Source: an uncultured virus (IMG/VR IMGVR_UViG_3300038423_000131) (lineage: Duplodnaviria; Heunggongvirae; Uroviricota; Caudoviricetes). From it: a stretch of DNA of 30,546 nucleotides. The notes under the pieces are model-generated. The model made no database searches. It saw nothing but the letters and a program-made list of their open reading frames with translations, and was not told where the DNA came from. Below are positions 1 to 30,546 of this stretch, one piece after another (position 1 is the stretch's first letter; each line of letters opens with the position of its first letter). The stretch lies in IMG/VR virus record IMGVR_UViG_3300038423_000131; one strand, 5' to 3'. Position numbers and translations under genes: made by a program.

Positions 1-1
1 A

Positions 2-466
2 TCTGAATCTATATTAATGAATTTTTATGTTGAATCAAGAAATATACAGTTACCCGATGACCCTGTACCTATAAGTGCCAGATATTTTGAAGGGCTTATA
101 AGAATCGCACAGGCACACGCTAAAGCATTGTTTAAAAATGAAGTTGATGTGGATGACGCTAATGCCGCCGTAAGACTATTAAGTGCGTCTTTAAGGCAGA
201 CATGTAAGTTTCAATCGTCAGGTGCAAATATAAACCTTATAGCTAATCCTGTAACAACTAAAATGGGAAAAGAAGGTCTCTTGCTGGATGCACTTGATAA
301 GGCAGGAACTTTAACAGAAGACGATTGGAAGGACATAGGTAAGATTAATGGAATATCAGAAGATGATTTCAAGAAAACAGTTAATGCATTGCTTAATCAG
401 GGCAAATTAATTAGAATAACATTTGCTCCGCCAACATATCAATTGTCATCAAAAAGTAATAGGTGA
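2..466 (+). CDS. mcm: MCM replicative helicase, C-terminal part (AAA+ lid/sensor-2 and winged helix); 5' end lies outside the window
   Basis: PISARYFEGLIRIAQAHAKALFKNEVDVDDANAAVRLL matches the MCM sensor-2/lid pattern (I[ST]xRxLExLIRxAxAxAK...VxxxDxxxAxxL). The frame is open from base 2, so ATG17 is probably internal. Confidence 0.8.
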   Translation, partial: SESILMNFYVESRNIQLPDDPVPISARYFEGLIRIAQAHAKALFKNEVDVDDANAAVRLLSASLRQTCKFQSSGANINLIANPVTTKMGKEGLLLDALDKAGTLTEDDWKDIGKINGISEDDFKKTVNALLNQGKLIRITFAPPTYQLSSKSNR

Positions 467-515
467 TAAGCAAGCTATATTAATGGGGAAAAAGAAGAAA
501 TATAAGTCGTTGGTT

Positions 516-758
516 TTAATGGCTATTCATATAAGCTATCAAAGCAGTTCTCATAGTTACATACTTTGCTTCACATGGTATGTAGTAAGTATAATCGCCA
601 GCCGAATATCCTAAAGCACCATTTATAGCATCCCATAAGTCTTGTTCTTCGCATACTATGAAGTCTTTAACGGTAAGAGTAAATAGACTTTCAAGTTTTG
701 CCTTTGCCATTCCATCGTCTCCCACGATGAAATCTTTAATACTATATACATAGGTCAT
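516..758 (-). CDS. hypothetical protein (80 aa) with an internal repeat (IKDFIV/VKDFIV)
   Basis: ORF with GGTG RBS and its own minus-strand BRE/TATA (796-808), divergent from the glycosyltransferase operon. Confidence 0.7.
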   Translation of the reverse strand: MTYVYSIKDFIVGDDGMAKAKLESLFTLTVKDFIVCEEQDLWDAINGALGYSAGDYTYYIPCEAKYVTMRTALIAYMNSH

Positions 759-852
759 TTCATATACACCTTTTAATAAATGTTAGTTAAGCAAGTATTT
801 AAATCTTTTGTTTGTAATTATCATTTCTTTACAATTATTGATAAAAGATGTA

Positions 853-869
853 ACCGAAACATTTATATT
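853..869 (+). promoter_or_regulatory. archaeal BRE+TATA promoter (ACCGAAACA-TTTATATT), representative of about 20 in the window
   Basis: The same purine-rich BRE plus TTTA[TA]A pattern recurs ahead of operons at about 7351, 8578, 10463, 12205, 14646, 15805, 15901, 17075, 19193, 22268, 24891, 26388, 28596, 29330 and 29768. Confidence 0.7.
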
Positions 870-909
870 TAAGTTTACATTAACTATAACCATTATGGAG
901 AGTTAAAAG

Positions 910-2244
910 TTGCGGATTTGTCTTATAACAGAGTTTAATCAGGAAAATTATTACCAATGGAGAGAAGCATGGAGTGTTGATATGCAAATTAAACTTCAAA
1001 CCCTTGTAGAAACTGTAGTGATAAATCCCTCAACATTACATTCTCATAATGATGATAGTTCATATTGGAACCCATTAAGAAATGCAGATTTAGTTTTTGT
1101 TTATATTAGTAGATGTAATGCACCAAATTATCCATATGAACGTAATGGTAAACAAGAATATTGGAATTGGTGGAATTTACCAAGAGTAGCTAAACAATTT
1201 ATGAAGCCCGAAGCCAAGATGATTGCACAAACTGATGATGAATGGATATGGCTTGAACATCCAAAATGGATGTGGTGGGGTAATAAGCCAGTAGATAATT
1301 ATGGTGGAGCAGACCAATTCTTTAAAAATAACAAAATACTTGAAATACCCGATATATGGTTTACAGTTTTAGAGAATCCATATTGGAAAAAATATACTTC
1401 TAAACCAAACAAATATATGCCACTTCCCCACTTATGGAGATACATCAAAGAAATCCATAAAGCAGATATAAAATATTCCAATAATGGACTATTAAACATG
1501 CATCATAAGACATTGGCTCTTTTAAGACATTCAAGTAGTGTATCTGATATATATTCATCAATTAAATATGTTGCTGAACCACTTAATTTATCAGTTACAT
1601 ATTTTTCAACTTGTTGGACTGACCCACATATCCCTAAATTTAATGTTCCAGTTACAACAGAACTTTTTGTTAATAGAGACCGATATATGGAATTACTTAT
1701 AGATAATTGTATGGTTGCTATTGATGATTGTAGTAAATATATAGGTTGGTCAAGGTTTGCTATGGAATGTGCGATGTCGTATGTGCCATGTATAGGTTCA
1801 AATTTTGCAGTTAAATTGTTTTTCCCAGAATTATATACAGAACATGAAGATTATTCTAAACAAATTGAATTAATTAAACAATTGCTTAATGATAGCCAAT
1901 TTTATAAGAAGATTGTTGATGATGCACATTATAGAATGGCTATTCATCTTAATCCAGAAAGATTATGTGGAGAAATGTTAAAAATAATAAGAGAAGAACT
2001 TCAACCTAAAGAATCAGATGTTAATATTGAGCGTGAATTATTGAAAGTTATACTTAGAAAAACTTTACCATTTTCTATGATTCCAAGAAGACCATCCATA
2101 AATCAAGAAATTTTTGATGATATTCATCATACAAGATGTAATCAGCAACAATGGGATATATGGTACAATCATTTTGCAGAAATTATAAATAATGATGAAT
2201 TATATAAGGAAATAATTCAGGAAGTATTACATGAAAATAAATAA
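910..2244 (+). CDS. GT-B fold (GT4-like) glycosyltransferase with a C-terminal extension
   Basis: GWSRFAMECAMSYVPCIGSN resembles the GT4 nucleotide-binding motif (FGxxxxEAMAxGxPVIxS). Preceded by BRE/TATA at about 853-869 and a GGAG RBS. Confidence 0.7.
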   Translation: MRICLITEFNQENYYQWREAWSVDMQIKLQTLVETVVINPSTLHSHNDDSSYWNPLRNADLVFVYISRCNAPNYPYERNGKQEYWNWWNLPRVAKQFMKPEAKMIAQTDDEWIWLEHPKWMWWGNKPVDNYGGADQFFKNNKILEIPDIWFTVLENPYWKKYTSKPNKYMPLPHLWRYIKEIHKADIKYSNNGLLNMHHKTLALLRHSSSVSDIYSSIKYVAEPLNLSVTYFSTCWTDPHIPKFNVPVTTELFVNRDRYMELLIDNCMVAIDDCSKYIGWSRFAMECAMSYVPCIGSNFAVKLFFPELYTEHEDYSKQIELIKQLLNDSQFYKKIVDDAHYRMAIHLNPERLCGEMLKIIREELQPKESDVNIERELLKVILRKTLPFSMIPRRPSINQEIFDDIHHTRCNQQQWDIWYNHFAEIINNDELYKEIIQEVLHENK

Positions 2245-2863
2245 TGTGTTAGTAGTTGAGCCGCATCCTGACGATGGAATAATCGGTTGTGGCGGTACAA
2301 TTGCAAAATTGATACGGGAGAATCCAAAAATTAATACTTCTGATATATATTTCTGCCCCTGTTTTGAAGACCCAAGAAATAAAGGTAATCTTGAGGAACA
2401 TATTAAGTCATTGAATATTCTTGGTGTAAATGAAATACTTTATGCTGGAGAAATGCCAAGAAATGAATATTTAGAAACCCATAAGCAAGAATGTAGAGAT
2501 ATACTTTATAGAATTCGTGAAAGTTATTGTCCAGAAATAGTTTTTTGCCCAACTCCGCATGATTTCCATCAAGACCATAATGTAGTAACTCAATGTTGTA
2601 AATTAATATTTAAAGACACATCATGTATATTTGGATATGAAGTTATCAGAAGTGTTACTCCCTCATTTAAACCTAATATGTTCATGATTTTAAATAAATC
2701 AGACGTTTCAAAGAAAATCAAAGCATTAGAAGAATGGAAATCTCAACTAAATTATAGATTTTATTTTAAGAAAAATAATTTTATTGCTAATATGCGTTAT
2801 CGTGGTATTCAAGCTAAAACAGAATATGCAGAGGGGTTTGAGACATTATGGTTGAGGGTTTGA
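2231..2863 (+). CDS. PIG-L/LmbE family N-acetyl-sugar deacetylase
   Basis: VLVVEPHPDDGIIGCGGTIAKL and HQDH metal-binding motifs. Confidence 0.9.
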   Translation: MKINNVLVVEPHPDDGIIGCGGTIAKLIRENPKINTSDIYFCPCFEDPRNKGNLEEHIKSLNILGVNEILYAGEMPRNEYLETHKQECRDILYRIRESYCPEIVFCPTPHDFHQDHNVVTQCCKLIFKDTSCIFGYEVIRSVTPSFKPNMFMILNKSDVSKKIKALEEWKSQLNYRFYFKKNNFIANMRYRGIQAKTEYAEGFETLWLRV

Positions 2864-2865
2864 AT

Positions 2866-4188
2866 ATGAGCGAATTAATTATCGGTACTGGAAGACCAAT
2901 TAATTCTAATATTAAAATATTTATAGGTACTCCTTTCTGCAATGAAAACCACTCAATTGATAAGTATATGGAATCCTTAAAAAATATTGATTATCCAAAA
3001 AGTTTACTTGATGTTTTATGGATTGAAAATAATAGTTCAGATAACACTTGGGAAATGCTGAATAAATATTATGATGAGTTTAAAAATTATCGTTATCATT
3101 CAATAAGGTTAATTCGTAAAAAAGGCAATTATAAAAACCTAATTAAATGTAAACCAGAAGATGTTGCTTGTGGTAAAATCTCAGAAAATAATAGTTATAC
3201 GGTTAGAAGAATACGGGCAGAACATTTGGCATCTTTATTCAACCTCATAATGGATGAAAGCATAGAATATAAATGTAATTACTGTCTTACTTTGGTAGCT
3301 GATATAATGGTTCCACCAAATATAATTAATAAATTTTTAGAAGATTTTGAAATACTTCCAGATTGCGGTTGGATAGGTGGAGTTTTGCATAAGAGATTTC
3401 CATCTCAATATAAAAAACCAAACGAGGGTCCAAATATAAAAGGTTTGGCAAGTCCAGTTATGAAAATATTAGATAGTGAACCTACACCTGTAGGCTATAA
3501 AGAAGAATGGATGAATAGAAGGAAAAAATATAGACTTGCATATTATGAGAAGAAATATCCAGATTATTATACTTATCCATATGGATTCTATACAATGATA
3601 GATGAAGATTTAATTAATAGATATAACATTGGAGATGGAATATTCGAATGTTGTTTAGCTGGTCATGCTTGGATGGTTCCAGATTATATAATAAATAAAG
3701 GATTAAGAGTTCGTTTTGCATTAGTGGAATCTGGTTTAGATTGTGAAGTCCAATTGTCCAAAATGTGTTATAAAATGTATTGTGATAGTCATGTTTATAT
3801 CAAACATATTTCTGTAGATGGAAAAATTTGGGTCAATATGATTGGCGACAAAATTATTTATATGGAAGAAAATACCAAAAAACAAGATATTGATAAATCA
3901 ACAGGTAAACAAGAAGCCGAGAAATTGACAACTAAACAAGAAGTTGAAAAACCAATAATTAAACAAAAAATTGATGATTTAACTAAGATACAAGGACCAA
4001 CTGATAATGAATTAGAAAAATATTTAAAATGTAAAAAGTTATATAATGACCATTGCTATACTATACCTGATAGACCGCCAAGTAATGGAACAATTAGAGA
4101 CCCATTATTGAATAAAGAATTAAATCAGGAAGCATGGGATAAAATTTATGGGAAGTGGGTAAAATATATGGTGGAGAAACATAAATGA
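2866..4188 (+). CDS. GT-A fold (GT2-like) glycosyltransferase with charged linker and C-terminal module
   Basis: IFIGTPFCNE...NIDYPK...IENNSSDNT and xAD motif. ATG2866 follows a GAGGG RBS (track start is 2848). Confidence 0.8.
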   Translation: MSELIIGTGRPINSNIKIFIGTPFCNENHSIDKYMESLKNIDYPKSLLDVLWIENNSSDNTWEMLNKYYDEFKNYRYHSIRLIRKKGNYKNLIKCKPEDVACGKISENNSYTVRRIRAEHLASLFNLIMDESIEYKCNYCLTLVADIMVPPNIINKFLEDFEILPDCGWIGGVLHKRFPSQYKKPNEGPNIKGLASPVMKILDSEPTPVGYKEEWMNRRKKYRLAYYEKKYPDYYTYPYGFYTMIDEDLINRYNIGDGIFECCLAGHAWMVPDYIINKGLRVRFALVESGLDCEVQLSKMCYKMYCDSHVYIKHISVDGKIWVNMIGDKIIYMEENTKKQDIDKSTGKQEAEKLTTKQEVEKPIIKQKIDDLTKIQGPTDNELEKYLKCKKLYNDHCYTIPDRPPSNGTIRDPLLNKELNQEAWDKIYGKWVKYMVEKHK

Positions 4189-5018
4189 AGACTATATTAG
4201 TTATAGGTCTCGGAGAAGTTGGAATAGCACTCTACGAAATAATAAAAGAAAGTGATAAATATGAAGTTTATGGTTTAGACTTAACAATTAATTTGAATCA
4301 ACAAATTCCAAACAAGGTTGATATTATGCATATTTGTTATCCGTATGTTAATGATACATTCGTAAAGTCAGTAATACAATATGTGGGCTTATATAATCCT
4401 GAACTTCTCATAATAAATTCAACCATTAAACCGAGAACAATATCCGAAATTTCTAAACGATGCCAATGTAAAATTGCATTTTCTCCCGTTTTTGGTACAC
4501 ATAGAGGAAAAGAATATTTTAAAAACGAAATTAAATATTATGGTAAATTCGTAGGTGGAATAGATGAAGAATCAACTAAACTTACAATGGAACACTTTAA
4601 TAAGATAAGTATATTTACAATAGGAACTAAAAGCCCTCTTGAAGCAGAAATCATAAAACTTTATTGCACAACCTATTATGGAATGATTGTTGCTTTGTCT
4701 CAAGAATTTCACAGATTTTCACGGTCAATGGGAGCAGATTATGAAGAAGTAATTAAAGGCATAAGTTATTTGCATAGTAAAGCATTCAATAAACCGCCAG
4801 CTTACCCAGATGCTATAGGTGGTCATTGCGTTTTGCCGAATATGGATATTATTTTGAGTTGCTACGACTCTGATTTAATTAAGTCATTGGTTAAATCAAA
4901 CAATAAACGTAAAGACGAAATTAAAGACCCAAATATACGGGCTGAAATGGAAAGAGTTAAAGTTATAGTTGATAAATTTTGGAGCGATTTGCGTGATAAA
5001 ACCAGAAATAAAGAATGA
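4185..5018 (+). CDS. UDP-glucose/GDP-mannose dehydrogenase family protein (short form, apparently lacking the C-terminal domain)
   Basis: GLGEVG Rossmann motif, IINSTI, EAEIIKL, catalytic GGHC motif. Confidence 0.85.
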   Translation: MKTILVIGLGEVGIALYEIIKESDKYEVYGLDLTINLNQQIPNKVDIMHICYPYVNDTFVKSVIQYVGLYNPELLIINSTIKPRTISEISKRCQCKIAFSPVFGTHRGKEYFKNEIKYYGKFVGGIDEESTKLTMEHFNKISIFTIGTKSPLEAEIIKLYCTTYYGMIVALSQEFHRFSRSMGADYEEVIKGISYLHSKAFNKPPAYPDAIGGHCVLPNMDIILSCYDSDLIKSLVKSNNKRKDEIKDPNIRAEMERVKVIVDKFWSDLRDKTRNKE

Positions 5019-5832
5019 GATTTATGCTTGCTATATAGTTTATAATGAGGCAGATAAAATAGCAATTAGCCTAAATTCCATACTTCCATATGTAGATAAA
5101 GTCATAATGGTTGATGGAGCATTCAAGAGTTACCCACATGACAATCCTCAATCAACTGACGGAACAAAAGCGGTTGCAGAAAAGATTTGCGGTGATAAAC
5201 TCATATGGATAGATTGTTCTAAGGCTTGGATTAGTGAAGGAACAAAACGAAATGAATACTTAAAATACATACCAGAAGGAGCATGGTTTTACATTCTCGA
5301 TGCGGATACTATTTGGTTTGGTGATATTAAATCATTATCAGATAAAATACGAATTAATGATACAATTGATGGTAATTATATTGGATGGGTGAAATTGTTA
5401 AACTTTTATCCAATATTGACAGAAAATCCATATAAATTAACTGCAATAAAGGTATTAAATGAGAATGATAAATTTATACCTGAATATAGAGATTTAACAA
5501 AGAATAAGAAAGGTTGGTATGAAAATTTAGTTGATGTTAGAAAGGGTAAAGGTCCAGTTTCTTATGTAAATTGGATTGGTTTCTATTACTATGTTTGGGG
5601 AGTTTACAGAAAAGTCAATGGTATGGAATATAATGATAAATATCATTCAAAGTTATTTGTTGGCGATATAGAACTTATTGAAAAAATACATGCAATTCCA
5701 CCAGTTGGACAGAAGTGGGATTTTATTCCTAATATTCTTGCTATAAATATGAAGTTTCTTAATACATTTGATAGATATTTTTCTAATCAAGATTTTAAAG
5801 CAATTACGCATAGAATGGAGAGAACCGAATAA
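4969..5832 (+). CDS. GT2-like glycosyltransferase (likely start GTG4993)
   Basis: YIVYNEAD...VDKVIMVDG...STDGT...KRN...WFYILDAD (DxD). Confidence 0.8.
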   Translation: MINFGAICVIKPEIKNEIYACYIVYNEADKIAISLNSILPYVDKVIMVDGAFKSYPHDNPQSTDGTKAVAEKICGDKLIWIDCSKAWISEGTKRNEYLKYIPEGAWFYILDADTIWFGDIKSLSDKIRINDTIDGNYIGWVKLLNFYPILTENPYKLTAIKVLNENDKFIPEYRDLTKNKKGWYENLVDVRKGKGPVSYVNWIGFYYYVWGVYRKVNGMEYNDKYHSKLFVGDIELIEKIHAIPPVGQKWDFIPNILAINMKFLNTFDRYFSNQDFKAITHRMERTE

Positions 5833-6704
5833 TGAGTATTAAGATTGGAAAAAATTGTAAATTAGGAAAAATTAAATTCAACTCAAGTGCAGAAGTAAAT
5901 ATTGGAAATAATTGTATAATACAGGATAACGTAATTATAGATGTTGATGAAAGATTAGTTTTAGGAGATAGAAGTTATATTGGTAGGAATAGCGAAATTC
6001 ATGGTAGAGATATAGAGTTTGGAATAGAAGCGTATTTGGATGACTATGTTTTTATTGGCGGTGGAAGTTGCAAGGAGAAACTATCACAATTCAAGGCAGG
6101 TTACTGGTTACATCTCGACAGAAATGTTGCCATAAATACATCAAGAAAAGTTGAAATAGGAAATGAAGTAGGCATAGGACACTCAAGTTCCTTATTTACT
6201 CATGGGGCATATCTAAGTTGGTTAGAAGGATTTCCTGTTCAATGGGGTCCAATAACTATAGGTTCACATGTATATATTGCCTCATCTACTATCTTGCCTA
6301 ATGTCAAAATTGGCAATAATGTTGTTGTAGCATGTATGTCATTAATAAATAAGGATGTGCCAGATGGCTGTTTAGTGGGTGGAATTCCAGCACATATTAT
6401 AAAGGATAATTGTTATCCACAAAAGTTTACTGATAAAGAGATTGAACAAAGGATTGATGAGTTAGTAACACATTTTATTACTAACATAATTGGTTATAGT
6501 GGTGGTCCAAAAAAGATTGTAATTGACGGCGACAATAAAAAAAGATTGTATGTTGATGATTGTATGACATTATTTGATTTTGAAAATATGCGTATTGATG
6601 GACCTGCAACCGAATTATGTGAAAAATTCAAAAATGAATGCCGTAGATATGGCGCAAGGTTTAAATACTACATTGACAATAATGGTATGTATAAGAGTTG
6701 GTAA
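5832..6704 (+). CDS. hexapeptide-repeat (LbH) acyltransferase
   Basis: IGxN hexapeptide repeats, catalytic-type FTH, and ILPNVKIGNNVVV...KDVPDGCLVGGIPA. Confidence 0.85.
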   Translation: MSIKIGKNCKLGKIKFNSSAEVNIGNNCIIQDNVIIDVDERLVLGDRSYIGRNSEIHGRDIEFGIEAYLDDYVFIGGGSCKEKLSQFKAGYWLHLDRNVAINTSRKVEIGNEVGIGHSSSLFTHGAYLSWLEGFPVQWGPITIGSHVYIASSTILPNVKIGNNVVVACMSLINKDVPDGCLVGGIPAHIIKDNCYPQKFTDKEIEQRIDELVTHFITNIIGYSGGPKKIVIDGDNKKRLYVDDCMTLFDFENMRIDGPATELCEKFKNECRRYGARFKYYIDNNGMYKSW

Positions 6705-7342
6705 AAATGATTGATGATGCACCAGTTGAGTTTGCTAAGAATGATGATGGAGTATTTAATATTATAGAGCGTAATGTTCATATAGGTTATAATAGATTAA
6801 CTAAACTTAGGGCAGGATATACAAATAAACCAGTTAAAATAGGAAAGAACTTTCACGTTAGGTCTGGAACAGTAATTTATGCAGGCTGTATAATTGGTGA
6901 TAATGTTAAAATAGGTCATAATGTTATTTTAAGAGAATTTACAGAAATAGGAAATAATTCAACTATAGGTAGCGGCGTGATTTGTGAAGGATATACGCAT
7001 ATTGGACATGATACTATAATTCATGCTCAAACTCATTTAACCGCATTGATGTGGATAGGTGACTATGTGTTCATAGGACCAAAAGTTACAACTGCGAATG
7101 ATAGATTTCCGCATTGGTATCGCCCTAATCTTAGTGAACCAAGACATATCGGACCATTCATAAGTAGTGAAGTCGTAATCGGTGCTGGAGCAATTCTTCT
7201 TCCAGAAACTAAAATAGGTCAAGGTTCAATTATTGGTGCAGGTTCAGTAGTCACTAAAGATGTTTCTCCATATGAGTTGTGGATTGGGAACCCAGCTAAG
7301 TATTATAGGGATGTAAAACAAGAAGAGAAGGTAAAGATATAA
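6698..7342 (+). CDS. LbH sugar N-acyltransferase (WbpD/WxcM-like)
   Basis: Hexapeptide repeats, FIGPKVTTANDRFP, IGAGSVVTKDVSPYELWIGNPAK. Confidence 0.85.
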   Translation: MVKMIDDAPVEFAKNDDGVFNIIERNVHIGYNRLTKLRAGYTNKPVKIGKNFHVRSGTVIYAGCIIGDNVKIGHNVILREFTEIGNNSTIGSGVICEGYTHIGHDTIIHAQTHLTALMWIGDYVFIGPKVTTANDRFPHWYRPNLSEPRHIGPFISSEVVIGAGAILLPETKIGQGSIIGAGSVVTKDVSPYELWIGNPAKYYRDVKQEEKVKI

Positions 7343-7391
7343 CCGAAAGATTTAAATACTTGTTCTCTATTATAAATAATATGGTGTATTA

Positions 7392-7877
7392 ATGAATAGA
7401 AAAGAATATCTTCAAAATTATAGATTAACACATAAAAAAGAAATAAGTGATTATAGATTAAAAAATATATATAAAATCCGAGAAAATAATCGAAGATGGC
7501 GAAAAACTCATAAGGAAGAAATTAAACTAAAAGAACAAAAAAATTATTTAGACAATAAAGAAGAACGATTAAAATCTTCTAAATTACAATATCAAAAAAT
7601 GAAGGAAAAGGTTACTAAAGAAGTAATTAAATATTATAGTAGTGGTACAATGGCTTGTGCTAATCCATTCAATGAACATAAAGAACCATACACCAATATT
7701 TTGGCATTAACATTAGACCATATTGAAGGTGGTGGGCATAAACATAGAAATAATATAAAACGAAGTGGTGCACATTTTTATAGATACTTACAAAAACAAG
7801 GTTATCCAGATGGTTATAGAGTATTGTGTATGAATTGTCAATTTATAAAATTTAAAACAGAGGATGTTAAAAAGTGA
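7392..7877 (+). CDS. free-standing HNH-type endonuclease
   Basis: Basic helical N-terminus, then LTLDHIEGGG...GYPDGYRVLCMNC; own TATA at 7351. Confidence 0.75.
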   Translation: MNRKEYLQNYRLTHKKEISDYRLKNIYKIRENNRRWRKTHKEEIKLKEQKNYLDNKEERLKSSKLQYQKMKEKVTKEVIKYYSSGTMACANPFNEHKEPYTNILALTLDHIEGGGHKHRNNIKRSGAHFYRYLQKQGYPDGYRVLCMNCQFIKFKTEDVKK

Positions 7878-8575
7878 TTGTTTTTATTGTTGGTGGTTCT
7901 AAAGGAATAGGAGAAGCAATAGTTAAAGAATTCTGTAAATCTACGGGGAATACTATTTATTTTTCATATAATGAACATAAGGAAGAAGCCGAAAAAATAA
8001 GAGAGTATATTTCTCATAGTGGTAATATTCCTAAAATGTTACATTTAGATGTAACTGATAGAAAAGAAATAAAGGATATAAAATTTGATGAGAAAATAGA
8101 TTATTTAATTAACAATTTTGGGATAGTTCGAGATAGAACATTATCAAAAATGACTGACGAAGAATGGGATGATGTAATAAATACTAATTTAACTGGCGTG
8201 TTTAATGTTACAAAAGCATTTTTGCCATATATAAATGATGGTGGATGTATAATTAATATGGGAAGCATAATCGGAGTAACTGGTAATTTCGGTCAATGCA
8301 ACTATGCCGCTTCTAAAGCAGGCGTAATAGCATTCACTAAATCATTGGCTAAAGAGTTGGCTAAAAGAAAAATAAGGGTTAACTCTGTATCGCCGTCATT
8401 TGTCAATACTGATATGACACAAAATATGTCGCCTGAACAATACGCTAAAATAATTGACCGTATGCCATTTAAGCGTATGATTACAACCGAAGAAATAGCA
8501 AAGTTCGTTGTCTTCTTAGCTAAAGATGCAACTTGTTGTACAGGTGAAAATTATATCATTGGCGGATTAGAGTAA
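7874..8575 (+). CDS. FabG/PhaB-like short-chain dehydrogenase/reductase
   Basis: GGSKGIG, INNFGIVRD, GNFGQCNYAASKAG (YxxxK), VSPSFVNTDMT. Confidence 0.9.
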   Translation: MIVFIVGGSKGIGEAIVKEFCKSTGNTIYFSYNEHKEEAEKIREYISHSGNIPKMLHLDVTDRKEIKDIKFDEKIDYLINNFGIVRDRTLSKMTDEEWDDVINTNLTGVFNVTKAFLPYINDGGCIINMGSIIGVTGNFGQCNYAASKAGVIAFTKSLAKELAKRKIRVNSVSPSFVNTDMTQNMSPEQYAKIIDRMPFKRMITTEEIAKFVVFLAKDATCCTGENYIIGGLE

Positions 8576-8617
8576 AGTTTATAAGGGAGAATGCTATATT
8601 AGTTTCAGGGATTAATA

Positions 8618-8875
8618 ATGAAATGGGTATTACATACATATAAAGTTACACTTAAACAAAGGATTAAACACCTATTACATGCATTTCAAGAATTTATATT
8701 TCCTGTGATGTGGTGTATTGAAATTGAGGATGAAATTATGAAGACATATAAAGCAGGTTATAGACCTGAATGGTATGATGGTGTTGGTCTATATTTTGGT
8801 GGTTGGCTTGCTGGAATACAATATGATGTTGAATGTGCAGTAAGGGGCTATTGGCAAGGATATGGATTAGAATGA
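8618..8875 (+). CDS. hypothetical protein
   Basis: ORF after TATA at about 8578; ATGA-coupled to the next gene. Confidence 0.6.
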   Translation: MKWVLHTYKVTLKQRIKHLLHAFQEFIFPVMWCIEIEDEIMKTYKAGYRPEWYDGVGLYFGGWLAGIQYDVECAVRGYWQGYGLE

Positions 8876-9249
8876 TTATCATAATATGCGGAGATAGACA
8901 TTGGAGCGACTCATATACGATTGACCACTACTTAGCATCTCTTCCGCATGATGGAACAGTAAAAATCGTTGAGGGTGATTGTGTCGGAGCAGATAAGATA
9001 GCTGGAATTTTAGCTCATAGACATGGTTTCGAAGTCATAGCCGAAAAAGCAAAATGGGAGAAATTCGGCAATTATGCTGGACCACTCCGAAATAATGCTA
9101 TGGTTCATATGTATGAACCTGAATTAGTCGTTGCATTCCACAACGATATACAAAATAGTAGAGGAACAAAGAATATGATTACGGTTGCGAAACTATGTGG
9201 AATTCCAACAAGGATAATCACATCGAAAGAATATGAGGAAAGTGGATAA
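8872..9249 (+). CDS. SLOG superfamily protein (YspA/DUF2493-like)
   Basis: IIICGDRHW, IVEGDCVGAD, AKWEKFGNYAGPLRNNAM, VVAF...SRGTKNM. Start at the ATGA overlap 8872 (track start is 8833). Confidence 0.85.
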   Translation: MIIIICGDRHWSDSYTIDHYLASLPHDGTVKIVEGDCVGADKIAGILAHRHGFEVIAEKAKWEKFGNYAGPLRNNAMVHMYEPELVVAFHNDIQNSRGTKNMITVAKLCGIPTRIITSKEYEESG

Positions 9250-9430
9250 TATGAGTATTACAGATGGTAAAATATTAAGAATGACTCTTAAAACAAGGAT
9301 ATATCTTAAACTATACCATTTTTTTAATTGGTTTAATCGCATACCACAATACTTTATTACCCATTGCGATTGTGAAGACGAATTAGAAGAAGTAGAATAT
9401 CAAATTGAAAAAGCATGTATGAGTGAATAA
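9233..9430 (+). CDS. hypothetical protein
   Basis: ORF in a tightly packed operon. Confidence 0.5.
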   Translation: MRKVDNMSITDGKILRMTLKTRIYLKLYHFFNWFNRIPQYFITHCDCEDELEEVEYQIEKACMSE

Positions 9431-9431
9431 G

Positions 9432-9560
9432 ATGCCTAAAGAACAAAAATTTAATCTTAAAGTTCATTTGCAACAGGGTTGGAAACTTGACTCGAAAACT
9501 CTCAAAGAAATGCTTGAAAGAGACACAATATTGAGAGTTGATGAGGTTGAAGAAATATGA
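9432..9560 (+). CDS. hypothetical microprotein (42 aa, MPKEQKFNLK...), not in the ORF track
   Basis: Fills the gap exactly and is ATGA-coupled to the NUDIX gene. Confidence 0.55.
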   Translation: MPKEQKFNLKVHLQQGWKLDSKTLKEMLERDTILRVDEVEEI

Positions 9561-10033
9561 GCGAACAAACACCTTTAGTAGTTGCGGCTACTGTAATCGT
9601 AATATCTAAAGATAGGAAGGCTTTGATACTTAAAAGGCTGGCAACAGAGAAAGTTTTTCCTAATTTATGGACTGTAGCAGGCGGCAAACTTAAAACTAAT
9701 GATGGAGATTATGCAAATCATGGGTTCTATTATTATCCAGTAGAAAGTGCAGTTTGCAGGGAACTTCAAGAAGAAACTGGAATGCTTGGTTATTATGCCA
9801 GACTAAGATTAAAGTATCTTTGTTCTATAGTTTCAACAGATGTTAAACGATTAATTCTTAGTTATTATGTAGTGTTTAACGAACATAATGCCGATGAATT
9901 TCACATAAAAACTGAAAACGGTCAAGAGTATGCATGGATAACCGAAGATGAAATTCCGAATTATGATTTCATATTTGACATCGGCGGCGAAATCAGACAA
10001 GTATTTGATATAATAGATAATAGAGTTGATTAA
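9557..10033 (+). CDS. NUDIX hydrolase
   Basis: LILKR...FPNLWTVAGGK...ESAVCRELQEETGM Nudix box with an insertion. Confidence 0.9.
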   Translation: MSEQTPLVVAATVIVISKDRKALILKRLATEKVFPNLWTVAGGKLKTNDGDYANHGFYYYPVESAVCRELQEETGMLGYYARLRLKYLCSIVSTDVKRLILSYYVVFNEHNADEFHIKTENGQEYAWITEDEIPNYDFIFDIGGEIRQVFDIIDNRVD

Positions 10034-10333
10034 ATGAATAAAGTTTTAGATTTAGATAAAATATGGGTTCAAATTCGAAAATCCACTCCTAAACGTTTTG
10101 ACCGTATGCTTATTAGCAGGCAAAAGGATGGTTGCTACAAATTAGTAATTACAAGTGAAGATACATATTGTACGAGTACAATGGAATTTTTATCATGTAT
10201 AATAAATCATGAGTTTCTTCACGTTATTTTAGGAGAGTTTGTTTCAGTAAATTACTATGGAAAGGAATATGATAATTTACTTAAATCAATCAATAGATAT
10301 TCAGATGACACAGTAATGGAAGATTGGCTATGA
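10034..10333 (+). CDS. hypothetical protein with HExxH (zincin-like) motif
   Basis: IINHEFLHVIL. Confidence 0.55.
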   Translation: MNKVLDLDKIWVQIRKSTPKRFDRMLISRQKDGCYKLVITSEDTYCTSTMEFLSCIINHEFLHVILGEFVSVNYYGKEYDNLLKSINRYSDDTVMEDWL

Positions 10334-10437
10334 CCGAAGAATATGAAGAATGTCCTTATTGTAAAAAGAAATATAGGAAATCAAACATACCTAAAAACTG
10401 TCCAGATTGTGGGATGTGCCTTGGAAATTGCGATTAA
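10330..10437 (+). CDS. Zn-finger microprotein (35 aa; CPYC...CPDC)
   Basis: ATGA-coupled, two CxxC pairs. Confidence 0.6.
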   Translation: MTEEYEECPYCKKKYRKSNIPKNCPDCGMCLGNCD

Positions 10438-10491
10438 TTTAAGTAACTGCTTAAAGGCAAAGTTTATAAAGGAGATTAACAATAACATTAG

Positions 10492-10725
10492 ATGATAAAA
10501 ATGGCTAATAGAAGAACGACTATATTTACATATCAAGATGATGTTAAAGTAGAAAATAAAGACGTTAACAATAGGATTGTTAAGAGCAAGCAATGCTGTT
10601 TAACTTGTGGTGGCAACAAGCGTATTCAATGGATAGAGAGGCAAGACGGCAAGAAAGTAGTTAAAGAAGCCTGCCTTTACTGCATAACCAGAGTTCATAC
10701 TTATCTTAATGAGGTTGACCACTAA
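10492..10725 (+). CDS. hypothetical Zn-binding protein
   Basis: CLTC and CLYC pairs; downstream of palindrome plus TATA at 10463. Confidence 0.6.
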   Translation: MIKMANRRTTIFTYQDDVKVENKDVNNRIVKSKQCCLTCGGNKRIQWIERQDGKKVVKEACLYCITRVHTYLNEVDH

Positions 10726-10844
10726 ATGGGAAAATCATGTTCAAATTGTAACAAGAAAGATGCTTGTAACAAGCAAATAAAACTTATGGCATCCGATAAT
10801 GATTTAAAGCGTATGGTCTGCTTCAATTATGAGGATGATTAAAG

Positions 10845-11840
10845 ATGCCACCAGTAAAAAGAAAGGTTAAGAATCCGTTTGAATCATTAGCAACAGAAGA
10901 GGCTACACCATTTATACCTGTTGGCAAGAATGGAAAGAGAAAAGTAGTTAAATTCGAAAGGTATCCACACATTTCAATATTGAATAGTAGTAAGTTATGT
11001 AGAATGTTGCTTGGTAAACGTCTGTTCTGGACTATAAAGGAAGACGGCGAATGCGTTACAATTTGGCTCAAGAAGCATACAGCCGCCAGTAAATCAACAA
11101 ATGTGATTTTGATGCTTCAAGGTAAAAATTATGTTAAATATGATATTATAATTTCCAGTAGGAATCAAGAAATAGCATCACAGGATATTCAGAATAGAGT
11201 TAGAGAAACAGATGAATATTCAAAGATAGTTTATATGCTTAGTGATAATCCTATGTTTAGGATTGTATGTGAAGAATGCAGGAAGGGCAGAAGCGTAACT
11301 GGAATCAAGACTTATAACCGAGACCAACTATTCATGATTGATATTTATGATACGGCTCAAGACAATTATCTGGCATACACAGCTATGTATCAACAATGTT
11401 ACCATTATGGAATTCAAACGGTTAAGTTATATGCTGAGACACGGCACAGGACAATTAAAGACCTTCTCAAATTTAAGAACCATGTGCTTGAATATTGCGA
11501 TAGCCAATGTGAAGGCAAAGAAAAAGAGGAAGGTATGGTTTGCACGACATTTGATGATGAAGGGCAACTGCTTAAAGCCAAAGTTAAACTTGATATTCCA
11601 GAACCCAAAGTTCGCAAAATCAGGGAAGGACAAGTTATTCTTCCACAAATACCAGAGAGTGAAATTATGGGTGCAATCAGTAAAGTTGAAGCAGATTTTG
11701 GTTTAACTGGACAGCCAAAAGATGATATGCCCAGAATTGCGGCGGAAGTTAGTAAAGCCTGCAAAGAACATCTCTATTCAAGCAGAGGTAATCTATTTCA
11801 ATATTACAAAATTTATCTTGAAAGGATGATTAAAAAATGA
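10845..11840 (+). CDS. ATP-dependent RNA ligase-like nucleotidyltransferase (Rnl2/Rnl5-type)
   Basis: FERYPHI, motif I KEDG, SSRN, motif III IVCE, IIIa FMIDIYD, IV EGMV, V KAKVK. Confidence 0.75.
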   Translation: MPPVKRKVKNPFESLATEEATPFIPVGKNGKRKVVKFERYPHISILNSSKLCRMLLGKRLFWTIKEDGECVTIWLKKHTAASKSTNVILMLQGKNYVKYDIIISSRNQEIASQDIQNRVRETDEYSKIVYMLSDNPMFRIVCEECRKGRSVTGIKTYNRDQLFMIDIYDTAQDNYLAYTAMYQQCYHYGIQTVKLYAETRHRTIKDLLKFKNHVLEYCDSQCEGKEKEEGMVCTTFDDEGQLLKAKVKLDIPEPKVRKIREGQVILPQIPESEIMGAISKVEADFGLTGQPKDDMPRIAAEVSKACKEHLYSSRGNLFQYYKIYLERMIKK

Positions 11841-12196
11841 CGAGAATAATTAAGATGTCATGGAATAGGTTTGATACAGGAGTTCGTAATCTTGCTAAAA
11901 ATATTGAGAAATCTGGAATTAAATTTAAAAGTATTTATGGAATTCCAAGAGGCGGTTTAATTATTGCCATTAGGCTTAGTCATTTATTAGATATTCCATT
12001 TACAGAATTTCCAGAGGAATCAACTTTGATTTGTGATGATGTAGTTGATACTGGAAAAACTTTATGCGAAGATGATGAAAGTGGATTTAAAACAGCATCA
12101 TTATATTGGAACCCCGAAGCCTCATTTAAACCAAATTTTTATATTTATGATAAACCTAAAAATTCATGGATAGTATTTCCTTGGGAATCCAAATAA
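11837..12196 (+). CDS. type I phosphoribosyltransferase (purine/xanthine PRTase-like)
   Basis: GIPRGGL, PRPP-binding LICDDVVDTGKT, WIVFPWE. Confidence 0.9.
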   Translation: MTRIIKMSWNRFDTGVRNLAKNIEKSGIKFKSIYGIPRGGLIIAIRLSHLLDIPFTEFPEESTLICDDVVDTGKTLCEDDESGFKTASLYWNPEASFKPNFYIYDKPKNSWIVFPWESK

Positions 12197-12663
12197 CCAA
12201 AACATTTATATACCCGATTGTAATAGTTTCCTTGGGAGATAATATAAATAAATGTGAATGTGGTTGCGGTCAAGAAGTTGATAAACGATTTGTACAGGGT
12301 CATAATATTTTAGTTAATCATTTCTCTGGAAGTGTTAAAGGCAAAAGACCAGATGTTTCAGAACGAAATAGAAAAACTAATCCTTTAAGAAAAGGAGAAA
12401 ACCATTGGAATTGGAAAGGTGGAATAACAAAAAGAAACATGATTTCTGAGGAATACAAAGCATGGAGAAAAGCAGTATTTAAAAAAGATAATTATACTTG
12501 TCAAAATTGTGGAAAACATGGTGGTCATATGAGTTTACAAGCACACCATATTAAAGAATGGGTTAATTACCCTGAATTAAGATTTGATGTTAATAATGGA
12601 AAAACATTATGTAATAAATGCCATAATAAAACAAAAAGATTAAATCAATGGAAGAAGAAATAA
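12166..12663 (+). CDS. HNH endonuclease with NUMOD-like N-terminus (true start probably downstream, e.g. TTG12232)
   Basis: CECGCG, KGENHWNWKGG, WRKAVFKKDNYTCQNCG...AHHIK...NGKTLCNKCH; TATA at about 12205. Confidence 0.85.
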   Translation: MDSISLGIQITKTFIYPIVIVSLGDNINKCECGCGQEVDKRFVQGHNILVNHFSGSVKGKRPDVSERNRKTNPLRKGENHWNWKGGITKRNMISEEYKAWRKAVFKKDNYTCQNCGKHGGHMSLQAHHIKEWVNYPELRFDVNNGKTLCNKCHNKTKRLNQWKKK

Positions 12664-12818
12664 TGAGAGGCGTTAAAAATATACCTTTGCCGTTCTATGC
12701 CGAATTGGCTATAGTTCGTTACTGTGAAGAGAGACAAAAACACACATCTATAAATTGGTTATGTTGTGGCTGTGAAATAAAACCCATATGTGAAATAATG
12801 GAGAAACAAGAAAAATGA
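12663..12818 (+). CDS. Cys-containing microprotein (51 aa), not in the ORF track
   Basis: TAATG overlap upstream and ATGA overlap downstream. Confidence 0.5.
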   Translation: MRGVKNIPLPFYAELAIVRYCEERQKHTSINWLCCGCEIKPICEIMEKQEK

Positions 12819-13102
12819 ATGATGAAATAAATATTTGGGAGTTTATGGCATTTACTATAGCGGATGCCGTAGCTAAAGCGGCTAATGTAAAACTGAGTTG
12901 GGATATGGTTCAAGCCGCCGAAGAACAATTGCATTTAATTAATGAGGGATACATTGTTAGGGTTTATTTTGCAACCATTGACCCAGCCACTATGAAAGAG
13001 ATAAGTGACCGCATGAAGAAACTCATTAATGCAAAATTAGAGCAAGGTTTAAATAGTGGACTTGATGTTATATTAAAGAAAGATGAGAAACATGAATCAT
13101 GA
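12815..13102 (+). CDS. hypothetical protein
   Basis: ORF in operon. Confidence 0.6.
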   Translation: MNDEINIWEFMAFTIADAVAKAANVKLSWDMVQAAEEQLHLINEGYIVRVYFATIDPATMKEISDRMKKLINAKLEQGLNSGLDVILKKDEKHES

Positions 13103-14324
13103 AGAAATAAAAAATCAATTAATTGAAGAAGGTAAGCAGTTAGGACTAAAACCAAACGAATTGAGAGTATTATCTACAGACCCATATTTTGTTGGCACAG
13201 AGAAAGATTACATTGATGCTAAATGGGCGGCAGACTTATGGGATACAATGATGGCTAAACGTAAGAAACAATTGCATTTGAGGGGATTCCATTATTGGTG
13301 TATGTCTAATAGAGTCAAGAAACCAGACGGAGATTTCTATACTCAACCTGACCCTGTTAAAGATTGGACTTTCTTGCTACATTCAGCACAGATTGCACGA
13401 TACTTGGGCATAGGTAAATGGGAAAACCTTGTTGATTTGAAACACCCAGCACCAAATGACTACGATAATTACTTCGTTGGAAGCGGAATATACCAAGATG
13501 GACATGTTGACATACCCAAAATTGTTAAAGGAAGAATCGAAGGACTAATAGATGACATCTTGAAACAAGCACCACGATACTACGAATCAGGCTATCAAAT
13601 GTACCACTTAGAAGTTTGGTGTGAAAAGCAGTCTATGGGCTTCGTTATTGAGCCACAATGTAAGAAATACAATGCAACCTATCAGCCATTAGTCGGTCAA
13701 GCATCAGTCGAAAAAGTCAATATGAGTGCTGAAAGAGCAATAAAAGCGGCACAAGCAGGCAAGAAAGTCAGAGTATTCTACATTAGCGATTGGGATAGAT
13801 ATGGATGGAGTATGGTTTCGGCAGTTGCAAGGAAACTTGAATTTTTCATTCAAAATAATGAAAACATGGATGTTAAACTGACACGGCTTGCATTAAGTGA
13901 AGACCAGATAAACAAATTCAACTTGCCTAAAGCACCGAAACATGGTGAAGCAGTAGTCGAATTAGATGCTCTTGAAGCAATTTATCCGAATGAACTTGGA
14001 AAGATAATTGATGTGGCATTGAAACCCTATTACGATTTTGACAAGCCGAGAATAGTTAGTGATGAAAACTTAGCAATGCGTCAACGTGCAAAAGATATGC
14101 TTAAACCACTTGATGAAACTTTAGACCTATTGAGAAATGCCATGAAGGACATACAAAACATTGACTTGAGTAAAGCAATTGATAGTGAATTCGAAGTGCC
14201 TGAACCAGACCATATTATTGATGATAATAACACAAATTGGGTTTATGACAGCAATAGAAACTACTTTAAGCAAATCGAAGAATATAAGAAATATAAGGCA
14301 AGCAGAGCAGAAGAAGAAACATGA
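13083..14324 (+). CDS. Topo VI-A/Spo11/JetD-like toprim-domain protein
   Basis: LHLRGFHY (putative catalytic Tyr), EVWCEK, YISDWDRYG (DxD), RLAL...NLP...VELDALE. Confidence 0.7.
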   Translation: MRNMNHEEIKNQLIEEGKQLGLKPNELRVLSTDPYFVGTEKDYIDAKWAADLWDTMMAKRKKQLHLRGFHYWCMSNRVKKPDGDFYTQPDPVKDWTFLLHSAQIARYLGIGKWENLVDLKHPAPNDYDNYFVGSGIYQDGHVDIPKIVKGRIEGLIDDILKQAPRYYESGYQMYHLEVWCEKQSMGFVIEPQCKKYNATYQPLVGQASVEKVNMSAERAIKAAQAGKKVRVFYISDWDRYGWSMVSAVARKLEFFIQNNENMDVKLTRLALSEDQINKFNLPKAPKHGEAVVELDALEAIYPNELGKIIDVALKPYYDFDKPRIVSDENLAMRQRAKDMLKPLDETLDLLRNAMKDIQNIDLSKAIDSEFEVPEPDHIIDDNNTNWVYDSNRNYFKQIEEYKKYKASRAEEET

Positions 14325-14632
14325 CTGATAAATTAGAGGAAATGCTAAAATTACAAAATGAATTTCAAAATAAATATAATTATCATCCACAAAGACATAG
14401 AATAGCCGCCGCATTAATGGTCGAAGCAGGAGAACTTTGGATAGGAAGTAAAGGTAAATGGTGGAGTAAAAAGAGAGGTACACATAAAAATCGAGTTGAA
14501 GAATTAGTTGATATAATGCATTTCTTTTTACTATATATGGGTGCTGATAAAATTACTGTATATGAACTATACAATGCATACTGTGATAAACTTAAAGAGA
14601 ACTACGCAAGACAAGAATCTAAAACCTATTAG
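14321..14632 (+). CDS. all-alpha dimeric dUTPase/MazG-like NTP pyrophosphatase
   Basis: MLKLQ, EAGEL, KWWS, EELVDIMHF, K..ENYARQ...Y. Confidence 0.8.
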   Translation: MTDKLEEMLKLQNEFQNKYNYHPQRHRIAAALMVEAGELWIGSKGKWWSKKRGTHKNRVEELVDIMHFFLLYMGADKITVYELYNAYCDKLKENYARQESKTY

Positions 14633-14687
14633 TTTTACCACAACATTTAAATAGTTGATTGTTTATCTTATAAATCAGGTGAAATAT

Positions 14688-15059
14688 ATGTTACCAATTC
14701 CAAAAGGTATAGGAGATAAAATTATTGCTGGCATCGGTGGAGCTATTGCTCTCGTTGGTTTAGGGTTAACTATTGCTAAAGCTGTTATGGGACAGGGGAT
14801 TGATTTGACAGGCGTTATTGGTGCTGGTTCGGGTGCAGGATTATTCCTTAAAGGCATGGAAGAGTTTCTTGGTAAGAGTCCAGTTCAAGGAGTAGCAGAT
14901 ATGGAAGCAGGTGCTAAAGAAGTTGCGGCATCACTTCCAGAAGCAGAAAAAGAAGTCAAAGCAATAGAAGCTAATCCAGTACCAGTAGTTGAAGCCGCTA
15001 TTCCACCAGTTATAGCTTACGAAGTTCAAAAAGAAGAAGAAACTAAACCATCAAGTTAA
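14688..15059 (+). CDS. small membrane protein with Gly-rich hydrophobic segments and acidic tail (holin-like or virion membrane protein; function unknown)
   Basis: IIAGIGGAIALVGLGLTIA and GVIGAGSGAGLFL; GGTGA RBS before ATG14688; own TATA at about 14646. Confidence 0.65.
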   Translation: MLPIPKGIGDKIIAGIGGAIALVGLGLTIAKAVMGQGIDLTGVIGAGSGAGLFLKGMEEFLGKSPVQGVADMEAGAKEVAASLPEAEKEVKAIEANPVPVVEAAIPPVIAYEVQKEEETKPSS

Positions 15060-15061
15060 AA

Positions 15062-15100
15062 TCAAGGGTTTTAATTCCTTTGACTCAACCTAATTTTTTT
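15062..15100 (+). terminator. hairpin plus T-tract after the membrane protein gene
   Basis: TCAAGGG/CCTTTGA stem around TTTTAATT, then a T7 run; overlaps the start of the next gene. Confidence 0.4.
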
Positions 15101-15718
15101 AGTGTAACTCCAGTGTGGCAAAATGTTGAAAGTATCTTTGATTGTTTAACTGCTTTAGACAAATTTGTTGATGGGTTAATAATTTGTGAAGGCAAGTGGT
15201 TAGGGTATGAAGGAGATTTACGTTCTAATGATGGTACTTTAGAAGAGATAGTACGGTTTATAAAGACGGCTAAACATCATGTTACTTTTATGATGTCGCC
15301 GCAACCTATGAATCAAGTAGATATACGAAACTTAATGATTGACCAAGTTCCAAGTCAATCATGGTTTATTGTGATTGATTCAGATGAAGTTGTAAGAGAG
15401 TACCCAGCACCCGATAAACTTAAAGAATTACTTAAATCGGATGCAAAAGGTTACTGCATTCGCTCATATGACATACTTGAAAAAAACAACATAGATGGGC
15501 ATTTAATGGACTTACCGAAAATTATGAAAAAAACTAAAGACTTACATTATACTCGGAACCATCGTTATATGGATGATTTTGAAGGTCCAATCGTATATGG
15601 TGGACCTAAATTTCCAGCTTGTAAAGATTTCAGTTTTATTCATATGTCTCAGAAAAAGACAAGGCAACAGTCCGAAGCCTATAAGTGTTGGTTAATTGAA
15701 TATGAATATGAAAAATAA
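15080..15718 (+). CDS. GT2-like glycosyltransferase, related to 4969..5832
   Basis: FVDGLIICEG...SNDGT...RN...WFIVIDSDE. Confidence 0.75.
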   Translation: MTQPNFFSVTPVWQNVESIFDCLTALDKFVDGLIICEGKWLGYEGDLRSNDGTLEEIVRFIKTAKHHVTFMMSPQPMNQVDIRNLMIDQVPSQSWFIVIDSDEVVREYPAPDKLKELLKSDAKGYCIRSYDILEKNNIDGHLMDLPKIMKKTKDLHYTRNHRYMDDFEGPIVYGGPKFPACKDFSFIHMSQKKTRQQSEAYKCWLIEYEYEK

Positions 15719-15778
15719 CTTAATTTTTCGATTTATTTAAGTAATTATTTAACGAGTTTATTAACATTTTTTGGTTAT

Positions 15779-15794
15779 TTAAGTAATTACTTAA
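15779..15794. promoter_or_regulatory. 16-bp perfect palindrome TTAAGTAATTACTTAA (type copy of a recurring operator-like site)
   Basis: Perfect copies at 15779, 23170 and 24867; near copies at 787, 10439, 15737, 15877, 22190 and 29732. All lie next to TATA-like boxes. Confidence 0.75.
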
Positions 15795-15928
15795 AACCGC
15801 AAGGTTTATATATGATGATGTATATACGAGCAGGTACGTTGTGAACCTAAAATTGGCGTGTGTCTTAGGGCAAAATTTAAGTAACTATTTAATCAAAAAC
15901 TTTATATAGGTGATATTGATTATTATAA

Positions 15929-16666
15929 TTGAATATTGGTGAAAATATGTTTAGGTTAACTCCATTTAATTATAACAGGCATTATGATTTAATCGCAAGA
16001 TTGTTACTGAACCGTTGTCCTGAATTAGACCTTAATGGAATAGAGAAACAATTGCTTATATCCTGTAAAGACGACTTAGCTCTTTATATAATGTATTTAA
16101 GAGAGAATCATTTAGTTACTGATGATATGTTTATGGAATACTTTACTACTTTTGTGCTTAATTTCGATTTGGGAATAGAACATTTGGTTCAACCGATTTT
16201 AACTGCTGAACAAGAAGTTCGATATGATATTGATTGTGAGAAGTTTGCGGATACACTTGTTGATGAATGGTGGAAGAAATTTCAAGTACGCACAGAAGTT
16301 AAGTTAGTTAAGCCAGATATTCCACCTATGGTTATGGGTAATATGAGAATGAGAAATATGTTTACACCTGATGAAATGGATGACCTGCACTTTTATGTTG
16401 CAATGATATTAATAAGAAATGGTGAACGATGCTTTATTGATTTAATGATTGGTAATCTTGTTGCTGGAACAATAATGATGAGAGTTAGCCCAAACAAAAC
16501 ATCATTTAATCAACAAGATAAACTCCAGTTAACTCAAGCTATAGGATTTGAAGCTAAAAGAATGACTGAACGAAGTGGACCACTAATTTTTCTTTTTGCG
16601 GATAAGAATTACTACAGAGCACATATGAGGGAATGGAGAGAACCATCACATGGGCAAATACTGTAA
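15929..16666 (+). CDS. hypothetical protein (likely start ATG15947)
   Basis: Long ORF after palindrome plus TATA at 15901 and a GGTGA RBS. Confidence 0.75.
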   Translation: MNIGENMFRLTPFNYNRHYDLIARLLLNRCPELDLNGIEKQLLISCKDDLALYIMYLRENHLVTDDMFMEYFTTFVLNFDLGIEHLVQPILTAEQEVRYDIDCEKFADTLVDEWWKKFQVRTEVKLVKPDIPPMVMGNMRMRNMFTPDEMDDLHFYVAMILIRNGERCFIDLMIGNLVAGTIMMRVSPNKTSFNQQDKLQLTQAIGFEAKRMTERSGPLIFLFADKNYYRAHMREWREPSHGQIL

Positions 16667-17060
16667 GTCTAAAAAATATAACTTTCAAACTGCTGATACA
16701 AAGATAACTTTTTATGATGGTGAAGAGGGATATGATTGTTTCTATCTTGGAAATGGTTATTCTGAATTATTGATTTTTAATAAATCCATGTTAGAAAATG
16801 AACATCTTTATGCCCATGAATTTTCTGAACTTGCATTGCTTGGAGCAATAAGGAAATGTACAAGAAAATGGCATGGACAAAATATTAAATTTAAATACTT
16901 TACAAAAACAAGCGTAGCACATCTAATCTGTTGTTTTGGAATACCAAACAAAAGGACATTATGCCCAGATTTAGAATTTAAAAAACAATATAAAGATTTG
17001 GTAAGAAAATTATCTAACGAAGAATTTGAGATACGGAAAAATCTTGGTATTGGATGGTAA
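16650..17060 (+). CDS. hypothetical protein
   Basis: ORF overlapping the upstream gene end, GGAG RBS. Confidence 0.65.
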   Translation: MGKYCKSKKYNFQTADTKITFYDGEEGYDCFYLGNGYSELLIFNKSMLENEHLYAHEFSELALLGAIRKCTRKWHGQNIKFKYFTKTSVAHLICCFGIPNKRTLCPDLEFKKQYKDLVRKLSNEEFEIRKNLGIGW

Positions 17061-17141
17061 TTTCTACCAAAAGATTTAAATAGGTGTTTAATTATTTATA
17101 AATTATATAGAATTATAAATAAATAAATCCTGAGTGATAAA

Positions 17142-17690
17142 ATGGTATATAAAGATAAAAATAAAGAACGTGAATCTCGGAGAAATTGGCGTTTGAAAAA
17201 TAAAGATAGAATTAATGCCAAACGAAGAGAAAGAAGTTTAAATGATAAAGAATATAGAAATGAAATTAACAAAAAACAAACGGAATGGAGAAATACACAT
17301 TTAGAAGATTATCGTGGTTATTATAGAAATTATTATCGTAAAAATCATATTAAAGTTTTAAAAAGAGTGGCAAATTGGCAAAAAGAATATCGTAAAAAAA
17401 TTAAAATATATTTAATGGATATACTTGGTAATAAATGCAATAAATGCGGAATAATTGGGGGTGACGAAAATATTTGCATTTTTGAATTCCATCACATAAA
17501 TGAAGAAAATGCGTGGGGAAGAAACAATAATATAAGGGTAAAAACATTAAGAAAATGGTTTGATGAAAATTCTATTCCAGATGATGTTATTTTATTATGT
17601 TCAAACTGTCACAAATTGGAACACTATAAACCACATACCGAAACACTTATAAATAACAAAGATATTATAACTAATGATTTGGTGAATTAG
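17142..17690 (+). CDS. free-standing HNH endonuclease
   Basis: K/R-rich N-terminus, LGNKCNKCG...FEFHHI...IPDDVILLCSNCH; TATA at 17075. Confidence 0.85.
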   Translation: MVYKDKNKERESRRNWRLKNKDRINAKRRERSLNDKEYRNEINKKQTEWRNTHLEDYRGYYRNYYRKNHIKVLKRVANWQKEYRKKIKIYLMDILGNKCNKCGIIGGDENICIFEFHHINEENAWGRNNNIRVKTLRKWFDENSIPDDVILLCSNCHKLEHYKPHTETLINNKDIITNDLVN

Positions 17691-18089
17691 ATGAGACGAA
17701 TAACTACGTGTCAAAGCTGTCAAGCTGGGTTTTGGAGTTCTACAAGGAAGATGTTCATAGTTTGGGCAGTTAAACCAGTTGAAAAAGATGGAAAGATGGA
17801 GTTGCAGAAACTTAGAACATTCGGCGGATTTTATTCGTGGGTAGATGCAGACGCTAAAAAGATTAAACTCAATAAGGGTGAACAAAAATTTATTGAAAAA
17901 TATTATTTACCTATACAGCAACTTTGTGGTAATTGCAAGAAACTTGAAACGTCAATAAAGAAGAGGATTGCTCAAGACAAAAAGAGACCGCCAGCAGTTA
18001 TAACCGATGAAAATAGCAAAGGATTTATGAAATTTATAGTGGATAAAAAAGTAGAGCAAGAAGGTAAAGAAGAGAAAGAGAAGAAATAA
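17691..18089 (+). CDS. hypothetical Zn-binding protein
   Basis: CQSC and CGNC; GGTGA RBS. Confidence 0.65.
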   Translation: MRRITTCQSCQAGFWSSTRKMFIVWAVKPVEKDGKMELQKLRTFGGFYSWVDADAKKIKLNKGEQKFIEKYYLPIQQLCGNCKKLETSIKKRIAQDKKRPPAVITDENSKGFMKFIVDKKVEQEGKEEKEKK

Positions 18090-18091
18090 AA

Positions 18092-18655
18092 ATGTTCAGC
18101 ATTAGACCATCAAGTAGAAGACCATTTCATAAACCTAAACTCATTAAATCTAATGGCAATACTGATTCCACAATGAAAATTCCGTTTTCAAATAATGAAA
18201 ATATTACTGTGGAAAGTGGTGATTCCAAGAACAAGATTGACCAAACCAAATTAGGTAATGTTGGAAATATTAGCACTTTAGCATATTTATACTGCGATTT
18301 ACAAAATTGGGGTAAAACAATAATTAGACAAGGAAACAGAAGCGAATTAGACCCAACTAAACCACAAATTTGGGTTTTCTGTCCTCTTCTTAAAAGGAGA
18401 AATCCCCATGATAGAATCTTGGTTGAAAACTGTAAGAAATGCTCTCATTTTAAAGGAATGAGCGAACCGATAACTCAGAAATCTAATGACATAACCACTA
18501 ATTATAAAATAAACTTTGTTCCAGCAAAAAAACATCAACCAAAAATAGGTTTTACAGAAGAACAGATTGCAGAAGCGGAAAAATTACATCGTAAAGAAAA
18601 TAGAGAATGGATAAAGGAAGAACGGGAAATTTTTGATAAAAAACAAAATTCTTAG
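18092..18655 (+). CDS. hypothetical protein with Cys motifs
   Basis: WVFCP...CKKCSHF. Confidence 0.65.
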   Translation: MFSIRPSSRRPFHKPKLIKSNGNTDSTMKIPFSNNENITVESGDSKNKIDQTKLGNVGNISTLAYLYCDLQNWGKTIIRQGNRSELDPTKPQIWVFCPLLKRRNPHDRILVENCKKCSHFKGMSEPITQKSNDITTNYKINFVPAKKHQPKIGFTEEQIAEAEKLHRKENREWIKEEREIFDKKQNS

Positions 18656-18826
18656 AAAGTTTTCTTTAGAGCAATGCAAAGATGGAATTTATTTTCTTGA
18701 TAATTTACCTCTATTTTTTAATGCTATAAATGTAGCAAAACAATTACAAGTTGAAGTCTGGTTGGAAAGCCCAAATCAAAAGGATAATTATAAAGACTAT
18801 ATACGATAATAAATAAGGTTATTTAA

Positions 18827-19060
18827 ATGGGTAAACAAGAAAGATTAATTAAGAGAAAAAGCGAAAGAAAATTGAAAAATATAATAGCTAAATTGAGGAA
18901 AAAAGAAAAGCAAATATGTTCATATTGCAACAAAGAAATACCTAAGTCTCAACATGAAGTATTTTGTTTAACAAACGCCAATTTAGATTTCTTTTATTTC
19001 TTCTGCTCAAACGAATGCGAAAATAAGTTTAAAGTCCTTAATAACATTAAGATGAAATGA
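18827..19060 (+). CDS. TRASH/MYM-like Zn-finger protein
   Basis: CSYCNKEIP...FFCSNECENKF. Confidence 0.6.
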   Translation: MGKQERLIKRKSERKLKNIIAKLRKKEKQICSYCNKEIPKSQHEVFCLTNANLDFFYFFCSNECENKFKVLNNIKMK

Positions 19061-19235
19061 TATGGAACACATTATTGAAGTAGATTCAATTGCTAAATGC
19101 CAAAAATGTAATTATTATACTGATATACTGAGATGCATTGACCATTATGATTGCGGTAACAAATCTAACCATTAATGAAGATAAGTCGTAAAGTTTATAA
19201 GTGAGTTTTAATAATACTATTGTTAGTGATAACGA

Positions 19236-19469
19236 ATGAAATGTCCAAAATGTGGTTCAAACGAAATAAAACTAATAGTAGGTAATTTATATAGGTGTTT
19301 TTCTTGCGGTCACAAGTTTAATAATTTTGAACCAATTAAATGTCCAAGACAAATCAAAGAAGAAGAAAACGAAGACCAAAGCGTTTATAGTGACGACCCA
19401 AAAGATACGCAAGAAGACGATATGGAAGAGGATTTAGGCTTCTTAGATGATAACGATATGGGTTGGTAA
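19236..19469 (+). CDS. Zn-ribbon protein with acidic C-terminal tail
   Basis: MKCPKCGS...YRCFSCGHKF, then a D/E-rich tail; TATA at about 19193. Confidence 0.7.
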   Translation: MKCPKCGSNEIKLIVGNLYRCFSCGHKFNNFEPIKCPRQIKEEENEDQSVYSDDPKDTQEDDMEEDLGFLDDNDMGW

Positions 19470-19662
19470 TTTGAGCAAGAATTTAAAAATACAAATAAAA
19501 AGAGTTTGCCCTAAATGCCAGAAAGTATTTTATTGCGATAATAGTTGTGCTTCTATTAATAAGAATTGTTTATGCGCTAAATGTTTTAAGGGTGCAGGTA
19601 ATACAGGTTTAGTCGTTGTAAACAACTTAATAGTAGGCAACCATTTATTTTTAGGTGACTAA
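19447..19662 (+). CDS. Cys-rich Zn-finger protein
   Basis: CPKCQKVFYC...CLCAKC. Confidence 0.55.
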   Translation: MITIWVGNLSKNLKIQIKRVCPKCQKVFYCDNSCASINKNCLCAKCFKGAGNTGLVVVNNLIVGNHLFLGD

Positions 19663-19749
19663 AATAACAACTACTAAATGCTGTGATAAATGCGGTGTTG
19701 AACATAACATTAAGGAAATACATATAGTTTGGATACCCAAGAACCATAG

Positions 19750-19902
19750 TCACAGTTGGCTGTGTGAGGGTTGTTGGTTAGTTGTAGAGTAAAAGAACCT
19801 TACATTGCATTTTGGGCATTTATAAACGATAATATTAGGGATAGGTTTTGAGTTATCTATATCCATTTTACATTGGCAGTAATGACATATATCATCTGGC
19901 AT
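19750..19902 (-). CDS. Zn-ribbon microprotein (MPDDICHYC...CPKC)
   Basis: Two CxxC pairs; minus-strand TATA at about 19926-19937 places the start at 19902. Confidence 0.55.
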   Translation of the reverse strand: MPDDICHYCQCKMDIDNSKPIPNIIVYKCPKCNVRFFYSTTNQQPSHSQL

Positions 19903-20129
19903 AAGGAATGAACAAAGTTTTCGTAATATATAAAAGTTTTTATTATCATTAACATTAGATAACCACAACCTTTTTAAGTAACAGATGCTATTATATTTAT
20001 GTTGATAAAAATGGGCGAAGTAATTGGAGTAAACAACTCAAGAATATGTCGAAGATGTAAAAGAGTTATTCCAGAAGGATTCATAGACTGCCCCTTTTGC
20101 GACACAAGATACAAGGTGGTTAAAGGTCA

Positions 20130-20354
20130 ATGAAAAAAGAACTTGAAGTTTATAGAAACGGGCTTATATATTGCTCAGTATGCACTAATGTTAAATCTAA
20201 GAGAAGGATAGTTGAATTAGTAAACCAGAAGAATCCAAGTGGATTAAATCACGGTTGGACAATAAGCACAGATGCAAAGTTTGTTACTGGACAAACTAAT
20301 CCATGCCCATGCGAACAAAAGGAAGGTTTCAAGCATTACTTAATGGTGTGTTAA
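20130..20354 (+). CDS. hypothetical Cys-rich protein
   Basis: YCSVCT...NPCPCE; ATGA-coupled to an upstream microprotein. Confidence 0.65.
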   Translation: MKKELEVYRNGLIYCSVCTNVKSKRRIVELVNQKNPSGLNHGWTISTDAKFVTGQTNPCPCEQKEGFKHYLMVC

Positions 20355-20356
20355 AT

Positions 20357-20518
20357 ATGAGAACACAAGAGTTTGTTTTATATACTAATCCAGATGGAAC
20401 AATTGGTTATTTTCTGATTGGAACTGAAACGCCAGAAGAAGTAACACATAGATTGCAGAAAGAAGGAAAACGAAATATAGTCGTGTTGAAAGCGCAAATA
20501 CTTTATTGGAGCATTTAA
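20357..20518 (+). CDS. hypothetical protein (start MRTQEF)
   Basis: GGTG RBS before ATG20357. Confidence 0.5.
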   Translation: MRTQEFVLYTNPDGTIGYFLIGTETPEEVTHRLQKEGKRNIVVLKAQILYWSI

Positions 20519-20519
20519 A

Positions 20520-20738
20520 ATGACACAAATAATTGAGTATGTTTCAAAAAAACAATTTGAAAAGATTAAAGCTAAGTTTCAACCACTTATAGATGAAAAT
20601 ATGAAGAATCCTAATTTTTGGAAGCGTGATGTTAGATATTGGATTAATCACGAATTTCCAACTACAGAAGAACTTGATATAATAGTGATTAGAGGTAAAC
20701 TTGCCATATCAATTATGTGTGAGAAAGAAGGGCAGTAA
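20520..20738 (+). CDS. hypothetical protein
   Basis: ORF in operon. Confidence 0.6.
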   Translation: MTQIIEYVSKKQFEKIKAKFQPLIDENMKNPNFWKRDVRYWINHEFPTTEELDIIVIRGKLAISIMCEKEGQ

Positions 20739-20786
20739 AATGGGAATGAAGAAAGGCGATATTGTCTGTAGTGAGTGTTATTTTAA

Positions 20787-21533
20787 ATGAAACACATAAA
20801 AATAAATGCTTTTGATTGCCCAGACGGATATATGAAGACATTAAGGGCAATAGATAAAGAAGGAATAGAATTTAAAGTTGGCTATGGTTCAGAGCAAACT
20901 TTAACCAAAAAAATTAACTTTACATTAGAAATTGAGCATCCAGAAATGAGACCATTACTTCATGAGAAAGCCCCAAATGATTTAACTTATCTTAATTGGT
21001 ATGCAGGCATATATCTTTGGTATCCAGAGCCAGACATGGCAGAATATACTTATGGCAACCGAATGCGTAAGCCAGTTGACCAATTACAAAATGTTATTGA
21101 TAGGTTTAAACAAGAGAAGTTTGACCGCCAATGTACAGTTATTATTCGAAGACCAGAAGACATAATTAAGGGTAAATGCAAAGACCCACCATGCTTAACG
21201 ATGATTGACTTCGAAATCATAGAAGATAAACTTTGTGCAACAGCTTACTTCCGTAGTTGGGATGCTTACGCTGGATTGCCATGCAACATAGCAGGCATAC
21301 AAATGATGGTAGAATTCATGGCTTCTGAGATTGGTGTACCATCTGGCAAACTTATTTTTCATAGTAAGAATACACACATTTATGAGAGACAATTCAAATT
21401 AGTTAGGGAGATGCTTGACCCTGAAATTATGAAAGAAAGATATATTAAAGTTGAGTCTCAATGCCCAAAATGCGGTACATTAAGAGATGTTGATGAACTA
21501 TGCCCGAAGTGTGGTGTAAAGAAAGATGTATAA
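20787..21533 (+). CDS. thyA: thymidylate synthase, archaeal ThyA type, with a C-terminal Zn ribbon
   Basis: YTYGNR, DQL, catalytic PPC, FRSWD, GLPCN, HIYE; tail CPKCG...CPKCG. Confidence 0.85.
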   Translation: MKHIKINAFDCPDGYMKTLRAIDKEGIEFKVGYGSEQTLTKKINFTLEIEHPEMRPLLHEKAPNDLTYLNWYAGIYLWYPEPDMAEYTYGNRMRKPVDQLQNVIDRFKQEKFDRQCTVIIRRPEDIIKGKCKDPPCLTMIDFEIIEDKLCATAYFRSWDAYAGLPCNIAGIQMMVEFMASEIGVPSGKLIFHSKNTHIYERQFKLVREMLDPEIMKERYIKVESQCPKCGTLRDVDELCPKCGVKKDV

Positions 21534-21672
21534 AGTTTATGATTGTAAAGTTTGTAATGGTAACGGTTATTTAATCATTAAAAACTCAAAATGTAATGGT
21601 AAATATCGGTTTGAAAGAGTTAAATGTGAAGAATGCAATGGTTCTGGTATTATAAGGAAAATAATTAATTAA
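21526..21672 (+). CDS. DnaJ-type CxxCxGxG Zn-finger microprotein (48 aa), not in the ORF track
   Basis: CKVCNGNG...CEECNGSG. Confidence 0.65.
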   Translation: MYKVYDCKVCNGNGYLIIKNSKCNGKYRFERVKCEECNGSGIIRKIIN

Positions 21673-22174
21673 AATTATTTTTATGTTCCCGTTCTTCTTG
21701 AGCAGTTATTACTCTATGGCAATTTGAACATAATAATTCAACATCATTTGGAATTTTATTATTTTTATACCATTTCACCATTAAACTTCTTGTAATTTTA
21801 TTCTTTTCTTCATCATTTCTACCATTTATATGATGAAAATCATAAATTTCTGGATGGTCTAAATCTTTTATATTACATTTTTTACATTTATTACCTAATT
21901 GTTCAATACACCACATTTTAATTTTCAAAAAGTTCTCTCTGGATTTTCGGTATATTGTATCATAATTTTCTTTGCGCTTTAATTTAATTTCTTCCTTGTG
22001 ATTTTCTCTATATCTTTTATTCCCTAAGTTGTGTTCTAATATATGATTTTTTGCATAATTTTTTCTATATTCAGGATGTTCTTTAGCCCATTTCTTACTC
22101 TGTTCTCTATGTTTCTCAGGATTTTTCTTTCGCCATTCCTTAACTTTATCATAAGTCGTTGTCAAATTTATCAC
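21665..22174 (-). CDS. free-standing HNH endonuclease, opposite strand to its neighbours
   Basis: LGNKCKKC...IYDFHHING...IPNDVELLCSNCHR; minus-strand TATA at 22199-22206. Confidence 0.85.
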   Translation of the reverse strand: MINLTTTYDKVKEWRKKNPEKHREQSKKWAKEHPEYRKNYAKNHILEHNLGNKRYRENHKEEIKLKRKENYDTIYRKSRENFLKIKMWCIEQLGNKCKKCNIKDLDHPEIYDFHHINGRNDEEKNKITRSLMVKWYKNNKIPNDVELLCSNCHRVITAQEEREHKNNFN

Positions 22175-22311
22175 TATAATTACATATATTTAAGCAACTA
22201 TTTAAATCTTTCTCTTTACATAACTAAAAAATGTTGAGATAAAGATTATATGGTAATAATAAGAAAGGTTTAAATAAGGCGGCGATATATAGGTAAATAT
22301 ATGAGGGATAA

Positions 22312-22680
22312 TTGATGACAAATCCAGCGTGTCCAAACTGTGGTAGATTAATGTACGATGAATGGAGAAATACAATCGTTGGAACTGAGATGAAAGGTAG
22401 GTCTAAGTTTTGGGTTTGTAAATCATGTAAAATTAAATTTAAGATAGGTGCTGAAACAATTCGGAGAAAGGGAAAAGTTTTAACTGATGAAGAAATACGC
22501 AAGAATCTTGGTCTGCCACCTAAAGCAGTAACTTCAACAGTAAGTTCTCCAAAACAAACATTATTGCATAAGCGTAAACATAAGAAAGAGAAACAGCCAG
22601 CATTATTCTTTCCAAGTGAGCCAGCACTATTAACTACTCCATTCAATACTGAACAACCAAAAGAGGATGAAAAGAAATGA
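22312..22680 (+). CDS. Zn-ribbon protein with basic tail
   Basis: CPNCG...CKSC; TATA at about 22268, GAGG RBS. Confidence 0.65.
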   Translation: MMTNPACPNCGRLMYDEWRNTIVGTEMKGRSKFWVCKSCKIKFKIGAETIRRKGKVLTDEEIRKNLGLPPKAVTSTVSSPKQTLLHKRKHKKEKQPALFFPSEPALLTTPFNTEQPKEDEKK

Positions 22681-22856
22681 GTAAAGAAATTGATGACCCA
22701 ATAAACCCAAAACTTGCGCCAATATGCGGTTGGTTTTCAGGTGCATTTTTTATAATGAGTATTTGGAAAGGTAATACAGGTCTCTTTACATTATCATTTC
22801 TATTCGGCGGTTTAGCCTATCTTGCTTACCGATGGCGTAAATGTAGGGTTGATTAA
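22677..22856 (+). CDS. small two-helix membrane protein (59 aa), not in the ORF track
   Basis: ATGA-coupled; hydrophobic segments followed by RWRK. Confidence 0.55.
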   Translation: MSKEIDDPINPKLAPICGWFSGAFFIMSIWKGNTGLFTLSFLFGGLAYLAYRWRKCRVD

Positions 22857-23206
22857 ACTCCCCTATAGTCAAAACTTTTTAAACTTTAGCAAAAACCCAA
22901 AATTAAACAGAAGACTAATAAAATAAACTTTTTATTATATTTTTTCCAATAATTGAATTAGATTCTGACTCTGTTACTAAGAAACTAAGAAATAAAAATA
23001 ATGTGATATTATAATTCATATTATAATGTTTAAGATTTTATGACATTATCATTTGAAATAAAATTTAGGAATTGTTTTGTTGAAAAAGGTCGTATGGGAA
23101 CCGCCGCCACACAAAAATTTTGGAGTGTGTGAATTTTTAAAGGTGATATTTTAATGAGTATTAAACTACTTAAGTAATTACTTAAACACAAACATTATAA
23201 GCAACG

Positions 23207-23686
23207 ATGTATATATACATTCTTAGACCGAAAATGGATAAATTAGACCCAACAAAATATAGGATATTAAGAACGGCTGATGGTGACATATATCAGAGAT
23301 GGTGGAAAGGTGGGCATATTGGGGCTAATTATCATGGTGGTGGTTGCGGTAGTTCATTTAATGGTGAAGGGGCAGATGTTCCTGACCAATGGCGAACTTT
23401 AAATCCAATAACTAAAAATAATAAAATAAATGAAATAAAAAATTATGAAAAAATTCCAATAATTTTTGATTGTAGTTATCAATTAAGATTACAAAATTTA
23501 ATAATTAGAGAAAAACTCAGGAAAGAATTTGCTGAAAAAGCCAATATGATAGTTAATGATAAAGGGATTTGGAATAGTATTAAAGTTTGGTGGTACGGCT
23601 GGAATATTCGAAGGTTGAGGGGTATATCACCTGAAAATTACATTAAAAGTTTCCCCAAATACCCTATTAAAAACGATTTAGGGTGA
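23207..23686 (+). CDS. hypothetical protein (likely start MDKLDP)
   Basis: ORF after palindrome 23170 and TATA at about 23194. Confidence 0.6.
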   Translation: MYIYILRPKMDKLDPTKYRILRTADGDIYQRWWKGGHIGANYHGGGCGSSFNGEGADVPDQWRTLNPITKNNKINEIKNYEKIPIIFDCSYQLRLQNLIIREKLRKEFAEKANMIVNDKGIWNSIKVWWYGWNIRRLRGISPENYIKSFPKYPIKNDLG

Positions 23687-23836
23687 AAATGTCAAATTTT
23701 TTTTAGCCCATTTTTTGGTAATTGGGGCTATCTAAAGCGTAGAAACCATATATGATAAATGACCGAAATATATATTAATAGGTAAGATATAACTTGTTTG
23801 TTAGTGACAAAATGAATAGACAATTAACATTAAACG

Positions 23837-24649
23837 GTGGTGAAAAAATTAATGAAAAGTAAATTATATGGTACTATACTTCTAATAGCATTAATGATGA
23901 TGGCAGTTGTTATGATGAGTAATGTTAATGCTTGCACACAATCAATAACTTTATCTCCAAACTCTGGATTTTCTTGCGTTACAATAGTTGGAAGTGACTT
24001 TGATAATAACAAAGTTATAACTATCTATTGGAATGATGTTTCGCAACCTTTTGTTAGTGCAACTGGAAAAACTGATAGTTCTGGAAACTTTGTAGTAATC
24101 ATTTCTATACCTACAACTACGGCTGGCTTATACACAATAAAAGCAACAGTTAATGGCGATTCAGCATCGGCAACATTCACAGTTATTAGTATGGTAGGCG
24201 CAACGGGTGCAACTGGACAGACAGGAGCTACAGGCTCACAAGGCGAACAAGGTGCTCAAGGTATTCAAGGAGAGCAAGGTATTCAGGGTGCTACAGGTTT
24301 AACAGGTGCAGTAGGACACGTTGGAAAGACAGGTCTTCAAGGAATTGCAGGAGTAAATGGTACAAATGGAACTAACGGAACAAACGGCAAAGATGGTGCA
24401 ACAGGATTAACAGGTGCTATGGGTGCAACTGGTAGTCAAGGGGCTACTGGCGCAACTGGTCAAAGTGGTGCTACTGGTGCGACTGGTTCTCAAGGTGCTA
24501 TTGGTAGTCAAGGAAAAGCTGGAACTAATGGTACAGATGGCATTAATGGTGCAGGTTTTCCACTATGGCTCTCAATCGTTTTAGTTGTTACTGCCATAGC
24601 AGTAGTGACTTTAAGCGCACTTGCATATAGAAAAGTCAAAAGAAGTTAA
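23837..24649 (+). CDS. secreted, C-terminally membrane-anchored collagen-like protein (signal peptide, Ig-like domain, 40 Gly-X-Y triplets, TM helix, basic tail)
   Basis: N-terminal KK plus hydrophobic stretch plus VNA cleavage site; beta-rich domain; uninterrupted [33 protein letters not shown]. Confidence 0.85.
24197..24556 (+). repeat. collagen Gly-X-Y coding repeat, 40 triplets
   Basis: Counted from the translation, GAT GAT GQT ... GIN GAG; contains no Pro. Confidence 0.9.
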
Positions 24650-24692
24650 GGGATTTTAATTCCCAAACCAAATCTTTTTTATTTTTATTTTT
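24650..24692 (+). terminator. short hairpin plus long T-rich tract after the collagen gene
   Basis: GGGA-TTTTAAT-TCCC, then TTTTTTATTTTTATTTTT. Confidence 0.55.
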
Positions 24693-24923
24693 CCGAAATT
24701 ATTCGAAGTTGGATTCGTTAAATATTAAATAAAAATTGATGGACTTTTACCATAGCGACTTTATGTTTTTAACGAATTCTGACGGGTTATTTCGTTTTCC
24801 ATAAAAAGACCATAGTTTTTGACCATCAGTTTCGAAGTAGGGTTTAAAATATAAAGCTGGGTAATTTTAAGTAATTACTTAAGCAAAAACTTTATTAGTT
24901 ACTGCCTGTATTAATAATGATGA

Positions 24924-25331
24924 TTGAAATTGCTAATAAATCCTAAAGCCCCAAAATATGTAGTTGAACACCCAGAATTATATCAAAATTCAGGGTGGGA
25001 TATGGATGATAGTAAATGCCGATTTTCGGTAAAGCATAAAGTTGGCGACATAATTAAATGTTTAATTATAAGTAATAGACACGATGATAACAGTTATATT
25101 GATAAAGATAGCGAAATATCCTATTTTATTGGTGAAGTAATGGGTTACTACAGTGTAGGTTATGGCATAATATCAATAAAAATAATTTATTTAAAAGATA
25201 AAAATAATAGTTTCTACAAAGTTGGCGACTATCATAGTCTTCATCATGGTTGGGTTGACAATGCTGAGAATCCCAAACTTTTAAATGACCTTAAAAAAAT
25301 AAGAGGAAAAGAGGTTTTCATTTTCAGATGA
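24924..25331 (+). CDS. FxFR-tail operon gene 1 (ends KEVFIFR)
   Basis: First ORF after palindrome 24867 and TATA 24891. Confidence 0.7.
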   Translation: MKLLINPKAPKYVVEHPELYQNSGWDMDDSKCRFSVKHKVGDIIKCLIISNRHDDNSYIDKDSEISYFIGEVMGYYSVGYGIISIKIIYLKDKNNSFYKVGDYHSLHHGWVDNAENPKLLNDLKKIRGKEVFIFR

Positions 25332-25570
25332 TTAGGGTTAAATGTAAAAGTTGCGGTAAAACATTTTTATGTAATGCAGACGGCGTTATGACTTTTAGCG
25401 GAAAAATAGTTAAATTTAAATGCTTTGATGAAGATGATTGGGGTGGCATTAAAATTGAAAAAACTACAGAGAGAAAATGTTATTGTAAAGAATGCACAAC
25501 TAAAAATGAACCTTATAATAAACAACGAGTTAAACGGTGTTATAGTGGAGAGGGGTTTGTCTTTAGATGA
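25328..25570 (+). CDS. FxFR-tail operon gene 2, Zn finger (ends GEGFVFR)
   Basis: ATGA-coupled; CKSC, CYCKEC. Confidence 0.75.
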   Translation: MIRVKCKSCGKTFLCNADGVMTFSGKIVKFKCFDEDDWGGIKIEKTTERKCYCKECTTKNEPYNKQRVKRCYSGEGFVFR

Positions 25571-25803
25571 GTGATATAAAACTAATTTGCCCTTACTGTA
25601 AGACACCTTTAGTATCTTATGATAAATATTGTTATTGGTGTGAATGTCATCCTTTAAAAAATTATAAATCACTTTCAGTTAGAAAATTCTCATGGCAATA
25701 TAATTATAAAACTAAATCTTGGCTTTATTTAGAGGCAGAAAATTCGGGTTGGATAGAAGTTAACGAAAAACCACAACCAAAGCAGGTGTTCATATTTAGA
25801 TGA
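25567..25803 (+). CDS. FxFR-tail operon gene 3, Zn finger (ends KQVFIFR)
   Basis: ATGA-coupled; CPYC, CECH. Confidence 0.75.
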   Translation: MSDIKLICPYCKTPLVSYDKYCYWCECHPLKNYKSLSVRKFSWQYNYKTKSWLYLEAENSGWIEVNEKPQPKQVFIFR

Positions 25804-26102
25804 TTAAATGTTGTAGGTGCGGTGTAGAATTCCATATTGATTTAAATTATAAATATGGAAAGATTGATTTGGAAAATGGAAATTATATCCAGTCTATGAT
25901 TACTCATAAAGGTAAAACTTATTATTGTTGCAAAGACTGCGATAAAATATGGGATAAATTTTACTCTAAAAAAGTAGATATAAGTACCCTTGCAGATATA
26001 TATAATAAATGGAATAATTGGCGTAACATCTTTTTTAATTATTTCTTGAAACTTAAAGATGTTCCAGATAAAGAAACTAAACATACATTTATATTCAGGT
26101 GA
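25800..26102 (+). CDS. FxFR-tail operon gene 4, TRASH-like Zn finger (ends KHTFIFR)
   Basis: ATGA-coupled; CCRCG...GKTYYCCKDC. Confidence 0.75.
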   Translation: MIKCCRCGVEFHIDLNYKYGKIDLENGNYIQSMITHKGKTYYCCKDCDKIWDKFYSKKVDISTLADIYNKWNNWRNIFFNYFLKLKDVPDKETKHTFIFR

Positions 26103-26365
26103 TATGGATGTTTATTGTTTGCCCCATTTGTAAGTCACGGTTAATTCTTTCAGAATGTACAAGAAAAATTAATTACACTCACGATTATTACAGATGCAAA
26201 TGCAAGTCATATAATAGTTGTGGCAATTGGATATATTTACATGATGGAAGCGAATATTTAGTTAGAAGTGGTGGCAAAAGATGGGGTTACTTAGGTCGTA
26301 ATGAACCAACTAAATATTTTAACGATAAAGAAATGAAGATTAAGGAAACTTTTATATTCAGGTGA
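26099..26365 (+). CDS. FxFR-tail operon gene 5, Zn ribbon (ends KETFIFR)
   Basis: GTGA-coupled; CPIC, CKC...C. Confidence 0.75.
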   Translation: MIWMFIVCPICKSRLILSECTRKINYTHDYYRCKCKSYNSCGNWIYLHDGSEYLVRSGGKRWGYLGRNEPTKYFNDKEMKIKETFIFR

Positions 26366-26422
26366 CTAATGGTTAAAAGAGGTAAAGTTTATATAGGAGA
26401 ACTCCATACTTAATTATATAAA

Positions 26423-26851
26423 GTGATTGATTTGAAAAACAACAGAATTGAATTAAATACTTACGACCATAATTTCGGGTTTGTTTTGCCAATGAAAACT
26501 AATGTGTTTTGGGAACAACAAACTAATGGCGTATGTTGCAACCATGTGCAAATTGAAGGCGTATTTGTACCATTACCAATGGATGGCGACATAGGCAAGA
26601 TTCTTGGTAGAATTTCAGGTGCTAATTATGACTTTAATGAACCTGCCGTTTGTCAAGGCTGGGCTGATTTGCATAAATATCTTAAAAAGTATGAACAATT
26701 AGAGTTTGAAGAAGTAAAAGCACCACAAGGTCAGCCAGAAAACCAAGAAGGATTAGTTTGGGTTAAAATTACACGCTGGCAGAGTTTCATTGGACACGGC
26801 TTCGGCATGGTTGGTAAGACAGTTTGTTTGTTCTATCCAAATTGCGATTAG
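26423..26851 (+). CDS. hypothetical protein, DUF6210-like from recalled motifs
   Basis: QQTNGVCCNH..IEGVFVPL ... EGLVWV ... YPNCD; own TATA at about 26388. Confidence 0.5.
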   Translation: MIDLKNNRIELNTYDHNFGFVLPMKTNVFWEQQTNGVCCNHVQIEGVFVPLPMDGDIGKILGRISGANYDFNEPAVCQGWADLHKYLKKYEQLEFEEVKAPQGQPENQEGLVWVKITRWQSFIGHGFGMVGKTVCLFYPNCD

Positions 26852-26994
26852 GTGAAAAATATGTGTCAATATCGAGTTGGGTTAGTTAAAAATTGTCGAA
26901 AATGCAAGTCTTCAATACGCAAAAATTGCCCTTTACGCAAAAAACAAAAAAATAAAGAATACTTTGACACCGTGAAAAAAGGTGAATCTAAGCA

Positions 26995-27225
26995 ATGACA
27001 GAACAAAAAACACTAAAACAATACTTAGCAGATAATTCAATTTATCTGTCAGATGAAATTCTAAAAAGAATAGAAAAGGCAGTAAAATCATATAACAAAG
27101 AATGGTTAACACAAAAACGCCAAGAAAATAGTAAAAGTAGTTTAGAAATAAAACGCAATGTCGTCAATTTTTTCGGTAAACATTGGCTTGATGCAGATGA
27201 ACTTTTAGAGGATGTAGAAAAATGA
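26995..27225 (+). CDS. hypothetical protein
   Basis: GGTGA RBS, ATGA overlaps at both ends. Confidence 0.6.
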   Translation: MTEQKTLKQYLADNSIYLSDEILKRIEKAVKSYNKEWLTQKRQENSKSSLEIKRNVVNFFGKHWLDADELLEDVEK

Positions 27226-27345
27226 CCTGCAAAAAATCTGATAGATGCGCTAACTATAAAATTGGAAATTGGGCGTGTGACCACACAGGCGAAGAATATT
27301 GCCAAAATTTCACGGAGAAACAAACAGCAAGTTTGGTGTATTAAA

Positions 27346-28269
27346 ATGACCGAAACAGCCATAAATGCCGATAAACTTAAAGATATGTTAGCGCAAGTTT
27401 TAGCTAATGCACAACATGATTTAGATATTAAAGCCTTTGATAAACCGATAGATACAACCATGCAAGCATTAGTTATAAAGCCAAATGATTTAACTGTAAA
27501 AAAGACTTTGAAGGGGTTTTTAACAGGAACATTTCTCGATAAACTTTATTTTAACGAACAATCTGAACCTTTGAATGGTTTACCTTCTTGCGGTCAAATA
27601 GGCATAGTTGGATTAAGTGGTGTTGGGAAATCTTTGCTTGCACAGGAAATTCTTCTCAGAACCGCTAATGAAAGTAAAGGTGTGGTCTTTATAACGAGTG
27701 AAGATATATTCAATTCAGACAACGAAAGATTTGACCTTCAATCAAGACTAATGGAAAAATCTAAAAGTCTTGGGTTAGATTGGCAAAAGATAAAAGATAA
27801 TCTTTTTGTTTTAGATTGTATAACTCACGGTCAACTTTCCGATTTTGAAACTCTTATTGGCGTATATCGAAGTTTAGTTGAAGACCCCAAAAACAACATT
27901 AAACTTTTAGTGATTGATTCATTGACCTTACTTGAATCTTATCGCCAAAATCTTAAACATAGGGTTTTGCAACTGTCACGGTTTAACCAATTAAAAGGAA
28001 TTACGGGTTTATATGTCTGCCAACGAAGCGAAGAAGAAACTGACAAATTTTCAATTAGCGGTGGTGTCGGGGTGGCTCACAACTTAGACAGCGTTATTTG
28101 TATTGACTTCGCCAAAGCTATGGGGCAAATGAAAGACGAACTTCAAAAGAAACAATGGGAAAATACACATTTCGCAAGAATACTCTCTTGTAGATTATGT
28201 AGTTTTAATAGAAAATATATAGAAATGGAAATTACCCCAAATGGTTTTCTAAAAGCCATAAATAAATAA
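27346..28269 (+). CDS. single-domain KaiC/RecA-superfamily ATPase (archaeal KaiC-domain type)
   Basis: Walker A GLSGVGKS, VVFITSE, Walker B LLVIDS, GGVGVAHNLD, RILSCR. ATG27346 follows a GGTG RBS (track start is 27262). Confidence 0.85.
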   Translation: MTETAINADKLKDMLAQVLANAQHDLDIKAFDKPIDTTMQALVIKPNDLTVKKTLKGFLTGTFLDKLYFNEQSEPLNGLPSCGQIGIVGLSGVGKSLLAQEILLRTANESKGVVFITSEDIFNSDNERFDLQSRLMEKSKSLGLDWQKIKDNLFVLDCITHGQLSDFETLIGVYRSLVEDPKNNIKLLVIDSLTLLESYRQNLKHRVLQLSRFNQLKGITGLYVCQRSEEETDKFSISGGVGVAHNLDSVICIDFAKAMGQMKDELQKKQWENTHFARILSCRLCSFNRKYIEMEITPNGFLKAINK

Positions 28270-28634
28270 CTTTAGTTTTTTTTATTAAATAAAACCATAG
28301 TCATTAAATAGCCATAACCTTTATTAGCACCTTTGTTATATTATATTGTTGATAAGTATGACCGAACAAATAATTGGGTATGTTGAAACATGGAGTAGAA
28401 TCTACGCCATAATCGTTAAAGATAAAGAAGTAGTTGTGCAAGAAACCGAATTGCAAAGTAGTGATGTTTAAAATGCCACCTAATGATGGAATGCGATATA
28501 CTTGGGATTCCTATATTGGAAAATGGGTATGTCAAGAGCGTGATGGTGTTAAAGACAATCACGTTTAGGTGATTAATGGTGTTTAAGCACAACATTTATA
28601 TCCTTGTTTACACTATCTTAGGTGTTGATAAAAA

Positions 28635-28829
28635 ATGGAAATGAATGCAATAGAAAGATTAATCATAGCAGTTTTGGCATGGATAGGATTGGCTGAACTT
28701 ATAACAGGTTTAGTTACAGGCTGGAATCTTGCGTGGATAATTTTTGTTGCAAGCATAGCAGGTTTGCTTTTGGGAATAATTGGTCTTTCAATTCTTATAC
28801 TTATTACAATTTTTTGGGTGTTTGGATAA
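28635..28829 (+). CDS. small membrane protein (2 TM)
   Basis: Almost entirely hydrophobic; TATA at about 28596, GGTG RBS. Confidence 0.65.
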   Translation: MEMNAIERLIIAVLAWIGLAELITGLVTGWNLAWIIFVASIAGLLLGIIGLSILILITIFWVFG

Positions 28830-28832
28830 TCA

Positions 28833-29057
28833 ATGAATACAGATGAAAAACGTGCTTGGAAAATACTCTTAGAGGAATATGTGCCAGAAACGGGTAAAGC
28901 GTGGTTTGAGCAAAGGTTTAGGCATTTTGTAGAACTACAACATTGGTACACTAATAACGCCGAAGCGATAGTGGATGCTTTTATAAGTTATATTGAGAAT
29001 GGAGAAGGCGTTACTATGATTAAGAAAGCAAGTGTAATTAACCAACCACAGTCGTAA
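28833..29057 (+). CDS. hypothetical protein
   Basis: ORF in operon. Confidence 0.6.
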   Translation: MNTDEKRAWKILLEEYVPETGKAWFEQRFRHFVELQHWYTNNAEAIVDAFISYIENGEGVTMIKKASVINQPQS

Positions 29058-29061
29058 TTCT

Positions 29062-29223
29062 ATGCCAGAAGAAAAACCTATAAGTTACCAAGAACTTGAA
29101 AGACTATGCCAAAGAAAAATTAGCGGTGCTTATAACTTAATTATTCTTAGTGATAGAGTAGATGAATGCAGAAAACTAATAGATGATTACCGTGTTTACA
29201 TGTTGAAAAAGAGGAAAAAATAA
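29062..29223 (+). CDS. hypothetical microprotein (53 aa), not in the ORF track
   Basis: Starts 4 nt after the previous stop; helical-looking composition. Confidence 0.5.
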   Translation: MPEEKPISYQELERLCQRKISGAYNLIILSDRVDECRKLIDDYRVYMLKKRKK

Positions 29224-29358
29224 ATGGATGAAAACCAAAGAGAAAAATACTTAGAGATACTTAGAGAAGAAGCAAAGAAATGCCCGAATTTCAGCAAAGA
29301 AATACAATATCCATAGTTAAACCACAAAGTTTATATATTTGTTTTGATATAGCATTAA

Positions 29359-29525
29359 TTACTACCAATTTGGAGTGAGTAGCCGATAACTGTGTCTTCG
29401 GTATTGGTAGCAAAGTGACAGAGTGATGTAAGTCCAAACTTTTTGGCATGACTGTCGCATGTGATAGTCGCCAGCGTTACCCGAACTTGGGGATGAAAGC
29501 TTCATGTTTCGGTCAATGACGCTGG
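29359..29525 (+). ncRNA. candidate structured non-coding RNA (about 165 nt), family unknown
   Basis: GC-richer island with no convincing ORF, just downstream of BRE/TATA 29330-29337. Stems CTACCAAT/ATTGGTAG, GTGACAG/CTGTCGC, CCAGCGTTA/TGACGCTGG and CCGAA/TTCGG, several with G-U pairs. Confidence 0.55.
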
Positions 29526-29796
29526 AAAATATATAAATATATATAAAGTGTTAGGTATTAAATATATAGTGTGTAATGAGTTATATAGTTAGGAAGCCCC
29601 TAAACACAAACAAGGGGAAAGAAATGTTGTGCATAGATGCAAACTATGGAGAATTAATTTAATAGTTTAAATTTTTTGTGGTAGTTAAAAAGTCCATCAA
29701 TTTAAAAAGCCAAAAATTTTTTTTGATAATTTTAAGCAATTACTTAAATACTTTGACCACCGAAAGACTTAAATAGCCGATTATTATTATTGATAA

Positions 29797-30252
29797 TTGG
29801 CGATAAAAATGAGAAAACATCATGTTGGTGAATTTTATGAAAATAAAGAACAGAAACAGCAACGATATGCTGAAACTAAAGAACAAAGACATCAACGTTA
29901 TATAGCGAATTATGAAAGTGAGAAAGCAATAAAATATAGAGAAAATCATCGTGAATATTATAGGAATTATCATAGAGAATATGGGCAAAAATTAAAAAGG
30001 TGGGCTGTTGATAAGTTAGGCAGAAAATGTCACGACTGTGGATTAGTAACAGAACACGATTGTATTTATGACTTCCATCATTTAGGCGAAGATTCTTGGT
30101 CTAAGTTACAACATACAAATAAAGTAACAACCGAAAAAATTAAAGTGTTGCGTAAGTGGGAAAAAGAAGATTATATACCTAATGATATAATTTTAGTCTG
30201 TTCTAATTGTCATAGATTAAGAAATAATGGAGATAAGCCAGAAGATTTATAA
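29797..30252 (+). CDS. free-standing HNH endonuclease (likely start ATG29809)
   Basis: LGRKCHDCG...IYDFHHL...IPNDIILVCSNCHR; TATA at 29768. Confidence 0.85.
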   Translation: MAIKMRKHHVGEFYENKEQKQQRYAETKEQRHQRYIANYESEKAIKYRENHREYYRNYHREYGQKLKRWAVDKLGRKCHDCGLVTEHDCIYDFHHLGEDSWSKLQHTNKVTTEKIKVLRKWEKEDYIPNDIILVCSNCHRLRNNGDKPEDL

Positions 30253-30546
30253 GCGAAGTTTGCATATTGTTTTGGGTAGATGATTGCGATGTCTGTTATG
30301 ATTGAAGTGTATGAATTAGGTCTAATAATGATATATAGTTACGTCATGGCTAAGATAAGTCGTTTTGCTTATTCGATATTAAAAGTACACTATCAACTTT
30401 GTAGAACACAGCGTAAAATAAGAAGGGGTGAATTTACTTTTGACTCAGAAAAAGATTAGACTTAGAAATATGCCTTTAGCAATGCTGTTAATTTTGCCTT
30501 TTGCATTGTTTTATTATGCTATGGCACGATACGAATATAAGTTAAT

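Follow-up and report, generated by a model that had tools for sequence, protein, structure and literature searches.

At least eight small proteins encoded by an uncultured archaeal element end in the same four residues, F-x-F-R. The explanation that fits best, to which we assign a probability of roughly 0.55, is that FxFR is a lineage-specific C-terminal short linear motif, selected as a peptide, that serves as the docking tag or degron of a single receptor. Under this scheme the motif follows a hydrophilic or proline-containing linker and forms the very C-terminus of each of at least eight small proteins. The bodies of these proteins are dissimilar (one putative SH3-like barrel, several of the Cys4 zinc-ribbon-like type, and still others), and their genes lie in accessory arrays that are probably co-regulated and translationally coupled. 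The phenylalanines at i and i+2, together with the terminal arginine and its carboxylate, would enter one receptor pocket as a short extended strand, and all carriers would thereby be brought to, or recognized by, the same partner; binding, the single receptor and the direction of effect are what we infer from the pattern described below. A bolder form of this reading, put forward tentatively and with less confidence, is that FxFR-COOH may be an address label evolved by the element, through which a changing set of zinc-ribbon and SH3-like heads would all connect to a single ring-shaped machine of host or virus. Such a system of modular adaptors or degrons would be new to archaea and archaeal viruses. 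Candidates for the machine are the proteasome or an AAA+ unfoldase, a chaperone, a clamp, or the KaiC-like ATPase that the element itself encodes.

The window (the whole stretch of DNA analyzed, 30,546 nucleotides) comes from an AT-rich, virus- or plasmid-like archaeal element from peat. ORF translations confirmed the core of the preliminary description, that five consecutive, overlapping genes on the + strand (24930-26365) end in F[IV]FR followed by TGA, and its tail codons proved correct on re-reading:

24930-25331, + strand: gene T1, 133 aa; putative SH3-like beta-barrel body, helix, then EVFIFR-stop; tail 1 with stop at 25317-25331 (+), TTC ATT TTC AGA TGA
25328-25570, + strand: gene T2, 80 aa; CxxC...CxxC; C-terminus GEGFVFR-stop; ATG overlaps the T1 stop (ATGA); tail 2 with stop at 25556-25570 (+), TTT GTC TTT AGA TGA
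25567-25803, + strand: gene T3, 78 aa; CPxC zinc-ribbon-like; Pro-rich linker; C-terminus KQVFIFR-stop; tail 3 with stop at 25789-25803 (+), TTC ATA TTT AGA TGA
25800-26102, + strand: gene T4, 100 aa; CxxC...CxxC; C-terminus KHTFIFR-stop; tail 4 with stop at 26088-26102 (+), TTT ATA TTC AGG TGA
26108-26365, + strand: gene T5, 85 aa; CPxC zinc-ribbon-like; C-terminus KETFIFR-stop; final gene of the array; tail 5 with stop at 26351-26365 (+), TTT ATA TTC AGG TGA

T1 probably starts at TTG 24930, because its orthologues begin ML/VxxPK (an alternative TTG at 24924 gives 135 aa, with the C-terminus KEVFIFR), and T5 read from an alternative GTG at 26099 has 88 aa (AGGTGAT lies 5 nt upstream of ATG 26108). 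The T1/T2, T2/T3 and T3/T4 junctions are ATGA overlaps and the T4/T5 junction is a GTGA overlap or, alternatively, AGGTGAT followed by ATG; these four 4-nt stop/start overlaps are as expected of a translationally coupled operon, and T1 to T5 are accordingly likely to be coupled. T5 has no overlapping gene downstream.

The tail is not a product of chance. In six frames (443 stop-to-stop ORFs of ≥30 aa) F[IV]FR occurred five times, each time at one of these C-termini, and no further protein of the window carries it, as had been noted before. The corresponding nucleotide pattern, TTYNNNTTYAGRTGA, matched six times against 0.11 expected (100 shuffles). The chance of an F.FR ending was about 7 × 10−5 per ORF under the amino acid usage of the window (F, 0.039; R, 0.046), and no such ending was found among 3,300 ORFs of ≥40 aa from 113 unrelated viral loci, which were picked for containing TTTAGGTGATAATATG.

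Array content differs among strains while the tails persist. Contig L001, a strain variant, is 100% identical to the window until 28573 and then runs into a second FxFR array, which adds the tail to three more dissimilar proteins (endings FQFR, FQFR and FIFR); at the A1 and A3 junctions of this array the next ATG lies 4 nt past the stop, without overlap. A contig of run X23 likewise ceases to match the window at 28573. Reads of four peat and wetland runs mapped to the window revealed no array variants. The element's KaiC-like ATPase gene sits between the two arrays.

Across the eight intact tails and five further orthologue lineages, positions −4 (F), −2 (F) and −1 (R) are invariant, and in every tail copy the stop codon follows directly after Arg, so that the motif is the very end of the chain and its carboxylate is free. 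Position −3 is I or V in six of the eight intact tails and Q in the other two (FQFR, twice in L001). At the nucleotide level, variation among the eight intact tails falls on the third base of each Phe or Arg codon and on all three bases of the middle codon (ATT, ATA, GTC or CAA). Synonymous sites are not conserved, since 5 of the 10 codons for Phe that the five tails of the window contain are TTC, against TTT 246 : TTC 78 in the window overall. Selection thus appears to act on the peptide, with variation falling at synonymous sites and in the middle codon, and the preliminary claim to this effect is strengthened by homologues, which keep the tail while the adjacent sequence diverges.

This divergence is seen in the T1 family, compared at the level of protein sequence only. 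The F[IV]FR ending is found in six of eight lineages (41 to 77% identical to each other and 41 to 50% identical to T1), with columns −4, −2 and −1 invariant and I or V at −3. Across the alignment 34 of 135 columns are invariant, as against just 2 of the 25 columns immediately before the tail. The two remotest homologues (34 to 35% identical to T1) lack the tail and end in VSFD and WRIA, which indicates that the tail is an appendage to the fold, not one of its elements. Besides T1, the tail-bearing orthologues are P0023, P0024, P0028, P0029 and P0038; the tail-less ones are P0026, which occurs on contigs of up to 147.6 kb, and P0027. The AlphaFold2 (AF2) model of T1, the sole confident model, agrees with the idea of a variable body and a constant tail: pLDDT was 82.3 and pTM 0.78, residues 131 to 135 fell below pLDDT 50, and the modeled chain finishes in a free tail that lacks structure. 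As a lead only, the modeled T1 body may be related to Tudor/KOW/chromo barrels (VIA-align matches 1y71, 5zcj, 3lgf and 2f5k, Z of 5.3 or less, below the tool's reliable level); Foldseek gave no match for the model at E ≤ 0.001. A T1 form with an internal deletion also exists among strains.

The bodies of the other carriers are mostly, though not entirely, dissimilar. The description of all five as unrelated held for nine pairs, which scored at background, but T3 and T5 are alike even with their tails removed (score 53, z = 4.3, with 0 of 300 shuffles as high) and are paralogues as judged from this similarity. T2 to T5 each begin with a CxxC knuckle at residues 4 to 11, and CxxC...CxxC patterns are visible in them; the best Pfam matches had E values of 0.02 to 0.9 and fell short of the model cut-offs, and Pfam, PHROGs and NCBIfam returned nothing for any tail protein. 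A protein-cluster look-up placed T4 in no named family (the Atlas gave unnamed clusters only), a word-based search with T5 returned only T5, and the AF2 model of T5 was poor (pLDDT 54.9). Linkers that precede tails other than that of T1, in either array (for example EKPQPKQ, DVPDKETKH and VIPPLQ), are hydrophilic or Pro-containing. In P0014, a T2 variant with 84% identity, most positions differ from residue 58 to the tail, and FVFR is kept.

A rival explanation, with a small but real chance of being correct, is that the conserved unit is the junction DNA or RNA. The cassette TTY NNN TTY AGR TGA (TAATATG) would be kept both as a ribosome-binding and start-overlap signal and as microhomology for cassette swapping, and FxFR would be its functionless scar. 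AGGTGA(T) is a Shine-Dalgarno box used elsewhere in the window. All nine tail copies stop with TGA, against 17 of 52 other genes, and all nine have an AGR codon for Arg, a type that makes up about 70% of Arg codons in the window; signals of the start overlap or the Shine-Dalgarno box therefore confound the last two positions. The earlier caveat that the overlap partly imposes the terminal Arg survives in part: ATGA fixes only the third base, and other overlaps follow a variety of residues, but in AGGTGA the Arg codon lies inside the Shine-Dalgarno box. All of the tails may descend from one duplicated junction, given that tails 4 and 5 match at 15 of 15 nt, and would then not be independent events. 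L001 leaves the window exactly after TTTAGGTGAT, where the second array starts and where the X23 contig breaks at the same base; at this departure site the same box follows a gene ending in another frame. Gene X keeps the nucleotides and loses the peptide. The features concerned are as follows:

19447-19662, + strand: gene X, 71-aa Cys-rich protein; called frame ends HLFLGD-stop
19655-19792, + strand: 45-aa CCxxC...CxxC ORF, beginning at the GTG within gene X's AGGTGA
28558-28573, + strand: junction-like ATCACGTTTAGGTGAT; L001 diverges from the window right after it

The 3' end of gene X carries TTTATTTTTAGGTGA (19644-19658), the sixth copy of the tail nucleotides in the window, out of frame; in the alternative frame its final 18 codons read KQLNSRQPFIFR-stop, and the gene's 3' end is probably a decayed tail. 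Here, once, the pattern that the preliminary description had named as counting against a tag, nucleotides kept without the amino acids, was found. The out-of-frame form occurs in 20 contigs, which is every contig bearing gene X, and gene X is the sole member of its cluster. A programmed −1 frameshift restoring FIFR was considered and rejected, the sole slippery-like run lying too late for the 18-codon reading. The ORF at 19655-19792 has the junction architecture of the array, and its N-terminus resembles that of T4 by eye only.

Against a conserved cassette stands the coding signature, in that what varies coincides exactly with the synonymous sites and the middle codon. The T1 orthologues moreover exchange I and V, a first-base change, while position −3 stays hydrophobic throughout. 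TTYNNNTTY is missing both from the eight other ATGA/GTGA overlaps of the window, whose genes end in K (five times), R, T and Q with no FxF, and from the seven non-array AGGTGA sites that precede genes (461, 14677, 15908, 23141, 26850, 26980 and 28567). The exactly common core is 6 to 9 nt, short for a recombination site, and RNA folding of eight junctions gave no common structure (z = −1.4 to +2.1).

It is unlikely that the tails instead hold together a hetero-oligomer, zipping with other tails or into a neighboring subunit, with the T1 SH3-like barrel as a possible peptide reader and translational coupling equalizing subunit amounts. The 4-nt gene overlaps would suit such a complex, as would the beta-strand pattern of F-x-F, the paralogy of T3 and T5, the knuckle common to T2 through T5, and an SH3/Tudor/chromo-like barrel in T1 with an invariant GYYxxGY hairpin. 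That hairpin is, however, retained in the tail-less T1 homologues too, and the T1 tail stays off its own barrel in the monomer model. Ordered assembly cannot be specified by identical four-residue tails, and strains differ in array content (the second array, the internal-deletion form of T1), which would be unusual for an obligate complex.

An effect in cis is improbable. Here a nascent F-x-F-R, still inside the ribosome exit tunnel when UGA is reached, would slow termination and so tune re-initiation at the overlapping cistron downstream. Ribosome stalling by short hydrophobic nascent motifs is known from bacterial leader peptides, and a mechanism of this sort would reconcile selection at the peptide level with the fact that the TGA of every copy nevertheless belongs to the next start or Shine-Dalgarno box; it would also not depend on the protein body. 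Yet eight other coupled junctions in the window work without the tail and T5 carries the tail with no coupled gene downstream, so coupling does not require it, and at A1 and A3 the next ATG stands 4 nt beyond the stop. We know of no such nascent-peptide mechanism in archaea.

Least probable is the proteasome reading of the preliminary description, a Phe variant of the HbYX motif that docks in pockets of the alpha ring of the host's 20S particle for activation, blocking or delivery: HbYX pairs a hydrophobic −3 with Tyr at −2, and it fits poorly because the invariant positions of FxFR are −4 (Phe), −2 and −1 (Arg), with −3 variable (I, V or, in two of eight intact tails, Q), −2 Phe in eight of eight, Tyr absent from the eight tails and the five further T1 orthologue lineages, and an i/i+2 pattern that points to an extended strand in place of the HbYX hook. 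The two motifs are alike in that both are very short, occupy the last residues of the chain, have an aromatic residue at −2 and carry a free carboxylate. In HbYX proteins (PAN, Rpt2/3/5, PA200/Blm10, Cdc48) one pocket type reads several different proteins, as is proposed for FxFR, and a basic last residue is possible, PAN of Methanocaldococcus jannaschii ending in LYR. According to PMC10349882, the carboxylate forms a salt bridge with K66 and a hydrophobic pocket receives the Hb group, and in the solved complex the Tyr hydroxyl is bonded to G19. PMC8907193 states that some of these activators function with either Phe or Tyr as the penultimate residue, so the absence of Tyr by itself does not exclude HbYX-like behavior. 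An uncontrolled complex prediction of T1 with a pair of Thermoplasma 20S alpha subunits scored 0.00 and is evidence neither way.

The docking tag favored here can be set beside other known systems. Encapsulin cargo-loading peptides have a Gly/Ser/Leu-rich consensus and their cargo consists of enzymes, whereas FxFR carriers are small Cys-rich proteins of a replication/accessory gene region. The layout is similar, since PMC8346489 describes a common short C-terminal peptide that joins unrelated cargo to one partner through a flexible linker, and FxFR is likewise a short, conserved C-terminal peptide on a flexible linker in unrelated proteins. No HK97-fold shell, capsid or encapsulin was found in the 30.5-kb window (Pfam, 56 proteins; PHROGs, 35 proteins), the element reaching 92.5 kb on contigs. 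Other C-terminal readers (PDZ domains with class II Phi-x-Phi-COOH ligands, TPR domains with EEVD, Pex5 with PTS1) recognize the last three to five residues and the carboxylate, and a PDZ ligand adds a beta-strand to its receptor and buries every other side chain. F-x-F suggests strand geometry of the PDZ-ligand type, but the register differs, with Phi at −3 and −1 relative to the terminal Arg in FxFR and at −2 and 0 in PDZ ligands. No PDZ or TPR domain was detected in the window at E ≤ 0.01, and we know of no PDZ/TPR-type C-terminal recognition in archaeal mobile elements. Accessory or anti-defense arrays of phages and archaeal viruses likewise consist of small, orphan, fast-changing genes with a palindromic operator and strain-variable content. 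Neither a regulator gene nor a known anti-defense family was identified with Pfam, PHROGs and NCBIfam, and a literature search of limited extent, which returned encapsulin work only, turned up no account of archaeal viruses or such arrays whose proteins have a C-terminal tail in common. To our knowledge, no shared tail has been described for accessory or anti-defense arrays.

Major cellular machines are organized by short C-terminal tags with a single receptor, among them those of proteasome activation, of chaperones with their co-factors, and of targeting to organelles and nanocompartments, and we know of none for archaeal viruses or plasmids, the small orphan proteins of which are almost wholly unexplained. 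A four-residue tag on at least eight proteins would offer an experimental handle on their common hub and on the host process being manipulated and, should the receptor be conserved, a very short portable tag useful in archaeal cell biology. If the tail were instead a scar left at gene junctions, it would be a record of cassette exchange as a way in which accessory gene arrays are built.

No relative was recovered when IMG/VR was scanned with the KaiC-like protein, with the alignment of T1 or with P0026, and a metagenome scan recovered four loci, all of the same strain complex. In tblastn and blastn searches of phage and plasmid records nothing was found for T1 or P0026, and neighboring genes had collagen-repeat or distant topoisomerase-like matches only. 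A genome-scan match in an alphaproteobacterial MAG covered 11 residues and was dismissed as spurious. Rfam and tRNA scans returned nothing, and a sigma-70 promoter scan found 10 sites against 12.8 expected from shuffles, i.e., no excess.

The array is bounded by elements read from the sequence:

24867-24882, + strand: perfect 16-nt palindrome TTAAGTAATTACTTAA, directly upstream of the operon promoter; probable operator
24885-24897, + strand: BRE/TATA-like element AAAAAC TTTATTA, about 33 nt upstream of the T1 start; putative archaeal promoter
26384-26395, + strand: next promoter-like element, AAAG TTTATATA, upstream of the gene at 26423

The palindrome had 12 matches at ≤3 mismatches, against 1.22 expected. 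Its perfect copies (15779, 23170 and 24867) and one-mismatch copies (15737 and 29732) all precede gene blocks.

Five consecutive overlapping genes (array 1) share an F[IV]FR-stop ending, as the preliminary description had it:

24924/24930-25331: T1, ends KEVFIFR, then TGA
25328-25570: T2, ends GEGFVFR, then TGA
25567-25803: T3, ends KQVFIFR, then TGA
25800-26102: T4, ends KHTFIFR, then TGA
26099/26108-26365: T5, ends KETFIFR, then TGA

Among 443 stop-to-stop ORFs of at least 30 aa (six frames), F[IV]FR occurred five times, each time as the C-terminus of one of these genes, and the claim that no other window protein carries this tail stands. When the tail was scanned against background, nucleotide pattern TTYNNNTTYAGRTGA matched 6 times in the window (0.11 expected), and F.FR endings occurred in 0 of 3300 ORFs from 113 unrelated viral loci sharing the TTTAGGTGATAATATG box. 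A chance origin of these endings is excluded. The shared tail (FxFR) is confirmed and extends beyond the first five genes. A strain-variant contig (L001) was 100% identical to window positions 23762-28573 and diverged directly after TTTAGGTGAT into 942 new nt (L001 4813-5754) holding a second array of three genes (64, 76 and 132 aa; ends PFQFR, HFQFR and TFIFR; stops TGA), followed by the start of a CPxC protein. Second-array proteins were found on contigs up to 16.5 kb, and T3, T4 and T5 also on a 92.5-kb contig. In metagenome run X23 one contig broke at window position 28573 while others of the same run followed the window form; since L001 and X23 contigs depart here, array content varies among co-occurring strains (the second array is strain-dependent) while the tail persists (its genes still end in FxFR), a point raised in the preliminary description. 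The sixth nucleotide copy, TTTATTTTTAGGTGA at 19644-19658, lies out of frame at the end of a 71-aa Cys-rich gene (gene X), where the called frame ends HLFLGD-stop, an alternative frame reads KQLNSRQPFIFR-stop across 18 codons, and a GTG within the AGGTGA opens a 45-aa Cys4 ORF. This form of gene X occurred in 20 contigs.

Were the tail a by-product of a gene-junction cassette or scar, several features would be accounted for: TGA and AGR in nine of nine copies (TGA in 17 of 52 other genes), identity of tails 4 and 5 across 15 nt, retention in gene X of the tail DNA and not the peptide, and a strain breakpoint (28573) exactly at an AGGTGA-type box. The tail junctions are probably of common ancestry. 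Such an origin of the tail is nonetheless unlikely, as variation among the eight intact tails is confined to synonymous sites (third bases of both Phe codons and Arg) and to the middle codon, at all three of its positions (ATT, ATA, GTC or CAA), TTYNNNTTY was found upstream of none of the seven AGGTGA boxes preceding genes outside the arrays, and FxF is absent from the eight other ATGA/GTGA overlaps of the window (ending K in five, then R, T and Q). Moreover, T5 keeps its tail although no gene overlaps its stop, and no common RNA fold was found across the tail junctions. Phe codons were TTC in 5 of 10 cases in window tails versus 78 of 324 elsewhere. From these codon patterns we conclude that F-x-F appears to be selected as a peptide, whereas R-stop is confounded with start and Shine-Dalgarno signals; the earlier claim of selection on the peptide and not on a DNA site is retained for F-x-F only. 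The final Arg had been thought partly imposed by the overlap; because the other overlaps end K, R, T or Q, the overlap constrains no more of the last codon than its third base.

For relatives of T1, 1.84 billion representatives were searched exhaustively without a profile, which gave only 7 clusters; together with word-based profile searching and the look-up of clusters, this yields eight lineages. Six of these (41-50% identical to T1) end EVFIFR, KVFIFR, KVFVFR, KAFVFR, RAFVFR and KAFVFR, their last four alignment columns being F, I/V, F, R; 34 of 135 columns were invariant overall and 2 of 25 just before the tail. The two most distant homologues (34-35% identical) end VSFD and WRIA, and the tail therefore lies outside the T1 fold and is tied to one clade; tail retention thus holds for six of eight lineages. 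The family may have a second short motif in its conserved N-terminus, M-[LV]-x-[NH]-P-K-[TA]-P (window 24930-24960), where P and K do not vary among the five tail-bearing lineages whose N-terminus is complete. Tailed genes are plastic. A T1 deletion form (P0022; window 25050-25217), seen in a metagenome contig and a 4-member protein cluster, carries an in-frame deletion of 60 residues, located between two KVGD repeats, which takes out most of the predicted barrel and leaves the tail intact. In three of four runs, alternative upstream sequence (at least 255 unlike letters) was joined to T1 from 25187 onward; its visible 30 letters read ...WLYCYQSFRD in the T1 frame, and these contigs seem to encode T1's last 47 residues and tail behind a different head. 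FVFR is kept in a T2 variant (84% identical) despite changes at most positions from residue 58 to the tail.

The bodies had been described as unrelated. Compared without their final seven residues, nine of ten pairs showed background-level similarity; T3 and T5 were the exception (score 53, z 4.3, 0 of 300 shuffles). T2 to T5 carry an N-terminal CxxC knuckle and a second, Y-x-C-x-x-C-like knuckle of differing spacing, and no curated zinc-ribbon model reached threshold against them. The AlphaFold model of T1 was confident (pLDDT 82.3, pTM 0.78), with a core weakly resembling SH3-like barrels (Tudor, KOW, chromo; Z 5.3 or less) and no Foldseek match at E <= 0.001; that of T5 was unusable. The five comprise one paralogous pair, at least one clearly different fold and, possibly, a loosely related Cys4 class.

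The end of the T1 model (residues 131-135) falls below pLDDT 50, downstream of a helix (117-127), and the remaining tails follow hydrophilic or Pro-containing linkers, a predicted anatomy of short linear motif and not core strand. We favor the tail as a recognition tag (probability roughly 0.55); the general idea of variable body plus constant tail, proposed earlier, draws support from T1-lineage conservation, dissimilar bodies and the disordered model tail. In an extended F-x-F both rings would face the same way, charge contacts would come from the terminal Arg and carboxylate, and one receptor pocket could read all carriers, leading to either recruitment (adaptors) or turnover (shared degron); conceivable receptors would be a proteasome or unfoldase, a chaperone, a clamp, or the window's KaiC-like ATPase (27262-28269). 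That the tail is instead a co-assembly strand is a little less probable than a junction by-product, and control of termination and re-initiation by the nascent tail peptide is improbable.

In geometry, the nearest known reading of C-termini is of PDZ/TPR type. No FxFR-type shared tail in archaeal viruses was found in the literature searched. Nearest in logic, going by excerpts of PMC8346489, are encapsulin cargo-loading peptides, but no shell gene was seen within the window. In excerpts on HbYX-type proteasome activators, the Tyr hydroxyl bonds G19, the hydrophobic group occupies a hydrophobic pocket and the carboxylate pairs with K66 (PMC10349882), and some activators accept Phe at the penultimate position (PMC8907193). 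In FxFR tails, however, position -3 can be Q and the extra invariant residue is -4, so two defining HbYX features are lacking, and the proteasome docking suggested earlier is unsupported and very improbable.

The window (G+C 29-38%, almost every gene on the + strand, BRE/TATA-like and AGGTGA(T) Shine-Dalgarno boxes upstream of genes) is taken to represent an uncultured archaeal element that resembles a virus or plasmid; neither capsid nor terminase was detected within its 30.5 kb. Its proteins were also found on contigs up to 92.5 kb, and the stretch was present in 24 metagenome runs, labelled as peat or wetland.

Other features of the window
7392-7877, +: ORF, no match; Lys/Arg/Asn-rich repeated N-terminal segments
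15737-15794, 15877-15892, 23170-23185, 24867-24882, 29732-29747: TTAAGTAATTACTTAA palindrome sites
17142-17690, +: ORF, HNH-endonuclease PHROGs match; Lys/Arg/Asn-rich repeated N-terminal segments
20787-21533: thymidylate-synthase-like protein with C-terminal zinc ribbon (Pfam Zn_ribbon_3, E 1.2e-5)
21665-22174, -: ORF, HNH-endonuclease PHROGs match; skew-poor stretch
23837-24649: collagen-repeat protein
27262-28269: KaiC/RadA-like ATPase, between the two FxFR arrays
29797-30252, +: ORF, HNH-endonuclease PHROGs match; Lys/Arg/Asn-rich repeated N-terminal segments
Also: MCM C-terminal part; RNA-ligase-family, dUTPase-like, NUDIX and topoisomerase-like proteins; several HNH endonucleases; glycosyltransferases

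The 16-nt perfect palindrome of the array-1 operon (24867-24882) has two further exact copies, at 15779 and 23170, and two that differ by a single mismatch, at 15737 and 29732. Because it matches 12 times at up to 3 mismatches (1.22 expected), array 1 is placed in a small regulon; copies lie upstream of at least four gene blocks, three being grouped ahead of the gene at 15929, and look like a set of operators under a single regulator, for which no gene was identified. The four listed ORFs at 7392-7877, 17142-17690, 21665-22174 and 29797-30252 may be homing endonucleases. Thymidylate-synthase-like and zinc-ribbon parts in one protein are an unusual fusion. The collagen-repeat (G-x-y) protein has a signal-like N-terminal segment and a hydrophobic C-terminal anchor, matches phage tail-fibre families via its repeats only, and in one run showed a 132-nt skip within the repeats (24270-24403). 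Finally, about 110 nt at 27007-27118, within a 76-aa gene (26995-27225), were matched by one contig per run in four of four runs, at a depth of 81-483 versus about 2-6 for the rest, with the same 8 differences in each and unlike sequence to either side of the match; the segment is shared with a genome of far higher abundance, perhaps that of the host or of another element.
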